A DNA stretch of 64,000 bases. It comes from Thermoanaerobaculia bacterium (GTDB lineage: Bacteria; Acidobacteriota; Thermoanaerobaculia; Multivoradales; Multivoraceae). Every line of letters starts with the position of its first letter. Positions within the stretch are counted from its first letter, which is position 1. Below, one piece after another: positions 1-64,000 of this stretch. Where the stretch lies: positions 22,458 through 86,457 of the forward strand of contig JAJDUI010000026.1 of NCBI GenBank assembly GCA_022826745.1, in the 5' to 3' direction. Both the position numbers and the translations under genes were made by a program. Under the pieces are notes generated by a model. That model made no database searches and had not been told where the DNA came from. It was given only the letters and a program-made list of their open reading frames with translations.

Positions 1-153
1 CAGGATGATCTCTCGCGACAACCACCGGTAGTTCACCGCCAGAGAAACGTCGATGACGGACGACAAGAAGTCGTACTGCCGCTGCAGATTGGCTGCCAGG
101 AGTCGCTGATAGGCCGGGTGTTCCTCAACCCCGACGACCTGCCGGAGAATCAC
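1..153 (-). CDS. hypothetical protein, N-terminal fragment running off the window edge
   Basis: Minus-strand frame VILRQVVGVEEHPAYQRLLAANLQRQYDFLSSVIDV... opens at a GTG (153-151) that overlaps the TGA stop of the upstream small gene (GTGA coupling). Not in the ORF track because it is incomplete. Confidence 0.3.
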   Translation of the reverse strand, partial: MILRQVVGVEEHPAYQRLLAANLQRQYDFLSSVIDVSLAVNYRWLSREIIL

Positions 154-353
154 GTACCGCTTCGCCGCAGGAGCTTCGCCACCTCTTCCCGAGTCATCTC
201 GAAGCGCGCAGGCATGTTCCCATGAACCCAGTCCACGGCGTTCTCGAACCGCTGTTCCAGCGTCAGTTCCTGCCGCGGGGCCTCTTTCAACCTCCGGACG
301 ATGGCCTTCGTCTCTGGCGTTAGTCGCTTGCCCTTGATCTTGTTCGGGGACAT
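150..353 (-). CDS. small hypothetical protein (67 aa), likely true start within the 137-aa track ORF
   Basis: Internal ATG (MSPNKIKGKRLTPETKAIVRRLKE...) is preceded by a strong SD AAGGAGGA. The N-terminal extension of the track ORF is low quality. Lies in a locally lower-GC region. Confidence 0.45.
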   Translation of the reverse strand: MSPNKIKGKRLTPETKAIVRRLKEAPRQELTLEQRFENAVDWVHGNMPARFEMTREEVAKLLRRSGT

Positions 354-716
354 TCGGGAGTCCTCCTTAGCCTCGGACCCGGCGGAAGTCAGCGGAGTTG
401 CCTTAGAGACTAGCCGACCGGAAGTCGGCACTCGTCGGCACTGGCCGCCAACAGCCAAAGCTCCGTTGTTGATTCCCAGCACACTGCCGGCCTCAGAGCA
501 GCGCTCGTGGGTTCGGCTCTTGAGTTGGTTGTGGCTCATGCCGTCCTTGGAGGCCCAGAGCAACTGGAAGAGTGCGGACCGGACGCGGAATGCCGGGAAC
601 TTATGGCAGAGCGCCTACGGAAGCGCCCTCTCTACAGACCTAGACGAGAACGGGACTCGGAACCCCGCTGCGCCAGCCGCTTGCCTGGTTTGCGATGTAG
701 TCCCCACGAGCCGCGT

Positions 717-1232
717 TCAGGCGGCGAGCCGAACGGGAAGGTTCTCCCCTGCCGGCAGGACGGGGTTGTTCCTCGCGCGAAGCTCCAACTCGACGACCCT
801 GGCTCCGAGTTCCGGCTTGGGCTCCTGCGGCAGCGAGCTATCGACCTTCCCGGCCGCCACCATCAAGCGGCCGTCAGCGAACTTCTCCTCGCCCCAAGCG
901 TCCGTGCTCTCGAAGAACTCGAGCACGCCGTCCCGGAAGGCACCGAGCGAAGCGTCCCCCGCCATGTCGTAGAGGACCGTCTGCACATCTTCCTTGTAGG
1001 CCAGGTACGCCTCGGTCACGGTCGAGCCGACCCCCGCTACACCGCCCGGCTTCAAGCCGTGCGCGATGTACTCGCCCCTTGCCTCCTTCGTCACGACGCA
1101 CGCACCGCGTAGCTCCACTCCTGCAAGCCAACCCTCGCCGACAACGGAGGTTCGGAACTTGAAGATGAGGGGATACACCATGTCGATCCCCTCGGCACGC
1201 CACTTGCTGATCAAGAGTTCAGCCTTGTCCAT
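717..1232 (-). CDS. hypothetical protein (171 aa)
   Basis: ORF starts MDKAELLISKWRAEGIDMVYPLIFKF... with non-biased composition, in a lower-GC block. No family recognised from the sequence alone. Confidence 0.45.
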   Translation of the reverse strand: MDKAELLISKWRAEGIDMVYPLIFKFRTSVVGEGWLAGVELRGACVVTKEARGEYIAHGLKPGGVAGVGSTVTEAYLAYKEDVQTVLYDMAGDASLGAFRDGVLEFFESTDAWGEEKFADGRLMVAAGKVDSSLPQEPKPELGARVVELELRARNNPVLPAGENLPVRLAA

Positions 1233-1653
1233 GGGCCAGCTTCTTGCTCCCAGGAAAGTACGAATCGGACGCGGGGGAACGCCACGGCCGCGGGCCAACC
1301 GTCAACTCTACTAGTTCTCCGGCGACAGCGGTGTCCTCTGCGGGCGCGACGGATAGACTCTACCGCCTTAGACCAAGCGGCTCGAAGCCGCCTAGGACAG
1401 CCGTCGCGAGCCGCCAGAGACGGTTCCACCGACGATGACGGAGCACGAAGCCCCGGAACCCAGATCGACTACGGCCACCCGGTCGAGCGTGCAAGTGAAC
1501 TCCAGAGTACGGAGACCCGTCCTACGCCTCAACTCCCCGGACGGAGATCAGTGGCGGCAGCGAAGACGGGCCTTATCCTGCCCTTCAGTTGCCGCAGGAG
1601 CAAGGAGAGATAGGGACAGAACCGCGACGCGGGCGCTGCGCGCCGGAGCCTGC

Positions 1654-2967
1654 TCAGACTCCCCGGATCCCCTGCATCCACTTTCCCCTGGTGCGCTTCA
1701 TCAGCTTCCGCATCTGGCGGTACTGCCGGAGCAACTGGTTCAGTTCCTGAACGGTGCGGCCGGAGCCGCGGGCGATGCGGCGGCGGCGGCTGGCGTTGAG
1801 GATCGCCGGGTTGCGCCGTTCGCGCGGGGTCATCGAGTCGATCAGCGCGGTGATGCCGACCAGGCGGCTCTCGTCCACCGCGCCCGCCAGGTTCGCGCCG
1901 CGGAAGTGACCGGGAAGCAGTTCGAGGAGCTGGGACAGCGGCCCCATGCGGCGAAGCTGCCGCAACTGGTCGCGCAGGTCCTCGAGGGTGAACTCCTGGC
2001 GGGCGATGCGCTCGGCGAGGCGCTCCGTTTCCTCGCGGTCGACGACCCGCTCGGCCTTCTCGATCAGGGACAGCACATCGCCCATGCCCAGGATGCGGGA
2101 GGCGATGCGGTCCGGCGCGAAGGACTCCAGGTCTTCGAGCTTCTCGCCGACGCCGACGAAACGGAGCGGAACCTCGGTCACGCCCCGGAGCGACAGCGCG
2201 GCGCCGCCGCGGGCGTCGCCGTCGAGCTTGGTCATCACGGCGCCGGTGAGCGGAGCGCCTTCGGCGAAGGCGGCCGCGCTCCGCACCGCGTCCTGCCCGG
2301 TCATCGCGTCGCAGACGAAGAGCGTCTCGCAGGGGTCGACGCGGTCCGCCAGCGCCACGAGTTCGGCCATCGACTCGTCGTCCACGTGCAGGCGGCCCGC
2401 GGTGTCGAAGATCAGCGTGTCGAAGCCGCCCTCACGAGCCACCGCCAGGGCACGGTTGGAGAAGGCCGGCAGATCCTCCCCGGCTGAAGGCTCGATGACC
2501 GTGGCGCCGGCCGCGGCGCCGACCTGCCTGAGCTGCTCCACCGCCGCGGCCCGCTGAAGGTCTCCGGCCGCCAGCACCGGGTTCCTGCCCTGCCCGCGGA
2601 GCCGCACCGCCAGCTTGCCGGCGGTCGTCGTCTTGCCCGAGCCCTGGAGGCCGCAGAGCAGCACCACCGCCGGCCGGTCCGTGAGCTCGAGCTCCGCCCC
2701 CGGCTCCCCCAGCACCGCGATCAGCTCATCGCGAACGATCCGGATCATCTGCTGGTCGGGAGTCAGGCTGCTCAACACCTCCTCGCCCAGCGCCAGCTCC
2801 TGGACCCGGCCGATGAAAGAGCGGACCACCCGGACGTGGACGTCTGCCTCCAGCAACGCGAGGCGGATCTGGCGCACGGCCCGCCGCACGTGATCCTCCG
2901 AGATCCGGCCTTCCGAACGCAGGGAGCGGAAGACTCCCTGGAGCTTGTCCTGCAGACCCTCGAACAT
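1654..2967 (-). CDS. ffh: signal recognition particle protein Ffh
   Basis: MFEGLQDKLQ... N domain, G domain GLQGSGKTTTAGKLA, DTAGR, TKLDGDARGG, and an M domain with the MGPLSQLL and RRRRIARGSG motifs. Start trimmed from the 727-aa ORF to the conserved MFEGL. ATGA overlap with the upstream MMPL gene. Confidence 0.93.
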   Translation of the reverse strand: MFEGLQDKLQGVFRSLRSEGRISEDHVRRAVRQIRLALLEADVHVRVVRSFIGRVQELALGEEVLSSLTPDQQMIRIVRDELIAVLGEPGAELELTDRPAVVLLCGLQGSGKTTTAGKLAVRLRGQGRNPVLAAGDLQRAAAVEQLRQVGAAAGATVIEPSAGEDLPAFSNRALAVAREGGFDTLIFDTAGRLHVDDESMAELVALADRVDPCETLFVCDAMTGQDAVRSAAAFAEGAPLTGAVMTKLDGDARGGAALSLRGVTEVPLRFVGVGEKLEDLESFAPDRIASRILGMGDVLSLIEKAERVVDREETERLAERIARQEFTLEDLRDQLRQLRRMGPLSQLLELLPGHFRGANLAGAVDESRLVGITALIDSMTPRERRNPAILNASRRRRIARGSGRTVQELNQLLRQYRQMRKLMKRTRGKWMQGIRGV

Positions 2968-5543
2968 CAGGCTCCCCGCGCCGCGCGCCGCCGCCAGCCG
3001 AGCGCCACCAGAGCCGGCAGCAGCGTGATCGAGACCAGGGCCGTGGCGACCGCGCCGAGGATGGCGACGATGCCCATGGACCGAAGTCCCGGGTAGTGCG
3101 ACAGGGCCAGCGAGCCGAAGCCGACGCTGGTCGACGCCGCCGCCAGCACGATCGCCTTGCCCGTCTCGCCCAGGGCCTCCACCAGCCGCTCGCCCTCGAG
3201 CGCCGCCGGGCCGGAGCCGACCTCGCGCCAGCGGTGCACCATGTGCACGCCGTAGTCCACGCCGATGCCGATGATCATCGTGACGACGAAGACGTTGAAG
3301 AAGTTCATGTCGATCCCGGCCAGGACCATGATCCCGAGCATCCACACGACCCCGACCGACAACGGCAGCAGGGACAGCAGGGTGCTCAGCAGCCAGCGAT
3401 AGTCCAGGAAGAGAAGCAGCGCGACCAGGACGAAGCCGAGGATCGAGGCGGTGACGGCGTCGACCCGGATGCCGTTCCGGAGCCTCTCGCCTACCACGTT
3501 GACGCCCGACAGCGCCGCCTGGGGACCGAGGCGCTCGACCATCTCCGAAGCCCCGGGCGGCGCGCTGCGGCGCCACTGACCCGGTGGCGGATACAGGTAG
3601 ACGACGAGCTTCGGCTCGCTCTCGTTCCGGCTCATGTAGCGCTCCAGCAACCGCTCTATCCGCGGGTCGGTACGGAGCGAGGACAGCGTCACCATGGTTC
3701 GGTCCGCCGCGGCGTCGGCGAGGAGGTCGATGCCCGCCTGGAACGGCGCCGCCCGAAGACCCTCTTCCGTCGCGTACCGCTCGAACAGGGACTGCAGCCG
3801 CTGCCGCTCGAAGACGTCCCGACGCTCGTCCAGCCACTCGTGCGCCGCCGCCTGCCGGGCCGGCAGCGGAACCAGGCTGCCGATGCCGTTCACGCCGGTC
3901 AGGATGCCGCTGTCGACGAGGGCTCCGGCCTCCTCTTCGGCCCGGTGCGAGAGCTCCATGACTTCCTGCTCCGTCGCGCCCGTAAGCACGACCATCGTCG
4001 GCCGGAGCCCCGAGCCGAAGTACTCGGACACCTCGTCCTCGACCTCGACGCCCGGGTTCCCCTCCGGGCGGAGCTCCCGGATCGCGTCCTCGAACTCCAG
4101 CCGGGGAGCGATCGCGCCGGCGGCCGCGGTGACCGCCACGCAGCAGCAGATCACGGCGACCGGCCGCTCGAAGCTCCAGCGCACGAGGCGGCGAGCGCCC
4201 AGCCCGTGGAGAACCAGCCGGGGCTGCCTTCCCGAAGCCGGGCGGTGATCTTCCCGCCAGGCGAGCATGGCCGGCAGCAGCAGGAGCACCGAGACCATGC
4301 AGAACAGGATGCCGGTGCCGGTCAGCAGACCCATCTGGCGAAGCCCCACGAAGTCGGTCACCAGGAACGCGTAGAACGTCGCCGCCGTGGTGATCGCACC
4401 GGTCCAGACCGCCCTGCCCGAGGAGCGGCTCATCGCCACCAGCGCCGCTTCCAGGCCGGCGCCCCGGCGCCGTTCCTCGACGTAGCGGCCGTAGGAGACG
4501 ATGACGAAGTCGATCCCGAGGCCGACCAGGAGCGCCGCGAAGCCGCTGGTCAGTGCGTTCAGCTCACCCAGCACCGTGCCGGCGAAGCCGAAGGCGAGCA
4601 CCAGGCCAAAGGCGAGCGGAACGAAGGCATAGGCGATGAGGCCGACGCGCCGGAACGCGAGAGCGAACAGGAGCAGGACGCCGATCAGCGAAGTGGCCAT
4701 GTTCGAGATCAGCCCCGTCACGATCGTGCCCGCGTCCGAGACCGCCGTCACATAGGTGCCGCCGAAGGCCACCTCGGGGAGCGGCAGCAGTTCGCCGTCC
4801 CGGTCCTCGCCTCCGATCTCGGGCCAGCGCCTCCCGAGGTCGGCGGCCAGGGCTTCCACCTCCGCCAGCAGCCGGCGGCCGAACTCGACCTCCTGCGCCG
4901 GTTCGGCCGGCCGCGCGATCAGGAGCGCGCGCGACCGGTCGTCGGACAGGAAGTAGCCCGTCGCCCAGTCGAAGGGCGGGCCGCCGCGGGTGAGTTCGAA
5001 CTGATCGAGGAACACCTCGTGGATGCCCAGCGGATCGAGCAGGAACAGTTCGCGAAGCGCCAGGCCCTCCGGCGTGGCCAGCCGGCGGCTCAGCTCCTCG
5101 ACCTTCCGCCTGAGCCCGTCATCGGTCAGCCGACTCGCCACCTCCTCGCGGCCCTTCTCGTCGAGATAGACGAACGCGTGGGCGAAGAAGGTCTCGGCCA
5201 GCTCCTCCACATCCAGGGTGTAGTCGACGTAGTCGATCTCCTCGAGCGCCTCCATCGAGGAGCCGAGCTCCTCCACGAACGACAGGTACGGATCGAGCGG
5301 CACGTCCGGCGGCAGCCGGACCAGGACGAGCAGGTAGTCCAGGCTGCCGAAGTCCTCGATGGTCGACCGGAAGGTCGTGACCACCGGGTCGTCCTTCGGC
5401 AGCAGATTCAGGATCTCCGTGTCGAACCGGAGTCGCGTCGCCGACCACACGGAGAGGACGACCAGCACGGCCCCGGCCAGGAACACGGCCCGATGGCGGC
5501 GCCGGGCGAAGGCGGCCAGCCAGGCCAGGACGGACCGGATCAT
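2967..5543 (-). CDS. MMPL/RND-family membrane transporter (HpnN-like exporter)
   Basis: 858 aa with two ~6-TM sterol-sensing/MMPL-type halves (GIDFVIVSYGRY..., GIGVDYGVHMVHRW...) and large periplasmic loops. Start MIRSVLAWLAAF chosen to avoid overlap with pgsA. Confidence 0.82.
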   Translation of the reverse strand: MIRSVLAWLAAFARRRHRAVFLAGAVLVVLSVWSATRLRFDTEILNLLPKDDPVVTTFRSTIEDFGSLDYLLVLVRLPPDVPLDPYLSFVEELGSSMEALEEIDYVDYTLDVEELAETFFAHAFVYLDEKGREEVASRLTDDGLRRKVEELSRRLATPEGLALRELFLLDPLGIHEVFLDQFELTRGGPPFDWATGYFLSDDRSRALLIARPAEPAQEVEFGRRLLAEVEALAADLGRRWPEIGGEDRDGELLPLPEVAFGGTYVTAVSDAGTIVTGLISNMATSLIGVLLLFALAFRRVGLIAYAFVPLAFGLVLAFGFAGTVLGELNALTSGFAALLVGLGIDFVIVSYGRYVEERRRGAGLEAALVAMSRSSGRAVWTGAITTAATFYAFLVTDFVGLRQMGLLTGTGILFCMVSVLLLLPAMLAWREDHRPASGRQPRLVLHGLGARRLVRWSFERPVAVICCCVAVTAAAGAIAPRLEFEDAIRELRPEGNPGVEVEDEVSEYFGSGLRPTMVVLTGATEQEVMELSHRAEEEAGALVDSGILTGVNGIGSLVPLPARQAAAHEWLDERRDVFERQRLQSLFERYATEEGLRAAPFQAGIDLLADAAADRTMVTLSSLRTDPRIERLLERYMSRNESEPKLVVYLYPPPGQWRRSAPPGASEMVERLGPQAALSGVNVVGERLRNGIRVDAVTASILGFVLVALLLFLDYRWLLSTLLSLLPLSVGVVWMLGIMVLAGIDMNFFNVFVVTMIIGIGVDYGVHMVHRWREVGSGPAALEGERLVEALGETGKAIVLAAASTSVGFGSLALSHYPGLRSMGIVAILGAVATALVSITLLPALVALGWRRRAARGA

Positions 5544-5598
5544 GGCCGCCGCCCCGCGCCGGCGAGAGGGAGCGCGGGCGCGGCCGGGGAGCGCACCG

Positions 5599-6231
5599 TC
5601 ATTGCTCCGGGGATGCCCCGAACGCTTCGAGCACACGCCGGCCGTTGCGCACGAAGTACTCGATGCCGGAGTAGAGCGTCGCGACCAGGGCCACCCACAG
5701 CGACACGGGCGCCAGCAGGTCGAACGAACCGAGCTGGTCCGAGATGATCAGCAGCGAGATGGCGACGATCTGGGTCACCGTCTTCACCTTGCCCGCGAAG
5801 CTCGCCGCGAGGACGACGTCCTGGGCCGCCGCCAGCGAACGCAGCGACGAGACCGCGAACTCGCGCGCGATGACGACGACGACCATCCAGGCGGGCGCCA
5901 GGCCGAGACCGACCAGCGAGATGAAGGCGGCCGAGGTGAGGATCTTGTCCGCCGCCGGGTCGAGCAGCTTGCCGAGCGCGGTCACCTCCTTGCGCCGGCG
6001 GGCGAGGAAGCCGTCCAGGAAGTCGGTCAGCGAAGCGACCAGGAACAGTCCCAGGCCGATGAATTCCCGGCCCTCGATCTGCGTCAGCAGGACGACGACG
6101 AGCAACGGGACGATCAGGATACGGCTGAGCGTCAGCGCGTTCGGCAGGTTGAGCCCGGCGCGCAGCAACGCCCCCGTCGCGGGCCGCTGCCGTTCCGCTT
6201 CCCGCCCGGTCACGTTTCCTGCCTCCGGCAC
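5599..6231 (-). CDS. pgsA: CDP-diacylglycerol--glycerol-3-phosphate 3-phosphatidyltransferase
   Basis: NLPNALTLSRILIVPL... and DGFLARRRKEVTALGKLLDPAADK match the CDP-alcohol phosphatidyltransferase signature. Confidence 0.8.
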   Translation of the reverse strand: MPEAGNVTGREAERQRPATGALLRAGLNLPNALTLSRILIVPLLVVVLLTQIEGREFIGLGLFLVASLTDFLDGFLARRRKEVTALGKLLDPAADKILTSAAFISLVGLGLAPAWMVVVVIAREFAVSSLRSLAAAQDVVLAASFAGKVKTVTQIVAISLLIISDQLGSFDLLAPVSLWVALVATLYSGIEYFVRNGRRVLEAFGASPEQ

Positions 6232-6233
6232 CC

Positions 6234-8872
<2,639 letters not shown>

Positions 8873-8879
<7 letters not shown>

Positions 8880-9397
8880 GAGCTCTGGTCCTGCATCTCC
8901 CGCTCCGCGGCCGCGTCGTCGGCCGCGTCGAACAGGACGGCGCCAATAGTACGGGGAAGGAAGCCCCGGCGTTCGAGGTGCCGGGCCAGGGCGGCGGTAT
9001 CGCGGGAAGGATGACTCGACCGGAAGCGTGCCGCCACGCCCGCTGCCCGCTCCAGTTCGTCCTCGTCGTCCACCGCCTCGAGCGCCGCACTGGCCGCCGC
9101 CTCGTCCGCGCCACGCCTCCGCAGATCGAGTTCGAGCCGCCGCCGGCCGTAGCCCCGGCGCTTGAGCGACCGCACGAGCATGTGGGCGGTCTCCCCTTCG
9201 TTCAGGTGACCGCCATCCGTCAGCCGTTCGACCGCGCTCTCCACCTCGGCCGCCGTGTAGCCACGCTGCCTGAGCTTCGCCCCCAGTTCGGCCGCGAAGT
9301 GCGCGCGTCGCGCCAGCAGATCGAGCGCGCGGTCGTACGCCGGCTTCGGCGCCCGCTTTCGACTGGGCGTTCTTCGAGTGGATTGGGATTTCCGCAC
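8873..9397 (-). CDS. recX: regulatory protein RecX
   Basis: 174 aa RecX-like three-helical-repeat protein (AYDRALDLLARRAHFAAELGAKLRQRGY...), placed immediately upstream of alaS as in the canonical recA-recX-alaS arrangement. Confidence 0.75.
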
Positions 9398-9425
9398 GTC
9401 ATTCCTCCAGCGGAGGATAGCGCCG

Positions 9426-10112
9426 TCACGACGTGGCGGTCAGGGCAACGGCGAGCGCGGCCACCGCGGCCGTCTCTGTCCGCAGCACACGGGGTCCGAG
9501 GTGCGCCGGAATCGCCCCACGTCCGGCCAGTTCCTCCATCTCCCGCTCGCTGAAGCCGCCCTCGGGGCCCACCACGACCGCTTCCGCCGATCCCGCGACG
9601 GCCATGAACGGCGTCGCGGCGCCGGGATGCAGCGCCACCGACCCGGCCCCGATCGGCGCCTCCCCGAGCGGGACCGGCGCGCCGATCTCGGGCAGCCAGG
9701 CGCCGCCGCTCTGTTCGAGCGCCGACTTCGCGACCCGGCGCTGACGCTCCAGAGCCCGTTCCGGCAAGGAACGGCTGGTGCGCTCCGAGACGAGCCACCG
9801 CAGCTCGCGCAACCCCAGTTCCGTCGCCTTCTCGACCAGCCAGGCCGCACGCTCCGGGCGCACGGCGGCCACGAACAGCGCCACGCGCCGGGGCGGCTCG
9901 AACACCGGCGCCGCGCCTTCGACCCGCAGCACCGCCCGCCGCGCGGTCACCTCGTCCACCACCGACCAGCGAGCCGCTCCGCGGCCGTCGACGAGGCGCA
10001 CCCGGTCGCCGACCTTCAGCCGGCGCGCTCGGAACAGATGGCGATAGTCGGCGCCTTCGACCTCGACCGTTCCACGGGCGAGATCACAGGCTTCGGCCAG
10101 TAAATGGATCAT
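9426..10112 (-). CDS. rsmE: 16S rRNA (uracil1498-N3)-methyltransferase RsmE
   Basis: 228 aa with a PUA-like N-terminus and a SPOUT C-terminus (VVVGPEGGFSEREMEEL...IPAHLGPRVLRTETAAVAALA). Confidence 0.85.
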   Translation of the reverse strand: MIHLLAEACDLARGTVEVEGADYRHLFRARRLKVGDRVRLVDGRGAARWSVVDEVTARRAVLRVEGAAPVFEPPRRVALFVAAVRPERAAWLVEKATELGLRELRWLVSERTSRSLPERALERQRRVAKSALEQSGGAWLPEIGAPVPLGEAPIGAGSVALHPGAATPFMAVAGSAEAVVVGPEGGFSEREMEELAGRGAIPAHLGPRVLRTETAAVAALAVALTATS

Positions 10113-10122
10113 GTCCGAGGGT

Positions 10123-11292
10123 TCAGGCCTCGGAACCTCGCTCCGCCTTCCCGCCGCCGCCGGCCGCGGGATCCGTGTCCGGCTCGTGTCCGGAGAAGAG
10201 GTCCTTCACTCGGCTGAACAGGCCCCGCTCGTCGCGGATCGTGCCGCCGCCGTCGCCGGAGAGTTCGGCCAGCGCCCGCAGGTGCTCGAGCTCATCCTCG
10301 GAGAGGTCCCGCGGCCTCGGCACGTTGAGCCGCACCTCGACAACGTGGTTCCCGCGGCCGCGGCCATCGATCCGGGGAATTCCCTCGGACCGCAGCACGA
10401 AGGTCGAACCGTGGGGGGTCGCCGGCGGAACCTCCAGTTCGGACGTGCCATGGAGGGTCTCCACGTCCACCGTGCAGCCGAGAACCGCCTGCGGAAAGCC
10501 GATGGTGACCGAGCTCAGGACGTCGGCATCGCGCCGGCTGAACCGTTCGTGCGGCTCGACTCCGATCACCACGTAGAGGTCGCCCGGAGGACCGCCGTTC
10601 CGGCCATGCTCCCCCTCGCCGGGAAGTCGGAGGCGGGAACCGGTATCGACGCCGGCAGGCACCCGAACCTGGATCGAACGCTGCCGCTCTCTCCGCCCCT
10701 GACCCCGGCAGTCAGGGCAGGGATCCCGGATCACGCTGCCCGCTCCGCGGCAGTCGGGACAGGTGCGGGCGACGGAGAAGAAGCCCTGGCTGTACTGGAC
10801 CTGACCGCGGCCGCCGCACATGCGGCAGGTGATGGGACCGGACCCGGGGGCCGCGCCGCTGCCGCCGCAGGTGTCGCAGCGCTCGAGCCGCGGAATGCGC
10901 AGCTTCGGCTCCACTCCGAAGGCCGCCTCCTCGAACGAGATCCGCAGGTCGTAGCGAAGATCCGCACCCGCGCGCCGGCGGCGGCCGCCGGTGCGTCCGC
11001 CGAAGCCGAAGACGTCTCCCAGGATGTCCGAGAAGTCGGCGAAGATCGTGGGGTCGAAGCCGCCGCCGCCCGGAGTGGCCTGGTGCCCGAAGCGGTCGTA
11101 GCGTTGCCGCTTGTCGGCATCCGAGAGCACGGCGTACGCGTCGGCCGCCTCCTTGAACTTCTCTTCGGCGGCGCTGTCGCCCGGGTTGCGATCGGGGTGG
11201 TAGCGGACGGCCAGCTTGCGATACGCCGACTTGATCTCCTGCAGGGTTGCCGAACGGTCGAGGCCCAGGACCTCGTAGTAGTCACGCGGCAT
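10123..11292 (-). CDS. dnaJ: chaperone DnaJ
   Basis: J domain MPRDYYEVLGLDRSATLQEIKSAYRKLAVRYHPDRN, a G/F region, and four CxxCxGxG zinc-finger repeats. Confidence 0.94.
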   Translation of the reverse strand: MPRDYYEVLGLDRSATLQEIKSAYRKLAVRYHPDRNPGDSAAEEKFKEAADAYAVLSDADKRQRYDRFGHQATPGGGGFDPTIFADFSDILGDVFGFGGRTGGRRRRAGADLRYDLRISFEEAAFGVEPKLRIPRLERCDTCGGSGAAPGSGPITCRMCGGRGQVQYSQGFFSVARTCPDCRGAGSVIRDPCPDCRGQGRRERQRSIQVRVPAGVDTGSRLRLPGEGEHGRNGGPPGDLYVVIGVEPHERFSRRDADVLSSVTIGFPQAVLGCTVDVETLHGTSELEVPPATPHGSTFVLRSEGIPRIDGRGRGNHVVEVRLNVPRPRDLSEDELEHLRALAELSGDGGGTIRDERGLFSRVKDLFSGHEPDTDPAAGGGGKAERGSEA

Positions 11293-11300
11293 GACGCGTC

Positions 11301-11939
11301 TCAGGCGCCGCCGCCGGCCGCCGCATCCGCCTCAGCCCCGGCGTCCTCCTCGACGCTGGCTTCCCGCGAAGCCGCCGGTGACGACGGCACGGCGACCCGG
11401 ACCATCGCCGCGCGCAGCAGCCGCGACTCCATCGTGTAGCCGGTCTGCAACTCCTGCACGACGGTGGGCTCCTCGACATCGGCGCTCTCCTCCCGCGCCA
11501 CCGCCTGGTGGACGTTCGGATCGAAAGGCGCGTTCACACCCTCCACCGGCTCGACGGCGAACCGTCGCAGGAGGTCCGCCATCTGACGCCGGATCATCTC
11601 GACGCCGGCGCGCAGATCGTCCGCCGACGCCTCGGCCTGAAGCGCCCGGTCCAGGTTGTCGACCACGCCGAGGAACTCGCGCAGCGGGCCGGCAGCCGTG
11701 TTCCAGCGCGACTCGAGCCGCTCCCGCTCGGCGCGCTTGCGCAGATTGTCGAACTCGGCCGCGGCGCGCCGCAGCCGGTCGACTTCCTCGCTCGCCGCCG
11801 CGAGTTCGGCCCGAAGCTCGCCTTCCGTGTCCGGCGCGCCGCCGTCATGATCCGCCGGGGTCTCCCCGCCGGCGAGTGTCTCGCCGCGGTCCTGGTCCTC
11901 CACGTGAGAGTCCGGGCTCTCCTTCGCCTCGATCGTCAT
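11301..11939 (-). CDS. grpE: nucleotide exchange factor GrpE
   Basis: 212 aa GrpE fold (RAAAEFDNLRKRAERE..., VQELQTGYTMESRLLRAAMVRVAV). Confidence 0.9.
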   Translation of the reverse strand: MTIEAKESPDSHVEDQDRGETLAGGETPADHDGGAPDTEGELRAELAAASEEVDRLRRAAAEFDNLRKRAERERLESRWNTAAGPLREFLGVVDNLDRALQAEASADDLRAGVEMIRRQMADLLRRFAVEPVEGVNAPFDPNVHQAVAREESADVEEPTVVQELQTGYTMESRLLRAAMVRVAVPSSPAASREASVEEDAGAEADAAAGGGA

Positions 11940-11953
11940 CGCTTGAGTCCCTG

Positions 11954-12994
11954 TTACAGCCGTCGGGTCAGAGCCTCGGACAGGCGTTCGCCAAGGTAGT
12001 TCACCAGGGGCACCATCCGCGGATACTCCATGCGCGCCGGCCCGACGACCGCGACCGATCCGGCGACGCCGTCGCCCGCCTTGTAGCTCCGCACGACCAG
12101 ACCGAAGCCCAGCTCCTCGGTCAGCCTCGAATCCTGGCCCAGGACCACCCGCACGCCGTCCGCGTCGAGGCAGCGGTTGAGCAGACCGGCCAGCCGGGCG
12201 CGCTCGGCGAACATCTGGAACATCCCCTCGATCCGCGACATGCCGGGCCCCGCATCGAACAGGCTGTGTGTCCCGTCCACCACGAGCGAAGGTGCATGGC
12301 CGATGTTCATGCCGTCCCGGGCAAGCTCGATCGCCCGCCGCAGCAGCTCGTCGAGCCGTGCGCGCTCGTCGCTCATCAGCCGCAGCAGCTCTTCCCGGAT
12401 CTCGAAGAGGGTCCGTCCGCTGTAGTTCTCGGTCAGGTAGTTCGAAATGCGCACGAGGTCCTCGCGCGGGATCGGCTCGTCCGTGACGACGAGCTTGTTC
12501 TCGACGAAGCCTGTCTCGGCGACCACCACGCAGAGCACCTTCCGACCGCTGAGCGGCACGAACTCGATCGCCTTCATCACCGCCGAACCGAGGGCGGGTG
12601 TAAGGACGACGCCGACGTGGTGGGAGAGCTGCGACAGCAGCCTCGACGTCTCCTCGGTCAGTTCCTGGCCGGTACTCCCGGCGGTCGTCAGCCGATCGTC
12701 GATCAGCCGCCGGTCGTCGTCGCTCACCACCTGCGCCGACATCAGGTCGTCGATGAAGAGGTGGAAGCCGGCCTCGGTCGGCAGCCGACCCGCCGAGACG
12801 TGCGGCTGGCGCAGGTAGCCCATGTCCTCCAGGTCCGCCATCACGTTGCGGATCGTGGCGGCGGACAATTGGATCTGGCGGTCCTTGGCGACCCTCCGCG
12901 AGGACACGGGTTCACCCGACGAAAGATACGTCTGGATCACCTCCCGCAGAATCTCGCGGTCCCGGTCGCTGAGCTGGTCGTTGACGCGGCTCAT
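11954..12994 (-). CDS. hrcA: heat-inducible transcription repressor HrcA
   Basis: 346 aa. N-terminus LSDRDREILREVIQTYLSSGEPVSSRRVAKD... is a winged HTH, followed by the HrcA C-terminal domain. Confidence 0.9.
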   Translation of the reverse strand: MSRVNDQLSDRDREILREVIQTYLSSGEPVSSRRVAKDRQIQLSAATIRNVMADLEDMGYLRQPHVSAGRLPTEAGFHLFIDDLMSAQVVSDDDRRLIDDRLTTAGSTGQELTEETSRLLSQLSHHVGVVLTPALGSAVMKAIEFVPLSGRKVLCVVVAETGFVENKLVVTDEPIPREDLVRISNYLTENYSGRTLFEIREELLRLMSDERARLDELLRRAIELARDGMNIGHAPSLVVDGTHSLFDAGPGMSRIEGMFQMFAERARLAGLLNRCLDADGVRVVLGQDSRLTEELGFGLVVRSYKAGDGVAGSVAVVGPARMEYPRMVPLVNYLGERLSEALTRRL

Positions 12995-13035
12995 GGGAGC
13001 GGCATTCTACCCGGTGGTAGCGTTCCGGGGTCGGC

Positions 13036-13500
13036 ATGAGATGTCCATTCTGCGGCGCCAACGATGACCGCGTGGTCGACTCGCGCGACGTGCGTGGCGG
13101 GGAGACGGTCCGGCGCCGGCGGGAGTGCCTGAACTGCGGCCGCAGGTTCACTTCCTACGAGCAGATCGAGAACATCGCCTACCGGGTCGTCAAGTCGGAC
13201 GGCCGCCGGCAGGAGTTCGACCGGCAGAAGCTTCTCGGCGGCCTCCTCAAGGCCTGCGAAAAGCGGCCGGTCGGCCTGCCGGCGCTGGAAGAGATCGTCG
13301 ACGAGGCCGAAGCCCTGCTCCACCGCAAGGAGGACCGGGAGATTTCCACCTCGGAGCTGGGCAACTTCGTCATCGACCGCCTGAAGACGCTCGACCAGGT
13401 GGCCTACGTCCGCTTCGCCTCCGTCTACCGGAAGTTCGAGGACGTGGACGAGTTCATGGAAGAGCTGCGGGTACTCCTCGAAGCGTCGCGGAAGGACTAG
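13036..13500 (+). CDS. nrdR: transcriptional repressor NrdR
   Basis: MRCPFCGANDDRVVDSRDVRGGETVRRRRECLNCGRRFTSYE zinc ribbon followed by an ATP-cone. Divergent from hrcA. Confidence 0.93.
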   Translation: MRCPFCGANDDRVVDSRDVRGGETVRRRRECLNCGRRFTSYEQIENIAYRVVKSDGRRQEFDRQKLLGGLLKACEKRPVGLPALEEIVDEAEALLHRKEDREISTSELGNFVIDRLKTLDQVAYVRFASVYRKFEDVDEFMEELRVLLEASRKD

Positions 13501-13555
13501 AACCGGGCATCCGCAGACCGTCCCCGAGCGCTTCCGGGGCTGGTAGCGTGACCCC

Positions 13556-15952
13556 ATGGCCCAGAACCCGGTCGATGAGCAGGCGGACGCGATCCTGCTG
13601 CCCGACGTCCTGCCGGTGCTGCCGCTCAAGGACGCGGTCATCTTCCCCTACATCATCCTGCCGCTTTCGATCAGCCGCGACCCGAGCATGCTCGCGGTCG
13701 AGGACGCGCTGAACGGCGACCGGGTCATCCTGCTCGCCCCCCAGCGCGACGGGTCGATCGAGGAGCCCGGGGAGGACGACCTCCACGAGATCGGCACCGC
13801 CGCCCAGATCATGCGGATGCTGAAGCTGCCCGACGGCCGGGTGCGGATCCTGATCCAGGGTCTCGCCAGGGCCCGCCTGCGCTATCTGAGCCAGACCGAG
13901 CCCTTCCTTCGAGCCCGTGTCGAGGAGATGGATGAGACCGGCGAACCTCACCACGGGCTCGAGTCGGAAGCCCTGGTGCGCAGCGTCAAGGAGGGTCTCG
14001 AGACGGCCGTCAACCTGGGCAAGGACATCTCCTCCGAGGTCATGGTGATCGCCGCGAATCTCGATCACCCGGGCCGGCTGGCGGATCTGGCGGCCAGCAA
14101 CCTCGACCTGCGGGCGGACGAAGCCCAGCTCGTGCTGGAGACGACACCGCCGATCCAGCGGCTGCGGAAGGTGGGCGACCTGCTGACCCGGGAGATCGAG
14201 CTCCTCAGCATGCAGCAGCGCATCTCCGCCCAGGCCCGGAGCGAGATGGACCGCAGCCAGCGCGAGTACTTCCTGCGCCAGCAGCAACGCGCGATTCTGG
14301 ACGAGCTTGGCGAGGGCGACGACCTCCACGGAGACATCCAGAGGTACGTGCAAGCCATCGAGGAGAAGGGACTGAGCGAGGAGGCGGCCGCCGAAGTCGA
14401 GCGCCAGGTGAGACGGCTCGAGCGAAGCTCCCCCGACAGCGCCGAGAACGCGACGATCCGCACCCATCTCGACTGGCTGACCGGCCTCCCGTGGGCGACC
14501 CTGAGCGAGGATCGAATCGACCTCGACCGGGCCCGCGGCGTGCTCGACGAGGATCACTACGACCTGGACCGGGTCAAGGAGCGGATTCTCGAGTACCTGG
14601 CGGTCAGGCGGCTCAAGCCCGACGCCAAGGGTCCGATCCTCTGCCTGGTCGGTCCGCCGGGGGTCGGCAAGACGTCGCTCGGCCGTTCCATCGCGCGCGC
14701 GATCGACCGCAAGTTCGTTCGCATTTCGCTCGGCGGCGTCCGCGACGAAGGGGAGATCCGCGGCCACCGGCGCACATACGTCGGTTCGTTGCCGGGTCGC
14801 ATCATTCAGGGCCTGAATCAGGCCGGAACCGGCAATCCCGTCTTCATGCTCGACGAGATCGACAAGCTGGGCGCCGACTACCGGGGCGATCCCGCTTCCG
14901 CGCTGCTGGAGGTACTGGATCCCGAGCAGAACTCGACCTTCAGGGACCACTACCTGGGAGTCGAGTACGACCTTTCACGCGTGCTGTTCATCGCAACGGC
15001 CAATCTGCTCGAGCCCATTCAGCCCGCCTTCCTCGATCGCCTCGAGGTGCTGCGACTCTCCGGCTACACCGAAGACGAAAAGGTGCTGATCGCGCGCCAG
15101 CACCTGTTACCGAAAGCCACGGACGAAAACGGTCTGCCGGCCGGCGCACTGACCATCACGACGCCCGCACTCCGCAGTCTCATTCGCGGCTACACGAAGG
15201 AGGCCGGCGTACGCAATCTCGAACGCGAACTCGCAACGCTCTGCCGGAAAGCGGCGGTACGCGTAGCGCGAGGAGATGGCCGCGAACTGAGAGTGACGCC
15301 GGCCCGGTTGAAGAACCTGATCGGACAACCGCGTCACTTCAGCGAGGAACTGCTGGACCGCGACCGGGTAGGCGTGGCGACCGGGCTCGCCTGGACCGCC
15401 TCCGGCGGAGATCTCATGCTGATCGAGGTCGCGGCGCCGAAGGGCAGAGGCAAGCTGATCCTCACGGGCCAACTCGGCGACGTCATGAAGGAATCGGCCC
15501 AGGCCGCGCTGAGTTGCGCCCGCACCACGTACGCCCCCGGTCCGGGCGGCGGAGGGCGTGATTTCTTCCGTAACCACGACCTTCACATTCATGTCCCCGC
15601 CGGTTCCGTGCCGAAAGACGGGCCGTCGGCGGGGGTCACGATTGCCGCGGCCATCGTCTCGGTCTGCAGCGGGCGCATGATCGATCACAAGGTCGCGATG
15701 ACCGGCGAGATCACGCTACGCGGCGAAGTGCTTCCGGTCGGCGGTCTCAAGGAGAAACTGCTGGCCGCGCGCGGCGCCGGAATTCGCAAGGTCGTCCTCC
15801 CGGAACGAAACCGGCGCGACCTTCCCGAGATACCCGCCGCGGTGACGCGAGGTCTCGAACTCCTGTTCGTCGAACACGTCGATCAGGTCCTGGAAGCCGC
15901 GCTGCTCGATCCGGAGCACGAGCGGTCATGGCCGGCGGCGAAGACCGGCTGA
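13556..15952 (+). CDS. lon: ATP-dependent Lon protease
   Basis: 798 aa. Lon N domain, AAA+ module [15 protein letters not shown], and a protease domain with [15 protein letters not shown] (catalytic Ser-Lys). Confidence 0.95.
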
Positions 15953-16920
15953 TCGCCTGGCTCGCGGGCTTCGCGGGCGCCGGAGATCGAATCGGCGACG
16001 ATGCCGTACTGCTCACGCTCGGCGGACGGCAGTACGCGTTCAGCGTCGACACCCAGCGCGCCGGCGTCCACATTCCGGTCGATCTCGATCCCGCGGCCGC
16101 CGCCCGGCGACTGCTCGCCGTCAGTCTCTCGGATCTCGCCGCCACCGGCGCCGTACCGCGGTGGATGCTCGTAGCGCTCGGCATCGACGATGAGCACGTC
16201 GCCCGCCGTTTCCTCGCCGCCCTCGTCCGCGCCGGCCGCCGCTACGAAGTCGAACTGATCGGCGGCGACACGGCCAGGCCGACCACGCCGGGCCGGCTGG
16301 ACGCCAGTCTCACCGTGGTCGGCGAGATACCGGCGGATGGCGCCGCCCTGACCCGCGACGCCGCTCGCCCCGACGACCGGCTCTGGATCGGCGGGCCGAT
16401 CGGCGAGTCCGCCCTGGGACTTGAGCTGGTCCGCCTCGGCGCCCGGATCGCGGGGCGCCGCGCCAACCTGCCGGAGGGGCTACCCGACGGGCTGAGCCGC
16501 GTCGCCAGCCGGGTCCTTCGCCGCCATCTGGAACCGCGGCCGCAGCTCGATCTGGGCCTGCTGCTGGGCAGGCGGTCGCCGGCCGGCGCCGCGACCGACG
16601 TATCGGACGGCCTGGCCACGGACGCGGCGCGGCTCTGCCGGCGCAGCGGCGTCGGCTGCGAACTCGAGGAAGGGGCGCTCGCCCTCCGGGCAGACGCGCG
16701 CCGCCTGGCCGGCCACCTGGGCCGGGAGCCGCTCGAGCTGGTTCTGGGCGGGGGCGAGGACTATGTGCTTCTGTTCACCCTGCCGCCCGACGCCGACTCA
16801 CGCGATCCCGGGTGCCGGCCGATCGGCCGCATCACAACCCGGCCCGGCCTGAAACTGCGCCGGGTCGACGGAACGATCGAACCGCTCGCAACCGGCGGCT
16901 GGGACCACCTCAGCGATTGA
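15928..16920 (+). CDS. thiL: thiamine-monophosphate kinase
   Basis: PurM-like AIR synthase-related fold (DDAVLL..., FSVDTQRAGVHI, LSDLAATGAVPRWML, LIGGDT). Overlaps the 3' end of lon by 25 nt. Confidence 0.78.
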   Translation: MAGGEDRLIAWLAGFAGAGDRIGDDAVLLTLGGRQYAFSVDTQRAGVHIPVDLDPAAAARRLLAVSLSDLAATGAVPRWMLVALGIDDEHVARRFLAALVRAGRRYEVELIGGDTARPTTPGRLDASLTVVGEIPADGAALTRDAARPDDRLWIGGPIGESALGLELVRLGARIAGRRANLPEGLPDGLSRVASRVLRRHLEPRPQLDLGLLLGRRSPAGAATDVSDGLATDAARLCRRSGVGCELEEGALALRADARRLAGHLGREPLELVLGGGEDYVLLFTLPPDADSRDPGCRPIGRITTRPGLKLRRVDGTIEPLATGGWDHLSD

Positions 16921-17824
16921 GCGTGACGGTGATCGGCTGGTCCAGCTTCTGCAGCACCAGGCTGACCTGAGCCTCGAGCGCCGCCAGGCGCGCCTCCACG
17001 CTGCCGGCCGCCGCGGCCGCCGGCTGGCGCCGCACCTTGGCGGCCTTCGCCTTTCGCTTCCTCCGCACCGGCGCCTTCGTCACCTTGGCAACCTTGGCCT
17101 TCGGCTTCCGGCCGCGCCTGCTCTGGGAGCGGATCTCGTTGAAGACCGCCACCGCCTCCGGGTGGTAACGCCGCTTGCGGCCCTCGCCCTCGTGCGGTAT
17201 CCGGTCCCCGTACAACTTGAGGTAGCGCTGCAGCGTCGGACCGGAGATGCCCGTCTGCTGGCCGACCGCGGTAAGCGTCAGGAGCTTCGGAGCGGCGGGC
17301 CGAGCCTTCGCCGCCCGCGCCTTCCGCTTCTTCCGAGCCGGCGACTTCGCCGCCGGCGCCGCCTTCGGCTTGCGGCCCGGCTTGCTCTCCGCACGAAGCT
17401 CGCGGAACACCGCCACGGAATCCGGGTGATAACGCCGCTTGCGGCCCTCACCCTCGTGCGGTATCCGATCGCCGAACAGCCGAACGTAACGCTGCAACGT
17501 CGGATAGGAGATCTTCGTCTGCTGGCTGATGCTGGACAGCGTCAACAGGGAGGGACCGCCAGCCGCGGCCTTCGCCTGGGTTCCTGCCGCTTTCGTCGCA
17601 GCCTTCTTCTTCCCCCGCCGCTTCGTTGACCGTTCGCTCTTGAGCGCCTTGAACTCCCGGACGGCCGCGACCGGATATCGCTGCCTGCGCCCCGTTCCCT
17701 CGGACGAAATCCGGTCCTGGTACAGCTTCTTGTACCGCAGCGCCGTCGCCATCGACACACCGGCCCGACGGGCGACTTCGCCCAACGTCAACAGTTTCTT
17801 TCTTCCAGCAGCCGCTGCACTCAC
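16910..17824 (-). CDS. DNA-binding protein with three tandem MerR-type HTH modules separated by K/A/R-rich AT-hook-like linkers
   Basis: Modules LLTLGEVARRAGVSMATALRYKKLYQDRI.., LLTLSSISQQTKISYPTLQRYVRLFGDRIPHEGEGRKRRYHPDSVAVFRELR and LLTLTAVGQQTGISGPTLQRYLKLYGDRIPHEGEGRKRRYHPEAVAVFNEIR. Linkers contain PGRKPKA and RRGRKPKAK motifs. GTG start with SD AAGGAG 6 nt upstream. Confidence 0.7.
   Translation of the reverse strand: MSAAAAGRKKLLTLGEVARRAGVSMATALRYKKLYQDRISSEGTGRRQRYPVAAVREFKALKSERSTKRRGKKKAATKAAGTQAKAAAGGPSLLTLSSISQQTKISYPTLQRYVRLFGDRIPHEGEGRKRRYHPDSVAVFRELRAESKPGRKPKAAPAAKSPARKKRKARAAKARPAAPKLLTLTAVGQQTGISGPTLQRYLKLYGDRIPHEGEGRKRRYHPEAVAVFNEIRSQSRRGRKPKAKVAKVTKAPVRRKRKAKAAKVRRQPAAAAAGSVEARLAALEAQVSLVLQKLDQPITVTLNR
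17120..17800 (-). repeat. three ~264-bp intragenic tandem repeats, each encoding one HTH module
   Basis: Nucleotide self-similarity, e.g. 17161-17205 versus 17423-17467 (ggtg[g/a]taacgccgcttgcggccctc[g/a]ccctcgtgcggtatccg). Repeats 2 and 3 are roughly 75-80% identical and repeat 1 is more diverged. Confidence 0.7.
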
Positions 17825-17878
17825 GAAGTTCTCCTTGCGCCGCCCTGTGGCGCTCCGTTCGTTCCCTTACAGGAAGAT

Positions 17879-17894
17879 CACAATCGAAGCGCCA
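17879..17894 (-). promoter_or_regulatory. candidate sigma-54 (-24/-12)-like element upstream of the triple-HTH gene
   Basis: Minus-strand TGGCGC-ttcga-TTGTG versus consensus TGGCAC-N5-TTGCA. Spacing is correct and the GG is present, but the conserved -12 GC is GT. Lies between the stop of the adjacent sigma-54 activator gene and the GTG start, about 55 nt upstream of the start. Overlaps the inverted repeat GTGGCGCT(17847-17854)/AGCGCCAC(17888-17895). Confidence 0.2.
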
Positions 17895-17938
17895 CGATAG
17901 CAGAAGACAGGAACCGACGGCCCGTAACGGGAGAAAGA

Positions 17939-20900
17939 TCAGTCTTCCGTCAGAGGCTCGTAGTTGAGCTTTCGCACCAGATACGACAGGGCCTGCCGGC
18001 TGATGCCTAGAGCGCGGGCCGCCCTGGCCTGATTGCCGCCGGACTCTTCGAGCGCCTTGCCGATCAGCCGACGCCGGTATTGCTCCATCTTCCAGTGGTA
18101 GCCGCTTTGTTGAGGCCCGGCTTCCTCGACCGGCTCTTCCGGCAGTCCGAGCATGTCAACGGAAATCTCCGGACCCTCGGCAAGCGCCACGGCGCCATCG
18201 ATAGCGTTCTTCAACTCTCTGACGTTGCCGGGCCAGGAGTAGTTGCGAATCCTCGCGCGTGCCTCGTTGCTGAACTTCAGGTCCTGTCCAAGCGCGCCGG
18301 ACGTCTCCAGGAAGTGGTGCGCAAGCAACATCACGTCCCCTTCGCGATCACGTAACGGTGGTGCCTCCACATACGCTACCCTGAGGCGGTAGTAGAGATC
18401 CTGGCGGAACGCGCCGGCCTTCACCATTCCTGCGAGGTCCTTGTGGGTCGCGGAGACGAGCCGGAAATCGAGCCGCCGCGTCCGGCTCTCACCGACGCGT
18501 CGCATCTCGCCCTCCTGCAACAGGCGCAGGAGCATGCCCTGCGCCGCCCACGGCAATTCTCCGATCTCGTCGAGAAACACGGTACCGCCGTCCGCGCTCT
18601 CGAACACTCCCACCCGATCACTGTCGGCGCCGGTGAACGCACCCCGACGGTGGCCGAACAGGTCGGACAGAAGCAGGCCGTCAGGCAGCGCCGCGCAGTT
18701 CACCGCCAACCAGGGCCGGGAGGCCCGGGCGCTCGACCGGTGGAGCTGGCGCGCCAGGAGTTCCTTGCCGGTCCCCGACTCGCCGAGAATCAACACCGGC
18801 AGATCGTGGGCCGCGAACTTGTCGATCCGGGCCTGAACGTCCAGCAGAGCCTTGCTCTTCCCCACCATGCCGGTGGTGGCGGCCCTCCTGGGCTCCGCGA
18901 GTTCGGAGGCCCCGCGCCGGCGGCGCGGCGAGGCCGAAAGCCGGGTCGCGACCGCGGCCGCCAACGCCCGGGCAGGTTCATCGATTCCCTTCGCGCTGAG
19001 CACGAGTCGTCCCGCCGCCGCGTCGACCGCGAACCGGTCGCCGCCGCCTGGACCCTGGAGCAGGACTTCCCCGCTTGCATCCAGAGAGCCAAAGCCTCCC
19101 GCGGTGCCATGAACCGCGAGTCGGGCCTCCGGATGACCGGCCGCGGCCATCAGGATCCGATAGGCGTCCGCATCGGGGTCGGGCGTGGCCAGAAAGAGCC
19201 GAAGAGCCCGCCAGGGACCGATGCGCGCGCCATCCACACGCTGGACGAGCGCTTCAGCGCCGGCGGCCGAGAGGATGCGCACGGCGCTGGCCACCAGTTC
19301 CACGGGAACCGTTTCGACCTCGAGACAGACCAGGTCGTGAACAGTGAGCGCGGCGCGGAAGGGGCCTTGCGCCTCGACCTGCCGCCAGTCCGCGGCGCTC
19401 GGTGACCGCTTCTCGCCGACCGCCCCCCAGAGTCCCTCCTGTGCAGCGCCGACCGCGACCGCGCGCGCCTCGTCGCGGAGTCCGGCAAGCAGCAGCAGGG
19501 GCGACAGGTCGTCCACTTCCGCCGGCGTCCAGGCAACGATGGGACGTTCGAGCGCCTCCGAGAGTTCCTCCACCGCCTCCTCGCCACGTCCGAGCTGAAC
19601 CAGGGCACGAGCCGAGAGCAGGCGCAGCGAGCGGAGCTGACGCCACCCCGTTCGCCTCCCGCGCAGATTCTCCAGGGCGGTTTCGCAGCACTCCAGCACC
19701 GATTCCCAGCGTCCCAAAGACACGAAGAGACGCGCTTCGAGCAGGCGCGCCTCCACGACTCCGGGGGCGCTGCCCGCCATCAGGCTCTCCCGGCGCAGAT
19801 TCTCGATCGTCTCGGGGACTCCCGTAAACCGTCCGGTCCGAATCCGGATCTCCGACAGCTTCCCGTGCGCGGCGGCTCTCCCGGCAGGTCCATCGCAACG
19901 CCGGAACAGGCTCACCGCGATGTGCGCCGCGCGCTCGGCGGCGGCGAAGTCGTTCACGGCCAGTCGAACCGTCGCCAACTCGTTCCACAGGAGAGCGCGC
20001 TCGTACACGGGAAGACGCTCCCTGAGGCGCCTGAGACCGACAGCCAGCAATCGTTCCGCCTCACTGAACCGGCCGTTCGCCGAAGCGAGCCGAGCCCTCG
20101 CCAGGACCTCCATCCACTGGTCCGGCTCCCCAACCGCGGGTTCCAGCAGGCTGGCCATTGCGTCAAGCTCGCCGAGCTCCCACTTCGCCAGCGCGCACAG
20201 GACTCGACCGTGCGCCGCCCGGGGACCGATCGTGGCATCCAGCACCCTCTCCGACCAGCTTCCAATCTGATCCGAACGCCCCGCAGCCGCCTGGATTCCA
20301 ATCGCCAGTTCGCACTGTTCCAGTGCGCGCCGACCCGAGAGCGACCGGTTCTCCAACATGCTCAGACTGCGGCGCGCGGCAACCGTCCGACCTAGCCGAA
20401 GCTGAGCCCGGAGGCGCACCAGGATGTCGTCTGTTCGCCTGGAGTCCTTCACCAGCCTCAGAGCGGCCTCGAAGCGGCCGTCTTCGAGGAGGAGGCGCGC
20501 CAGCGCCGACCGGTCCTCCGGCGCGTCGGGCGGCGGGGACTCGGAGTCGGCATCTCTGACACGTTGCCAGTACGACCGCGCCGCATCGCCGCCCGCAACG
20601 ATGCGGCGGCCTTCGCCGCCGTCCATGCCCGCCAGAATCCGCCGCCACCGGGACTGCCCGGCAACAGCCACCCGCTCGCCGTCCCGATCCTCCAGGACCG
20701 CGAAGAGGGAGGCGCGCGCGGCTTTGAACTTCTGACCCAACAGAAAGGGCGCCCGAGCCAGAATGTCGGCAACCATCCGGTTTCCGGACACAGGCAGCAG
20801 TTCGTCTCGCCAGGTCTCGAAGAGGGGCCGAAGCACCGCCCGTACAGAGCTTCGACCGGGGGCGCTCTCGCTTCCGAACAGGAGCACGACGAGTTGCCTC

Positions 20901-21166
20901 AACAGGGCCTGTGGCAGCCGGTCGTCACGCACGGGCTGCACCGACGCCGGGGGAATCCGGAGGACGCCCTCAGCATCGACACGAAGCTCCTGCCAGGCCT
21001 CGAGCCGCCACCCGGCCGCCCGTACATGAGCCAGCAGGGCCGCGCCCTGAAGCAGGAACGCGGCCCGATCGCGGTCTGTCGCGACGATCTCGTTCAGATC
21101 GGTAGCCCCCGTGCCCTTGGGAACCGGTTGAAGCGACTGGTGACGGATGCGAAGAATGCGTGTCAT
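17939..21166 (-). CDS. sigma-54-dependent transcriptional activator with ~700-aa TPR-like N-terminal domain
   Basis: C-terminus carries an AAA+ sigma-54 interaction domain (LILGESGTGKELLARQLH, GAFTGA, ESADGGTVFLDEIGELP, NVRELKNAI) and a Fis-type HTH (QARAARALGISRQALSYLVRKL). The N-terminal 700 aa is helical repeats. No receiver domain. Confidence 0.85.
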   Translation of the reverse strand: MTRILRIRHQSLQPVPKGTGATDLNEIVATDRDRAAFLLQGAALLAHVRAAGWRLEAWQELRVDAEGVLRIPPASVQPVRDDRLPQALLRQLVVLLFGSESAPGRSSVRAVLRPLFETWRDELLPVSGNRMVADILARAPFLLGQKFKAARASLFAVLEDRDGERVAVAGQSRWRRILAGMDGGEGRRIVAGGDAARSYWQRVRDADSESPPPDAPEDRSALARLLLEDGRFEAALRLVKDSRRTDDILVRLRAQLRLGRTVAARRSLSMLENRSLSGRRALEQCELAIGIQAAAGRSDQIGSWSERVLDATIGPRAAHGRVLCALAKWELGELDAMASLLEPAVGEPDQWMEVLARARLASANGRFSEAERLLAVGLRRLRERLPVYERALLWNELATVRLAVNDFAAAERAAHIAVSLFRRCDGPAGRAAAHGKLSEIRIRTGRFTGVPETIENLRRESLMAGSAPGVVEARLLEARLFVSLGRWESVLECCETALENLRGRRTGWRQLRSLRLLSARALVQLGRGEEAVEELSEALERPIVAWTPAEVDDLSPLLLLAGLRDEARAVAVGAAQEGLWGAVGEKRSPSAADWRQVEAQGPFRAALTVHDLVCLEVETVPVELVASAVRILSAAGAEALVQRVDGARIGPWRALRLFLATPDPDADAYRILMAAAGHPEARLAVHGTAGGFGSLDASGEVLLQGPGGGDRFAVDAAAGRLVLSAKGIDEPARALAAAVATRLSASPRRRRGASELAEPRRAATTGMVGKSKALLDVQARIDKFAAHDLPVLILGESGTGKELLARQLHRSSARASRPWLAVNCAALPDGLLLSDLFGHRRGAFTGADSDRVGVFESADGGTVFLDEIGELPWAAQGMLLRLLQEGEMRRVGESRTRRLDFRLVSATHKDLAGMVKAGAFRQDLYYRLRVAYVEAPPLRDREGDVMLLAHHFLETSGALGQDLKFSNEARARIRNYSWPGNVRELKNAIDGAVALAEGPEISVDMLGLPEEPVEEAGPQQSGYHWKMEQYRRRLIGKALEESGGNQARAARALGISRQALSYLVRKLNYEPLTED

Positions 21167-22488
21167 CGCCGGATTTCCTCCAGGTCGGCCCAGAAGCCCG
21201 GGTAGGACTTGCCAACGACCTCCGGACGCCGAATGGAGAGGCCTCCCCGGCGCATTCCCACCAGGGCCATGCTCATCGCGATGCGGTGGTCGTCGTAGGT
21301 GTCGATCGAAACTCGCGGCGAGCGGGGCGGAGCGACGAGGCCGGGATTGCCCTCGATCCGCAGGCCGTCCTCCAGTTCGTCGATGGTTGCGCCGGCGCGC
21401 CGCAACTCGGTCGCCACCGCGGCCAGCCGGTCGCTCTCCTTGATCCTCAGGTGCGCCACGTTGCGGATCCAGGTCGTGCCGTTGGCGAAGGCCGCCACGG
21501 CGGCGAGCGTCGGCACCTGGTCGGGCATCGCCGAGAGGTCGCAGTCGACCGCGTTCAGGGCGCCGCCGCCCTCCACCTGAATCTCCTGGCCTGTCGCCTG
21601 CACCGTGGCGCCCATGCGCTCAAGGAGCCCCAGGAAGGCGCGGTCGCCCTGAGTCGACGCGGGCGCGAGGCCGCGCAGGCGCACGGAGCCGCCGCAGATC
21701 GCGGCCGCGGCCGCCGGATAGGCGGCCGCCGAATCGTCGCCCGCGACGCGATAGCGGCCGTCAGCCAGTTCGGGTTTGCGCGGTTCCACCCGGAACTCGC
21801 GGGCTTCGCCGTCCCGGCGCACCCCTACCGGAGCGCCGAAATCGGCCATGACTTCGAGAGTTGTGTCCACATACGGACTAGAGACGAGAACCGGCGCCAG
21901 GAGTTCGATCGGGCCCTCCGCGTTGAGCGCCGCCATGAGCAGCGCGGACACGTACTGGCTCGATTCGCCGGCGTCGATCTCGACCCGGCCGCCGGTCAGC
22001 CTTCCGCCCCGGATCCGGACCGGGGCGCAGCCCGGCCGGCCGAGCTCGTCGATCCCGGCGCCGAGCTGCCGGAGGGCCGCGACCAGAGGGCCGATCGGCC
22101 GTTCGCGCAGCCGGGGGGAGCCGTCGAGAATCCACTCGCCCGGGGTCACCGCGCAGCTCGCGACCAGCAGTCGCAGCAAGGTCCCGGCGCTCCGGCAATC
22201 GAGCCGCACGGCATCTTCAGCGCCGTCCTCCTGCCCCGGCTCCACCCGCAGCCCCGAGCCCGCAACGGAACGGACGCGCCAGCCCATCGCCACGAGCGCG
22301 GCGCGGAAAGCCGCGATGTCGTCGGCGTCCAGCAGGTTCTCGATCGTCGCGGGCTGCCGCCCGATCAGCGCCAGGTTCAGCGCGCGGTGCGAGATGCTCT
22401 TCGAACCGGGCGGCTCGACCACGCCCGAAACCCCCGCCGCGCGGCGGACGGGGTACGGATCGGCAGGCGGAGCCGTCAGCCCAGCCAC
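21163..22488 (-). CDS. aroA: 3-phosphoshikimate 1-carboxyvinyltransferase (EPSP synthase)
   Basis: PGSKSISHRALNLAL..., DCRSAGTLLRLL, and a typical EPSP synthase C-terminus. ATGA overlap with the sigma-54 activator start. Confidence 0.92.
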   Translation of the reverse strand: MAGLTAPPADPYPVRRAAGVSGVVEPPGSKSISHRALNLALIGRQPATIENLLDADDIAAFRAALVAMGWRVRSVAGSGLRVEPGQEDGAEDAVRLDCRSAGTLLRLLVASCAVTPGEWILDGSPRLRERPIGPLVAALRQLGAGIDELGRPGCAPVRIRGGRLTGGRVEIDAGESSQYVSALLMAALNAEGPIELLAPVLVSSPYVDTTLEVMADFGAPVGVRRDGEAREFRVEPRKPELADGRYRVAGDDSAAAYPAAAAAICGGSVRLRGLAPASTQGDRAFLGLLERMGATVQATGQEIQVEGGGALNAVDCDLSAMPDQVPTLAAVAAFANGTTWIRNVAHLRIKESDRLAAVATELRRAGATIDELEDGLRIEGNPGLVAPPRSPRVSIDTYDDHRIAMSMALVGMRRGGLSIRRPEVVGKSYPGFWADLEEIRR

Positions 22489-23153
22489 AGCAACTTCCGA
22501 TCGTGAAACCAGGCATCCGCGATCCGCACCTCGCCGTCACCCACGGTCCAGCGGCGGGCAGCATGGAAGTGTCCGAGCAGCAGCACGTCGTTGCCTTCGG
22601 CCAGCCGGCGCGCCGCGTAGCGCCGGATGACCGCGCCCGGGATCCGGGCCCTGTGCTCGCGGTTGGTCCGCGCCAGGCCCCGCTCCGTGGACGCGACGAG
22701 ACGGCGGCCTGTCGATCGCGGCAAGCGGAAGGTCAACCACCGGCTGACCGCGCTCTTCGACAGACGCCGCCAGCAGAGGTAGCGCCAGTCGCGCGGATTC
22801 AGGCCGTCGCCGTGAACCGCGAGGTACCTCGCACCTCCGGCGTCGAAGCCGACTTCCCGGCCGCAGTCGTCGAAGAGGTCGCCGTAAGCCCCGTCTGCCA
22901 GAAAGAAGTCGCGGTTCCCCTCCACGTAGGAGACCCGGATTCCTCGCTGCCTGAGCCCCCGGATGGCCGCCGCGAGCCGCCGTATCTCGGGTGTTTCGAA
23001 GCGCCGCGATCCGATCCAGAGATGGAACAGGTCGCCGAGGAACAGCACCCGGGCGCAGCGGCCGGGGTCGAGCGCGCCGAGCTGCTCTTCCAGATCTTCC
23101 CCGCTGCCCCCGGGGCCGCCCAGGTGGGCATCGGCGATCACGGCGACAGGCAT
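22476..23153 (-). CDS. lpxH: UDP-2,3-diacylglucosamine hydrolase (LpxH-like calcineurin-type phosphoesterase)
   Basis: VIADAHLG..., LFLGDLFHLWIGSRRF, GNRDF, VHGDGLN, LLGHFH metallophosphoesterase motifs. Confidence 0.72.
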   Translation of the reverse strand: MPVAVIADAHLGGPGGSGEDLEEQLGALDPGRCARVLFLGDLFHLWIGSRRFETPEIRRLAAAIRGLRQRGIRVSYVEGNRDFFLADGAYGDLFDDCGREVGFDAGGARYLAVHGDGLNPRDWRYLCWRRLSKSAVSRWLTFRLPRSTGRRLVASTERGLARTNREHRARIPGAVIRRYAARRLAEGNDVLLLGHFHAARRWTVGDGEVRIADAWFHDRKLLWLG

Positions 23154-23172
23154 GAGTTCGAAAGCCGGATCC

Positions 23173-24246
23173 CTAGACGATCGTCAGAGTCGGCCGTTCG
23201 GAGGCCACCTCCAGCAGCCGCCGCTCGACCGCCGACGCGATGCCGCGGAAGATCGCCGCGTGCGGGCCGCCGGCGTCGGAGACCACGATCGGCAACCCGT
23301 CGTCGCTGCCCCGGACCAGGGCGCCGTCCAGCGGAATCGCCCCAAGAACCTCGCAGTCGAGCAACTCGGCCGTCCGCTCGACGCCGCCGCGTTTGAAGAC
23401 GTCGGTCGTCTCGCCGCAGTGAGGGCAGACGAAGGTCGACATGTTCTCGACCATCCCCAGCACCGGCACCTCGACCTTGCGGAACATGGCGAGCCCCTTG
23501 CGGGCGTCGATCAGCGCCACGTCCTGCGGCGTCGAGACGATGACCGCGCCGGACAGGGGCAACTTCTGCGACAGGGTCAGCGCGGCGTCTCCGGTGCCGG
23601 GCGGCAGGTCGAGCAGCAGGTAGTCGAGCCGGCCCCAGTCCACGTCGCCGAGCAACTGGCCCAGCGCCTTCATCACCATGGGGCCCCGCCAGATCACGGG
23701 CGTGTCCGGATCGAGGAGGAACCCGAGGGACATGACCCGCACGCCGTGACGCTCGAAGGGCTGGATCTTCCCCTTCACGATCTCCGGCCTGCGGTTGATG
23801 CCGAACATCAGGGGGATGGACGGGCCGTAGATGTCCGCGTCGAGCAGCCCGACCCGCAAGCCCTGGGCCGCCATCGCGGCGCTCAGGTTGGTTGCCACCG
23901 TCGACTTGCCCACGCCGCCCTTGCCGCTGGCCACGGCGACCACGTGGGACACGCCCGGCAGCAGCGAGGGGTCGCGCGCCGTCGCCGGCGCCGGCGCGGT
24001 CGCCACCTCGAGCGAGACCTGTACGTCGGACACACCGTCCAGGCTTCCCACGGCATCCACGATGCGGCGCCTGATCTCCGTGGCGGCCTCCGGGTCCCGC
24101 GTCGGGACACGCAGATCCACCACCACGTCGCCACCGGTGACCGCGACCCGCTGAACGAAGCCGAACGACACGATGTCGCGTTTCATCCCCGGGAAGGTGA
24201 CGGTCCGGAGGCACTCGCGTACCCTGCTCTCGATCACTTCAGCCAT
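23173..24246 (-). CDS. mrp: Fe-S cluster carrier ATPase Mrp/ApbC (NBP35 family)
   Basis: N-terminal MIP18-like domain, a deviant Walker A VASGKGGVGKSTVATNLS, and CPHCGE metal-binding cysteines. Confidence 0.88.
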   Translation of the reverse strand: MAEVIESRVRECLRTVTFPGMKRDIVSFGFVQRVAVTGGDVVVDLRVPTRDPEAATEIRRRIVDAVGSLDGVSDVQVSLEVATAPAPATARDPSLLPGVSHVVAVASGKGGVGKSTVATNLSAAMAAQGLRVGLLDADIYGPSIPLMFGINRRPEIVKGKIQPFERHGVRVMSLGFLLDPDTPVIWRGPMVMKALGQLLGDVDWGRLDYLLLDLPPGTGDAALTLSQKLPLSGAVIVSTPQDVALIDARKGLAMFRKVEVPVLGMVENMSTFVCPHCGETTDVFKRGGVERTAELLDCEVLGAIPLDGALVRGSDDGLPIVVSDAGGPHAAIFRGIASAVERRLLEVASERPTLTIV

Positions 24247-24994
24247 CCGTTTCTCCCGTGTCCGCGGCGGTCTTCAACCCCGCCAACCGGCCAACCCGCT
24301 CCTCGACATCGCGCATGAAGGACCGGCGCCCCCGTACCCCGACGCTGGCCGGATCAACGACCTCGCCGAAGATCAGCTCGACGGTCTGCGGCCGGACCAC
24401 GAGGTCGCCCTTCTGCCTGATGTGGGCCGTTCCCCGGATGCCCAACGGCGCGATCAGGGCCCGGCCCTTCAGCGCGAGCAGGAACCCTCCCCGCTGAAAC
24501 GGTCTCATCCGCGGGCCGGAGCTGCGCGTCTCCTCGGGGAACACGACCAGGGAAACGCCGGACGCCAGCAACCCGGTGGCGGCCGCGAACGTCTCGCCGG
24601 CCCGACTCCGATCCTCCCGGTCCACCGGCACGAAGCCGGCCGCCTTGAGCCCCCAGCCGAAGAACGGCAGGCGGAACAGGCTGCGCTTGGCCAGAAAGCG
24701 GACCGGCAGGTCCAGGATCGCGAGCAGCGCCGCGATGTCGTACAGGCTCCGGTGGTTCGCCATGTAGACCACCGGCCGGTCGCCGATCGGGTCGCGCCAG
24801 GCCGCGTGGCTGCCCCCGGCATAGCTGAGCTCGAGGCGAACACCGCTCGACCGGAGCAACCCCCGAGCCCAGAGACGGGCCTGGACCCCGGCCCAGTCAC
24901 GGCCCGGGAACCAGGAGGCGATGGCCGCGGCGACGCCCATCACGGCGCTGCCCAGAAACAGGTACACATTCCCCGTCAGGGTGGCCAGCGCCAC
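24239..24994 (-). CDS. plsC: 1-acyl-sn-glycerol-3-phosphate acyltransferase
   Basis: NHRSLYDI (HxxxxD acyltransferase motif), FPEETRS and PLGIRG blocks. Start is uncertain. The 317-aa track ORF runs into the divergent mlaE start, so a GTG (VALATLTGNVYLF...) was chosen instead. ATG MGVAAAI at 24940 is an alternative. Confidence 0.62.
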   Translation of the reverse strand: MALATLTGNVYLFLGSAVMGVAAAIASWFPGRDWAGVQARLWARGLLRSSGVRLELSYAGGSHAAWRDPIGDRPVVYMANHRSLYDIAALLAILDLPVRFLAKRSLFRLPFFGWGLKAAGFVPVDREDRSRAGETFAAATGLLASGVSLVVFPEETRSSGPRMRPFQRGGFLLALKGRALIAPLGIRGTAHIRQKGDLVVRPQTVELIFGEVVDPASVGVRGRRSFMRDVEERVGRLAGLKTAADTGETDG

Positions 24995-25174
24995 CGACCA
25001 GGCGTTCAAGCCCTCCCCGGGCGCTTTCGCCGTAGACTTGCCGCGCTGCGTCGTGCGGCGCAGGTTCGTGGGGTTCCGGATTGACAAGGTTCTGCTCGGT
25101 GCCGTGAGTTGGCCGAAGCTACACCAAGCACCCAACCACGAGGGGCGATTCCAACAGACCCTTCTCTTGGGCAG

Positions 25175-25954
25175 ATGCAACAGGCTGGACACAGGATTCT
25201 GATCGATTTCAAGGCCCCCTTGCGAGAGGTTGGGGCCATCTGGTTGCTGACTGCACGCGGAATGGCCGCCCTCGTCAGACCGCCGTACGAGTTTCGGTCA
25301 TGGCTAAGTCAGATGGGACACCTCGGCGTCAGTTCGCTCGGCGTCGCGTCGGTCACGACTCTGTTTACGGGCATGGTGCTGGCCCTTCAGACCGCGTACA
25401 GCCTGCCCGAGCTCGGAGTGAAGTACTACATCGGCAGCGTGGTCTCCAAGTCGTTGACCCGTGAACTCGGCCCCGTCCTCGTGGCCCTCATCGTCGGTGG
25501 CCGGATCGGGTCCGGAATGACCGCGGAACTTGGCACGATGAAGGTCACCGAGCAGGTCGACGCCATGCGCTCGATGGCCGCGGATCCCATAAAGAAGCTG
25601 GTCGTTCCGAAGCTGGCGGCGACTCTGATCATGTTGCCTGCTCTCACCGTCCTCGGCGACCTGCTGGGCATTCTCGGCGGCCTGTTCGTCGCTGTGAACC
25701 AGTTGAACCTCTCCGTCGGCCTGTACATCAACGACGTCGTGCAGACCCTCACGATGGAAGACGTCTTCAACGGCCTCGGAAAGTCGGTTTTCTTCGCCTG
25801 CTTCATCGCGATCATCGGTTGCCACAACGGACTGACGGCCAGCGGCGGCGCCGAAGGCGTGGGGCACGCCACCACACGCACCGTAGTCTGGGCTTCCATC
25901 ATGGTGCTGGTATCTGATTTCTTTCTGACCAAGCTGTTCCATGTCCTCATCTGA
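25175..25954 (+). CDS. mlaE: phospholipid ABC transporter permease MlaE
   Basis: 260 aa. Aligns along its length with MlaE/TTG2B (LTRELGPVLVALIVGGRIGSGMTAELGTMKVTEQVDAM...). Start placed at MQQAGHRIL by length comparison with MlaE. Confidence 0.85.
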   Translation: MQQAGHRILIDFKAPLREVGAIWLLTARGMAALVRPPYEFRSWLSQMGHLGVSSLGVASVTTLFTGMVLALQTAYSLPELGVKYYIGSVVSKSLTRELGPVLVALIVGGRIGSGMTAELGTMKVTEQVDAMRSMAADPIKKLVVPKLAATLIMLPALTVLGDLLGILGGLFVAVNQLNLSVGLYINDVVQTLTMEDVFNGLGKSVFFACFIAIIGCHNGLTASGGAEGVGHATTRTVVWASIMVLVSDFFLTKLFHVLI

Positions 25955-26741
25955 ACCCGCCGGCAGCCGGGACGCGCGGGAACCGCTCTACGTCGTGCGC
26001 GGACTCTGCCGGCGCTTCGGCGATCGCGCCGTACTCGACGACCTGAGTTTCGACGTTCTGCGCGGCGAGTGCCTGGTCGTGCTGGGCCGTTCCGGCTCCG
26101 GCAAGAGCCTCACGCTGCGGCAACTCAACGGACTCGACCCGGCCGAAGGAGGCGAAGTGCTGTTCGAGGGTACGGACCTCGTCCAACTGACGGAGCGCGA
26201 GCTGTTCGCGGTGCGCCGGCGGATCGCGATGCTGTTTCAGTCAGGCGCCCTGTTCGACTCCTTCGACGTGCTCGAGAACGTCGCCTTTCCCATTCGCGAG
26301 CACGAGCGTGTGAGCGAGGAGGAGGTTCGCGAGCGTGTGGCCGCGGCGCTTGCATGGGTCGGACTGTCCGGGATCGAAGACCGCATGCCCGCCGCGCTGT
26401 CGGGCGGCATGAAGAAACGCGTCGCGCTCGCCCGCTCGCTCGTCCTGGAGCCCGAGGTCGTCCTGTTCGACGAGCCGACCGCCGGCCTCGACCCGGTCAC
26501 CGCGGCGACCATCTCCCGTCTGATCAGGAACACCAGGGACGATCTCGGAACGACTTCGGTCGTGGTGACGCACGACATTCGCCTGGCCCGCCACGTCGGC
26601 GACCGCCTCGCACTGCTTCACGACGGACGCTTCCGGTTCCTCGGCTGCTGGGAGGAAGCGGAACAGAGCACCGACCCGGCGCTCCGCGCGTTCCTCGAAG
26701 GTCGGTTCGGCCCCGCACAGGAGAACATCGATGCAGCGTGA
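25941..26741 (+). CDS. mlaF: phospholipid ABC transporter ATP-binding protein MlaF
   Basis: Walker A GRSGSGKS, signature LSGGMKKRVALARSL, Walker B VVLFDEPTAGLD. Confidence 0.88.
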   Translation: MSSSEPAGSRDAREPLYVVRGLCRRFGDRAVLDDLSFDVLRGECLVVLGRSGSGKSLTLRQLNGLDPAEGGEVLFEGTDLVQLTERELFAVRRRIAMLFQSGALFDSFDVLENVAFPIREHERVSEEEVRERVAAALAWVGLSGIEDRMPAALSGGMKKRVALARSLVLEPEVVLFDEPTAGLDPVTAATISRLIRNTRDDLGTTSVVVTHDIRLARHVGDRLALLHDGRFRFLGCWEEAEQSTDPALRAFLEGRFGPAQENIDAA

Positions 26742-27891
26742 CTCGAACACCACCAGGGTGGGTCTGACCGTACTCGCGGCCGTCGTCGCGCTTGCCGCCT
26801 TCATCTTCGCGATCGGCGAGCAGAGCGCCCTGTTCACGCCCACCAATAGCTACCGCACCATGTTCCCGAACGCCGCGGGGCTGGTCGAGGGGAACCCGGT
26901 TCAACTGAACGGCGTGACCGTCGGCAGGGTCGACCGCATCCTGCTCAGCGAAGACCCGGACAGCGAACTGCTGGAGGTGCGGATCAGCGTCGAGCGCCGC
27001 TACGCAGGCCGGCTGCGCCGGGACTCCCTGGCGCGACTCAAGACCTTGGGTCTTCTGGGCGACAAGTACGTCGAGATCACCTCGGGTTCGCCCGAAGCCG
27101 TCCTCCTGAATCCCGGCGAGGAGATTCCGGCGGCCCTGCCGACCGACGTCGACGAACTGATCGCCAGCGGAGCGGACGTGGTCGACCATGCGGTGGCGAC
27201 GGCCCGGTCCCTGTCGAACATCCTCGCCCGGATGGAGCGCGGCGAGGGTCTGCTCGGTGAACTCGTCGCCGCCCGCGAAGACAAGCGGATCACCGACACG
27301 GTGATCAGCACGCTCGAGTCGGTCGAGCGCGTGGCCGATCAGGTCGAGGCGGGCGACGGAGTCCTCGGGCGGCTGCTCACGGACCGCGAGATGGGCGACC
27401 GGATCGCCTCTTCGATCGAGGAACTGGACGAGACCCTGAGGCTCCTGCGGGAAGGAGACGGCCTGGCGCCGGCGTTACTGCATGACGGCGAACTGAAGGC
27501 CCGCTTCGAGACGACCCTGGCGGACACGGAGGTCGCCGCCGCGGATCTCCGCGAGATCACCGCCGACCTGCGCGATGCCGACGGCCTCCTGCCCCGGCTC
27601 CTGAACGACGAGGAACTGAGCGAATCGCTGACCACCGAGGTCGAGCAGCTCCTCAAGCGGCTCAACTCGACGCTGGACCAGGTCGCGGAGGGAGACGGCA
27701 CCGCGGCCCGCCTGATCAACGATCCCGCCATCTACGAGGCGCTCGACGATCTCGTGGTCGGCATCAACGAATCGAGGCTGCTCCGCTGGCTCGTCCGCAA
27801 CCGTCAGAAGGCGGGCATCAAGAAGCGTTACCGGGACACGCAGGACGAGATGGCGGCAGCCGGCGCGGAGGATCCGGGAGAACGACCGTGA
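26731..27891 (+). CDS. mlaD: MCE-domain protein (MlaD-like) with long coiled-coil C-terminus
   Basis: N-terminal TM helix plus an MCE domain (MFPNAAGLVEGNPVQLNGVTVGRVDRI), followed by ~250 aa of helical repeats. Confidence 0.8.
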   Translation: MQRDSNTTRVGLTVLAAVVALAAFIFAIGEQSALFTPTNSYRTMFPNAAGLVEGNPVQLNGVTVGRVDRILLSEDPDSELLEVRISVERRYAGRLRRDSLARLKTLGLLGDKYVEITSGSPEAVLLNPGEEIPAALPTDVDELIASGADVVDHAVATARSLSNILARMERGEGLLGELVAAREDKRITDTVISTLESVERVADQVEAGDGVLGRLLTDREMGDRIASSIEELDETLRLLREGDGLAPALLHDGELKARFETTLADTEVAAADLREITADLRDADGLLPRLLNDEELSESLTTEVEQLLKRLNSTLDQVAEGDGTAARLINDPAIYEALDDLVVGINESRLLRWLVRNRQKAGIKKRYRDTQDEMAAAGAEDPGERP

Positions 27892-28175
27892 TCGTCTGCG
27901 CGCGTTGCGGCCGCGACCGGGAAGCGCTGGCCGGACCGCCGGTGCCCGGCGCCACGGGTGAGGAGATCGCCGAACGCGTCTGCGCCGCCTGCTGGGAGGA
28001 GTGGGCGGCGATGGAGATCAAGGTGATCAACGAGCTGCGCCTCAACTTCATGGATCCGGCCGCCCAGGCGACCCTCACGGGCCACATGAGGGCATTCCTC
28101 TTCCCCGGCGACGACTCCACCGTCGAGCCCGGGGAACGGCTCGACTTCGACTCGATCGGCGAACCGGAGGGTTAG
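27888..28175 (+). CDS. yggX: Fe(2+)-trafficking / oxidative-damage protection protein YggX
   Basis: IVCARCG...VCAACWEEWAAMEIKVINELRLNFMDPAAQATLTGHMRAFLF matches YggX along its length. ATGA-coupled to mlaD. Confidence 0.75.
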   Translation: MIVCARCGRDREALAGPPVPGATGEEIAERVCAACWEEWAAMEIKVINELRLNFMDPAAQATLTGHMRAFLFPGDDSTVEPGERLDFDSIGEPEG

Positions 28176-28771
28176 GGCCAGGGCCGGCGCGGGGGCTCGC
28201 GGATCCGGCGGAGCATCCGGCGACGCCGGTTGTTCGAGTCGCTCGGGTCGTTCGAGAACAGGCGCATCACGTCGCCTTCGCGGGCGAAGCGGTAGCGGCG
28301 GGCCGGCTTCTTTCCGTTCAGGCCCTTGGCCGCGCCCTTCGCGTAGGTCCAGAGGTGGACGTCCGGGTCATCGATGTCGCGATGCTCTTCCCACTCCGTC
28401 TTCTCCGGGTCGCCGAACAGGATGTAGACCATGCCGCGGTCCGTGCGCCGGCCGAGCCGGCCGGACTCGGAGTAGCGCTTGTCCGCCTCGGCCGCGCGGA
28501 CGTCGAACTGCCGCCGCAGACCGGCATCGCGGCGGCTCCAGAACTCGTCGACGAAGGCGGCGGCCTCCTCGTCCGACTCGAGCAGAAGGAAGAGGGTCCG
28601 TTCCTCCTCGTCGGCGAGCTGCCCCACGGGGCCGACCAGCCAGCTCGTGTAGCCGGGGCCAAGGAAGGGGTTGATCAGGTCGTCCGGGTGGAGCCGCTCG
28701 AGGCTCTCGGCGGCCTGCGCGCCGGCGGCGGTCAGAACGCCGATCGCAAGAGCCAGACCGAACCGCCGCAC
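28172..28771 (-). CDS. secreted GWxTD-domain protein (hypothetical)
   Basis: Signal peptide MRRFGLALAIGVLTAAGAQA. The GRRTDRGMVYILFGDP block resembles the GWxTD family signature. Confidence 0.5.
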   Translation of the reverse strand: MRRFGLALAIGVLTAAGAQAAESLERLHPDDLINPFLGPGYTSWLVGPVGQLADEEERTLFLLLESDEEAAAFVDEFWSRRDAGLRRQFDVRAAEADKRYSESGRLGRRTDRGMVYILFGDPEKTEWEEHRDIDDPDVHLWTYAKGAAKGLNGKKPARRYRFAREGDVMRLFSNDPSDSNNRRRRMLRRIREPPRRPWP

Positions 28772-28772
28772 G

Positions 28773-29399
28773 TCAACGACCCTTCAGCAGGTCCAGGAAC
28801 TCCTCCCGAATCGGGCGTTCATGGAAGATGCCCCGAAGCGCGGACGTCACCGTCCTCGCGCCCGACTTCTTCACCCCACGCATCTCCACGCAGAGATGGC
28901 GCGCCTCGATGACGACCATCGCGCCGCGGGGCCGGAGTTCCTCTACCAGAAAGCCCACGACCTGCTCCGTGAGGCGCTCCTGGAGTTGCGGCCGCTTGGC
29001 GTAGAACTCCAGGATGCGCGCGAACTTGGACAGGCCCAGGATCTTGTCGCCGGGGACGTAGGCGATGTGCGCGTGACCGTAGAAGGGCACCAGGTGGTGC
29101 GAACACATGGAGTAGAACGGGATGTCCTTCTCCATCACCATCGCCCGGTAGTTCTCGTCGTTGGGGAAGGTCGTGACCTTCGGCTTGGTCCCCTGATCCA
29201 GTCCCCGGAACATCTCCAGGTACATCTTGGCGACCCGCTCGTGGGTGGTGTCCAGATTCGGGTCGTTCAGGTCGAGACCAAGCTCGACGAGCATCCGACG
29301 CACCAGCTCCGCAACGCGAGCCACACGCTCCCCGTCCCGAACGGCCGGCGCACCATTTTCGTAGGTCGAGACTGGCTCGACCGGTTCCAGAACGCGCAT
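28773..29399 (-). CDS. folE: GTP cyclohydrolase I
   Basis: FYSMCSHHLVPFYGHAHIAYVP and the surrounding FolE core. 208 aa. Confidence 0.93.
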   Translation of the reverse strand: MRVLEPVEPVSTYENGAPAVRDGERVARVAELVRRMLVELGLDLNDPNLDTTHERVAKMYLEMFRGLDQGTKPKVTTFPNDENYRAMVMEKDIPFYSMCSHHLVPFYGHAHIAYVPGDKILGLSKFARILEFYAKRPQLQERLTEQVVGFLVEELRPRGAMVVIEARHLCVEMRGVKKSGARTVTSALRGIFHERPIREEFLDLLKGR

Positions 29400-29456
29400 C
29401 GGCGCATGCTACCGTAGTCGCCGTCAGTCAGAGACCAACAACCAGGACGGAATCCG

Positions 29457-29684
29457 ATGAGCCGAGTGACGATCGAATACTGCGTAATGTGAAACTACCG
29501 GCCCCGAGCCGCCGGTCTGGCGGCTCAGCTGAAGGAGCAGTTCGACCTCGACACCGAACTCGTGGACGGCGGCGGCGGCGTCTTCGAGGTCGCCCTCGAC
29601 GGCCGCCCCGTCTTCTCGAAGAAAGAGCTCGGCCGCTTCCCCGATAACGGCGAAGTCGAGCACGCCGTCGCCGACCTGCTGTAG
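29457..29684 (+). CDS. selW: SelW-like selenoprotein (Rdx family) with in-frame UGA-Sec at codon 12
   Basis: Manual translation: MSRVTIEYCVM-U-NYRPRAAGLAAQLKEQFDLDTELVDGGGGVFEVALDGRPVFSKKELGRFPDNGEVEHAVADLL. TGA at 29490-29492 completes the CxxU redox motif typical of bacterial SelW. Downstream, GGVFEV...FSKK..GRFP is the conserved SelW core. A stable hairpin lies 13 nt after the UGA. Absent from the ORF track because of the TGA. Confidence 0.8.
29506..29526 (+). promoter_or_regulatory. bacterial SECIS-like stem-loop
   Basis: GAGCCGCC-GGUCU-GGCGGCUC is a perfect 8-bp stem with a 5-nt G/U-containing apical loop, starting 13 nt 3' of the UGA. Position and shape resemble bacterial SECIS elements. 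Confidence 0.55.
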
Positions 29685-29736
29685 CGACGCGGCGGAGGAG
29701 GCACCCGTCCGCGGCGGCCGCGGACGTGACGAGGTT

Positions 29737-29772
29737 CGGATGTCGGTGCGCCGGCCTTCCGGCCGGCATCCG
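29737..29772 (+). terminator. GC-rich hairpin between selW-like gene and queD (possible intrinsic terminator or attenuator; no U-tract)
   Basis: cggatg..GCCGGCC-ttcc-GGCCGGC..catccg. A 7-bp perfect core stem with an extended imperfect outer stem. Confidence 0.3.
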
Positions 29773-29798
29773 ATCCCAGTCAACGCTACGATCGGGCC

Positions 29799-30284
29799 GT
29801 GTCCGGCACCTACTCGCTGCGCCTCGGCAAGGAGGACTTCAAGTTCTCCGCGGCTCACTTCACCGTCTTCGGCGAGGGCGAGGCGGAGGCGCTTCACGGA
29901 CACAACTACCGGGTCGAGGTGGAACTGAGTGGTCCCGAGGTGGATGGTCTCGAGTTCCTGGTTCCGATGGCCGCGGCGAAGCGGGACATCCGGGCGCAGT
30001 GCGAGGCGCTGGACGAGAAGGTCCTGCTGCCGGCGGAGTGCCCGCATCTTGAACTCGAGCAAGGTGACACGGTGACGGTGACCCTCGGGCAGCGGCGATA
30101 CGAGTTCCCCTCATCGGAGGTCGTCCTGCTGCCCGCGGCGAACGTGACCGTCGAGGCGCTGGCCCGGTTGCTCTGGCAACGCCTGGCGGACCGATGGGGC
30201 TCTCTTCGCGACCGCGTGGAAACCCTTGAAGTCACCGTGGCCGAGACCCGCGGCCAAAACGCCAGCTACCGACGCAAGTTGTAG
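29799..30284 (+). CDS. queD: 6-carboxy-5,6,7,8-tetrahydropterin synthase / 6-pyruvoyl-tetrahydropterin synthase family
   Basis: SAAHFTVFGEG...EALHGHNYRVEVEL shows the CxxxHGH-type Zn/active-site motif. Sits next to folE, as often seen for PTPS/QueD. Confidence 0.78.
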   Translation: MSGTYSLRLGKEDFKFSAAHFTVFGEGEAEALHGHNYRVEVELSGPEVDGLEFLVPMAAAKRDIRAQCEALDEKVLLPAECPHLELEQGDTVTVTLGQRRYEFPSSEVVLLPAANVTVEALARLLWQRLADRWGSLRDRVETLEVTVAETRGQNASYRRKL

Positions 30285-30291
30285 GCGGGTA

Positions 30292-31551
30292 TCACCGCCG
30301 CAGTCGCAACTGCGCCACGGTTTCCAGGTGGGCCGTCTGCGGGAAGACGTCGAAGAAGGCGACGGACTCGAGGTCGAAGTCGCGGGTCAGGTCGCCGAGG
30401 TCGCGGGCGAGGGTGGCGGGATCGCAGGAGACGTAGGTCAGGCGGCGGGGCGCGGCGTTCAGGAGGGCGCTGCGGACCTTGCGCGGAAGGCCGCCGCGGG
30501 GCGGATCGACCAGCACCCGGTCGAGGCCGGAATCCAGACCGGGACCGCCGCGGCGCCGATCGACCCAGCTCTCGACCGCCGATCGTTCGACGCGGCAGTG
30601 GCGGAGCCGGTTGCGGCGCAGGTTGTTCCGCGCGTAGCGGGCGGCCACCGACTCGCCTTCCACGGCGGTGACGGACCCGTACCGGTCGGCGAGTCCGGCG
30701 GTGAAGAAGCCGACGCCGGCGTAGAGCTCCACCGCGGCGTCGCCCTCGAAGGGCCCGACCGCCGACCGCAGCAGCGACTCCAGCAAACCCCCGTGGGCCT
30801 GGAAGAAGCAGCGGGCGTCGTAGCTGAGCTTCCTCCCCAGCAGGTCGATCTCCAGGTCACCACTCGGCAGCCCGTCAACGGGTGGCGCCGCCACCACCGG
30901 ACTGTCCGGCTCCAGACCCGCCGTCGCCAGACTCAGGCGGCTCGGCAGCTTGGTCGAAGCGACGGCCGGGTCGCCAGACAGCGAGGACAGCCCACGCAGC
31001 TCGTTCTCGAGCGCCGGAGCGAGTACCGGGCAGCGGTCGACGAGGACCAGGTCGTGGCTGCGACGCCGCCGGAAACCGACGCCGACGGACCCCTCCGGGG
31101 GCGAGACGACATGGACCTGGGCGCGCAGCCGGTAGCCCCACGCCCTCTCGCCGACCGGCTTCTCGAAGCGGCACGCGGCGAGCTGCGCCGGGTCGATGCC
31201 GCCCAGCCGGCGCAACGTCTCCCTTGCAGCCGCCGCCTTCAGTCCCAACTGCGCCGCGTCCTCGATGTGCTGGAGTTGGCAGCCGCCGCAACGCTCGTAG
31301 AACGGACACGGCGCCTCCCGCCGCAGCGGCCCCGGAGTCTTCACCTCTTCGATCTCCGCGCGGGCGTAGCTCGGGCGGCGCTCGGTGATCCTGAGCTCGA
31401 CCACGTCGCCGGGGGCGGCCCGCGGCACGAAGACCGGCATCCCGCGCCACCGCGCGAGGCCGTCGCCGCCGAGCACGAGCTTCTCGATGGTCAGTTCGAG
31501 GCGATTGATGCCGGCCAGGGCCGCCAGCGCTTCCAGGCGTTCGGCCGACAG
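30292..31551 (-). CDS. rlmD: 23S rRNA (uracil-C5)-methyltransferase RlmD/RumA family (TRAM + 4Fe-4S + SAM MTase)
   Basis: TRAM domain LELTIEKLVLGGDGLARWRGMPVFVPRAAPGDVVELRI. Cys cluster CPFYERCGGCQLQH. MTase motifs LYAGVGFF and DPPRGG. The 5' end is unresolved: the track ORF extends to 31719 through a low-complexity T/A-rich stretch that overlaps another gene, and no ATG/GTG/TTG lies near the expected start. Boundary placed at an in-frame CTG with a GGAAG SD. Confidence 0.75.
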   Translation of the reverse strand: MSAERLEALAALAGINRLELTIEKLVLGGDGLARWRGMPVFVPRAAPGDVVELRITERRPSYARAEIEEVKTPGPLRREAPCPFYERCGGCQLQHIEDAAQLGLKAAAARETLRRLGGIDPAQLAACRFEKPVGERAWGYRLRAQVHVVSPPEGSVGVGFRRRRSHDLVLVDRCPVLAPALENELRGLSSLSGDPAVASTKLPSRLSLATAGLEPDSPVVAAPPVDGLPSGDLEIDLLGRKLSYDARCFFQAHGGLLESLLRSAVGPFEGDAAVELYAGVGFFTAGLADRYGSVTAVEGESVAARYARNNLRRNRLRHCRVERSAVESWVDRRRGGPGLDSGLDRVLVDPPRGGLPRKVRSALLNAAPRRLTYVSCDPATLARDLGDLTRDFDLESVAFFDVFPQTAHLETVAQLRLRR

Positions 31552-31573
31552 CGGCCGCTTCCGGGGAGTCGGC

Positions 31574-31834
31574 TCAGTCTTGGTCGTGGTCGTGGTCGTG
31601 GCCGTGGCCGCCGCCGGTGTGGCGCCGCCCGTGTTCCCAGGCCGGATCCCGGCGCGCGAACTCATCGAGCTCGCGCGGCACTTCGACGAGAGTCCGGCTG
31701 CGTTCCGGGTCGCAGACATCGTTCTCGCACTCGTAGACGTAGACGTTCCAGTCGTCGCGAGGGCGGTAAGCGCAGAGCGTCTGGTAGGTGTCGCAGTAGC
31801 CGCACTTGATCGAGAGGTTGCGGATGTTGATCAC
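31574..31834 (-). CDS. small cysteine-rich protein (putative Zn-ribbon) with His/Asp-repeat C-terminal tail
   Basis: VINIRNLSIKCGYCDTYQTLCAYRPRDDWNVYVYECENDVCDPERSRTLVEVPRELDEF...GGGHGHDHDHDQD. Strong GC3 codon bias despite N/I/Y/K-rich composition argues for real coding. CxxC..C..CxxxxC arrangement. GTG start. Located 48 nt downstream of the TlpA-like gene. Confidence 0.6.
   Translation of the reverse strand: MINIRNLSIKCGYCDTYQTLCAYRPRDDWNVYVYECENDVCDPERSRTLVEVPRELDEFARRDPAWEHGRRHTGGGHGHDHDHDQD
31582..31608. repeat. hexanucleotide microsatellite (GGTCGT)3 plus a degenerate unit
   Basis: Encodes the HDHDHD tail of the small protein on the minus strand. In-frame repeat. Confidence 0.6.
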
Positions 31835-31882
31835 GACGCGATGGCCCTTCCGGTTCGCGGGAACCGCCGCCCGTCCCGGGCC

Positions 31883-32434
31883 TCAGCCGGCGGCGGACGC
31901 GAGCGCCTCCTCGATCGCGTTGCGAACCACGCTGGCTCCGGTGATGCCGATCGAGATGTATGAGAGGTCGCCCCGCGGGTCCAGCACCAGGAGGGTCGGC
32001 AGAGCGTAGAGTCCGGCCGCGCCCATCACCTCTTCGTCGGGGTCCAGCAGCACCGGGTAGCTGAACGGGGTCTTCTCGACGTATCCGCGGACCGTTTCCA
32101 GGTCCTCCCCGCTGTTCAGGGCGAGGAAGGACACACCCCGGCCGGCGTACTCCTCGCGCAGCCGCTCGAGGATCTCCGCCTGGACGACGCAGGGCTTGCA
32201 CCAGCTCGCCCACATGTCGACCACGACGACGTCGCCCCGCAGGTCCGGCGGACCCAGCCGCGATCCGTCCAGCGTGGCCAACTGGAAACTGCTCAGGATC
32301 GGATCGAGTTCCGACACCTCCGGCGGCTCGGCACCCGCGAGAATGCTCGACACGAGGAAGCCGAACACCGTCACCAGGACCGCCCCGGCCACGCCCAGGC
32401 CGACCAGCAGGCCGACCGCCAAACGCCTCGTCAT
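31883..32434 (-). CDS. TlpA/ResA-family periplasmic thiol-disulfide oxidoreductase
   Basis: N-terminal membrane anchor, thioredoxin fold with WASWCKPCVVQAE (WCxxC) active site, and TlpA-like spacing. Confidence 0.8.
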   Translation of the reverse strand: MTRRLAVGLLVGLGVAGAVLVTVFGFLVSSILAGAEPPEVSELDPILSSFQLATLDGSRLGPPDLRGDVVVVDMWASWCKPCVVQAEILERLREEYAGRGVSFLALNSGEDLETVRGYVEKTPFSYPVLLDPDEEVMGAAGLYALPTLLVLDPRGDLSYISIGITGASVVRNAIEEALASAAG

Positions 32435-32469
32435 GCCGGCAGACTAGCAGCCTGAGGCACACATGCGCG

Positions 32470-35346
<2,877 letters not shown>

Positions 35347-35489
35347 CTGCTCCCTCCCTGGTCGACACGGTCCCGACGTGGTCCCGTGCGCATAAGCGGT
35401 GAATGCCGAACTGTAGCCCAGAACGCCCCTCCGGCGCAAGCAGAATCGCCGCGAAAACCACTTCATGTAGCCCCAGGAGGTCCCGGCGG

Positions 35490-35537
35490 CCACTAGATAT
35501 GGGCATTCATCGGTCTATAGCGCTTTATCGATAAATG
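35490..35537 (-). promoter_or_regulatory. putative tandem NrdR boxes upstream of nrdJ
   Basis: Minus-strand tgcCCATATCTAGTGg (35490-35505) matches 11 of 16 positions of the NrdR box consensus acaCwAtATaTwGtgt. A second, degenerate palindromic site TTTATCGATAAA (35524-35535) sits 32 bp centre-to-centre from the first. Both lie about 140-190 nt upstream of the ATG. NrdR is encoded in this window. Confidence 0.4.
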
Positions 35538-35601
35538 CGGAGCATCTTCGGATAGAAGCACTGGATCCTGCGGATTCGAGGCGGCGATAAGCTCCTCTGC
35601 C

Positions 35602-37170
<1,569 letters not shown>

Positions 37171-37174
37171 GCCG

Positions 37175-37447
37175 GTGAAGTCTGCCTACGAGAGGGCGCT
37201 CGAGAAGCTCGAGAACCGGGGCATCGCGGCGCCCCGGCAGGACGCCCTGGACGAAGACCAGCGGCGCCAGATCGAAGACGCCCGCAGCCGCCACCAGGCG
37301 AAGGTGGCCGAACTCGAGATCCTCCACCAGAAGAACCTCGCCGCCGATCCAGCCAGGCGGCTCGAGGAGGAAGAGAACTACCGCACCGAGCTGCGGCGTC
37401 TCGCCGAGCGCCTGGAGAGCGAGGTCGAGCGCATCCGCCAGGGCTGA
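37175..37447 (+). CDS. small coiled-coil hypothetical protein (90 aa)
   Basis: Complete ORF 5 nt after the MCM stop. Charged helical sequence. No recognisable family. Confidence 0.4.
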   Translation: MKSAYERALEKLENRGIAAPRQDALDEDQRRQIEDARSRHQAKVAELEILHQKNLAADPARRLEEEENYRTELRRLAERLESEVERIRQG

Positions 37448-37454
37448 AGCGGAC

Positions 37455-40700
<3,246 letters not shown>

Positions 40701-41021
40701 GAGCGCGCGGAGTGTACAGGCAAACCGGACGCGTTCCCGGATCGCGGCGCGCACCGAAAAACACGACGCGGAGGAAACACTTCGACCCCGGCTCGCGTAT
40801 ACTCTTTGTCAGAGGCGGCACCGAACCACAGGCAAGGATCGATCGGCAACCGGCCAATCGACTTCGCGCCCTGGCTCCCGTGCCGTCACCCACCGGGTCG
40901 CGACTGGACGCGTCCGCGTCCAGAGGAACTGCAACCCACCCCCGGACACAGTCCGGACCTGCCTTCAAACCTCAACTTCCGCTCAGCGGCCACGGGCCGA
41001 CTGAGGCGCGATTCAAACCCG

Positions 41022-41049
41022 GGAGGGGTTGCTTTCCAGCAACCCCTCC
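41022..41049 (-). terminator. strong stem-loop downstream of lolE (putative intrinsic terminator)
   Basis: GGAGGGGTTGC-tttcca-GCAACCCCTCC is an 11-bp perfect stem. On the minus strand it is followed by GGGTTTGAAT, a weak T-tract. Confidence 0.4.
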
Positions 41050-41084
41050 TTCCACGTCTGGCCGGCGGACTACTTCCGGCGGCG

Positions 41085-42329
41085 CTACTCCCAGTGGAGC
41101 GCCCGCGCCGGCTCGAGCGACGCCGCCAGCCGGGCAGGCCACCAGCACGCGAGCCCGACGACGAGGAGGCTGAAGCCGGCCACGGCCAGCAGGTCCAGCG
41201 CCCGCACGTCGAACGGAACGCTGCTGATGAAGTAGATCTCGGCCACGCCGGGATCGAACCGTACGAGTTCGTAGCGGGTGATGATCACGCTGACCAGCGA
41301 ACCGAGCAGCAGACCGAGGCCGGTTCCCGCGGCGCCCAGACTCAACCCGCAGGCCAGGAACACGCGTTTGAGCCGTCGCGGGCCAAGCCCCAGCGCCCCG
41401 AGCACCGCCGTGTCCCTGCCCCGCTCGCGCACCATGACGACCAGCGCCGCGGCGATGTTGAAGGTCGACACCAGCACGATCAGGCCCAGCACCAGGAACA
41501 GGCCCCACTTCTGCAGCCGAAGCGCCGCGAAGATCTCCCGGTTGCCCCGGCGCCAGTCGGTGACCAGCGCATCGCCGCCCACCAGCTCCTCGATTCTCCC
41601 GTGCACCACCGACGGGTCGGCGCCCGGCGACGTCGCCACTTCCAGGACCACTCCGACCGCGCCGAGGGCCTCGACCGCCTCCCGGTGCAGGACGGCGTAG
41701 CTCCGGTCGTACTCGGAGAACCCGGTCTCGAAGGCCCCGGCGACCCGGAGCGTGCGGTAGGCGAAGCGCGGCTGGCCCGAAGGCGAACCGACGATCGCCG
41801 TCAGCCGCAGCAGGTCCCCGTCCGCCGCGCCGAGCGTCCGCTGGAGCTGGCGGCCGAGTACGACCGCGTCGATGCCGTCGGCGTTCCGTCCGAGTTCTTC
41901 GTCGCCGGCCCCGAAGGAGGAAGCCCCCGGCAGGACGCCCCGGAACCAGACGTCGATGCCGGCCGGATTCGTCCCGCTCGCCAGCGCGCCCTGGCCGGCC
42001 AGCGTCACGCCGACCCGTTCCACTCCGGCCAGCCGTCGCAGTCGACCGGCCGTTTCGTCGGCCGCGGCGAGATCCCCCGCGGCTTCACCCAGTGGCGTGA
42101 CGACCAGAGGCCCGCTCTGAAGCAGCCGCGTCTCGACGGAGCCCGTGTAACCGCTCATCAGCGCCATCGAGACGACCATCGCCGCCACGCCCAGACCGGT
42201 CGACCCGAGGGCCGACCTCGCGGTGCCCGTCAGAAGCCGGCTTCGTCCCCCGAGCAGGTAGCGCGCGGCGATCCACCAGACGACCCGGCGGCCCCGCGCC
42301 GAAGCACCCGACTCGTGGGCGTCACCCAC
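41085..42329 (-). CDS. lolE: lipoprotein-releasing system permease LolC/LolE (FtsX-like)
   Basis: 414 aa. N-terminal TM, a large periplasmic domain, then three C-terminal TM helices (FtsX fold). Overlaps the carA stop by 8 nt. Confidence 0.78.
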   Translation of the reverse strand: MGDAHESGASARGRRVVWWIAARYLLGGRSRLLTGTARSALGSTGLGVAAMVVSMALMSGYTGSVETRLLQSGPLVVTPLGEAAGDLAAADETAGRLRRLAGVERVGVTLAGQGALASGTNPAGIDVWFRGVLPGASSFGAGDEELGRNADGIDAVVLGRQLQRTLGAADGDLLRLTAIVGSPSGQPRFAYRTLRVAGAFETGFSEYDRSYAVLHREAVEALGAVGVVLEVATSPGADPSVVHGRIEELVGGDALVTDWRRGNREIFAALRLQKWGLFLVLGLIVLVSTFNIAAALVVMVRERGRDTAVLGALGLGPRRLKRVFLACGLSLGAAGTGLGLLLGSLVSVIITRYELVRFDPGVAEIYFISSVPFDVRALDLLAVAGFSLLVVGLACWWPARLAASLEPARALHWE

Positions 42330-43392
42330 AGACGTCGAGGAACTCCCCGAAGAGTCGCGCGGCGTCGTGCGGCCCCGGCGCTGCCTCCGGGTGGTACTGG
42401 ACCGAGAAGATCGGCCGTCCGGTCGCCTTGAAGGCCTCCACCGTCCCGTCGTTCAGATTGATCGCCGCCACCTGGCAGTCGTCGGGAAGGCTGTCGCCGG
42501 CGAGAGCGAAGCCATGGTTCTGGCTCGTGATGGAAACCTCGCCCGTCTCCTCGTCACGGACCGGCTGGTTGCCGCCGTGGTGCCCGAACTTCAGCTTGAA
42601 CGTCGTGCCGCCCAGCGCCAGACCCAGGAGCTGGTGGCCGAGACAGATGCCGAACAGCGGCATCCTGGAGTCGATCAGTTCACGCACCTCGCCGATGATC
42701 TCGTGGAGTGGTTCCGGGTCTCCCGGCCCGTTCGAGAGCACCACGCCGTCGACTTCCAGGGCGAGACAATCGCGAGCCGGCGTACGCGCCGGCAGCACGA
42801 CGACCCGGGCGCCCTGCCGGACCAGCGACCGAAGGATGTTCCGCTTGACGCCGAAGTCGTACACCGCCAGGCGGACCTTCTCCTCGCCCTCCGGCCCGAG
42901 CTCGTACGGCGCCTGGCAGGTCACCTCGTCGACCAGGGCCCGGCCCTCCATCGTCGGCTGCCGCCGCACTTCCTCGACCAGCTCGGCGTCCGGCCGGTCG
43001 CAACTCGTGATCAGCCCCCGCATGGCGCCGTGGTCGCGCAGGCGCCGCACCGCGGCCCGCGTGTCGATGCCCGCGAGCGCCGGCACGCCCGCCGCGTTCA
43101 GGTAGGCGCCCAGCTCGCCATCGCCCAGTCCCGAGCGGCGGGCCGTGAACTCGCGGACGACGAACCCTTCCACCCAGACCCGGTGCGACTCCTCCGCGTC
43201 GTCGTACGTCCCGTAATTGCCGATGTGGGGCTGGGTCATGATCACGATCTGACCCCGATAGGACGGGTCCGTCAGGATCTCCTGGTAACCCGTCATCGAG
43301 GTGTTGAAGACGACCTCCGCGAAGCGGCTGCCCTCGACCAGGCTCTCGCCGTGAAAGACGGAACCGTCCTCGAGAATCAGACGGCCCGTCAC
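42322..43392 (-). CDS. carA: carbamoyl-phosphate synthase small subunit (glutamine amidotransferase)
   Basis: LILEDGSVFHGESLV..., GICLGHQLLGLALGG, and the HPE triad. GTG start overlaps the epimerase TGA (GTGA). The 622-aa track ORF is an upstream run-on in a different frame context. Confidence 0.85.
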   Translation of the reverse strand: MTGRLILEDGSVFHGESLVEGSRFAEVVFNTSMTGYQEILTDPSYRGQIVIMTQPHIGNYGTYDDAEESHRVWVEGFVVREFTARRSGLGDGELGAYLNAAGVPALAGIDTRAAVRRLRDHGAMRGLITSCDRPDAELVEEVRRQPTMEGRALVDEVTCQAPYELGPEGEEKVRLAVYDFGVKRNILRSLVRQGARVVVLPARTPARDCLALEVDGVVLSNGPGDPEPLHEIIGEVRELIDSRMPLFGICLGHQLLGLALGGTTFKLKFGHHGGNQPVRDEETGEVSITSQNHGFALAGDSLPDDCQVAAINLNDGTVEAFKATGRPIFSVQYHPEAAPGPHDAARLFGEFLDVCG

Positions 43393-43790
43393 CGCGCCGG
43401 CTCCGACAGTTCCAGCAGCACGCCGCCGGCGCTCTTCGGGTGGACGAACTGAACCGTGGCGCCCTCGGCGCCGGGGCCGGGCCGCTCGCGCAGGAGAGAC
43501 AGTCCACCGTCCCGCAGCTTTCCGTCGTCCTCGTGAACGTCGTCGCTGCGCATGCAGAGGTGGTGTATGCCCGGGCCGCGGCGCTCGAGGAAGCGCCCCA
43601 CCGGGGAATCGCTCGACAGCGGCTCCAGGAGTTCGATCCGCGTGCCGCCGCAGGGAATCATCGCGACCCGGACTCCCTCGTGCTCGACCACCTCGATCGC
43701 CGTGATCTCGAGCCCCAGCTTCTCGTAGAACGCCCTCGCCTCTTCGATCGAAGAAACGGCGATCGCGACATGGTCCAGACCCGTGATCAT
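43389..43790 (-). CDS. methylmalonyl-CoA epimerase (VOC/glyoxalase family)
   Basis: MITGLDHVAIAVSSIEEARAFYEKLGLE..., HEGVRVAMI, and GPGIHHLCMRSDD are typical of the epimerase. Confidence 0.8.
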   Translation of the reverse strand: MITGLDHVAIAVSSIEEARAFYEKLGLEITAIEVVEHEGVRVAMIPCGGTRIELLEPLSSDSPVGRFLERRGPGIHHLCMRSDDVHEDDGKLRDGGLSLLRERPGPGAEGATVQFVHPKSAGGVLLELSEPAR

Positions 43791-44851
43791 TGCTGTGCGC
43801 CTCGGTGTTGCCGGAATCCGCCGACGAACTCGCCGACCAGCCGGTCCGCCAGATCGTAGGGATCGACCGGATCACAGGGATCGCTGGCCGGCCCGGTTTC
43901 CAGCGGCGCCCGATTCTGCTGCGAATCGGCCTCCCCGTCCAGCGCCTTCGAACCGCTGGCGGCCAGGAGCGCCCGCGCGAACCCGTCGTCGTCGATCGAG
44001 CCCATGGCGAGCCGCAGGACCTCGGCGCGGTACAGGTCGAGCACCCGGCGCCGCAGGCGGGCCGCCCGCCGGTCGCGAATCTCGCCTCCGGCCCGCAGCC
44101 GTTCGAAACACGCGGACACCGCGTCCAGGACCTCCGCCGCGCCTTCGTCGGTCCGGGCCACGGTCGACAGCACGGCCGGCGGCTCGCCACCGGCTCCGTC
44201 CGCCAGGTCGAGCATCTCCACGATGGACCGCCGAGCGGCGGCGGCGCCCGGCAGATCGCTCTTGTTGACGACGAACACGTCCGCGATCTCCATCGTCCCG
44301 CTCTTGATCGCCTGAACGCCGTCGCCCAGGCCGGGCGCCGTCACCAGGACCACGAGGTCCGAGTTCCGGCGAATGGCGGTCTGGGCCTGCCCCGTGCCCA
44401 CGGTCTCCACCAGAATCCAGGGAAAGCCTGCGGCATCGAGCAGGTCGGTCGCCGCGGCGGCGGCCTGCGCCAGTCCGCCACCGGCGCCGCGCGAGGCCAT
44501 TGACCGGATGAATACGCCCGGATCGGTTTCCAGGTCGGACATCCGCACCCGGTCGCCGAGCACGGCGCCGCCGGTCAGCGGGCTGGTCGGGTCGAATGCG
44601 AGCACCGCCACCGGCTCTCCCCGTTGCCGGAGTTCCCGGGCCAGAGCGGCCGTCAACGTGCTCTTGCCGACCCCGGGCGGTCCGGTCAGACCGATCATCA
44701 TCGCGCGGCCGGCACGCCGCCAGGCCGTCTTCGCGAGGGCCTGCGTATCCACGCCGCCCTCGATCGCGGTCAGAGCCCGGCCCAGCCGCCGGGTCTCGCG
44801 CCAGGGCTCGGCGCCAGCCAGCCAGGCGTCGGCGGTCCGATCGACGCTCAC
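43787..44851 (-). CDS. meaB: methylmalonyl-CoA mutase-associated GTPase MeaB/ArgK
   Basis: IGLTGPPGVGKSTL P-loop, ILVETVGTGQ, and VVNKSDL (NKxD). GTG start overlaps the SpoIID-gene TGA (GTGA). Confidence 0.85.
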   Translation of the reverse strand: MSVDRTADAWLAGAEPWRETRRLGRALTAIEGGVDTQALAKTAWRRAGRAMMIGLTGPPGVGKSTLTAALARELRQRGEPVAVLAFDPTSPLTGGAVLGDRVRMSDLETDPGVFIRSMASRGAGGGLAQAAAAATDLLDAAGFPWILVETVGTGQAQTAIRRNSDLVVLVTAPGLGDGVQAIKSGTMEIADVFVVNKSDLPGAAAARRSIVEMLDLADGAGGEPPAVLSTVARTDEGAAEVLDAVSACFERLRAGGEIRDRRAARLRRRVLDLYRAEVLRLAMGSIDDDGFARALLAASGSKALDGEADSQQNRAPLETGPASDPCDPVDPYDLADRLVGEFVGGFRQHRGAQQ

Positions 44852-46677
44852 GATGCGAACCTGCCGATCTCGACCGCGCCGTAGTAGTGCCAGAGGATCT
44901 CCCGGTAGGTCAGACCGCGCTGCGCCATGAGGTACGAGCCGACCTGGCACATGCCGACGCCGTGGCCGCGGCCGCGGCCGGCGAAGCGCCAGCCGGGAAC
45001 GCCCCCGTCGCCCGCTTCGGCGGTCACCCGGAGGAGGTGTTCGGGGATGTCGAGCAGCCAGCGGATCGCCAGACCCTGCAACTCGACCGAACTCCGCTCA
45101 CCGACCAGGTCGATGCGCGCCACCCGACCCGAGACGCCGCGCTCCAGCACTCTCATGGACCTGAGCCCGAGGCCGGGGAAGCGCTTCTCGACGGCGGCGC
45201 GCAGCGAAGCGTGCGACCGCCAGAACGACCACGGCTCCGCCTTCGGTTGATCTCCAGTTCGCGGCGTCTCGTGAACGACCAGGACCACCTGGCCGCGGAC
45301 CAGGTAGACGCGCAGCCGGTCGCCCGGCGCGGCCGTCAGGGATGGCGCCGGTACGCCGAGCTCGCCAGGGGGCGTCCCAGGCGGGACCTCGGTCACCAAC
45401 AGCGCCGACTCGGAAGCCAGCGGCACCAGCCGGCGGCGGCCCTGCTGGCGCAGGTCGAGCCAGCCGCCGGCGAGGCCGCCCAGGCTCCCATGGGCAACTT
45501 CCAGGTCGCCGCCGGAACGGGCGCGGTCCAGTCGCTCATCGACCCGTCTCTCGCGCACCCCGCGAGCGCCGATGGACCTCAGCAGGTGCCTGGCGGGCGA
45601 GTCCTCGGCGCCGCCAGCCAAGGTCACGACTCCCCCTTCGACACAAGCCGTCGCCAGGGGGCCTCCGCCCGCCAGAAGAGGGAAGACGTGATCGACGAGT
45701 TCCGTGCTGCCGCCGCAACTCGCCGTGAACAGCGCCTCCTGGAGGGCGCCGTCACGAAGCAGGATCTCGCCGCCGGTCGCCGCGATCGCGCGGTCCGAGA
45801 CGGGGTGCTCAACCTCCAGGCCGCCGTACACCTGGCACAGCGGCGTGGCGCAGAGGTCGTAGCCCTCCTCCTCGAACTCGCCCAGGCGCTTTGCCGCGTA
45901 GGTGCGCGCGGCCACGGCCTGCGCCTTGATCGCCTCGAGCTCGGGGTACAGGTCCGGACCGAGCTCGACCGGTACGACGCCGCGCAGGTAGTCCTCGAGC
46001 GGCGCCGCGTTGACGACGTTCAGTCCGGCCCGATCGCTCAGGAAGACCTCGAGCGCACCGCGGTAGCGCCGGCCCAGGATGCGAACGACACCGCCGGCCG
46101 ACTCGAGCCGCAGCCTCCGTCCGGCAACCCTGCCGATCCCGTCGACCTCGAAGCCCGGCTCCTCCAGAACCTGGCCCTCGATGGTGATCCAGACGTCGTC
46201 GAACCCTTCGACATGAAGCCGGCCACGAGCAGCCTCCGCCGCCTCCCGGTCGCCGAAGCGGCCCACGCGGACCCGGTACAGGCCCGTGCCCGCGTCGAGC
46301 ACTGAGTCCGCCCGCTGATCGAGCAGATCCGCCAGCCGGCCGGCCAGCTTTTCCGCCTGCACCCGATCCCTCAACGCCGCCACCTGCAGGCGATGGACTC
46401 CCGGGCTCGCCGTCCCCGGCGCGGCCAGCACCTCGAAGGAGCCGGCAACCTCATACCGCCGGCCCGCGTCGTCCACAAGCCACGAAGCCCCGTCGCAGCA
46501 GGAAACCTCGACCCGCTCCAGGTCCGTGGCCAGCCCGAGCCGAATCTCCTCCGGCAGCACGATCGACGGAGGAGACGCCGTCCGGTTCGGCGCCGTCGCC
46601 AGCAGCAGGCAGGCCACGGCGACCAGACCCAGGTTGGTCAGGTGCCGCTTGACCGTCTGTGACCCGCGTACTCCCAT
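44848..46677 (-). CDS. SpoIID/LytB-domain protein with SPOR domain
   Basis: Signal peptide. A SPOR-like region (HRLQVAALRDRVQAEKLAGRL...YRVRVGRFGDREAAEAA) and a SpoIID/LytB domain (AIKAQAVAARTYA...LCATPLCQVY...FTASCGGSTE). Confidence 0.72.
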   Translation of the reverse strand: MGVRGSQTVKRHLTNLGLVAVACLLLATAPNRTASPPSIVLPEEIRLGLATDLERVEVSCCDGASWLVDDAGRRYEVAGSFEVLAAPGTASPGVHRLQVAALRDRVQAEKLAGRLADLLDQRADSVLDAGTGLYRVRVGRFGDREAAEAARGRLHVEGFDDVWITIEGQVLEEPGFEVDGIGRVAGRRLRLESAGGVVRILGRRYRGALEVFLSDRAGLNVVNAAPLEDYLRGVVPVELGPDLYPELEAIKAQAVAARTYAAKRLGEFEEEGYDLCATPLCQVYGGLEVEHPVSDRAIAATGGEILLRDGALQEALFTASCGGSTELVDHVFPLLAGGGPLATACVEGGVVTLAGGAEDSPARHLLRSIGARGVRERRVDERLDRARSGGDLEVAHGSLGGLAGGWLDLRQQGRRRLVPLASESALLVTEVPPGTPPGELGVPAPSLTAAPGDRLRVYLVRGQVVLVVHETPRTGDQPKAEPWSFWRSHASLRAAVEKRFPGLGLRSMRVLERGVSGRVARIDLVGERSSVELQGLAIRWLLDIPEHLLRVTAEAGDGGVPGWRFAGRGRGHGVGMCQVGSYLMAQRGLTYREILWHYYGAVEIGRFAS

Positions 46678-46760
46678 CGCTCCGTTACATACGTTATTGG
46701 AAATACGCCAAAGCGGCCGTTTCTTCGAAAGGTGCCGGCCTGGCGGCCGGCGCGTTCTCC

Positions 46761-46799
46761 GCCGCCTTCGGCGGCAGCGGGTCAGAAGACCCGCGCACC
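46761..46799. repeat. REP-like intergenic element, copy 1
   Basis: GCCGCCTTCGGCGGCaGCGGGTCAGAAGACCCGCGCACC contains two hairpins (GCCGCC-ttc-GGCGGC and GGGTC-agaa-GACCC). Near-identical copy at 51739-51778. Confidence 0.6.
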
Positions 46800-46841
46800 C
46801 AGAGCGACGTATAGCCGAACTGAGGGATTCCAGTCCCGCGG

Positions 46842-47009
46842 CGTCGGCCGGAGGGGGGAGGGTCCCAGCGGGCTAGAGCCAAGCGACTGCCGTAGAGCTT
46901 TCCCCTGCCGACGCCCTACCGGAGCGCAGGCGACCGAAGCGAACGCCCAACCTCACATCCACCAAGCGGGCGTGAGCGTCCGCTGGGACCCTCCCCCCTC
47001 CGGCCGACG
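46842..47009. repeat. perfect 30-bp inverted repeats flanking a 108-bp core (MITE-like element or long structured RNA)
   Basis: Left arm 46842-46871 CGTCGGCCGGAGGGGGGAGGGTCCCAGCGG is the exact reverse complement of right arm 46980-47009. Sits 20 nt 3' of the dnaC-like gene stop. Confidence 0.6.
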
Positions 47010-47029
47010 TTGCGGGACGGTCGCGACTG

Positions 47030-47779
47030 CTACCGGTGCTGATGCGCCTGGAGTTCGTGCCGGTAGTCGCCGACGGCGTCGATGAGGATCGGCTTCGCCA
47101 TCTGGTGGAGGCGGCTGATCAGGCTGGCGGGGACGCGGCCGGCCAGGTTCCGGGCCGCGTCCGCGCTGTCGTCGTCGGCTTCGGACGTCAGGTAGTAGTT
47201 GCTGGTGAACAGGGTCGGCCGGCGGGCCATGTAGCGGCCGTTGATCAGCAGGTACAGCGTGTCGGAGACGAAGGGCGAGGGCCGTCGCGCGCCGAGCTCG
47301 TCGACGACCACCACCTCCGCCTCCTGGAGCGGACGCAGCAGATCGGCCTGGTTCCGCGGAGCGTCGGGCTGAAACGTCGCCTGGATGTCGGCGACCAGGC
47401 TGGTGAAGTCGACGAAGCGGCCGCCGACGCCGTACTGCTCGGCCAGCTCGATCAGCACGGCCACGGCAAGGTGCGTCTTGCCCCGGCCGCTCGGGCCGAT
47501 GAACACCAGTCCGGCTTCGTTCAGCGATCCGTCGAGCTCCATGAACTCCTCGATGTACTGGTCGCAGTCGCGGCGGGCGGTGAGGAGCTGGTCGCCCACG
47601 TCCCCGGCGAGCCGGAAGTTCGTCAGACGGCAACCCTGGTACTTGGGCGGAATGCCCAGGTCGTCGACGCGGCGGCCGCGGACGCGGCTCGCGTGGCAGG
47701 TGCAGCGGCGCGCGCGGTTGGTGGCGAGGTCGACGATCCAGCCGCGCCCCTGGCAGAACTCGCAGTCTTCCCCGTTCAA
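47030..47779 (-). CDS. DnaC/DnaI-like AAA+ helicase-loader family protein with N-terminal Zn-ribbon
   Basis: CEFCQGRGW...CTC zinc ribbon. Walker A GPSGRGKTHLAVA, Walker B VVVVDELG, and LFTSN sensor. Confidence 0.7.
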   Translation of the reverse strand: MNGEDCEFCQGRGWIVDLATNRARRCTCHASRVRGRRVDDLGIPPKYQGCRLTNFRLAGDVGDQLLTARRDCDQYIEEFMELDGSLNEAGLVFIGPSGRGKTHLAVAVLIELAEQYGVGGRFVDFTSLVADIQATFQPDAPRNQADLLRPLQEAEVVVVDELGARRPSPFVSDTLYLLINGRYMARRPTLFTSNYYLTSEADDDSADAARNLAGRVPASLISRLHQMAKPILIDAVGDYRHELQAHQHR

Positions 47780-48132
47780 TCCTCGTCCTCGACCTTGACC
47801 AGCGCACCGCTTCGCACCCAGACCAGGGCGTGCCGGCGCCGGACACCCCGGCGGCGGTCCGCCGCGTCGCGCTCAACGATCGAGAGTAGCCGGTCCCGCT
47901 CGGCTTCGAGCCGCGCCAGCCGTTCCTGCAGCGTGAGAATGACCTCGACTCCCGCCAGGTTGACCCCCATGTCCCGGGTCAGGGTCAGGATCGATTCGAG
48001 CCGGTTCAGGGAGTCTTCGTCGTAGAGGCGTGTGTTGCCATCGCTCCGTTGCGGCTCCAGAAGGCCCTCCCGCTCGTAAAGCCGGAGGGTCTGCGGATGG
48101 ATGTCGTAGCGCTCGGCGACCTTGCTGATCAT
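47776..48132 (-). CDS. hspR: MerR-family heat-shock regulator (HspR-like)
   Basis: MISKVAERYDIHPQTLRLYEREGLLEPQRSDGNTRLYDEDSLNRLESIL is a MerR HTH. Positioned immediately 3' of dnaK as HspR is in dnaK operons. Trimmed from the track ORF to the conserved start. ATGA overlap with the dnaC-like gene. Confidence 0.7.
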   Translation of the reverse strand: MISKVAERYDIHPQTLRLYEREGLLEPQRSDGNTRLYDEDSLNRLESILTLTRDMGVNLAGVEVILTLQERLARLEAERDRLLSIVERDAADRRRGVRRRHALVWVRSGALVKVEDED

Positions 48133-48207
48133 CACGTAGCGGCCGCCCCCCACCCGCCGGCGGCGGGACGGGGGACGGCGCTCACGCGACGACCGCGGCG
48201 GCGCCAC

Positions 48208-50157
<1,950 letters not shown>

Positions 50158-50228
50158 GACTCTCTCTCCTGAATCGTCCGGTCTGTGAACCCGAACGGGT
50201 CGGTTCTCATGTCTGGTGCTTCAGGCCA

Positions 50229-50248
50229 GTGCGGTAAGAAAACCGCAC
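50229..50248 (-). promoter_or_regulatory. hairpin in dnaK 5' leader
   Basis: GTGCGGT-aagaaa-ACCGCAC is a 7-bp perfect stem, about 75 nt upstream of the TTG start. Confidence 0.25.
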
Positions 50249-50270
50249 GAGCAGGCCCAACGCGACGGGG

Positions 50271-50339
50271 AGACTAAGACCTAAGCGATCTATTGTCAAG
50301 TCCCAGGAGGCGGCAATCTGATTGCGGAATGCTCAGATT
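50271..50339 (-). promoter_or_regulatory. candidate dnaK promoter (-35 TTGACA, 17 bp, TAGTCT) with upstream palindromes
   Basis: Minus-strand TTGACA (50294-50299) and TAGTCT (50271-50276). Upstream: AATCTGA-N11-TCAGATT (50315-50339) overlapping GCAATC-t-GATTGC (50313-50325). Neither CIRCE nor canonical HAIR was found. Confidence 0.25.
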
Positions 50340-50382
50340 CTCTGCAGGGCCGCCGCTGAAACGGATCCGGATCGTCAGCCCG

Positions 50383-50871
50383 TCAGTTGCCGCTCTTCTC
50401 GACGTACCGCATCCGGAGCTGCGCGAGGAGATCCTCGAGCACGGCCGTCTCCTGCTCGGAGACGTTGCCCCGCGTCTTCTCCTGCAGCACCGCCAGCAGG
50501 TCGATGTGGAGCCGGGCACGCGGCAGATCCTGGGCGCTCTGACCGTCCGGGAGCTGGGCGTCGCCCAGCAGGAAGGCGATCGGCTCGGCGAGCACGGCGA
50601 CCAGGTCCATGAACCCCGGCGACTGACCTCCGTGCGGCGGCATGTGCGGCGCCTCCGCGGCTCCGGAGCCCGGAGACGGCGCCGCGGATGCGGCCTGTGC
50701 AGGCCCTCCAGCCGGCGCCTCGCCCGCACTCGCCGCCCTTTCCGGTTCAGCGACAGGAGGCGGCTGTTCCGCGGCCGGCGCAGCCGTCCCGGCCTTCTGC
50801 TGCTCGAGGAAGCGGTACTCTTCGCGCAGTTCGCCGTCGTCCGTGAACATCCTTCTGTCGGTGACTTTCAC
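50383..50871 (-). CDS. conserved hypothetical protein (DUF1844-like C-terminus)
   Basis: C-terminal block MDLVAVLAEPIAFLLGDAQLPDGQSAQDLPRARLHIDLLAVLQEKTRGNVSEQETAVLEDLLAQLRMRYVEK resembles the DUF1844 family. GTG start with a GGAGG SD chosen. ATG at 50850 is an alternative. Confidence 0.5.
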   Translation of the reverse strand: MKVTDRRMFTDDGELREEYRFLEQQKAGTAAPAAEQPPPVAEPERAASAGEAPAGGPAQAASAAPSPGSGAAEAPHMPPHGGQSPGFMDLVAVLAEPIAFLLGDAQLPDGQSAQDLPRARLHIDLLAVLQEKTRGNVSEQETAVLEDLLAQLRMRYVEKSGN

Positions 50872-50893
50872 TTCCGACCTCCGCTCCCAACGA

Positions 50894-51739
50894 ATGCAGG
50901 ATCCTAACAAAGGAGACGGCGGCGGCACCGACTCCTGCTCGCTCGCTCCGATCGCCGAGCTGATCGACCGGCTGCGCGTCGACTGCCCCTGGGACCGCGA
51001 GCTGTCACTGGCGGATCTCCGCGCGTACCTGATCGAGGAGGCTCACGAACTGGCCGCGGCGATCGACGAACGCGATCCCGCCGCGATCAACGAGGAACTG
51101 GGCGACCTGCTGTTCGAGGCGGTGTACGTCGCCCGGCTGACCGCCGCCGAACTGGACGAGATGCCCCTCGGCGGAGCGATCCGCACCGTGATCGACAAGA
51201 TGGTCGCCCGGCATCCCCACGTCTTCGGAGACGAGAAGGACCAGGCAGGACCGGGTTCCGCGGCCGAAGTCGCGGCGATGTGGGAACGGCGCAAGCGGAA
51301 CTCCGACGGCGAGCGTTCCGTGCTGGACGGCGTGCCGGCCTCCCTGCCGGCCCTGGTCGGCGCCTACCGTCTCGGCCAGAAGGCGGCCGGTATCGGTTTC
51401 GACTGGGACTCGACCGAAGCCGTGCGCGCCAAGGTGGCGGAGGAACTCGCCGAGCTGGACCACGAGACGGCCGGCGGCGAGGCCTCCCAATCGGCCGAGG
51501 CGAAAGCGCGGGTCGAAGAAGAACTGGGCGACGTGCTGTTCGCGGTCGCCAACCTCGCCCGCCACCTGGAGGTGGACCCGGAGCGCGCGCTGGCGGCGGC
51601 GAACCGGAAGTTCCGCCGGCGTTTCGCGGCAATGGAGGCGGAGCTCGGGCCCGGCGGCGAGCACCGGATGGAGGAGCTGGAGAGGTTGTGGGAGCGGGCT
51701 AAGGGGAGGGAAGGTCGGGCTTCGCCCGGCGATTCCTAG
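50894..51739 (+). CDS. mazG: nucleoside triphosphate pyrophosphohydrolase MazG
   Basis: Tandem MazG EEAHELAAAI...EELGDLLFEAVYVARL and EELAE...EELGDVLFAVANLAR motifs. Start trimmed to MQDPNK. Confidence 0.8.
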   Translation: MQDPNKGDGGGTDSCSLAPIAELIDRLRVDCPWDRELSLADLRAYLIEEAHELAAAIDERDPAAINEELGDLLFEAVYVARLTAAELDEMPLGGAIRTVIDKMVARHPHVFGDEKDQAGPGSAAEVAAMWERRKRNSDGERSVLDGVPASLPALVGAYRLGQKAAGIGFDWDSTEAVRAKVAEELAELDHETAGGEASQSAEAKARVEEELGDVLFAVANLARHLEVDPERALAAANRKFRRRFAAMEAELGPGGEHRMEELERLWERAKGREGRASPGDS

Positions 51740-51778
51740 CCGCCTTCGGCGGCGGGCGGGTCAGAAGACCCGCGCACC
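51739..51778. repeat. REP-like intergenic element, copy 2
   Basis: GCCGCCTTCGGCGGCgGgCGGGTCAGAAGACCCGCGCACC begins at the last base of the mazG TAG stop. Two mismatches versus the copy at 46761. Confidence 0.6.
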
Positions 51779-51827
51779 GACCCGCGCACCGACCCGCGCA
51801 CCGACCCGCAGCACCGACCCGCGCACC
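51767..51827. repeat. tandem 12-nt repeat (GACCCGCGCACC) x5
   Basis: Five head-to-tail copies, the fourth degenerate (GACCCGCAGCAC). Extends from the REP-like element to 3 nt before the ctp stop, in a convergent intergenic region. Confidence 0.7.
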
Positions 51828-51829
51828 GG

Positions 51830-53050
51830 CTACAGCTGCCCCGGCTCCGACGGAGCTTCCAGGATGAAGAGATCCAGAGCGTCCTCAAGCACCGGGTCGG
51901 ATCCGTCCTCGGGTTCGCCGAAGGAGAAGTTGTTCAGGCGGTCTTCGTTGGCGACGCGGATTCGGCCGTTCAGCCGTTCTCCCTCCGGGTCCGTGTAGAA
52001 AGCCGCGGTCGTTTCGAGCAGGCCGCCGCCGTTCGGCAGTTCGATCTGTTGCAGCGTTCCGGCATGGCCGAAGGTCGACTCGCCGTAGTGGTCCGCGTCG
52101 ACCGACTTAAGCAGGACGGCGGTCAGGACCTCGGCCGGTCCCTGGGAACTGCGATCCGTCAGGACGCCGATGTCGCCCGAGTACAGGCCCCCCGCGCCCT
52201 CGAAGGTCTCGAGCCTCCGGTCCTCCCGGTCGACCAGGCTGCCCAGCTCGCCCACGGCGAACAGGCCCGCCACCGCGTAGGCGGCCTCCGCTGAACCTCC
52301 CGCGACGCCGCGGACATCGATCAGCAGGGAGTCGCCGGCGTAGCCGTCGAGCAACGCCTCCACCTGCGCGGCCGTGCCGGAGCCGAAGCTCGGGATCCTC
52401 AGCACGCCGGAACCGTCGACCTCTTCAAAGTCAGGTTGCAGCGGCTCGTACTCTTCCAGGGTCAGGCTCACGTCGACGCTGTTGCCGCGCCGCACCAGCT
52501 CCAGCTCCAGTTCGGAACCGACCGGGCCGGCGAGCTGACGCCGCAGCTCCCACAGAGGCATCGCGCGGGACGAACGGCCGTTGATACCGGCGACGATGTC
52601 GCCGCGCTCCAGACCGGCGGCCTCGGCCGGGCTGCCGCCGTCGACCGCGACCACATAGGCGGTGCCGCGCTCCTTGAGCACGAGGACGCCCGAATGCCGG
52701 CGGCCCACATCACGCGCCGCCCGGTACGACTCGACCTCGCCCGGCGGTACGTAGACCGAGAAGGGATCGAGGGCATCCGTCACGCCATCCATGGCGCCCG
52801 CCGTCAGGCTGCGTCCGTCGGTCGCCTCGACGTACGAGCCGCGGATCAGCCGAAGTACCTCCTCCCACAGCGTGAGGTACTTGTAGATCGAGTCCCGTCC
52901 GCCGTCTTCTGCGTCGTCGCTGGCGCCCAGCCAGGCGCCGCCGGCGAGACCAAGGACCAGGAGCAGGGACAGGCAGACGACAGCCAGCCGGCCGCCGCCG
53001 ACCCCGTGGCGGCGATGCTCCCGCGACCGCCCCCTGCCTTCCGCGTCCAC
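51830..53050 (-). CDS. S41-family C-terminal processing peptidase with PDZ domain
   Basis: PDZ (GLERGDIVAGINGRS) and the S41 catalytic region (LIDVRGVAGGS...). GTG start 7 nt after the STAS gene stop gives an N-terminal membrane anchor. The track ORF upstream extension is R/S/P-rich junk. Confidence 0.78.
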   Translation of the reverse strand: MDAEGRGRSREHRRHGVGGGRLAVVCLSLLLVLGLAGGAWLGASDDAEDGGRDSIYKYLTLWEEVLRLIRGSYVEATDGRSLTAGAMDGVTDALDPFSVYVPPGEVESYRAARDVGRRHSGVLVLKERGTAYVVAVDGGSPAEAAGLERGDIVAGINGRSSRAMPLWELRRQLAGPVGSELELELVRRGNSVDVSLTLEEYEPLQPDFEEVDGSGVLRIPSFGSGTAAQVEALLDGYAGDSLLIDVRGVAGGSAEAAYAVAGLFAVGELGSLVDREDRRLETFEGAGGLYSGDIGVLTDRSSQGPAEVLTAVLLKSVDADHYGESTFGHAGTLQQIELPNGGGLLETTAAFYTDPEGERLNGRIRVANEDRLNNFSFGEPEDGSDPVLEDALDLFILEAPSEPGQL

Positions 53051-53057
53051 CGCTCTG

Positions 53058-53396
53058 TCAGGCGACCGAGGCGACTGCCTCGTCCTCGTCCTCCAGGATG
53101 TCCAGCACGGTAACCAACTGGGTGATCTGGAGCACACCGAGGACCCTGCTCGGCATGGAGAACAGGCGCAGCTTGCCGCCGCGGTTGGTGACCGTCGTGT
53201 AGGCGGCGACCAGTTCACCGACGCCGGAGGAGTCGATGGAGCGCACGCGCCCCATGTTCAGCAGGATGTTCGTAGCGCCTTCGCCGACCGCCGCGAGGAC
53301 GGCCTCTCTCAAGGCAACGTCGCCCTCGCCGATCGTGATCCTGCCCTGGAGATCGAGAATCGTCGCTCCATCCCGCTGGCGCTTGTCAATCTTCAT
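53058..53396 (-). CDS. STAS-domain anti-sigma factor antagonist (SpoIIAA/RsbV-like)
   Basis: 112 aa. LDLQGRITIGEGDVALREAV..., MGRVRSIDSSGVGELV with the conserved phosphorylatable Ser region. Confidence 0.8.
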   Translation of the reverse strand: MKIDKRQRDGATILDLQGRITIGEGDVALREAVLAAVGEGATNILLNMGRVRSIDSSGVGELVAAYTTVTNRGGKLRLFSMPSRVLGVLQITQLVTVLDILEDEDEAVASVA

Positions 53397-53859
53397 TCGC
53401 TCCTCCCTGGTTTGCTTCGGCGCTGCCGCCCGAGGCGTCGAACTCCTTGTGGAGCCGGACCTTCGTGCCGCCCTCGGCGCCGAAATCGTAGTCGATCTTA
53501 TCCATGAACCTGCGCATGTAGAAGATGCCCCTGCCTTCCGTCTTGAGCAGGTTGTCGGGCGCGAGCGGGTCCGCCACGGCGCCCGGATCGAAGCCGCTGC
53601 CCTGGTCCTCGACCGTGATGTCGAGTCCGCTCTCGCCTACCGCGAGACACACTTCCACCTTCTTCTCGGGATCCAGCGCGTTGCCGTGCTTGATCGCGTT
53701 GGTCAGTGCTTCCCGCAACGCGATGCCCATCCAGTAGCCGGTCTCTTCGTCGATCGGCAGGGACTCGAGCGTTTCGTCGAGCACCGCCTGAACCAGCTCG
53801 ATGTTCTCGTAGCGGCTGTCGATGGAGAGCCGAATCGTCTGCTGGACAGGTTCCGGCAC
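53386..53859 (-). CDS. anti-sigma regulatory factor Ser/Thr kinase (RsbW/SpoIIAB-like, HATPase_c)
   Basis: ALREALTNAIKHGN (N box) and DQGSGFD (G1 box). 157 aa. 11-nt overlap with the STAS gene. Confidence 0.8.
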   Translation of the reverse strand: MPEPVQQTIRLSIDSRYENIELVQAVLDETLESLPIDEETGYWMGIALREALTNAIKHGNALDPEKKVEVCLAVGESGLDITVEDQGSGFDPGAVADPLAPDNLLKTEGRGIFYMRRFMDKIDYDFGAEGGTKVRLHKEFDASGGSAEANQGGANED

Positions 53860-53872
53860 GGCGGCCTCCGCC

Positions 53873-54361
53873 TCAGGACCGGGCGCGGGTCGCGCCGCGC
53901 TGGTGCTGGTACCGGCTGCCGGCGCCCGGTTCGCCGTACGCGGTCTCCGGCTCGGACTCCATCGCGATGAAGATGAGCTGGGCGATCCGGCGGCCCGCGT
54001 CGAGCACGAAGGGCACCGGGCCCAGGTTCTGCAACTCCAGGGTGATGTTCCCCTCGAATCCCGGGTCGCACCAGCCGGCCAGCGAGTGGTTGATCCACAA
54101 CCGGCCCAGCGTCGATTTGAGCTTCAGGTCGCAGGCCACCGAACGCGGAATCCGCACGAACTCCAGGGTGGTGGCGAGCACGACCTCGTTCGGGAACAGC
54201 TTGATCCTGTCCCCGTGGAACTCCTCCGGGTCGCGGGTGGGGCAGATCCAGTGGTCGCCGACACGGACGTCGTAACTGGCCGCGTTCACCTGGTCCGGTT
54301 CGAAGGGGTCGACGCCGCCCGCTTCGCCCCAGGCGCTGATCCAGTGGTCCGGCTTGATCAC
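53873..54361 (-). CDS. dcd: dCTP deaminase family (dUTPase fold)
   Basis: ASYDVRVG... and GWCDPGFEGNITLELQN are typical of Dcd/dUTPase-like trimers. Confidence 0.75.
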   Translation of the reverse strand: MIKPDHWISAWGEAGGVDPFEPDQVNAASYDVRVGDHWICPTRDPEEFHGDRIKLFPNEVVLATTLEFVRIPRSVACDLKLKSTLGRLWINHSLAGWCDPGFEGNITLELQNLGPVPFVLDAGRRIAQLIFIAMESEPETAYGEPGAGSRYQHQRGATRARS

Positions 54362-54397
54362 GGCCGTTCCGCCGCTGTGTCGTCCACGTTCCCCACC

Positions 54398-55372
54398 TCA
54401 GTAGAAGTAGACGGGACCACCGTCCTCGCCACGGTGAATCGTCTCGACGAAGCGGATGACGCCCTCCTTGAGCGACATGGTCAACGTCGACGTCCGGAAG
54501 CCGTCACCAAAGAAGCGGACGCCCCGAAGCAGGTCGCCGCCCGTGACGCCGGTGCAGCAGAAGAGGATGTCGTCCCCCGGTGCAAGCTCCTCCGTCGTGT
54601 AGACGCGGTCGGGATCCTCGATGTCGAACTGGGCGAGGCGCCGCTTCTGCTCGTCCGAAAGCGCCGACAGCCGTCCCTGGATCTCCCCGCCGAGGCAACG
54701 CATCGCCGCCGCGGTGATCACGCCTTCCGGCGCGCCGCCGGCGCCGATCACCGCGTGGACGCCGGTGCCGCGAACCGCCGCCGCGATCGCCGTCGACAAA
54801 TCTCCGTCCCCGATCAGCTTGATGCGCGCTCCGGCGGTACGGATGTCGTCGATCAGGCCCCGGTGCCGGTCCCGGTCGAGAACGACCACGGTCAGAGCGC
54901 TGACGGCGCAGTCGAAGGCGGTCGCGATCGCCTTCAGGTTGTCCTCCACTGGAGCGTCCAGGTCGACCTTCCCGCGAGCGGTCGGGCCGACGACGATCTT
55001 GTCCATGTAGATGTCGGGGGCATGGAGCAGGCCGCCACGTTCGGAGGCGGCGAGCACCGCCATCGCGTCCGAAGCCCCGGTGGCGCAGAGATTCGTCCCC
55101 TCCAGAGGGTCGACCGCGAAGTCGACCTGCAGGTCGCCCGCGGCCCTGCGGCCGACCTCCTCGCCGACATAGAGCATCGGCGCCTTGTCCCGCTCCCCCT
55201 CGCCGATCACCACCCGGCCGTCGATCGCCATGTCCGCCAGGACCCCGCGCATCGCCTCGACGGCGACGTGGTCCGAGTGGTGGCGGTCCCCGTAGCCCAT
55301 CGTCTGGGCCGCCGCGACCGCGGCGGCCTCGGTGACGGCGACGAAGTCATGATCGCGGAGCTCCCCGGTCAC
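54398..55372 (-). CDS. glpX: fructose-1,6-bisphosphatase class II
   Basis: [30 protein letters not shown]..., DPLEGTN, and IGDGDL motifs. GTG start overlaps the acyl-CoA dehydrogenase TGA (GTGA). The 574-aa track ORF is an artefactual extension. Confidence 0.85.
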
Positions 55373-56589
55373 GAGCCGGCCCCCGCGGCGGCAGCGGCAG
55401 GCGCCGGCCGGTCGACGGCCTCGCGCGCCTGCTCGCGGCTCATCGGCGGGTTGAAGGAGGGAATGCCGGTGATCGCCTGGCCGATCACGAGACCGTGGAT
55501 GTCGTGGGTACCCTCGTAGGTGTAGACGGACTCGATGTTCAGCATGTGGCGGACCACCGGATACTCGTCCGAGATGCCGTTGGCGCCCAGGATCTCGCGC
55601 GCCAGCTTCGCGCACTCGCGAGCCACCCAGATGTTGTTCCGCTTGCACATCGACACGTGCTGGGGCTCCATCGTGCCGGCCGTCTTCAGCCCCGCCAACT
55701 GGTAGACGAGGAACTGTCCCTTGGTGATCTCGGTGATCATCCAGGCCAGCTTCTCCTGGACGAGCTGGTGGCTGGCGATCGGCTGACCGGCGAACTGCAC
55801 CCGTTGCCGGGCGTACTCGAGCGCCGTGTAGTAGCACTCCATCGCCGACCCGAGGCCGCCCCAGCAGATGCCGTAGCGCGCCTGGTTCAGCGTCTGCAGC
55901 GCCGAGCCGATGCCCCGGGTGCCCGGCAGGATGTTGTCGGCCGGAATGCGGCAGTTCTGGAAAGAGAGTTCGCCGGTCGCCGAGGCCCGCAACGAGAACT
56001 TGCCGTGCATCTCGGCGCTGGTGAAGCCCTCCGTCCCCTTCTCGACGAGGAAGCCCCGGATCCCCTCGCCGGTGCGCGCCCAGACGACGGCCACGTCGGC
56101 GACGTTGCCGTTCGTGATCCACTGCTTGGCCCCGTTCAGCACCCAGCAGTCCCCGTCCCGCCGCGCCCGCGTGCGCATCGCCGAGGGGTTCGAACCGAAG
56201 TCCGGCTCGGTGAGCCCGAAGCAGCCGATCATCCGGCCGCTCGCCAATCCCGGAATGAACCGGTCCTTCTGCTCCCGGGAGCCGAAGGTGAGAATCGGAT
56301 ACATCACCAGGGAACTCTGGACCGAGACCATGCTCCGGACGCCCGAGTCCCCGCGCTCCAGCTCCTGCATGACGAGGCCGTACGCGACATCGCCCAGGCC
56401 AGGCAGCCCGTACTCCGAGAAGTTCGCCCCGAACAGGTTCAGATCGCCGAGTTCGGGAGCGAGTTCCATCGGCGCCTTCGCCTCGCGATGGCAGTGCTCG
56501 ATGATGGGCTTCACGCGCTCGTCGACGAACTGGCGGACGGTGTCCCGCATGAGCCGTTCCTCGCCGCTGAGCAGCGAATCGAAGTTCAT
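55369..56589 (-). CDS. acyl-CoA dehydrogenase (glutaryl-CoA dehydrogenase-like)
   Basis: [21 protein letters not shown]..., [22 protein letters not shown], and a C-terminal [21 protein letters not shown] at 56589 chosen over the upstream TTG. Confidence 0.85.
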
Positions 56590-56663
56590 GAAATCAACGC
56601 CTGGAAATCGGTCCAAAGCCCTCTCCCGGGTGGTTCACGGCAGCGCCGAACCCTACCAGTAGG

Positions 56664-57506
56664 ATGCCGGCCGTGACCCTGATTCGCCTGGCGCTCCCGC
56701 TGGTGGCCGGCGCCGCGTGCGCCTGGTGGATCGACCGATCCACGGCGGCGCGCGGTCTCTTGCCGCCCGGCTTCGCCGACGCCACGTGGGGCGACCTGCG
56801 CCGTCTCGCCGCGATCGTCCTGCTCGCCCTGGTGCTCTGGGTCGGCGTGTTCGCCGCCGCCGGGCAAATCGGCCTGCCGTCACCCGAGATCGACTTCGAG
56901 AACCTCTCGCCTGTCCTCCTGTTCCAGACGCACGCGATCCTGATGGCGACGCTGGCGAGCTGGCTCGTACTCGGCTACTGGAACTGCGGCTACCGCCCCA
57001 GCGAGGTGATTCAGAGCCAGCTCGGCCTGCGGACGCCGACCGGTACCAGCGTGCCGAAGGAGACCGGGCTCGGCATCCTTGCCGGCCTGATCCTCTGGGT
57101 GGGCGTGCTGGCCGCCGTGTTCATCGCGGCGCTCGCCGTCGGGCTGATCGGCGGCTTCGAGAACCTGCCCACCGAAGCGCCGGAAATGGTGCTTTGGATG
57201 GGCAGCCTGCCCCTCCTCCTCCGACTCATGGTCAGCCTCTCCGCCGGTGTCGTCGAGGAGCTCTTCTTCCGCGGTTTCCTGATGCCGAGGGTCGGTTTCT
57301 GGGCGTCGAACGTGCTGTTCGTCCTCGCTCACGCGAGCTACCAGCAGTCCTTCCAGCTCTTCGGTGTCGCGCTTCTCTCGGTCGCCTTCAGCATGCTCGT
57401 GCGCTGGCGAGGCAACATCTGGCCCGCCATCGCCGCCCACTTCCTCTTCGACGCGATCCAGTTGCTGATCATCGTGCCAACAGCCGCCAGCGCGGCGGGC
57501 ACTTGA
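56664..57506 (+). CDS. CPBP-family intramembrane metalloprotease (CAAX protease/Abi)
   Basis: Multi-TM protein with EELFFRG (motif 1), FVLAHASYQ (motif 2) and HFLFD (motif 3). Confidence 0.75.
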   Translation: MPAVTLIRLALPLVAGAACAWWIDRSTAARGLLPPGFADATWGDLRRLAAIVLLALVLWVGVFAAAGQIGLPSPEIDFENLSPVLLFQTHAILMATLASWLVLGYWNCGYRPSEVIQSQLGLRTPTGTSVPKETGLGILAGLILWVGVLAAVFIAALAVGLIGGFENLPTEAPEMVLWMGSLPLLLRLMVSLSAGVVEELFFRGFLMPRVGFWASNVLFVLAHASYQQSFQLFGVALLSVAFSMLVRWRGNIWPAIAAHFLFDAIQLLIIVPTAASAAGT

Positions 57507-57533
57507 GCGCCGCCCGCTGCCGAACGCCCGGTC

Positions 57534-58733
57534 TCAGACCAGCAGGCCCGCGATCGTCGCCGTCTGCAGGCAGGCGAGGGTGCCCGCGATCATCGCGCGG
57601 AGCCCGAGGCTGGCCAGCTCGCTCTTGCGCTCCGGGGCGATGCTGCCGATGCCGCCGATCTGGATCGCGATCGACGAGAAGTTCGAGAAGCCGCACAGGG
57701 CGTAGGTGGCGATGACCCGGGACTTCTCCGACAACTGGTTCTCCGCCGAGATGTCCTCGAAGCGGGAGTAGGCGACGAACTCGTTGGCCGCGGTCTTCAG
57801 GCCGAGAAGCGTCCCCACCGCGTCCGCCTCCGCCCACGGCACCCCCATGACCCAGGCCAGAGGCCGGAACAGGAAGCCGAGGATCATCTCCAGGTTCAGA
57901 CCGGGAAGGCCGATCCAGCCCCCCACCGGCCCGAGGAGGCCGTTGACCAGCGCCACGAGGGCGATGAAGGCGAGCAGCATGGCGCCGACGTTCAACGCCA
58001 GCTTCAGGCCGTCGCCGGCGCCCTGGGCGGCGGCATCGATCATGTTGGCCCAGGGCGTCCTGACCTTGAAGTCGGTATCCGCCGAGACCCGATCCGTCTC
58101 GGTTTCCGGGACCATCAGCTTGGCCATGACCAGAGCCGCCGGCGCCGACATGACGCTGGCGGCGATCAGGTGGCCGGCCTCGATGCCCATCCCCACGTAG
58201 GCAGCCATCACGCCGCCCGCGACCGTGGCGAAGCCGCCGGTCATCACCGCCATCAGCTCCGAGCGGGTCATCTTGCCGACGTACGAGCGGATGAGAAGCG
58301 GCGCTTCCGTCTGGCCGACGAAGATGTTGGCCGAAGCGGACAGCGACTCGGGGCCGGACGTGCCCATCACCTTCGTCATCACCACGGCGAAGACCTTGAC
58401 GACGCGCTGGATGACGCCGAGGTGGTAGAGCACCGCGACCACGCTCGAGAAGAAGATGATCGTCGGCAGCACCCGGAAGGCGAAGGGAACGAGCTCGAAC
58501 CCCTGGCCGAAGACGAACCTCGACCCTTCGTCCGCGAACTGGAGGAACGTGGTCACCACATCCGTGGCGACGGCGAAGAACGCCTCCCCCGGGGCCGTCT
58601 TCAGGATGAGCAGCGCGAGGACGAACTGGATCGCGATACCCGTGACCACGGTCCGCCAGCGGACACTGAAGCGATTCGTGGAGAGCAGCCAGGCGATGCC
58701 CGGGATGACGAGGAGTCCGATGAGACCCGTCAT
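57534..58733 (-). CDS. nupC: NupC/CNT-family concentrative nucleoside transporter
   Basis: 399 aa polytopic protein. [16 protein letters not shown] and [14 protein letters not shown] match CNT family signatures. Confidence 0.85.
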
Positions 58734-58759
58734 CTATCGACTGACCGCCGGACCGGCAG

Positions 58760-59716
58760 CTACGGACCGCTCGCCTTCAGGAAGCTGAAGTAGTCGCTGT
58801 CGGTCGACACGACCAGCCAGGTGTTCGGGTCGATCGTCTTCTCGAAGGCCTCCATCGTGCGCAGGAACTCGTAGAAGTTCCTCGACTGGACCGACTGGTT
58901 GTAGGCCGAGGCGTAGATCTCGGTGGCCTCCGCGTCGGCCCGGCCCCGAATCTCGGTCGCCTGACGGTAGGCCTCCGACTCGATCCGCTTCAGGTCGCGG
59001 TCCATGTTGCCGAGAATCTCCGAGGCCTGACCCTGGCCCTGGGAGCGGAACCGGTCGGCAATCCGCTGCCGTTCCGAGATCATCCGGTTGAAGACGTCCG
59101 GCTCGACCTGCTGGCCGTAGTTGATGCGCCGGAACTGCACGTCCAGCACCTCGATGCCGAGATCCGCAGTCCGGTCCTGGGCCGCGGCCAGGATGTCCTG
59201 GCGGATCTTGTCGCGGCCGGTGACGATCTCTTCGAGGCCGCCGCCCCCGTCCTCGTCGAGGCCGCCGCCCGCGTCCGGGTACGACTCGTCCGCCGCGGCC
59301 TCGCGGTTCGAACTGCGGATCACCTCGATCAGATCGTGGTTGGCGATCGCGTTCCGGGTCTCGCCGTCCAGGATGTCGTCGAGCCGCGACTGCGCGCCCA
59401 GCTCGTCGCGCAGGCGCTGGAAGAACAGCAGGGGGTCGGAGATCCGCCACCGGGCGTAGGTGTCGACGAAGATGAACACCTTGTCGCGCGTCGGCAGTTC
59501 CTCGGCGGAGCCCTGCCATTCCAGGAAGCGGCGGTCGAAGTAGTGGGCCTTCTGGATGAAGGGCAGCTTGAACTTCAGCCCGGGAGTATCGATCGCGTCG
59601 CCGACCGGAGCGCCGAACTGCGTGATGATCGCCTGGCGATCCTCGGGAACGATGAACAGCGCGTTGCTCGCGACGAGCAACAGCACCAGGACCAGCAGGA
59701 TGGTCAGGACCTTCAC
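58760..59716 (-). CDS. hflC: protease modulator HflC (SPFH/band-7)
   Basis: N-terminal TM, SPFH domain, and a coiled-coil C-terminus. ATGA-coupled to hflK. Confidence 0.85.
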   Translation of the reverse strand: MKVLTILLVLVLLLVASNALFIVPEDRQAIITQFGAPVGDAIDTPGLKFKLPFIQKAHYFDRRFLEWQGSAEELPTRDKVFIFVDTYARWRISDPLLFFQRLRDELGAQSRLDDILDGETRNAIANHDLIEVIRSSNREAAADESYPDAGGGLDEDGGGGLEEIVTGRDKIRQDILAAAQDRTADLGIEVLDVQFRRINYGQQVEPDVFNRMISERQRIADRFRSQGQGQASEILGNMDRDLKRIESEAYRQATEIRGRADAEATEIYASAYNQSVQSRNFYEFLRTMEAFEKTIDPNTWLVVSTDSDYFSFLKASGP

Positions 59717-60756
59717 GGCGTTCCCTCCCCGGCCTGCTGGGCCGCGACCTGCCGCGACGTCCTCGCGGCACTGACTCCCTCGAAGCTCATGATCGGCGTC
59801 AGACCGTCGACGTCCTCGTCGACGACGATCTTCCGGCCCACCTTCGGCAGCACTCGCTCCATCGTCTCGATGAACAGCCGCTTGCGCGTCACCTCCGGCG
59901 CCTGGCGGAACTCCTCGTAGAGGGCGTTGAAACGGGTCGCGTCGCCCTGGGCCCGGTTCACCCGGTCGAGCGCGTAACCCTCAGCCTGCTGGATCGTCTG
60001 CAGCGCCTGACCCTCGGCTCGGGGAATGACCCGGTTGTATTCAGCCTCGGCTTCGTTCACCAGCCGCTCGAGCTCCTGCTCGGCCTGGTTGACCGCGTTG
60101 AAGGACGGCTTGACCGGCTCGGGCGGGTTGTTGCTCTGGAGCACCACCTGGTCGATGGCGATCCCGGTCTCGTACTGGTTGCACAACTCCTGCAGCTCGA
60201 CCTTCACCGCGCCCTCGATCTCGGCCCGGCCGACGGTCAGCACTTCGTTCACCGTGCGGTCCCCGACCACCTTGCGCATCACCGCCTCGCTCATGTCGCG
60301 GAAGGTCGCGTCCAGGTTGCGAACCCGGTACAGGTACTGGTACGGGTCGACGACCCGGTACTGGACCACCCACTCGACGACCGCGGCGTTCAGGTCGCCG
60401 GTCAGCATGTTCGCCTCGTCCGGGTTGGACACGAAGGAGCTGCGCACCCCCACGTTCTCGCTGCTGAAACCGAACTCCTCTTTCAACTGGCGCCTGACCG
60501 GCACCTTCTCCAGTCGATCGATCAGCGGGATCTTGAAACGCAGGCCAGGCTCGGTCGTGCCGGCGTACTTGCCGAGACGGAGGATGACGCCCACCTCCTC
60601 GGGCTGCACCGTGTACACGCTGGACAGGGCCAGGAGGCCGGCCACGACCACCACGGCGATGATCTTCAGACCGCCCAGACGCTCGCGCAGCGCCTTGGTC
60701 ACATTGCCGAGATCGAGGGGGCTGTCGGCACCGGGAAAGTTGTCAGACATAGCCAA
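59713..60756 (-). CDS. hflK: protease modulator HflK (SPFH/band-7)
   Basis: TM anchor plus SPFH domain (YTVQPEEVGVILRLGKY...), paired with hflC. Confidence 0.85.
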   Translation of the reverse strand: MAMSDNFPGADSPLDLGNVTKALRERLGGLKIIAVVVVAGLLALSSVYTVQPEEVGVILRLGKYAGTTEPGLRFKIPLIDRLEKVPVRRQLKEEFGFSSENVGVRSSFVSNPDEANMLTGDLNAAVVEWVVQYRVVDPYQYLYRVRNLDATFRDMSEAVMRKVVGDRTVNEVLTVGRAEIEGAVKVELQELCNQYETGIAIDQVVLQSNNPPEPVKPSFNAVNQAEQELERLVNEAEAEYNRVIPRAEGQALQTIQQAEGYALDRVNRAQGDATRFNALYEEFRQAPEVTRKRLFIETMERVLPKVGRKIVVDEDVDGLTPIMSFEGVSAARTSRQVAAQQAGEGTP

Positions 60757-60813
60757 ACAGGCTATGCCATCGGCCCCCGGAAGACAACCGGCGGAGCGGT
60801 AGTCTCACCGCCT

Positions 60814-63258
60814 ATGCCGCCGCGTTTCGACGACGACGGGAGGACGCTCCGGCTGTCCGTGGCGGACCTGCTCGAACACAGCGCCGCGAGACACCTGGGC
60901 TTCGCCAACCGGGGCGGCTTCGAGCGCCTCTGGGTGGGTCAGGCGATCCACAGCCGTTACCAGGAGCAGGCGATGGAGCGTGAGCCGAGCTACCGGCGCG
61001 AGGTCGAGCTCTCGTTCGAGTTCGAGCACCGGGGCTGGAAGGCGACCCTGACAGGCCGGGCGGACGGGCTCTACCGGGACGCGGACGGCCGTCTGGCGAT
61101 CGAGGAGATCAAGTCCGTGCGGCCCAACACGGAGCCCTCGCCGGCGTTGCTCGCCACCTACCGCCGGCAGGCCGCGATCTACGCCTGGATCGTCCACCGT
61201 TCGGGTGTCGCCGCCGCGCTGCCGGTGCGCGCCGAACTCGTTCTGATCGAGATCGGCACCGCCGAAATCGACCGCCTCGACGTGGAACTCGACTTCGAGG
61301 AGCTCGACTCCGACATCCGGCAGCGACTCAACCGGCTCGTCCGCGAGTACGAGTCGGAGAGAACCGAGCGCCAGCGCCGCGAGCTGGCCGCCGAACGCCT
61401 GGAGTTCCCCTTCCACCAGCCCCGGCCGGGCCAGCAGGAGATCATTGACCGCTCGGGCCTCGCCGTCGAGCAGCGCGAGCACCTGCTGGTCCAGGCGCCG
61501 ACCGGGCTCGGCAAGACCGCCGCCGTCCTCTTCCCCGTGCTCCGCGAGGCGCTGGCGAATGACCTGCGGGTGTTCGTGCTCACGGCGAAGAACACGCAGC
61601 AGGCGATGGCCAACCGGGTCATCGACCTGCTGAACCGGGAGCGCGCCTTCCACGCCCTGCACCTCCGCGCCAAGGCACGGATGTGCGCGAACGACGAGAT
61701 CATCTGCCACGAGGACTACTGCCAGTACGCCCGCGACTACTACGTCAAGCTGCAGCGGAGCCGGGTCATCCCCCGGCTGCTCGACGGGCACGGCCTGCTG
61801 GAGCCGGACACGATCTTCGACGTATCGAAGGGGGTTCGGGCCTGCCCGTTCGAGATCAGCCTCGAACTCGGCCGGCGGGTGCAGGTCGTGGTCGGCGACT
61901 ACAACTACGCCCTCGACCCCTTCGTCAAGCTGACCGAGTTTCAGGGCGACGCCGACCTCTCCGGCACCGTCCTCATCGTCGACGAGATCCACAACCTGAT
62001 CGACCGCGGCCGCGGCTACTACAGCCCGGAGCTCTCGGCGGCGAGCTGCCGGGCGGCCCGGGCGGGTCTGCGACGGGCCGGCCGCGGCACGGAGGGAGGA
62101 CCGACGGAGCGCCTGCGGGAACTCTGCGCCGCCCTGGAAGAACTGATCCAGGGCGAGGTCGACTTGGCAGTAGACGCGCCCGACCGCAACGCCGTGGCCG
62201 AGGGCGCCGCGCCCGAAGAACAGCTCTGGCGCCTGCGGGCCGCCTTCGACCGGGGCTTCGTGGACTACCTGGAGTTTCGCCGCGACACCCGCTCCTTCGC
62301 CGCCAACGACGCCTTCGTCGAGCTCTACTTCGAGCTGCTGCGGTTCCTGAACACACTCCAGCTCGCCTCGCAGCCGAAGCACGCGGAGTCCTTCAGCTTC
62401 CTGTTCCGGCGGATCGACCGGGCGCCCAGCCTGGCCATCCTGTGCAAGGACGCGAGCTCCTTCCTGGGAGCCACGATCAACCGCTGCCGCTCGACGATCG
62501 GCCTGTCCGCGACCCTGCAGCCGTTCGCGTTCTACCGCGACCTGCTCGGCCTCGACCCGGACCGCACCTCGACCCTGGAGGTGCCGAGCGCGTTCCCGGC
62601 CGGGAACCGGCGGGTCGTCGTCGACACCTCGGTCACGACGACGTACCGGACCCGCGACGACAACTACGGTCCGATCGCCGAGCGGCTGGCCGAGTTCGCC
62701 CGGTCCGTGCCGGGGAACTCGATGGCGATCTTCCCCAGCTACCGGTTTCTCGCCGAGGTCCAGGAGCGGCTGCCCGACTGCGGCCGCAACGTGGTCGTCC
62801 AGCAGCAGACGACCAGCGAGGCGCGGCGCCAGGAAGTGCTCGACACGCTGACCAGTCCGCTCGCCGGCGACACCCTGCTCCTGGCGGTGGCGGGCGGCGT
62901 GTTCTCGGAGGGCGTCGACTACCCGGGCGACGCGCTGCTCGCCGTGGCCGTGGTCGGCCCCTGCCTGCCCGCGGTGACGATGGAGCAGAAGCTGCTGCAG
63001 GCCTACTACGACGAGCGCTTCGAGCGCGGCTTCGAGTACGCCTTCGTTGTCCCCGGGATGACCCGCGTTGTCCAGGCCGCCGGCCGGCTGATCCGCTCCG
63101 CCGAAGACCGCGGCGTGATCGCCCTGTTCGACCGCCGGTTCCTGCAGCGCCCGTACCGGCGCCACCTTCCGGCCGAGTGGTGGCCCGACCCGGTCGACGA
63201 TGAGGAAGTCGACCTCGCCGGCCATCCGGCCACCACCGCCTCCGCCTTCTTCTCATGA
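60814..63258 (+). CDS. RecB-like PD-(D/E)xK nuclease domain fused to XPD/DinG-family Fe-S DNA helicase
   Basis: N-terminal ~180 aa carries GRADGLY...IEEIKS (D...ExK) and RRQAAIYAWI (Q-h-x-x-Y), consistent with the RecB nuclease family. Then helicase motif I QAPTGLGKT, a 4-Cys Fe-S insertion (CANDEIICHEDYCQY..RACPFE), DEAH-like box VDEIHNL, and Helicase_C_2 (VAGGVFSEGVDYPGD..., QAAGRLIRS). Confidence 0.8.
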   Translation: MPPRFDDDGRTLRLSVADLLEHSAARHLGFANRGGFERLWVGQAIHSRYQEQAMEREPSYRREVELSFEFEHRGWKATLTGRADGLYRDADGRLAIEEIKSVRPNTEPSPALLATYRRQAAIYAWIVHRSGVAAALPVRAELVLIEIGTAEIDRLDVELDFEELDSDIRQRLNRLVREYESERTERQRRELAAERLEFPFHQPRPGQQEIIDRSGLAVEQREHLLVQAPTGLGKTAAVLFPVLREALANDLRVFVLTAKNTQQAMANRVIDLLNRERAFHALHLRAKARMCANDEIICHEDYCQYARDYYVKLQRSRVIPRLLDGHGLLEPDTIFDVSKGVRACPFEISLELGRRVQVVVGDYNYALDPFVKLTEFQGDADLSGTVLIVDEIHNLIDRGRGYYSPELSAASCRAARAGLRRAGRGTEGGPTERLRELCAALEELIQGEVDLAVDAPDRNAVAEGAAPEEQLWRLRAAFDRGFVDYLEFRRDTRSFAANDAFVELYFELLRFLNTLQLASQPKHAESFSFLFRRIDRAPSLAILCKDASSFLGATINRCRSTIGLSATLQPFAFYRDLLGLDPDRTSTLEVPSAFPAGNRRVVVDTSVTTTYRTRDDNYGPIAERLAEFARSVPGNSMAIFPSYRFLAEVQERLPDCGRNVVVQQQTTSEARRQEVLDTLTSPLAGDTLLLAVAGGVFSEGVDYPGDALLAVAVVGPCLPAVTMEQKLLQAYYDERFERGFEYAFVVPGMTRVVQAAGRLIRSAEDRGVIALFDRRFLQRPYRRHLPAEWWPDPVDDEEVDLAGHPATTASAFFS

Positions 63259-64000
63259 CCCCGCTCCTCCGCGGGATCGAACGCTTCATCCTCGGGGCCG
63301 ACGGCGACTTCGACGAACTCGCCGCGGCCGCCGCCCGCTTCGGCTACGAGCGGGTCGAGCCGTACCGGCGTCTCTGCGACCGGCGAAGCATCACGCCGGA
63401 GGCGCTCGACGACTGGCGCGCCGCTCCGGCCGTCCCCACCTCCGCCTTCAAGTCGTTGCGGCTCGCCGCCGCCAAACCCCGCGAGATCTTCAGAAGCAGC
63501 GGCACCACCCGCGGCACGGAACGGCGGAGCGTCCACTACCACCCCTACCCTGATCTCTACCGGACGGTGATCGACGCCACCTTCCCCGCCGCCTGCCTGC
63601 CGGCGCGCAGCCTCGACCGCGGCGACCGCGGCAGGGCAGACGACGGCAGCGGAGAGAGCGGCGGCGAAGTGGGCCGCGGGCGACTGCCCATTCTCTCGCT
63701 CATCCCCGATCGCGCCGCGGCGCCGGACTCGAGCCTGTCGTTCATGGCGGCCCACGTCTTCAGCCGCCACGCCGCGACCAGCAGTGCCTGGGCAGCTTCG
63801 GACAGCGGCATCGACCTCGCCCTCGCCTGCCGCTGGCTGCGCGCGCGGGCCGAAGGCGAAGCCGTCCTCGTCCTCTCCACCGCCCTGGCCCTCGTCCTGC
63901 TGCTCGACCGTCTCGAAGGCGAATCGGGAAGCGCCACTCACCTTCCCGCCGGCAGCCGCGTCTTCGAGACCGGCGGCTTCAAGGGTCGCACCCTGGAGAC
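63255..64000 (+). CDS. LuxE-like acyl-protein synthetase / adenylate-forming enzyme (partial, continues beyond window)
   Basis: Manual translation: MTPLLRGIERFILGADGDFDELAAAAARFGYERVEPYRRLCD...FKSLRLAAAKPREIFRSSGTTRGTERRSVHYHPYPDLYR. The F.SSGTT...S.H.H...LY block resembles the LuxE/F390-synthetase family. ATG overlaps the helicase TGA (ATGA). Not in the track because it has no in-window stop. Confidence 0.55.
   Translation, partial: MTPLLRGIERFILGADGDFDELAAAAARFGYERVEPYRRLCDRRSITPEALDDWRAAPAVPTSAFKSLRLAAAKPREIFRSSGTTRGTERRSVHYHPYPDLYRTVIDATFPAACLPARSLDRGDRGRADDGSGESGGEVGRGRLPILSLIPDRAAAPDSSLSFMAAHVFSRHAATSSAWAASDSGIDLALACRWLRARAEGEAVLVLSTALALVLLLDRLEGESGSATHLPAGSRVFETGGFKGRTLE

Follow-up and report, generated by a model that had tools for sequence, protein, structure and literature searches.

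Locus and gene product

The window is the whole analysed stretch of 64,000 nucleotides from a Thermoanaerobaculia bacterium. The gene under study lies on its minus strand and comprises the following features, all given in window coordinates.

16910..17824, minus strand: complete coding sequence, 304 aa, GTG start, pI 11.7, 76 K+R versus 19 D+E
17639..17797, minus strand: module 1 (aa 10-62), A-type MerR-type winged helix-turn-helix (HTH); Pfam, module HMM, pLDDT >90
17552..17638, minus strand: linker 1 (aa 63-91), basic, partly disordered, contains KRRGKKK
17393..17551, minus strand: module 2 (aa 92-144), B-type MerR-type winged HTH; Pfam, module HMM, model
17288..17392, minus strand: linker 2 (aa 145-179), disordered, rich in K, R, A and P, pLDDT <50; includes the GRKPK motif at 17363-17377
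17363..17377, minus strand: GRKPK motif after module 2 (aa 150-154), AT-hook-like arm; from conservation
17129..17287, minus strand: module 3 (aa 180-232), B-type MerR-type winged HTH; Pfam, module HMM
17006..17128, minus strand: linker 3 (aa 233-273), disordered, polybasic in the window protein; includes the GRKPK motif at 17099-17113
17099..17113, minus strand: GRKPK motif after module 3 (aa 238-242), R237 to K242 nearly invariant
16913..17005, minus strand: C-terminal element (aa 274-304), heptad helix at aa 276-295 followed by a PITVTL tail, pLDDT ~93
17097..17576, minus strand: DNA tandem repeat of modules 2 and 3 with linkers; Tandem Repeats Finder, period 264 bp, 1.8 copies, 76% matches
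17831..17836, minus strand: AAGGAG ribosome-binding site, 6 nt before the GTG start; conserved-region alignment
17894..17905, minus strand: TTCTGCTATCGT, extended -10-like promoter element, ~70 nt upstream of the start; unique in the window

The gene encodes a real and very basic protein, K+R making up 25% of its residues, which is composed of three MerR-type modules, GRKPK arms, basic disordered linkers and a short C-terminal coiled coil. Its GTG start and the N-terminus VSAAAAGRKK are kept in orthologs. A sequence-only reading of this locus had described the product as lacking an effector domain. Pfam and NCBIfam returned no effector-binding (metal, drug or redox) domain for the 304-aa protein, and the remaining chain is low-complexity linker.

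Three MerR-type winged HTH modules

Module boundaries in the window protein were set with the module HMM. The presence of three MerR-type HTH modules, proposed in the sequence-only reading, was supported by Pfam MerR_1 (45 bits, cut-off 21.6) and HTH_17 (39.4 bits, cut-off 27), both of which matched three stretches above cut-off. The AlphaFold model contains three confident winged HTH modules (pLDDT >90), and module 3 modelled alone reached a pLDDT of 85 and a pTM of 0.68. Invariant residues R-Y in the recognition helix and a basic wing, GRKRRY, characterize the modules. Their closest folds are the DNA-binding domains of RacA, CarH, Xis and BldC. A single-module model was matched to the RacA domain with TM-scores of 0.61-0.71 and probabilities of 0.99-1.0, and further fold matches were CarH, Pukovnik Xis, RdfS, SoxR, GlnR, TraN, BldC, MerR, BmrR and CadR; for this small module the Foldseek E-values were weak (0.04-0.5) and the probabilities and TM-scores high. 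When PDB sequences were searched with a broader module profile (A5), CarH was found with E=1.3e-4 and CarA was recovered as well. The whole window protein matched CarH only, at a marginal E of 0.09, and with the first module profile (A3) the sole match was a spurious one to TetR.

Basic linkers and GRKPK motifs

The linkers of the window protein consist of 31-41% K+R and 27-34% Ala. Neither the sequence nor the length of the linkers (13-214 aa) is conserved across the family. Despite this variation a net positive charge was found in at least 96% of the linkers examined, so that the basic composition noted earlier from the window protein holds for its relatives. One linker of the family has repeatedly been expanded by tandem repeats. 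Linker 3 is the hypervariable segment and is acidic in a few orthologs, with acidic tandem repeats instead of the polybasic sequence in L012, L023, P0076, P0077, P0081 and P0083.

Two AT-hook-like cores had been quoted from these linkers, and we located them at aa 148-155 (KPGRKPKA) and aa 236-244 (RRGRKPKAK). The part of this claim that stands is the presence of basic Gly-Arg motifs at a fixed offset behind the modules: GR[KR]P follows module 2 in 103/117 copies and module 3 in 107/117 copies. In the first GRKPK motif, G150 is invariant among 48 orthologs and P149, R151, K152 and K154 are nearly so. What does not stand is the identity of the core, since the canonical AT-hook core RGRP is absent from the window protein, which carries PGRKPK and RGRKPK instead. 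Of 153 two-module relatives, 110 have the canonical core behind module 1; two-module orthologs carry canonical K/R-RGRP-R/K cores, with as many as 8 hook-like Gly-Arg cores in one protein. Model confidence drops past helix 3, with a mean pLDDT of 80 and 70 for the two motif blocks and values <50 from residues 155 and 244 onwards. Thus, as expected of AT-hooks, the motifs of the window protein are located in disordered basic segments.

C-terminal helix

The C-terminal element was missed in the sequence-only reading, which had assumed that no dimerisation domain is present. Its helix is only ~20 residues long, and its hydrophobic residues are spaced 4-3-4-3-4, a pattern conserved family-wide with the heptads kept in distant homologs; E277, R279, L280, E284, Q286, V290, L291, L294 and P297 are invariant. 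This helix is probably an oligomerisation element. Directly behind the modules the model contains no long antiparallel coiled-coil dimerisation helix but disordered linkers (pLDDT <50), and the ~20-residue helix at the extreme C-terminus is the only one outside the modules.

Upstream region

The upstream region was aligned from the window and 39 orthologous upstream regions. The TTCTGCTAT core forms the single strongly conserved block upstream of the purine run that resembles a ribosome-binding site. A scan with the sigma-70 consensus found no promoter, and the conserved element was visible only in this alignment. Besides the -10-like block, the alignment contained no conserved operator-like repeat ahead of the gene, nor was one seen in the intergenic stretch that the gene has in common with the neighbouring activator gene. 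A sigma-54 promoter candidate between these two genes (TGGCGC-N5-TTGTG) was discarded as it is not conserved in orthologs. An RNA element in the 5'UTR was also rejected, given a fold z-score of -0.72 and no Rfam match anywhere in the window.

Family distribution and gene neighbourhood

The family is small, and the homologs found come only from Acidobacteriota MAGs, mostly labelled Thermoanaerobaculia. The window itself matches 'Candidatus Multivorans'. Related loci were scanned with the B-type module alignment (A4) as query; most genomes scanned have one locus, and the gene occupies a fixed syntenic position in nearly all of 83 loci. In the acidobacterial class Thermoanaerobaculia the gene has the profile of a core gene, and it is uncharacterised. 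The conserved order is a sigma-54 activator gene, the repeat-protein gene, and then thiL and lon in convergent orientation. The adjoining activator is a large protein with TPR and sigma-54 activator domains, and this adjacency is found class-wide; in distant relatives other genes lie between the two. The neighbours in the window are housekeeping genes (aroA-like EPSP synthase, the sigma-54 activator, thiL, lon, nrdR and hrcA-grpE-dnaJ). No integrase or mobile-element context was found around the gene, and a search of viral contigs yielded no relatives. A literature search returned nothing on this family and no nucleoid-associated or architectural protein for Acidobacteriota.

Age of the internal repeat

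The repeat of units 2 and 3 at the DNA level, previously put at 75-80% identity, was recovered with its 264-bp period and 76% matches. Our own count for the cores of modules 2 and 3 gave 76% nucleotide and 74% amino-acid identity, whereas module 1 shares only 40-49% protein identity with either of them. Module 1 of the window protein is nearer to module 1 of two-module relatives (59%) than to its own modules 2 or 3. Among three-module orthologs, identity amounts to 89% between modules 2 and to 88% between modules 3, compared with 75% for module 2 versus module 3. Module similarity thus follows position across orthologs, which places the duplication before the three-module clade. Because of this position-specific orthology we rejected the idea that modules 2 and 3 were duplicated recently or evolved in concert. 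The recent expansion suggested in the sequence-only reading is not supported, and the internal repeat is old. The gene has a GC3 of 85%, and in modules 2 and 3 identical codons are used at 27 of 39 identical residues, versus 18.7 expected from codon usage alone. The 76% DNA identity of the two modules reflects purifying selection in a gene of such high GC3.

A variable copy number between strains had also been proposed. Three modules are instead kept in all 81 three-module proteins among the 120 homologs listed, down to 56% identity, and in 41 genome loci. Among relatives the number does range from one to five and is most often two, as in the ortholog of the cultured Thermoanaerobaculum aquaticum. 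The ancestral form is A-B, the clade of the window protein has fixed A-B-B', and single lineages have recently arrived at four or five modules. We also rejected a mis-assembly of the repeat since the three-module gene is present in ~40 independent assemblies, including records labelled complete chromosomes; complete chromosomes with the gene are, for example, OZ242040.1, OZ220742.1 and OZ241363.1.

Proposed function

We favour, with about equal shares of confidence and doubt, the reading that this is a lineage-specific architectural, multivalent DNA-binding protein of the nucleoid-associated type in Thermoanaerobaculia. The analysis shows the domain composition, the fold class, the disorder of the linkers, conservation, distribution among taxa, synteny and a promoter-like element of the gene's own, whereas binding to DNA, the grooves used, oligomerisation, bridging and abundance in the cell are only inferred. 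Each chain would contribute one A-type and two B-type winged HTH modules. By analogy with BldC, RacA and CarH, the recognition helix of each module with its invariant R-Y would enter the major groove and the basic wing the adjacent minor groove. The GRKPK arm, which starts at the end of helix 3, may add a contact to the minor groove or the backbone. The disordered polycationic linkers, similar to histone H1 tails, would neutralise DNA charge and leave the modules free to contact sites nearby or far away. Chains would be held together in pairs or bundles by the C-terminal heptad helix. A particle would then hold at least six DNA-binding modules and could wrap, bend or bridge DNA.

This architectural reading is in line with the MerR_1 and HTH_17 matches, the confident winged HTH models, the structural and CarH profile matches and the BldC alignment described below. 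It also agrees with the pI of 11.7, the K+R content, the Gly-Arg motifs at fixed offset and linkers that stay basic at varied length. Moreover, the core-gene behaviour with fixed synteny, the gene's own conserved promoter-like motif and ribosome-binding site, the lack of viral relatives and the lack of a conserved operator-like repeat upstream point in the same direction. Membership in the nucleoid-associated class is plausible, with only indirect support from core-gene status, extreme basicity, multivalency and the gene's own putative expression signals. On the other side, recognition helices and wings are very strongly conserved (89% for module 2 versus module 2) and the A and B types are kept class-wide, a pattern that recognition of a defined composite sequence would explain no less well than non-specific coating. 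Besides, the arms carry GRKP and not RGRP, AT-rich targets would be rare in a genome of 69% GC, the C-terminal helix is short and the Foldseek E-values are weak. Rather unlikely, in our estimate, is the stronger version in which the protein is the principal chromatin protein of Thermoanaerobaculia. Such a protein, a kind of bacterial nucleoid organiser not recognised before, would combine winged HTHs, AT-hook arms and H1-like tails in a coiled-coil oligomer, preferentially coat the rare AT-rich DNA of genomes with 62-69% GC in a silencer role like that of Lsr2/H-NS, and perhaps bend DNA for the adjacent giant sigma-54 activator.

The strong conservation of the two module types by position also suits a sequence-specific regulator, whose linked modules would occupy two or three direct repeats in the manner of BldC or CarH and which might control a regulon linked to the sigma-54 activator. 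We regard this as a possible but doubtful explanation. The DNA-binding domain of CarH is the closest sequence match among solved structures, fold, wing and helix match BldC, a head-to-tail binder of direct repeats, and the gene adjoins the TPR and sigma-54 activator gene class-wide. Yet conserved repeats or operators are missing both ahead of the gene and from the stretch between it and the activator gene, the candidate sigma-54 promoter of the window is not conserved, and genes intervene between activator and repeat-protein gene in distant relatives. Since the thiL-lon order is equally conserved, synteny with the activator may only reflect stable gene order. Extreme basicity and H1-like linkers would also be unusual for a dedicated regulator. 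An adaptor for chromosome anchoring or segregation similar to RacA, with modules on centromere-like repeats and the coiled coil tethering them to a polar or membrane partner, seems unlikely to us, although the RacA DNA-binding domain is the top structural neighbour and both proteins share a layout in which a coiled coil lies C-terminal to the DNA-binding part. NCBIfam gives a weak match to RacA that covers module 3 through the C-terminal helix (aa 187-288, E=1.5e-4), but against the equivalog NF009647 the score of 21.9 bits stays far from the cut-off of 165. The coiled coil of ~20 residues is far shorter than in the 176-position RacA model, and the housekeeping neighbours include neither a partner gene nor a par or divIVA context. 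RacA moreover belongs to endospore-forming Firmicutes. For an excisionase or recombination directionality factor of a mobile element speak the HTH_17 match above cut-off and the presence of Xis and RdfS among the structural neighbours. Class-wide housekeeping synteny with no integrase or mobile context, the ~40 independent assemblies including complete chromosomes, and the viral-contig search effectively refute it, and we consider this reading, like a repeat arising as an assembly artefact, highly improbable.

Should the protein be only a specific regulator, the significance of the finding would be modest. Detailed knowledge of nucleoid-associated and architectural proteins is confined to a few phyla, and the family offers a concrete and easily expressed candidate for Acidobacteriota. 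It would also be a natural case for testing how DNA recognition shifts, away from palindromes and towards direct-repeat arrays or coating, when MerR-like domains are joined covalently, and it clearly displays the evolution of domain number.

Comparison with known systems

With classical MerR regulators the window protein shares the MerR-type winged HTH, including an N-terminal module. In contrast, the long dimerisation coiled coil behind their DNA-binding domain and their effector domain are both absent. BldC of Streptomyces (PDB 6AMA, 6AMK) is likewise a MerR-type winged HTH protein without an effector domain, and it has in common with the module a basic wing that closes with RRY and a recognition-helix Arg. 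The module superimposes on BldC with a TM-score of ~0.62 at 25-37% identity over ~50 columns. The BldC sequence used in the comparison was checked only against the residue numbers R30, W31, K36, H46, R47 and R48 in PMC5859096. With this sequence BLASTP of module 3 found no match, and the two were aligned only by hhalign, which at a marginal probability of 52% paired TLQRY with TVTRW and GRKRRY with GGHRRY. R30, H46, R47 and R48 contact DNA in BldC (PMC5859096), and in the hhalign alignment TLQRY and GRKRRY of the module correspond to these residues. BldC forms head-to-tail multimers on direct repeats and distorts the DNA (PMC5859096). It is a single 68-aa domain that oligomerises non-covalently, whereas the window protein has three modules joined covalently through basic disordered linkers, Gly-Arg arms and a terminal coiled coil.

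RacA of Bacillus subtilis (PDB 5I41, 5I44), the best structural match, likewise pairs a MerR-like winged HTH with a coiled coil at the C-terminus. Its DNA-binding domain is single and its coiled coil longer, and it differs in phylum and biology; the structural matches to RacA that were examined contain no AT-hook-like arms or basic linkers. The N-terminal DNA-binding domain of CarH/CarA (PDB 5C8D, 5C8E, 2JML) is a MerR-type winged HTH and the closest solved relative by profile. Tandem repeats are reportedly contacted by several such domains when CarH is in complex with DNA. CarH has one such domain plus a B12-binding light-sensor domain and forms a tetramer, whereas the window protein is devoid of a sensor domain. 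TraN comprises two excisionase/MerR-like HTH folds and binds dsDNA. This protein of the Enterococcus plasmid pIP501 (PDB 4P0Z) has a fold match to the module within one polypeptide chain, but it is a compact two-domain type IV secretion protein without basic linkers, hooks or a coiled coil. The excisionase and recombination directionality factor class has the HTH_17-type winged helix in common with the window protein but not the mobile-element or integrase setting.

Short Gly-Arg-Pro or Gly-Arg-Lys cores in disordered basic sequence are likewise known from eukaryotic HMGA, the C-terminal domain of Myxococcus CarD and the Gly-Arg minor-groove hooks of Lsr2/H-NS. In these AT-hook proteins the hooks act alone, whereas those of the window family are attached to folded winged HTH modules at a fixed offset. 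Low-complexity basic tails rich in K, A and P, similar to H1, occur in Chlamydia Hc1, at the C-terminus of mycobacterial HupB and in Pseudomonas AlgP. There the tails are terminal, whereas in the window protein they serve as inter-domain linkers. The family joins in one polypeptide parts that are otherwise known separately, namely BldC/RacA-type winged HTHs, AT-hooks and H1-like tails.

Results

The three modules of the target protein were placed by an HMM built from all three of them.

16910..17824, - strand: target open reading frame, GTG start, 304 aa
aa 10-62, 92-144 and 180-232: modules 1, 2 and 3

Two Pfam models cleared their cut-offs, MerR_1 with 45 bits (21.6 required) and HTH_17 with 39.4 (27 required), and each matched the protein in three stretches, as the sequence-only reading had proposed. 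The repeat of units 2 and 3 that it saw in the DNA was also recovered, with a 264-bp period at 17097-17576 (1.8 copies, 76% matches; Tandem Repeats Finder) and 76% DNA and 74% protein identity between the module 2 and module 3 cores. Module 1 shared just 40-49% protein and 55-60% DNA identity with these two. KPGRKPKA and RRGRKPKAK do occur in the sequence, lysine and arginine make up 31-41% and alanine 27-34% of the linkers, and the whole protein has a pI of 11.7 (76 K+R, 19 D+E). Therefore, the original observation was confirmed. Mis-assembly as an artefactual origin of the repeat was rejected.

In an AlphaFold2 model based on an alignment of 48 sequences, three units of helix, helix, beta-hairpin wing and helix reached pLDDT values >90 and the C-terminal helix (aa 276-295) was modelled confidently, whereas the N-terminus and the linkers (aa 1-7, 74-89, 155-177, 244-273) stayed <50. 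With a pTM of only 0.28 for the whole model, this describes beads on a string. A one-module model (pLDDT 85, pTM 0.68) had the RacA DNA-binding domain among its nearest solved folds (TM 0.61-0.71, probability 0.99-1.0), together with the DNA-binding domains of CarH and CarA, mycobacteriophage Pukovnik Xis, SoxR, GlnR, TraN, BldC and RdfS. By sequence profile CarH was the closest solved relative (E=1.3e-4). BldC contacts DNA through Arg30 of the recognition helix and His46, Arg47 and Arg48 of the wing (PMC5859096). In hhalign, using a BldC sequence checked only against the residue numbering of that paper, TLQRY paired with TVTRW and GRKRRY with GGHRRY, so that module positions coincided with these four contacts. 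Because of the fold neighbours, the CarH match and the BldC alignment, we assign the modules to the MerR-type winged HTHs. Neither the coiled coil nor the effector part of a classical MerR protein accompanies them, and the proposed absence of an effector domain thus held.

A dimerisation domain had likewise been denied, but here a conserved heptad helix at the C-terminus had been overlooked. Within the C-terminal 31 residues (GSVEARLAALEAQVSLVLQKLDQPITVTLNR), positions 276, 280, 283, 287, 290 and 294 are hydrophobic, in the 4-3-4-3-4 spacing typical of coiled-coil a/d positions. Across 48 orthologs, E277, R279, L280, E284, Q286, V290, L291, L294 and P297 are invariant. In far two-module homologs the residues differ and the heptad pattern is kept, e.g. 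RIKAIEKGQQSLEKKLKGLVKNLQKLFR. Since the pattern is present and retained at such distance, the protein very probably has a C-terminal oligomerisation element.

A basic Gly-Arg motif follows helix 3 of the modules at a constant offset. After module 1 it takes the canonical form RGRP in 110 of 153 two-module proteins; in three-module proteins, GR(K/R)P follows module 2 in 103 and module 3 in 107 of 117 copies. In some two-module orthologs the number of hook-like cores rises to as many as eight, (PGRP)n runs among them. The AT-hook-like cores claimed earlier are kept as motifs at a fixed offset, but in this species they depart from the canonical AT-hook. Conservation of the basic linker composition was borne out, as at least 96% of those examined are net-positive (length 13-214 aa). 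Linker 3 (aa 233-273) is a hot spot, with acidic tandem repeats in its place in five proteins. In locus L012 the basic linker has given way to an acidic (PEEAAA)n tract whose coding sequence is an 18-bp repeat in ~23 copies, in L023 (6274-6833, OZ243982.1) it is expanded by a tandem 66-bp repeat (6.6 copies at 96% identity) that encodes acidic segments, and the homologs P0076, P0077, P0081 and P0083 also have acidic tandem-repeat segments there. We regard linker 3 as a hypervariable, repeat-prone segment of the family.

A first homolog search gave 967 matches; the 120 that were listed comprise 39 two-module and 81 three-module proteins, the latter reaching down to 56% identity. An exhaustive profile search of 1.84 billion representative proteins returned just 925 at E<=1e-3, of which 244 also passed E<=1e-10. 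Most of them have two modules; a few have a single one, three, four (P0121, P0183) or five (P0122, P0163), which agrees with the expected range of one to five. Source databases label the protein 'hypothetical protein' or 'MerR regulator', and no relatives were found in viral contigs. A genome scan in which each species was represented once gave 78 loci, all of them from Acidobacteriota MAGs, mostly labelled Thermoanaerobaculia with a few Holophagales or Vicinamibacteraceae. Its nearest matches, 'Candidatus Multivorans' and Thermoanaerobaculia MAGs, are 93-98% identical over the full protein length. Together with five loci fetched earlier (83 in total), three modules occur in 41, all of the Multivorans/Multivoraceae-like group, two in 39 and four in one (L012).

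Between proteins, identity was 89% for module 2 with module 2, 88% for module 3 with module 3 and 75% for module 2 with module 3. When three-module proteins are set against two-module ones, module 1 is nearest to module 1 of the latter (59%), and modules 2 and 3 are alike nearest to their module 2 (69%). Since similarity tracks position, we infer an ancestral A-B layout and a single duplication of its B module that predates the radiation of the three-module clade. This positional orthology did not bear out the suggested recent expansion at the target locus, and we take modules 2 and 3 to have undergone neither concerted evolution nor recent expansion. Among 39 degenerate residues that are identical, 27 share the codon as well, where local codon usage predicts 18.7; at a GC3 of 85%, the leftover DNA similarity would largely be an effect of purifying selection. 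Variable copy number thus applies across the family (1-5 modules) but not, as proposed, to the target locus. In the four-module ortholog of L012 (5602-6620, OX638294.1) the extra duplication really is recent, judging from the 91% identity of its 216-bp repeat copies (2.8 copies).

Several relatives have other layouts. P0121 (853 aa; L084 4001-6562, OZ375331.1, a 12.2-Mb contig) has four near-identical C-terminal A-type modules fused to a large unrelated N-terminal region. Its gene directly follows that of a 1682-aa SNF2/DEAD helicase, a context unlike that of the target, which could be a defence or remodelling system. P0122 (L085 4001-5362, Logan DRR538840) has five modules and the usual C-terminal coiled coil, and two ABC-permease genes lie between it and an upstream sigma-54 activator gene. 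Single modules fused to other regions occur in P0214 (380 aa, C-terminal part TIR-like by eye, FDIFISYARED...), in P0225, P0227 and P0253, which share an N-terminal domain, an acidic tract and then one module with a coiled coil, and in L064, where a B-type module lies within a 1135-aa open reading frame (longest-ORF call).

The target gene lies among housekeeping genes (Mrp/NUBPL-type ATPase, phosphoesterase, EPSP synthase, thiL, lon, nrdR, hrcA-grpE-dnaJ).

17939-21166, - strand: TPR and sigma-54 activator, 1075 aa, directly upstream of the target gene
16910-16920, thiL + and target -: convergent 11-bp overlap of the 3' ends
17894-17905, - strand: TTCTGCTATCGT, once in the window; conserved block TTCTGCTAT(C/G)GT

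The activator comprises a ~750-aa N-terminal region with TPR-like repeats, an AAA+ domain and a Fis-type HTH. The order activator, target, convergent thiL and lon is retained at nearly all of the 83 loci, even around two-module homologs of ~40% identity. The 11-bp overlap recurs in close relatives (e.g. L001), and no terminator-like structure was found between thiL and the target. Activator and target are adjacent in ~70 of 83 loci across the class; they are separated in distant lineages, either by ABC-permease genes or by an ORF that looks GAF-like by eye. In Thermoanaerobaculum-like genomes the intervening GAF-like ORF has 166 aa (L083 4871-5371, -), and adjacency is therefore not absolute.

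In an alignment of the window with 39 orthologous upstream regions, the TTCTGCTAT core was at least 90% conserved and its flanks were not. This sole strongly conserved block of the activator-target intergenic region resembles an extended -10 (TGnTATnnT) and is followed by a conserved AAGGAG ribosome-binding site and a conserved GTG start. An extended -10 promoter element is its probable identity, though it could alternatively be a binding site. From this arrangement, the target gene seems to be transcribed from a promoter of its own. A sigma-54-like promoter seen in the window was rejected as not conserved, the 5'UTR gave no structure signal, and the window had no Rfam match.

Discussion

The best-supported reading, to which we give an even chance, is a multivalent architectural or nucleoid-associated DNA binder, all functional steps of which we infer. 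Three winged HTHs per chain would supply several DNA contacts, Gly-Arg arms in the minor groove and polycationic linkers would join in binding, and coiled-coil oligomerisation combined with these parts would permit DNA wrapping or bridging. Its main rival is a sequence-specific regulator whose covalently joined BldC/CarH-like modules would read direct-repeat arrays. We consider this possible but less probable; in its favour, two distinct module types are conserved to a very high degree. Both readings are compatible, and RacA has been described as binding DNA generally as well as at specific sites. A RacA-like anchoring protein is improbable, and the target is not RacA, as the RacA model scored far under its cut-off (21.9 vs 165 bits). 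An excisionase was rejected since the gene has no mobile-element context.

Literature searches turned up neither this architecture nor any account of nucleoid proteins in the class Thermoanaerobaculia. Classical MerR regulators have an adjacent dimerisation helix and an effector domain; the target lacks both and is therefore not one of them. Nor does it belong to the BldC family, a stand-alone domain, since it joins three modules in one chain, and it differs from AT-hook proteins in its non-canonical hooks. By analogy, its closest functional likeness would be to BldC/RacA-type domains joined into a covalent multimer and reinforced by HMGA/Lsr2-like arms.

Follow-up and report, generated by a model that had tools for sequence, protein, structure and literature searches.

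Organization of the locus

The window, as the whole stretch of 64,000 nucleotides analysed here is called, has a GC content of 69% and a GC3 of about 0.9. Between a GTP cyclohydrolase I gene and a PTPS/QueD-family gene (Table 1) it holds an interval in which the list of open reading frames contains a 40-residue frame starting with GTG (29562-29684) and antisense frames, and nothing else. The plus strand of this interval reads ATG...TGC GTA ATG TGA AAC TAC...TAG, the TGA being at 29490-29492 and the TAG at 29682-29684. The full-length frame is missing from the list owing to the TGA, as the first-pass annotation of this DNA had pointed out, and reading through that codon gives the 75-residue protein which it had proposed (MSRVTIEYCVM*NYRPRAAGLAAQLKEQFDLDTELVDGGGGVFEVALDGRPVFSKKELGRFPDNGEVEHAVADLL*, where the first asterisk marks the TGA). 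The Met start is kept in all close orthologs. When the window was screened for other reading frames interrupted by TGA, this gene was left as the sole clean case.

The same annotation had placed the gene between folE and queD. The identity of folE was borne out by its Pfam match, and the gene on the other side could be assigned to the PTPS family, which is the level at which the name queD can be supported.

Table 1. Features of the SelW-like locus in the window, and selB genes on related Thermoanaerobaculia contigs (positions are those of the window or of the contig named)
Feature	Position	Strand	Evidence
GTP cyclohydrolase I gene (folE), divergently transcribed	28773-29399	-	Pfam PF01227, E=1.3e-63
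Shine-Dalgarno-like AGGA, 9 nt 5' of the ATG at 29457 (putative)	29444-29447	+	direct reading of the sequence
SelW-like (Rdx family) selenoprotein CDS (predicted), 75 aa, Sec12 in C9-V-M-U12	29457-29684	+	translation, Pfam, NCBIfam, PDB relatives
In-frame UGA, probably read as selenocysteine	29490-29492	+	column TGA in 83/84 copies
SECIS-like hairpin within the CDS	29506-29526	+	fold, covariation, third-position pairs, GGT codon, fdhF apical match
PTPS/QueD-family gene, downstream	29799-30284	+	Pfam PF01242, E=1.1e-20
selB, contig L044	15348-17327		
selB, contig L106	6001-8049		
selB, contig L107	6001-8043		
selB, contig L108	6001-8061		
selB, contig L109	3919-5979		

Protein family and redox motif

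The profile searches with the 75-residue protein were run with U replaced by C. The Pfam family Rdx (PF10262) was matched with an E-value of 1.3e-19 and 70.5 bits (cutoff 22.6) over profile positions 1-73 of 74. Two NCBIfam models also scored above their cutoffs, namely NF041051 (SelT/SelW/SelH family (seleno)protein, 95 bits, cutoff 88) and TIGR02174 (CXXU_selWTH, 62.5 bits, cutoff 34.2). The protein is therefore a member of the SelW/Rdx family by these profiles, which is the family first suggested for it. Moreover, seven solved Rdx-family proteins (PDB 3dex, 2fa8, 2ljk, 2ojl, 2oka, 2obk and 2p0g) were aligned over residues 3-75 with E-values from 1e-9 to 3e-6.

In the alignments with the solved proteins Y-C-V-M-U of the window protein falls on Y-C-x-x-C, and U12 takes the second Cys column of the CxxC motif; it is aligned with this same Cys in the Cys homologs. 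The CxxU redox motif expected near the N-terminus is thus present as C9-V-M-U12. The relationship with the solved proteins makes a thioredoxin-like fold the predicted one, and because the CxxU motif stands in a thioredoxin-like family, thiol/selenol redox chemistry is suggested for the product, which is most likely a thiol/selenol oxidoreductase.

The solved Cys-containing Rdx proteins (SAV_2001, 3dex; Atu0228, 2fa8; 2ojl, 2oka, 2obk and 2p0g) differ from the window protein in having Cys instead of Sec and in their length of 103-108 residues, which is about 25-30 residues more. The position of the CxxU or CxxC motif is also common to eukaryotic selenoprotein W and to MIEN1 (C17orf37, 2ljk), which belong to the same Rdx fold family. 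In eukaryotic SelW the SECIS element lies in the 3' UTR and works together with SBP2 and eEFSec, whereas the SECIS-like element of the window is inside the coding sequence.

Conservation of the UGA codon

A scan of species-representative genomes for orthologs gave 80 loci. The window's own clade, with genomes labelled Thermoanaerobaculia, Holophagales or 'Ca. Multivorans', accounts for 36 of them at 81-99% identity. The remaining loci come from other Acidobacteriota and from metagenome-assembled genomes labelled Gemmatimonadota, Planctomycetota, Fibrobacterota, Bacteroidota, Ignavibacteria, Denitrovibrio, Chondromyces and Rhodospirillales. Counted, like the hairpin pairs below, without weighting for phylogeny, 83 of the 84 gene copies in the window and L001-L084, which come from at least seven phyla, have TGA in the Sec column. 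The only other copy has TGC and is found in tandem with a TGA paralog. TGA also stands in this column in L103 and L106-L109, and the Cys homologs of the protein have TGC or TGT there.

The orthologs share conserved residues before and after the TGA, namely IEYCxx upstream and NYxPRA downstream. The Val at position -2 from the UGA is encoded by four synonymous codons across the orthologs with the residue unchanged, which indicates that the N-terminus is translated. All 11 codons 5' of the TGA proved to be conserved, as is the TGA itself across phyla. As judged from these comparisons the protein is under purifying selection both before and after the UGA.

Sec-form (TGA, CGM-U-GY) and Cys-form (TGC) paralogs were also seen side by side on unrelated contigs, in L055 at about 10001-10600 and in L099 at about 70-586.

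A protein search returned many matches with 82-96% identity that are only 51 residues long and start just 3' of the TGA (P0001-P0019), as well as relatives of full length in which the Sec column holds C, W or G. W is found there in P0005, P0012, P0021, P0025 and P0027, and the 'W' of P0005 is TGA in its DNA (L103). The public calls for this family are systematically wrong in that they either start at a TTG or ATG 3' of the UGA or render the UGA as Trp. The G belongs to P0024, from an NCBI assembly (L104, 202-423), and is a genuine Gly codon, GGA, within CVVGTY. This homolog keeps five of the seven core pairs of the hairpin described below and may be a degenerate or non-redox derivative.

The hairpin downstream of the UGA

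The hairpin is composed of a 5' arm GAGCCGCC (29506-29513), a loop GGUCU (29514-29518) and a 3' arm GGCGGCUC (29519-29526). The first-pass annotation had described a perfect 8-bp stem with this loop starting 13 nt after the UGA, at the place where bacterial SECIS elements sit. The coordinates and the fold agree with that description, and Escherichia coli fdhF likewise has its stem-loop in the coding region, shortly after the UGA. Counted from the U of the UGA, the loop of the window hairpin occupies positions 25-29. In DNA of 69% GC its stability is unremarkable (z = -1.43, 18 of 200 shuffled sequences folding equally well), and the significance of the hairpin therefore rests on the comparative data and not on its folding energy.

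Since the SelW-like sequences stay in register for about 20 codons 3' of the UGA, it was possible to score an alignment without gaps for 59 distinct sequences. The 8-bp stem is paired in 82.8% of the cells of this alignment, and shifting the 3' partner by 1-3 columns lowers this value to 21-54%. Both sides have changed in six of the eight pairs, and the covariation score is 0.181 compared with 0.070 in shuffled alignments, none of 500 shuffles being as high. The hairpin is thus conserved at the orthologous loci, in register and with covariation. The outermost pair is confined to the window's clade, and the conserved core comprises 7 bp (29507-29513 with 29519-29525). Within the loop the second base is an invariant G and the next base is U in at least 90% of the 59 sequences.

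The gene might encode a selenoprotein while its hairpin is a mere by-product of the peptide Ala-Ala-Gly-Leu-Ala-Ala and not an element that recruits SelB. The unremarkable folding score is in keeping with this, and so is the composition of the core, where the fixed first two letters of the Ala codons (GCN) dictate four of the seven pairs, so that only the three pairs at third codon positions can inform on selection at the RNA level. These three are formed in 60/61, 61/61 and 41/61 of the Sec-form sequences, whereas pairing at random would be about 0.47 given the third-position composition of the genome, and they show compensatory switches from CG to UA and from CG to GC. The two nearly invariant pairs in particular argue against a by-product. 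Moreover, the synonymous entropy of the stem and loop codons is 0.24-0.54 bits, and it reaches 1.5-1.8 bits at the neighbouring four-fold sites beyond them. The Gly codon of the loop is the rare GGT in 50 of 57 sequences despite the GC3 of about 0.9, and no alternative stem-loop is conserved downstream.

The Cys forms give a further contrast. All 61 Sec forms have NGU or GGG as codon +8, and this limitation on the amino acid at +8 is found in the Sec forms only, the Cys forms having ATT, AAG, GCG, AAT and others. Distant Cys forms, of the PRAIDAQKAIL type, form 0-2 of the 7 hairpin pairs. Those Cys forms that have TGT and are nearest to the Sec forms (L100-L102) share the peptide and still carry the hairpin, which would suit a by-product, but is also as expected from recent Sec-to-Cys conversions. 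The contrast between Sec and Cys forms is suggestive, the Cys control being small (nine sequences with the same peptide, and only 12 Cys-form loci from a pattern search of metagenomes). Taken over the orthologs the hairpin is conserved beyond what the protein sequence requires, which is the mark of constraint on the RNA as far as alignments can reveal it, and there is only a slim chance that the peptide alone accounts for it.

In comparison with the SECIS element of E. coli fdhF, the apical sequences are AGGUCU in fdhF and GGUCU in the window, and the G and U that are conserved in the loop among the SelW-like orthologs have their counterpart in the GU of the fdhF loop. The loop of fdhF lies at positions 22-25 from the U of the UGA, so that the loop of the window is 3 nt, or one codon, further away. 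The window stem is a perfect GC-rich helix without the bulged U, unlike that of fdhF. The hairpin of the window is proposed to be a SelB-binding element.

Rfam contains no family that corresponds to this kind of bacterial SECIS. None of its families reached the gathering score over the whole window, and a permissive search of 29440-29800 gave only irrelevant matches below threshold. A covariance model of the hairpin only (R1), built from SelW hairpins, finds the SelW site by construction (36.7 bits). Its next best match in the window has 19.7 bits and is antisense within another gene, and the model pointed to no further selenoprotein genes there. E. coli fdhF was not detected with R1.

Reading of the UGA codon

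An in-frame stop, the lack of any call by ORF finders and a window devoid of Sec machinery are what a pseudogene would present, that is, a Cys-form Rdx gene killed by a nonsense mutation from TGC or TGT to TGA. However, the TGA is held in nearly all copies of several phyla with a conserved protein on either side, the codons 5' of it vary synonymously while the residues remain, and the downstream hairpin is under constraint at the RNA level. A pseudogene is effectively refuted because these comparative features would not persist in one, and it can be given very little probability.

The UGA could also be a true stop, the product being a short C-terminal protein (the 51-residue form initiated at TTG or the 40-residue form initiated at GTG) and the upstream part being either untranslated or an 11-residue leader. 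The public calls for close orthologs are just such 51-residue proteins, and the 40-residue ORF alone still passes the Pfam cutoff for PF10262 with 32.8 bits, although it covers profile positions 40-73 only. Against this, the codon of the window at which the 51-residue form would start is CTG (29529-29531), so that this form cannot be called here, and this is why no gene has been called at the site. The truncated forms would also lack the first strand as well as the family's defining CxxU/CxxC motif. Furthermore the N-terminal IEYCxx is conserved as protein with synonymous change, and full-length Cys homologs exist. A short product is accordingly as improbable as a pseudogene.

The least credible reading is an altered code that assigns UGA to Trp (code 4) or Gly (code 25) and not to Sec, as the W of some database homologs and the genuine Gly codon of L104 might suggest, but it is refuted by the use of TGA as the stop of 31 of the 46 confidently predicted genes of the window, from which the standard code follows, and it is also at odds with the 'W' form being TGA in the DNA and translated by the gene caller, with homologs that have Cys and not Trp in this column, and with the genome being that of a 69% GC member of the Acidobacteriota, which is not a lineage known for code 4 or 25.

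The conserved TGA, the conservation of the protein around it and the standard use of stop codons together exclude a pseudogene, a short product and a recoded UGA. We are therefore highly confident that 29457-29684 is a functional gene for a SelW-like selenoprotein of the Rdx fold in which the UGA stands for selenocysteine and the hairpin serves as the SECIS element. In the mechanism proposed for this selenoprotein gene the ribosome would start at the ATG at 29457, and at the UGA at 29490 selenocysteine would be inserted in place of termination. SelB-GTP-Sec-tRNA(Sec) would be recruited by the mRNA hairpin at 29506-29526 in the role of a bacterial SECIS, and the product would be a thioredoxin-like protein of 75 residues with a redox centre at Cys9-x-x-Sec12. 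The insertion of Sec, the binding of SelB and the redox activity are what we infer from the conservation described above.

Selenocysteine-decoding machinery

The first-pass annotation had noted that none of the selABCD genes lies in the window. In agreement with this, tblastn with E. coli SelD, SelA and SelB and with Thermoanaerobaculia SelB and YqeY gave no match in the 64 kb, and ARAGORN predicted no tRNA-Sec in the window, in 60 loci or in L106-L109. Nor were selA, selB, selD or a tRNA-Sec found within 10 kb on either side of the gene in the 36 closest genomes. As the window itself holds no Sec machinery, selA, selB, selC and selD are presumed to lie elsewhere in its genome.

Related contigs bear on this point. 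In a Thermoanaerobaculia metagenome-assembled genome (L044) a SelB of 659 residues is encoded 5 kb downstream of the orthologous SelW-like gene, and altogether selB was found 2.5-5 kb from a Sec-form SelW-like gene in five Thermoanaerobaculia contigs (L044 and L106-L109; Table 1). The last four were found through SelB anchors alone, independently of the search for SelW-like genes. Their gene order is GWxTD, folE, methyltransferase, an uncalled gap, glycosyltransferase, PTPS, YqeY and SelB, and in the uncalled gap stands a SelW-like gene whose Sec column is TGA and which has the same hairpin, GCCGCC-GGUCU-GGCGG. The presence of selB near the gene in these contigs means that the Sec-decoding trait co-occurs with it in close relatives. 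Among the matches listed in a search for SelB homologs, the protein was widespread in Thermoanaerobaculia. This lineage of Acidobacteriota (Thermoanaerobaculia, Ca. Multivorans-like) very probably decodes selenocysteine, which bears on its trace-element ecology.

ARAGORN also reported an 89-nt 'tRNA-Arg (gcg)' on the minus strand of the window at 9882-9970, whose anticodon is at position 36. This call falls within a predicted coding region of high GC3 (9426-10112, minus strand) and has no Rfam tRNA match at threshold. The coding overlap and the lack of Rfam support make a false positive probable, and the call was rejected as a tRNA-Sec.

Relation to known selenoproteins

The family of SelW-like selenoproteins, its CxxU motif and the in-frame SECIS element are already known, with descriptions going back to the mid-2000s. 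In the Sargasso Sea the SelW-like (CxxU) family outnumbered all other selenoprotein families of prokaryotes, with 48 genes (PMC1088965), and it did so again in the GOS survey, where Sec forms numbered 427 and Cys homologs 56 (PMC2398784), which is the reason why the gene is regarded as of a known kind. SelW-like proteins are also present in sequenced bacteria, and Acidobacteria have already been listed among the organisms with selenoproteins (PMC1794560). The window protein is like the bacterial SelW-like proteins of these surveys in its family, its motif, its small size and the stem-loop directly 3' of the UGA, and the excess of Sec over Cys forms in GOS is matched by the 83 Sec forms among the 84 copies found here. 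No essential difference was seen. On the basis of its sequence the gene is a standard member of a known selenoprotein family with a standard, if still candidate, bacterial SECIS, and the understanding of selenoproteins is unchanged by it.

In the literature searched we found no description of the host lineage (Thermoanaerobaculia, Ca. Multivorans-like Acidobacteriota) or of the folE/PTPS neighbourhood, and no paper on 'Candidatus Multivorans'. The practical use of the result is a correction of annotation: in the window's clade the SelW-like gene is missing or has been entered as a fragment of 51 residues, and some metagenome records render its UGA as Trp.

Genomic neighbourhood

In all Thermoanaerobaculia/Multivorans loci folE adjoins the SelW-like gene. 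The PTPS gene lies within about 2 kb of it in most Acidobacteriota loci, and not in the other phyla. The typical order in Thermoanaerobaculia is GWxTD, folE, the SelW-like gene and PTPS/QueD, to which one sub-lineage adds YqeY and selB. The neighbourhood of folE, PTPS and a TRAM-methyltransferase gene is conserved in the Acidobacteriota loci and absent from other phyla, and because of this limited distribution it is treated as inherited gene order. The linkage with folE and PTPS was for the same reason rejected as a clue to function. It is unlikely that the selenoprotein is a dedicated redox partner of the GTP cyclohydrolase I/6-carboxy-tetrahydropterin (7-deazaguanine or pterin) pathway. If it were, this would be the first physiological role for the bacterial SelW-like family.

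The spacer between the SelW-like and PTPS genes contains a GC-rich inverted repeat (29737-29772) that is present in the nearest relatives only. It was dropped as a candidate since it is no more stable than shuffled sequences (z = -1.2) and is not conserved past these relatives. Directly 5' of the GTG start of the PTPS gene there is a box, ACGCTACGATCGG (29783-29795), which hardly changes across 10 genomes, in contrast to the remaining spacer with its variable length and sequence. This box may be a promoter or a translation-start signal.

Further downstream, on the minus strand at 31574-31834, an ORF of 86 residues without Pfam match encodes several Cys pairs (CGYC, ECENDVC) and a tail rich in His and Asp. 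A called gene of 78 residues, likewise without Pfam match, corresponds to its position in the near-identical contig L001. In the window this ORF lies between a Redoxin-family gene and a TRAM/U5-methyltransferase gene.

Follow-up and report, generated by a model that had tools for sequence, protein, structure and literature searches.

The window, the whole 64,000-nucleotide stretch of DNA that was analyzed, carries on its minus strand a co-directional cluster beginning with nrdJ (32470–35346), which encodes a class II ribonucleotide reductase and has its likely start at ATG 35346, preceded by GGGAGGGAG. Orthologues of nrdJ encode proteins of 954–955 residues with Ribonuc_red_2_N, Ribonuc_red_lgC, and TSCPD domains. 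It is followed on the same strand by a gene for a TlpA/ResA-like protein (31883–32434), a small ORF of 86 codons (31574–31834), and rlmD, the gene for the 23S rRNA U1939 methyltransferase (30292–31665 from its favored start codon, ATG 31665–31663). A promoter/terminator scan and an Rfam scan of the cluster found nothing, and four long "ORFs without a start" flagged during scanning are stop-to-stop artefacts. The source organism is uncultured, and a search of the literature on the taxon found nothing relevant to this locus. Every sequence feature listed in a preliminary description of this DNA was found to be present.

The TlpA-like gene encodes a membrane-anchored thioredoxin-fold protein of 183 residues, with an N terminus that reads MTRR followed by approximately 25 hydrophobic residues, and stops 48 nt short of the small ORF, in agreement with the preliminary description of a WCxxC neighbor at this distance. 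With TlpA/ResA oxidoreductases it shares the Redoxin domain (Pfam, 64.2 bits against a cut-off of 26.6; E = 1.5e-17), the WCxxC motif (here WCKPC), and the membrane anchor, but it falls below every NCBIfam equivalog cut-off (ResA, 76.5 bits against 170; TlpA, 30.4 against 230) and is "TlpA-like" only, without ResA or TlpA equivalog status.

The identity of rlmD is supported by matches to TIGR00479 (233.5 bits against a cut-off of 183.55), TRAM (31.9 against 21), and tRNA_U5-meth_tr (64.5 against 23). In Escherichia coli RumA the ligands of the [4Fe-4S] cluster are the cysteines of a Cx5Cx2C motif plus a distal Cys. The RlmD of the window shares with RumA the TRAM and methyltransferase domains and the Cx5Cx2C motif (CPFYERCGGC), and differs in a lineage-specific N-terminal extension of ∼25 residues (PRKRPLSAERLEALAALAGINR), which has no canonical start beside it.

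Conservation and setting of the small gene

The small ORF starts with GTG, ends with TGA, and translates as MINIRNLSIKCGYCDTYQTLCAYRPRDDWNVYVYECENDVCDPERSRTLVEVPRELDEFARRDPAWEHGRRHTGGGHGHDHDHDQD. Its GC content at codon positions 1, 2, and 3 (0.69, 0.42, and 0.88) is a coding signature, as the preliminary description had proposed, and the homology search suggested there returned not an isolated sequence but a conserved family of 362 homologues (best E = 1e-44; identity 61–98%). The family was found in 344 species genomes, and the nearest relatives lie in metagenome-assembled genomes of "Candidatus Multivorans". In comparisons with five relatives, synonymous codon differences exceed non-synonymous ones (for example, 24 to 7), and the order of the surrounding genes is kept. 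The protein is 61–75% identical in genomes where RlmD is 40–56% and TlpA 38–52% identical. The small ORF is thus a real gene of a strongly conserved, uncharacterized family. No Pfam, NCBIfam, or PDB family matched the protein: the Pfam search of 27 family members gave none at E ≤ 5, the NCBIfam search none at E ≤ 1, the PHROGs search none below E = 0.1, and the PDB sequence profile search none below E = 0.88. These comparisons show an orphan family of cytoplasmic proteins that is restricted, among the best 80 matches inspected, to Thermoanaerobaculia.

Comparison of gene orders shows the ancestral arrangement in the class to be nrdJ, tlpA, the small gene, a GAPDH-like gene and an MBL-fold gene, and rlmD. 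The GAPDH-like and MBL-fold genes were lost in the Multivorans lineage, and the sub-clade to which the window belongs also lost an ancestral spacer of ∼110 nt, the homologue of which is retained in the E and F lineages.

Cysteine core, tail, and possible partners of the small protein

The AlphaFold model of the small protein has a mean pLDDT of 80.5 and is confident for residues 1–72; every 10-residue block of residues 1–70 has a pLDDT of at least 83, and residues 73–86 fall below 50. The five cysteines are arranged as C11xxC14, C21, and C36xxxxC41 (motifs CGYC and CENDVC), of which C11, C14, C36, and C41 are invariant across the family and C21 is not conserved. The two motifs, separated by ∼21 residues, lie on a β-hairpin that is followed by a short helix (ELDEFARRDPxW) and then by the disordered Gly/His/acidic tail. 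The model weakly resembles zinc ribbons, its best structural neighbors in two libraries being those of NrdR; a Foldseek search against the PDB gave no match below E = 0.69. The four invariant cysteines and the zinc-ribbon-like model make metal binding plausible, which sustains one half of the preliminary suggestion of a "metal-binding or redox partner". The Cys4 site would most likely hold the structural zinc (or iron) ion of a zinc ribbon, and such a ribbon would be expected to mediate binding to another macromolecule. A rubredoxin was considered and rejected: the motifs are CGYC and CENDVC instead of CxxCG and CPxCG, and there was no Pfam rubredoxin match in 27 members at E ≤ 5. A Trm112-like methyltransferase activator, considered as the gene adjoins rlmD, was likewise rejected, as neither sequence nor fold matches Trm112.

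The small protein resembles the zinc ribbons of the NrdR N terminus, TFIIS, and TFIIB in that two Cys knuckles flank a β-hairpin in a small, stand-alone unit. Its second knuckle, however, is CxxxxC where theirs is CxxC; it has no sequence similarity to them; and it adds the conserved helix and the Gly/His tail. It is unlikely to be a stand-alone NrdR-like DNA-binding regulator of the nrdJ-tlpA-small-rlmD cluster, a role that would fit its top structural neighbors, its position two genes downstream of nrdJ in an order kept across the class, and a conserved AT-rich motif upstream of nrdJ. The structural matches score weakly, a blastp comparison with E. coli NrdR gave E = 9.5 with no Pfam or NCBIfam match, the 86-residue protein has no ATP-cone, and its core is acidic (14 Asp and Glu against 11 Lys and Arg). 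Moreover, a canonical full-length NrdR is encoded at 13036–13467 and would account for the operator-like motif.

The other half of the preliminary suggestion, a redox or metal partnership with the adjoining TlpA-like thioredoxin, is very improbable. The small protein is indeed Cys-rich, and the two genes adjoin, 48 nt apart, in the whole Multivorans clade and also in some distant genomes (for example, loci L043, L045, L054, L064, and L065). In many Thermoanaerobaculia, however, ∼2 kb of opposite-strand OmpA/VWA genes lie between them, so that the synteny proposed for checking holds for the clade and fails for many of its relatives. Furthermore, the thioredoxin domain is probably outside the cytoplasm, given the N-terminal membrane anchor, whereas no signal peptide is present in the small protein or in any of its relatives. 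C21 is not conserved, and the four invariant cysteines resemble a metal site and not a redox CxxC pair.

A hexanucleotide repeat that reads (CACGAC/CACGGC)n on the coding strand (31577–31607, minus strand) specifies the tail; it gives (H-D/G)n in the small ORF and poly-Thr/Ala in the +1 frame, that of rlmD. Tandem Repeats Finder reports it as GTCGTG with period 6, 5.2 copies, and 92% matches, which bears out the (GGTCGT)n microsatellite of the preliminary description, and it is unique in the window (three overlapping matches where 0.02 are expected). Repeat lengths vary among relatives, as that description had proposed to examine, and only in 6-nt steps: the small protein has 78, 82, 84, 86, or 88 residues in sister genomes, with tails GGGHD (78), GGGHDHDHD (82), GGDHGHGHDQD and GGGHGHDHDHD (84), three different versions of 86 residues, and GGGHDHDHGHGHDQD (88). 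The length differences among the eight alleles are all multiples of 6 nt, and both ORFs stay open in each. As a unit of 6 nt cannot change the reading frame by slippage, the frame-shifting, phase-variable microsatellite proposed earlier is rejected, and with it a contingency locus that switches frame by repeat number. A coding microsatellite need not imply phase variation. A scan of a metagenome collection for repeat alleles with the 19-mer CGGCGCCAYACCGGCGGYG was too unspecific in high-GC DNA and was abandoned (0 of 120 loci encode the small protein).

The (HD)n tail is not a family feature, being limited to a few closely related genomes, although His recurs in the tails of many family members (WHGGxxHAGxxH). 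The allele comparison shows the GHGHDHDHDQD tail as a recent, lineage-specific product of in-frame slippage of the repeat, and its confinement together with its variable length argues against an essential role. His-rich C-terminal tails occur in metal-handling proteins such as SlyD, HypB, and UreE. The small protein likewise carries a disordered His/Asp-rich C-terminal tail on a folded domain, but its folded domain is unrelated and its gene has no linked genes for metal uptake or maturation. The tail may be a weak extra metal-binding appendage or the result of near-neutral low-complexity growth.

The start of rlmD

The longest rlmD ORF (30292–31719, minus strand) overlaps the small ORF by 146 nt, in its +1 frame, as the overlap of ∼48 codons in the preliminary description implied. 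Between the TGA of the small ORF (31576–31574) and the conserved RlmD segment PRKRPLS... lie 7 nt. Between 31663 and 31477 there is no ATG, GTG, or TTG in the rlmD frame. The earlier statement that no canonical start lies near the TRAM start therefore holds for this interval; a GTG (V82 of the long ORF) does exist at 31476–31474, but inside TRAM. In a codon alignment of 41 close loci, numbered from Leu57 as codon 0, codon -8 is GTG in group B and ATG in group C, each with a GGAG-type Shine-Dalgarno (SD) element. In group A, to which the window belongs, the same codon is GAG, GAA, GAT, or AGG; in the window it is GAG (31575–31573), overlapping the TGA of the small ORF. The start anomaly is real and clade-wide.

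Translation begins upstream of the conserved PRK. Single-base differences at codons 0 to 24 are 86% synonymous in the rlmD frame and 4–10% in the other two, and those at codons -5 to -1 are 57–70% synonymous in the rlmD frame. The 5′ segment at 31566–31477, which encodes PRKRPLSAERLEALAALAGINRLELTIEKL, is thus translated as part of rlmD with no canonical start close upstream. The only canonical in-frame starts further upstream are two ATGs inside the small ORF, at 31665–31663 and 31719–31717, which give overlaps of 92 and 146 nt; both are present in 15 of 15 group-A genomes. The preliminary description had left three explanations for this junction, of which a gene overlap and a non-canonical start are both live and a frame shift at the microsatellite has fallen away.

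We put at about even the chance that translation of rlmD begins within the small ORF, in its +1 frame, at ATG 31665 or perhaps at ATG 31719. An upstream ATG is available in just one of the three frames of the small ORF, that in which rlmD now lies. Nested within group A, L003 and L015 carry a stop downstream of that ATG, and in both codon -12, within the 3′ end of the small ORF, is a new GTG; in L213 the called ATG start of rlmD also falls within the small ORF. RlmD proteins of the class commonly carry long, low-complexity N-terminal extensions, and a start at ATG 31665 would add a disordered one of 33 residues. The repeat would then encode (His-Asp)n in the small protein and poly-Thr in RlmD, which would include peptides of the type AGIRPGNTGGATPAAATATTTTTTK.

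Same-strand overlaps of 92–146 nt are unusual and often prove to be annotation artefacts, the usual overlap being 1–4 nt. As in other long overlaps, a +1-frame ATG in the upstream gene would start the downstream one, with the repeat read in two frames; here, however, the overlap would be recent and due to spacer loss, and GTG, ATG, or CTG starts at other positions meet this need in sister lineages. The SD match does not discriminate between the candidate starts, SD use looking weak genome-wide: the SD-like match of ATG 31665 is limited to 3 nt (GAG, 4-nt spacer), every candidate scores 3 nt except GTG 31476 with 4 nt, and matches upstream of the first starts of 36 window ORFs are barely above the within-gene background. 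Two further observations were dropped as evidence for the ATG start. Both ATGs are created by rare GAT codons (GAT:GAC is 7:79 in neighboring genes), but these are also present in sister lineages that have other starts and do not need them, so that their fixation in group A may reflect inheritance rather than selection. Given the sequence of the small protein, the open +1 frame downstream of D57 is uninformative, as no synonymous change there can create a +1 stop.

It is possible, but doubtful for the window, that rlmD starts instead at the non-canonical CTG at 31551–31549 (Leu57), 22 nt past the stop of the small ORF; this would remove the long overlap, and termination-reinitiation might feed the start. 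Groups D and F (eight species loci and four independent assemblies) lack any canonical in-frame start ahead of V82, conserve a CTG at codon -7 with (G)AGG(T/G) 7–8 nt upstream, and include a pair, L205 and L207, that differs by a 1-nt indel between the TAG of the small ORF and this CTG. Together these features make CUG initiation in the genus very likely; D and F appear to use it for rlmD, which raises the prior for CTG 31551. CUG initiates at ∼1–2% of the AUG level in E. coli (Hecht et al., bioRxiv 10.1101/063800). Such a level could suffice for an rRNA methyltransferase. The likeness to bacterial CUG initiation as measured in that study lies, for D and F, in an SD-like element, a 7–8-nt spacer, and CTG where others have GTG or ATG, and for the window in the position of its CTG 22 nt past an upstream stop; the difference is that CUG initiation is here a reading of sequence comparisons and that the CTG of the window lies downstream of codons that still look translated.

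These upstream codons, -5 to -1 (P-R-K-R/Q-P), stand against CTG 31551: in group A their differences are 57% synonymous in the rlmD frame against 19–26% in the other frames, and their peptide is identical to that of lineages in which their translation is certain. Leu57 is CTG in all group-A and group-E genomes, TTG in L009, and CTC or CTT in most groups with other starts. CTG is, however, the commonest Leu codon here (85 of 147), and finding it at Leu57 therefore says little; with TTG at ∼7% of Leu codons, that of L009 could be chance; and the upstream GGAAG is not complementary to the anti-SD core.

A start at GTG 31476–31474 (V82), with the conserved upstream 90 nt untranslated, is highly unlikely. 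It is the first canonical start past the small ORF, gene callers use its equivalent in group D, and Prodigal-type calls give proteins of 393–394 residues in L205 and L206. The 25 codons upstream, however, are 86% synonymous in the rlmD frame and include the first strand of TRAM; the alignments to Pfam TRAM and NF009639 begin at residues 72–74 of the long ORF, and truncated gene calls lose or weaken the TRAM match.

Least probable of all is recoding or an artefact (a microsatellite frame shift, a +1 frameshift or stop read-through fusing the small protein to RlmD, or an assembly error): relative to the small ORF, rlmD does lie in the +1 frame in the window, and in frame 0 after a single TAG in four group-D genomes, but no single recoding mechanism fits a frame relation that varies from lineage to lineage (+1, 0, and +1 nt in L205), all alleles of the 6-nt repeat keep both frames, no fused protein occurs in 66 family representatives, the codon before the stop (GAC, in some members GGC) forms no slippery site with the TGA or TAG that comes after it, and the same junction is present in at least 15 independent genome assemblies.

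Start-codon turnover at the locus

Taken as a whole, the favored explanation (a real small gene, a tail grown by slippage, spacer loss, a Cys4 metal site, and an rlmD ATG inside the small ORF) seems to us slightly better than an even bet. The locus is a case of start-codon turnover, the small gene being so near to rlmD that the latter has lost its usual start codon, and neither a redox partnership nor a phase-variation switch. It provides a natural series of such turnover at one gene, with GTG, ATG, probable CTG, and a start inside an upstream ORF. Gene callers accordingly either truncate RlmD in these genomes, with loss of part of TRAM, or over-extend it. No major concept is changed by these findings.

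As an unannotated, well conserved family without a Pfam or NCBIfam model, the small protein could serve as the basis of a new domain entry, and its recognition corrects the annotation of Thermoanaerobaculia, abundant sponge symbionts among them, in which such small genes are missed or called "hypothetical". A wider reading, which we offer tentatively and consider less probable than its converse, is that rlmD, which looks essential, has lost its canonical start more than once in "Candidatus Multivorans". It would now be read either from a CUG, perhaps supplied with ribosomes that finish on the zinc-ribbon ORF, or from an ATG located ∼90 nt within this ORF. One microsatellite would then tune the His-Asp tail of one protein and the poly-Thr N terminus of the other together, and the zinc-ribbon protein itself would be a new, class-specific factor under strong constraint.

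The small gene and its product

The region contains a co-directional minus-strand cluster that begins with nrdJ, encoding a class II ribonucleotide reductase (32470–35346), and continues with a TlpA-like thioredoxin-fold gene bearing a WCKPC motif (31883–32434), an 86-codon small ORF with a GTG start (31574–31834) after a 48-nt gap, and rlmD, whose longest ORF (30292–31719) shares 146 nt with the small ORF, read in the +1 frame. Neither flanking gene is unusual: the TlpA-like protein is recognized only at the level of its family, and RlmD matches as an equivalog. All features of the preliminary description were found in the sequence, the sole correction noted here being a GTG at 31476.

The small ORF, with a GC content of 0.69/0.42/0.88 at codon positions 1/2/3, is a real gene, as had been suggested from its composition. 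Its product has 362 homologues at E ≤ 0.01 (best E = 1e-44), all labeled hypothetical and none with a Pfam domain, and synonymous codon differences exceed non-synonymous ones against five relatives. Strong constraint is evident because the protein remains 61–75% identical where RlmD and TlpA from the same genomes are 40–56% and 38–52% identical, respectively. When one genome per GTDB species was scanned, 344 genomes proved to encode it, the best 80 of which are all Thermoanaerobaculia, and its closest relatives (97–98% identity) belong to 'Candidatus Multivorans' and related MAGs. An exhaustive search of 1.84 billion representatives matched the family profile to only 66 clusters, mostly small proteins of 42–201 aa, a few with two tandem domain copies; no RlmD fusion was found among them, and three long proteins (892–2406 aa) are only weak multi-stretch matches, none with the length or match pattern of an RlmD fusion. 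In most tandem-copy members (P0130, P0132, P0135, P0140, P0146, and P0160) the N-terminal copy is degenerate, often without the conserved C-terminal RDPxW segment; P0160 instead has a degenerate C-terminal copy.

Cys11, Cys14, Cys36, and Cys41 are invariant in the family alignment, Cys21 varies, and further invariant positions include R5, S8, Q18-T19-L20, Y32, E37-N38, R47-T48, E51-V52-P53, D57, A60, R62-D63, and W66. An AlphaFold2 model built from this alignment (mean pLDDT 80.5) predicts a β-hairpin (19–26/29–35), a third strand (48–53), and a short helix (58–62), with residues 73–86 falling below a pLDDT of 50; the core is mildly acidic. Searches of Pfam, NCBIfam, PHROGs, and PDB sequences returned no match. 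Based on the invariant cysteines, the model, and the lack of a database family match, we therefore call the product a Cys4 zinc-ribbon-like mini-protein, and the gene represents a new, Thermoanaerobaculia-restricted family within this known kind. The proposed partnership with TlpA was not borne out, as TlpA has a membrane anchor at its N-terminus, which the small protein lacks; no family member has a signal peptide.

The small protein was ruled out as NrdR, having neither an ATP-cone nor sequence similarity, and canonical full-length NrdR is encoded elsewhere, at 13036–13467 on the plus strand (49% identity to Escherichia coli NrdR over 144 aa, E = 1.5e-43). Upstream of nrdJ lies an AT-rich island (35490–35540) in otherwise 69% GC DNA, containing a perfect palindrome, TTTATCGATAAA (35535–35524). 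The motif ATATCTAGTG (35500–35491), conserved ahead of nrdJ across 24 related loci, looks like a candidate half site of an NrdR box. At its longest, the nrdJ ORF reaches 35493 and is over-extended, the true start likely being the ATG at 35346–35344, after GGGAGGGAG.

The His-Asp tail and gene order across the class

A period-6 repeat (GTCGTG, 5.2 copies, 31577–31607) that occurs nowhere else in the window encodes the tail, GGGHGHDHDHDQD. The (HD)n tail is not a family feature, since most relatives, including those 92–95% identical, are 78 aa long with GGGHD or GGGHE at the C-terminus. In the nearest genomes the tail reads GGGHDHDHD (82 aa), GGDHGHGHDQD or GGGHGHDHDHD (84 aa), three distinct 86-aa versions, or GGGHDHDHGHGHDQD (88 aa), with length steps always divisible by 6 nt. 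Slippage of a mundane coding microsatellite, of the ordinary in-frame kind, explains this; it cannot shift the frame, and the suggestion of phase variation thus fails. A Gly-rich tail with one to three histidines is common across the family, and a weak metal-related role for it is possible. A second short repeat adjoins the array (31604–31634, period 14, 2.1 copies, GTGGCCGCCGCCCGT; TRF) in the Gly/His/Arg-coding part of the ORF.

The class-wide gene order is nrdJ, tlpA, small gene, rlmD. In 36 distant loci (e.g. L050:4331–5395 and L002:5457–6518) a gene for a highly conserved but divergent 354-aa type II GAPDH-like protein (68–79% identity) directly follows the small gene, and an MBL-fold gene often comes between it and rlmD; the protein's match to type II (archaeal-type) GAPDH is weak (77.8 bits; cut-off 185). 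Both genes are missing between the small gene and rlmD in the Multivorans lineage, and the GAPDH-like gene is absent within the 64-kb window. Many distant genomes carry opposite-strand OmpA-like and VWA genes between tlpA and the small gene. In one 4.2-Mb genome (L214:1501–3237) a PQQ_2 repeat protein, not rlmD, follows the small gene, so even the close clade does not always keep the small gene next to rlmD.

The rlmD junction and its start codons

RlmD family models align from residues 72–84 of the long ORF, and the segment PRK(R/Q)PLSAERLExLAALAGIxRLELTIEK, upstream of the aligned part, is common to close relatives. The junction was aligned codon by codon in 41 close loci (lineages A–F and a few others), counting from Leu57 (CTG 31551). 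Single-base codon differences are 86% synonymous in the rlmD frame over codons 0 to 24, compared with 4–10% in other frames, and 57–70% synonymous over codons −5 to −1; codons −8 to −6 (25%) are apparently unconstrained. Translation therefore begins upstream of PRK.

Sister lineages differ in their starts. Group B (e.g. L001) has GTG at codon −8 with a GGAG Shine-Dalgarno (SD) sequence, group C (L022, L025, and L026) has ATG at codon −8, and group E (L004, L011, and L040) keeps a spacer of ∼110–175 nt carrying GTG. L215 and L216 have GTG within a shortened spacer, and L213 has an ATG called within the small ORF as well as spacer GTGs. L003 and L015 start at GTG, codon −12, within the 3′ end of the small ORF. 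In both genomes (L003:6160–6240 and L015) the nearly invariant Phe59 is changed to Leu (TTC to TTA), creating a +1-frame stop, and a synonymous GGC to GGT change makes the GTG, 14 nt ahead of the stop of the small ORF; this looks like a paired compensatory event.

Groups D and F (8 species loci and 4 further assemblies) have no canonical start before Val82 and a conserved CTG at codon −7, 7–8 nt after (G)AGG(T/G). Gene callers place their start at Val82, losing or weakening the TRAM match. In four group D genomes the small ORF and rlmD share one frame with a single TAG between them; one extra G at this junction in L205 excludes a read-through fusion and makes CUG initiation the best reading.

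The E and F spacers are homologous, so the spacer is ancestral and groups A and D represent independent deletions. A homologous spacer of ∼110 nt between the small ORF and rlmD is found in two separate lineages (L011:783–969, L004, L040, L023, L028, and L033). That of L011 has an extra 69-nt insert, recurring elsewhere in L024, L001/L035, and L007, possibly as a small repeat element; the first 32 nt of the L011 spacer match window 25036–25067 at 87.5%. Compared with group B, the window shows an apparent 39-nt deletion spanning the spacer, the SD, and the first two bases (GT) of the GTG start. The described collision of the two genes is a recent junction from spacer loss.

The window falls in group A (15 species genomes). 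Its small ORF ends in a TGA located 22 nt ahead of the Leu57 codon, GAG occupies codon −8 (31575–31573), and no ATG, GTG, or TTG occurs upstream of Leu57 until two ATGs within the small ORF (31665 and 31719). SD scoring, +1-frame openness, and GAT-codon retention did not discriminate among candidate starts. We favor ATG 31665, with 31719 possible, giving this about an even chance: the codons preceding CTG 31551 still have the look of translated sequence, rlmD occupies the one small-ORF frame in which an upstream ATG is available, L003 and L015, with a stop after that ATG, carry a compensating in-ORF GTG, L213 likewise has a called start within the small ORF, and long low-complexity RlmD N-terminal extensions are usual in the class. 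The main alternative, initiation at CTG 31551, gains from the tolerance of CTG starts in sister lineages and from CUG initiation in E. coli at ∼1–2% of the AUG level (10.1101/063800), but the translated appearance of the preceding codons makes it the less likely of the two. The claim that no ATG, GTG, or TTG lies near the TRAM start overlooked GTG 31476 (Val82), although this sits within the TRAM domain; it was rejected as the start, as upstream codons show synonymous excess in the rlmD frame. Under a start at ATG 31665, the repeat would be read as (His-Asp)n in the small gene and as poly-Thr in rlmD.

Without implying a new mechanism, the junction series is an instructive natural case of start-codon turnover, in which CUG starts and a long overlap are both probable; it helps annotation and is of mild interest for the study of translation.

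Follow-up and report, generated by a model that had tools for sequence, protein, structure and literature searches.

What is the long inverted repeat that lies directly behind a DnaC-like gene in the genome of a Thermoanaerobaculia bacterium? The repeat was noticed in the first-pass annotation of the window, which is the whole stretch of 64,000 nt that was analysed here. Three readings had been offered there. The repeat could be a miniature inverted-repeat transposable element (MITE), the terminal repeats of a degraded insertion sequence, or a structured RNA or terminator that belongs to the upstream operon. It had also been held that the repeat would simply be a long terminator hairpin in case no other copies and no transcript were found. 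In this work, the repeat was measured, its homologs were collected, and the structure, position, and inheritance of the copies were compared.

Inverted repeat and its genomic context

The two 30-nt arms are exact reverse complements that lie 108 nt apart, as had been stated in the first-pass annotation. The arms were lengthened to 39 nt with 95% complementarity by a repeat search (Table 1). The two mismatches in the 39-bp stem are G:T on the + strand and A:C on the - strand. The 29-nt arm has only two sites in the 64 kb window with up to three mismatches tolerated, and its pattern was obtained in 0 of 100 shuffled sequences. Among the inverted repeats of the window that are spaced within 400 nt, this one is the longest and cleanest, and no comparable one was identified elsewhere. 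Both results bear out the earlier view that chance is an unlikely source of the repeat. The folding check that had been proposed gave approximately -138 kcal/mol on either strand, which is far below the shuffled controls (z = -7.5 and -10). The G+C content is approximately 70% and is flat across the region. The stem begins 11 nt past the stop codon of the DnaC-like gene, in agreement with the earlier placement immediately 3' of that gene. The description of the intergenic region as otherwise unique is not retained, since short hairpin motifs in that region recur within the window.

Table 1. Features of the element and of its surroundings in the window.
Feature	Position	Strand	Remarks
Whole element	46831-47019	-	Match of covariance model R1
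P1 5' strand (upstream-gene sense), gene-proximal arm	46980-47018	-	Perfect in 46980-47009; both mismatches in the outer 9 nt
P1 3' strand, gene-distal arm	46833-46871	-	Perfect part 46842-46871
P2 hairpin	46939-46977	-	Stem ACGCC/GGCGU plus GC/GC; loop CCGCUUGGUGGAUGUGAGGUUG
P3 region	46879-46930	-	Short conserved base CC..GC / GC..GG
11-nt spacer, stop codon of DnaC-like gene to P1 foot (47018)	47019-47029	-	
Stop codon of DnaC-like gene	47030-47032	-	
DnaC/IstB-like AAA+ ATPase gene	47030-47779	-	Context, not part of the element; Pfam IstB_IS21/DnaC-like, 45.6 bits
MerR-family gene	47776-48207	-	
Hsp70/DnaK gene	48208-50157	-	
Small conserved hairpin GGUGCGC-GGGUC-UUCU-GACCC-GC	46777-46799	-	Separate repeat, 33 nt downstream of P1
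Second small hairpin GCCGCC-GAAG-GCGGC	46761-46775	-	Also trails the small motif at 51739-51753
Third hairpin GCCGGCC-GCCA-GGCCGGC, then ACCUUUCG	46734-46751	-	Ahead of the SpoIID/SPOR start; read from the sequence
SpoIID/SPOR gene	44848-46677	-	Downstream of the element; start at 46677

The conserved dnaK-merR-dnaC-like block ends with the DnaC-like gene. The chromosomal block that consists of DUF1844, dnaK, the merR-family gene, the dnaC-like gene, spoIID/SPOR, and meaB (window 47030-50157, loci L113-L118) is conserved even where orthologs share as little as 51% identity. The dnaC-like gene starts within the last 4 nt of the merR-family gene, and this overlap suggests a heat-shock-linked operon. 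The merR-family gene appears partly deleted in the strain of locus L003 (2701-3001, compared with window 47776-48207), where 158 of 428 nt align and no gene was called. The dnaC-like gene of that strain is 99.5% identical to that of the window.

An IS21 remnant was considered at this locus and rejected. No IstA gene lies beside the DnaC/IstB-like gene, whose neighbours are dnaK and the merR-family gene, and the locus is not regarded as an IS21 because IstA is missing. The combination of istA and multiple terminal repeats that marks IS21 was not found. The DnaC/IstB-like gene also sits in the conserved chromosomal block, the synteny of which extends to element-free orthologs of 51% identity, and the degraded insertion sequence of the first-pass annotation is dropped on these grounds.

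No hairpin followed by a U-tract was found in 46400-47300. The sequence directly after the stem is UGGAAUCCCUCAG and it does not contain a U-tract, which removes the canonical terminator from the candidates. No sigma-70-like promoter was found in or beside the element. No Rfam 15 family matched the element in a search of the whole window at gathering thresholds, nor in one of 46600-47150 at E values up to 10. The weak matches to rsmX, NiCo, and similar Rfam families lie outside the element and are at chance level. No tRNA or tmRNA was found at the element. Elsewhere in the window, ARAGORN called a tRNA-Arg with anticodon GCG at 9882-9970 (-), which at 89 nt is unusually long for tRNA-Arg.

Identification and taxonomic distribution of the element family

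The pattern CCGGAGGG-N(0-5)-GAGGGTCCCAG was searched in a collection with a single genome for each bacterial and archaeal species. It matched at 105 loci, many of which have a + and a - match at the spacing of the window. A profile was constructed from 31 paired copies and run with nhmmer on the DNA of the retrieved loci, where 94 full-length copies were identified. The case without other copies, in which the repeat would have been a simple long terminator hairpin, does not apply to this multi-copy family. Judged from these homologs, the inverted repeat forms the closing stem (P1) of a dispersed element of approximately 185-190 nt, one copy of which lies in the window.

The covariance model R1 was built from 45 non-redundant copies. 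R1 scored 150.6 bits (E = 2e-26) on the window copy and found no second copy in the window, where the next best score was at most 16.4 bits.

The 28 species-level genomes that hold 89 of the 94 copies are all from Acidobacteriota and are mostly labelled Ca. Multivorans or Thermoanaerobaculia. The element family is confined to one clade of Thermoanaerobaculia (Ca. Multivoraceae, Acidobacteriota). No R1 family signal was found in the non-acidobacterial pattern matches or in the single viral match. The pattern matches from Streptomyces, Gemmatimonadota, Myxococcota, and other groups are considered to be chance matches without family signal. A phage origin was rejected as well, as the lone pattern match on a viral contig (L112) fails the family profile. 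Our literature search on the host genus found no paper.

Up to eight copies per genome were present within the retrieved 8-kb blocks alone. Because 12 copies were found by the profile alone, unselected for the arm pattern, in approximately 690 kb and one copy was found in the 64 kb window, some dozens of copies per genome may be expected as a rough estimate.

Architecture of the element and covariation

The alignment places all copies in a single orientation. Read in the direction of the upstream gene, the order of the parts is CACCC, P1 5' strand, junction, P2, core blocks, P1 3' strand, and CUGGAC. The core that follows P2 consists of the conserved block UCGCUNNGGUCGGCUGCGCUCCG, a variable stretch of approximately 40 nt, and the conserved block GUCGCUUGCC. 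The base of P3 encloses a variable segment of approximately 40 nt and the conserved blocks UCGCUNNGGUCG, CUGCGCUCCG, and GUCGCUUG. In the window copy, a G-C pair of the consensus at the P3 base is replaced by C-G, which is a compensated swap.

P1 is 35-45 bp long across the family. Its near-invariant inner part is CCGGAGGGGAGGGTCCCAG, written as CCGGAGGGGAGGGUCCCAG in the direction of the upstream gene. Judged from its sequence, the arm CCGGAGGGGAGGGTCCCAG is not self-complementary. The outer part of approximately 14 bp differs in sequence between copies and keeps its complementarity. The conserved 19 bp of P1 are internal and not terminal. The copies that were unselected for the arm pattern still have a P1 of 35-45 bp with different inner sequences. 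The inner stem is taken to be a true helix because these copies keep an equally long P1 with different inner sequences.

In the alignment of 27 sequences, 96.4% of the cells are paired, compared with 88.3% in shuffles and 41-53% with slid partners. Double changes occur in 18 pairs of that alignment, a result that was matched by 0 of 500 shuffles. In the alignment of 45 sequences, compensatory double changes were identified in 26 of the 38 predicted pairs. The P2 stem covaries among GCGCC/GGCGC, ACCCC/GGGGU, GCACU/GGUGC, and further variants, and its loop is G-rich. The alignments indicate that P1 and P2 are maintained by compensatory substitutions. The thermodynamic stability of P2 and P3 does not exceed that of shuffles. 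The evidence for P2 is covariation alone, and P3 is mostly conserved sequence.

An extra module of approximately 70 nt was identified in five non-orthologous copies (L041 at ~790-860, L011, L060, L017, and L083), exactly at the P1/P2 junction. It consists of two covarying hairpins, CCGTGCGCCCG...CGGGCGCACGG and GGGTGGCGCG...CGCGCCACCC. The module is absent from L066, which is the ortholog of L041, and from L025, which is a paralog of L011 with 95% identity. Long and short forms would interconvert because the ortholog of a module-bearing copy does not have the module. The module may be either a nested site-specific mini-element or the difference between long and short forms that are swapped by recombination. 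At another locus (L037, ~6860-7018), a cut-back copy of the element is followed by a pure tandem array of the 28-nt unit GGCCGGTACGGAACCGCCTTAGTCTTCT. This array does not contain spacers, and a CRISPR array was rejected for that reason.

Position of the copies at gene ends

The gene ends were called with an ORF heuristic based on GC3 that was devised for this analysis. The majority of copies (71 of 94) begin within 80 nt past the 3' end of a co-oriented gene, and three lie near the end of a gene of opposite orientation. Among the gene-proximal copies, 71 of 74 share the orientation of the upstream gene. The gene that comes next on the downstream side is found in either orientation and at any distance. 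The distance from the stop codon to P1 is 5-79 nt with a peak at 5-6 nt, and it is at most 15 nt in 25 of 65 copies (~38%).

The upstream genes are unrelated housekeeping genes. They encode GCS2 ligase, TonB-dependent receptor, GatB, tRNA methyltransferase, RelA/SpoT, TrkA, MoaA, sigma-54 activator, HMG-CoA reductase, and the DnaC-like protein of the window. At several independent loci, the conserved CACCC that borders the element on its 5' side follows the stop codon without a gap. TAG stops were counted in 43 of 66 element-bearing genes and in 130 of 341 other long ORFs from the same loci, where orthologs are not independent, and the enrichment of TAG before the element is only suggestive.

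A separate small motif consists of GGUGCGC and a covarying hairpin of 5-7 bp (GGGTC/GACCC or CGGCC/GGCCG) with the loop YUCY (YTCY in DNA). Among the 41 copies of this motif in the family loci, 27 lie downstream of the element at a distance of 1-115 nt and share its orientation. The motif also trails genes that do not have the element. In the window, it is found at 46777-46799, at 51756-51778 after an unrelated gene on the - strand, and as a variant at 29745-29766. The small motif may be the usual gene-end or terminator-like hairpin of this lineage, and it is not followed by a U-tract.

Between the stop codon of the gene at 51830-53218 (-) and the small hairpin, the region 51767-51830 (-) contains the 12-mer GGTGCGCGGGTC, the 5' half of the small hairpin motif, three to five times in tandem. 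The hairpin that follows at 51739-51753, GCCGCCGAAGGCGGC, recurs at 46761-46775. The Logan contigs L004, L005, and L006 end at the small hairpin motif or a few bases from it. These ends are probably assembly breaks caused by the repeat and not transcript ends.

The element lies in the putative 3' UTR of the DnaC-like gene, in the same sense and ahead of small terminator-like hairpins, and is most likely transcribed as the tail of its mRNA. It is read as part of the upstream mRNA mainly because it is placed between the stop codon and the gene-end hairpins.

Inheritance of the element

The best paralog of a copy within the same genome has a mean identity of 77% (mostly 67-82%), and only two pairs reach 93-95%. 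Between genomes, the best matches are 85-99% identical and share their flanks, which makes them orthologs.

Intact copies at the DnaC-like locus were found in the window, in the near-identical metagenome contigs L001, L002, and L005, and also in L004, L061, L069, L100, and L099. Three different truncations were identified at this locus, one in L003/L006/L035, one in L019, and one in L077. Because these truncations arose independently in different lineages, the element is dispensable at this locus. The orthologous loci where the DnaC-like protein is 78%, 72%, 70%, and 51% identical have spacers of 18, 58, 160, and 9 nt, respectively, in which no trace of the element was found. The gene order is unchanged at these element-free loci, with dnaK-merR-dnaC-like-spoIID-meaB retained in the orthologs of 51-78% identity. 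The empty orthologous sites were identified in more distant species only. Because orthologous copies occur within the clade and the sites are empty in more distant relatives, the element is concluded to have reached the DnaC-like site in an ancestor of the clade and to have been inherited vertically since then, with its pairing kept and occasional decay tolerated.

Two genes upstream of the element in L004 are 99.5-100% identical to those of the window, and the element itself is 78% identical. A replacement of the element was rejected for this contig. It is instead a recombination mosaic with a breakpoint in the last ~25 nt of the gene, as L004 carries an L069-like element together with an L069-like last ~25 nt of the gene.

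Target-site duplications were searched in 529 boundary combinations of 48 non-redundant copies. At most 5 of the 48 copies share a 4-mer and 10 of the 48 share a 3-mer, and the check for such duplications that had been proposed earlier was negative at every boundary of these 48 copies. Approximately 700 kb of loci did not reveal a transposase next to any full or half copy. The half copies are deletion derivatives. They were also considered as the ends of a larger autonomous element, which was rejected in favour of deletion products, and the ORF between two halves in L064 does not resemble a transposase by eye. The copies compared did not give evidence of recent movement.

Comparison with known repeat families

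The element was compared with the known classes of small repeats. The MITE reading of the first-pass annotation holds in part. The repeat family with many copies was recovered, with 94 full-length, dispersed, non-coding copies shorter than ~300 bp. The hallmarks of MITEs were not recovered. The ends are variable and the conserved 19 bp are internal instead of lying at the very ends, no target-site duplication was identified, no matching transposase was seen in the retrieved loci, and the paralogs are old (mean best identity 77%, with only two pairs at 93-95%) where recent movement would be expected.

In REPINs, two highly conserved inverted blocks form a long hairpin, and the remainder of its stem shows compensatory changes (PMC3116915). 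The two conserved inverted blocks (~16-20 nt), the hairpin, and the compensatory changes described there were all found in the element. As with the REP and REPIN sequences of Pseudomonas and E. coli, which are associated with RAYT transposases, the copies are dispersed, extragenic, mostly placed after genes, and persist vertically for a long time. However, the element is approximately twice as long, and its stem closes a conserved core of several parts, whereas the spacer of REPINs is loosely conserved. Its arms also do not have the short imperfect palindrome with a 5' tetranucleotide (GTAG) that defines a REP unit. Near-identical master copies are missing from the genomes here, the orientation to the upstream gene is strict, and no RAYT gene was seen in the loci examined.

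The Correia elements (CREE/NEMIS) of Neisseria are similar in that they are ~100-160 bp long with inverted-repeat ends of ~26 bp and a directional conserved core. They also occur in short and long forms, and their co-transcribed hairpin is bound or cut by RNase III (PMC2649163). In contrast, CREEs have conserved termini, TA target duplications, promoter-forming ends, IHF sites, and insertion differences between strains, and they are often located 5' of genes. The element here has variable termini, no duplication, no promoter-like sequence, a 3' placement, and an unrelated sequence.

ERIC/IRU, RUP, BOX, SMAG, and other MITE-like intergenic repeats are likewise small non-coding interspersed hairpin repeats, and they can alter the stability of flanking mRNA (PMC2229807, PMC10969869, and established knowledge). 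They differ in taxa and sequences and generally have conserved ends or duplications and recent copies. To our knowledge, no family of the ERIC, RUP, BOX, or SMAG type has been reported with this architecture or from Thermoanaerobaculia.

The attC sites of integrons occur in tandem cassette arrays and have the core sites R''/R' (RYYYAAC/GTTRRRY). An attC site was rejected, as the copies are dispersed behind conserved housekeeping genes and do not have GTTRRRY cores at the foot of the stem. The intrinsic terminator, a G+C-rich hairpin and then a U-tract, is represented here by the hairpin alone. No Rfam covariance model matched the element, and the covariation support is comparable to that of many curated Rfam motifs. 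By this comparison, the element resembles interspersed hairpin repeats of the REP/REPIN, Correia, and ERIC kind and appears to be a new family among them. The family is absent from Rfam and is unrelated in sequence to these repeats.

Transcribed strand, proposed function, and rival explanations

Selection on one RNA strand predicts that G-U pairs outnumber A-C mismatches on that strand. The strand comparison was run on data sets of 27 sequences, 91 sequences, and 47 clusters, and it did not single out one strand in any of them. At cluster level and in the sense view, P1 has 30 G-U against 46 A-C and P2 has 33 G-U against 9 A-C, where one pair alone contributes 24 of the 33. These counts do not favour the sense strand, and selection could act equally on a DNA hairpin, on the opposite strand, or on both strands. 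A sense-strand RNA that is co-transcribed with the gene is favoured by the orientation rule, by the position between the stop codon and the gene-end hairpins, and by the missing promoter. The structured-RNA part of the first-pass annotation agrees best with the covariation and the fixed sense orientation, and its terminator part is set aside for want of a U-tract.

From the alignments and the gene ends, we consider it solid that the copies form a structured, selected, and orientation-specific family of 3'-UTR elements. We are inclined, by a modest degree, to regard the element as one of old REP- or MITE-like origin that is now inherited vertically and acts in cis as a co-transcribed hairpin module of the 3' UTR. 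The family would have spread long ago by a REP- or MITE-like process. The mRNA of the upstream gene would run through the element, and P1 would fold to a duplex of ~39 bp. A stable P1 would block 3'-5' exonucleases as REP hairpins do, and it would be long and regular enough for cleavage by RNase III. Long repeat hairpins in mRNA are bound or cut by RNase III in the case of Correia elements in Neisseria (PMC2649163). Where the foot of P1 lies within 15 nt of the stop codon (11 nt here), it may impede the terminating ribosome as REP elements do in E. coli. A passage of PMC12306157 that cites Liang et al. 2015 states that a REP within 15 nt of a stop codon stalls ribosomes and lowers expression in E. 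coli. The near-invariant inner stem and the core blocks may be bound by a dedicated factor that binds RNA or DNA. A more specific version is put forward tentatively and is possible rather than expected. It takes the element as a sequence-specific 3'-UTR module behind perhaps 1-2% of the genes of Ca. Multivoraceae, with recognition by a dedicated protein or with release of a stable stem-loop RNA of ~150 nt by RNase III.

The chief rival explanation, which we consider unlikely on balance and still worth serious weight, is selfish non-autonomous DNA of the REPIN or MITE type that performs no host function. The single-stranded DNA hairpin would be the substrate of a transposase encoded elsewhere, and the structure would be conserved because foldable copies alone replicate. 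The many dispersed copies per genome fit this explanation, and so do the two near-invariant inverted blocks of 19 bp with compensatory changes elsewhere in the hairpin, as in REPINs (PMC3116915), whose invariant ends, which the inner arms resemble, are thought to be recognised as DNA. The lack of a strand bias in wobble pairs, the conserved short motifs beside the foot of the stem (CACCC 5' and CUGGAC 3'), and the gain or loss of the ~70-nt two-hairpin module at one exact position also agree with it, as do the repeated truncation at the DnaC locus and the empty orthologous site in more distant relatives. However, near-identical copies are missing within genomes, and there is no sign of ongoing replication because the best paralogs have a mean identity of 77% compared with 85-99% for orthologs. 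Pairing was kept at orthologous sites long after insertion, and the sense orientation of 71 of the 74 gene-proximal copies has no obvious reason in a DNA transposon. No target-site duplication was found, a search of ~700 kb of loci showed no transposase next to full or half copies, and the single arm is not a REP-like palindrome. The lack of young copies and the strict orientation weaken this explanation, and the co-transcribed module in the 3' UTR is preferred to it.

An independent small RNA from the + strand, which would be antisense to and convergent with the DnaC-like gene and whose ends would be paired by the stem, is considered improbable. The two stem mismatches of the window copy are G-U on the + strand, the outer part of P1 has somewhat more A:C than G:U in the sense view and has more G-U in the antisense view, and the unpaired segments are richer in A on the + strand when read by eye. 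However, this wobble bias is weak and is reversed in P2, no promoter-like site was found in or beside the element of ~70% G+C, and the placement 5-40 nt after stop codons with a small hairpin of the same sense downstream is explained more simply by co-transcription. We give hardly any credence to a one-off long terminator of the dnaK-merR-dnaC-like operon or to the remains of an IS21-type element with its IstB-like gene. The repeat does lie directly after the last gene of the block, and the upstream gene does match IstB_IS21 in Pfam. However, 94 homologous copies lie behind unrelated genes, the stem does not have a U-tract, IstA is missing, and the synteny is kept to orthologs of 51% identity that do not have the element.

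Implications

Most of what is known on interspersed hairpin repeats, for example REP, REPIN, Correia, and ERIC, comes from Proteobacteria and a few Firmicutes, and the persistence of these repeats and their use by the host are still debated. The family described here shows a rare combination of strict sense orientation past stop codons, a conserved core of several parts inside a very long stem, deep vertical inheritance with compensatory evolution, and no sign of current mobility. This combination argues that pairing was selected over a long time after fixation at the sites. It is a candidate for a new entry in the catalogues of RNA families. Both the element and the small hairpin motif are repeats at which short-read assemblies from these bacteria break. 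The family might be a useful model of how interspersed repeats are domesticated. If the more specific version with a sequence-specific 3'-UTR module is true, the family would represent a post-transcriptional regulon, or a switch based on ribosome stalling or mRNA decay, in an uncultured acidobacterial lineage.
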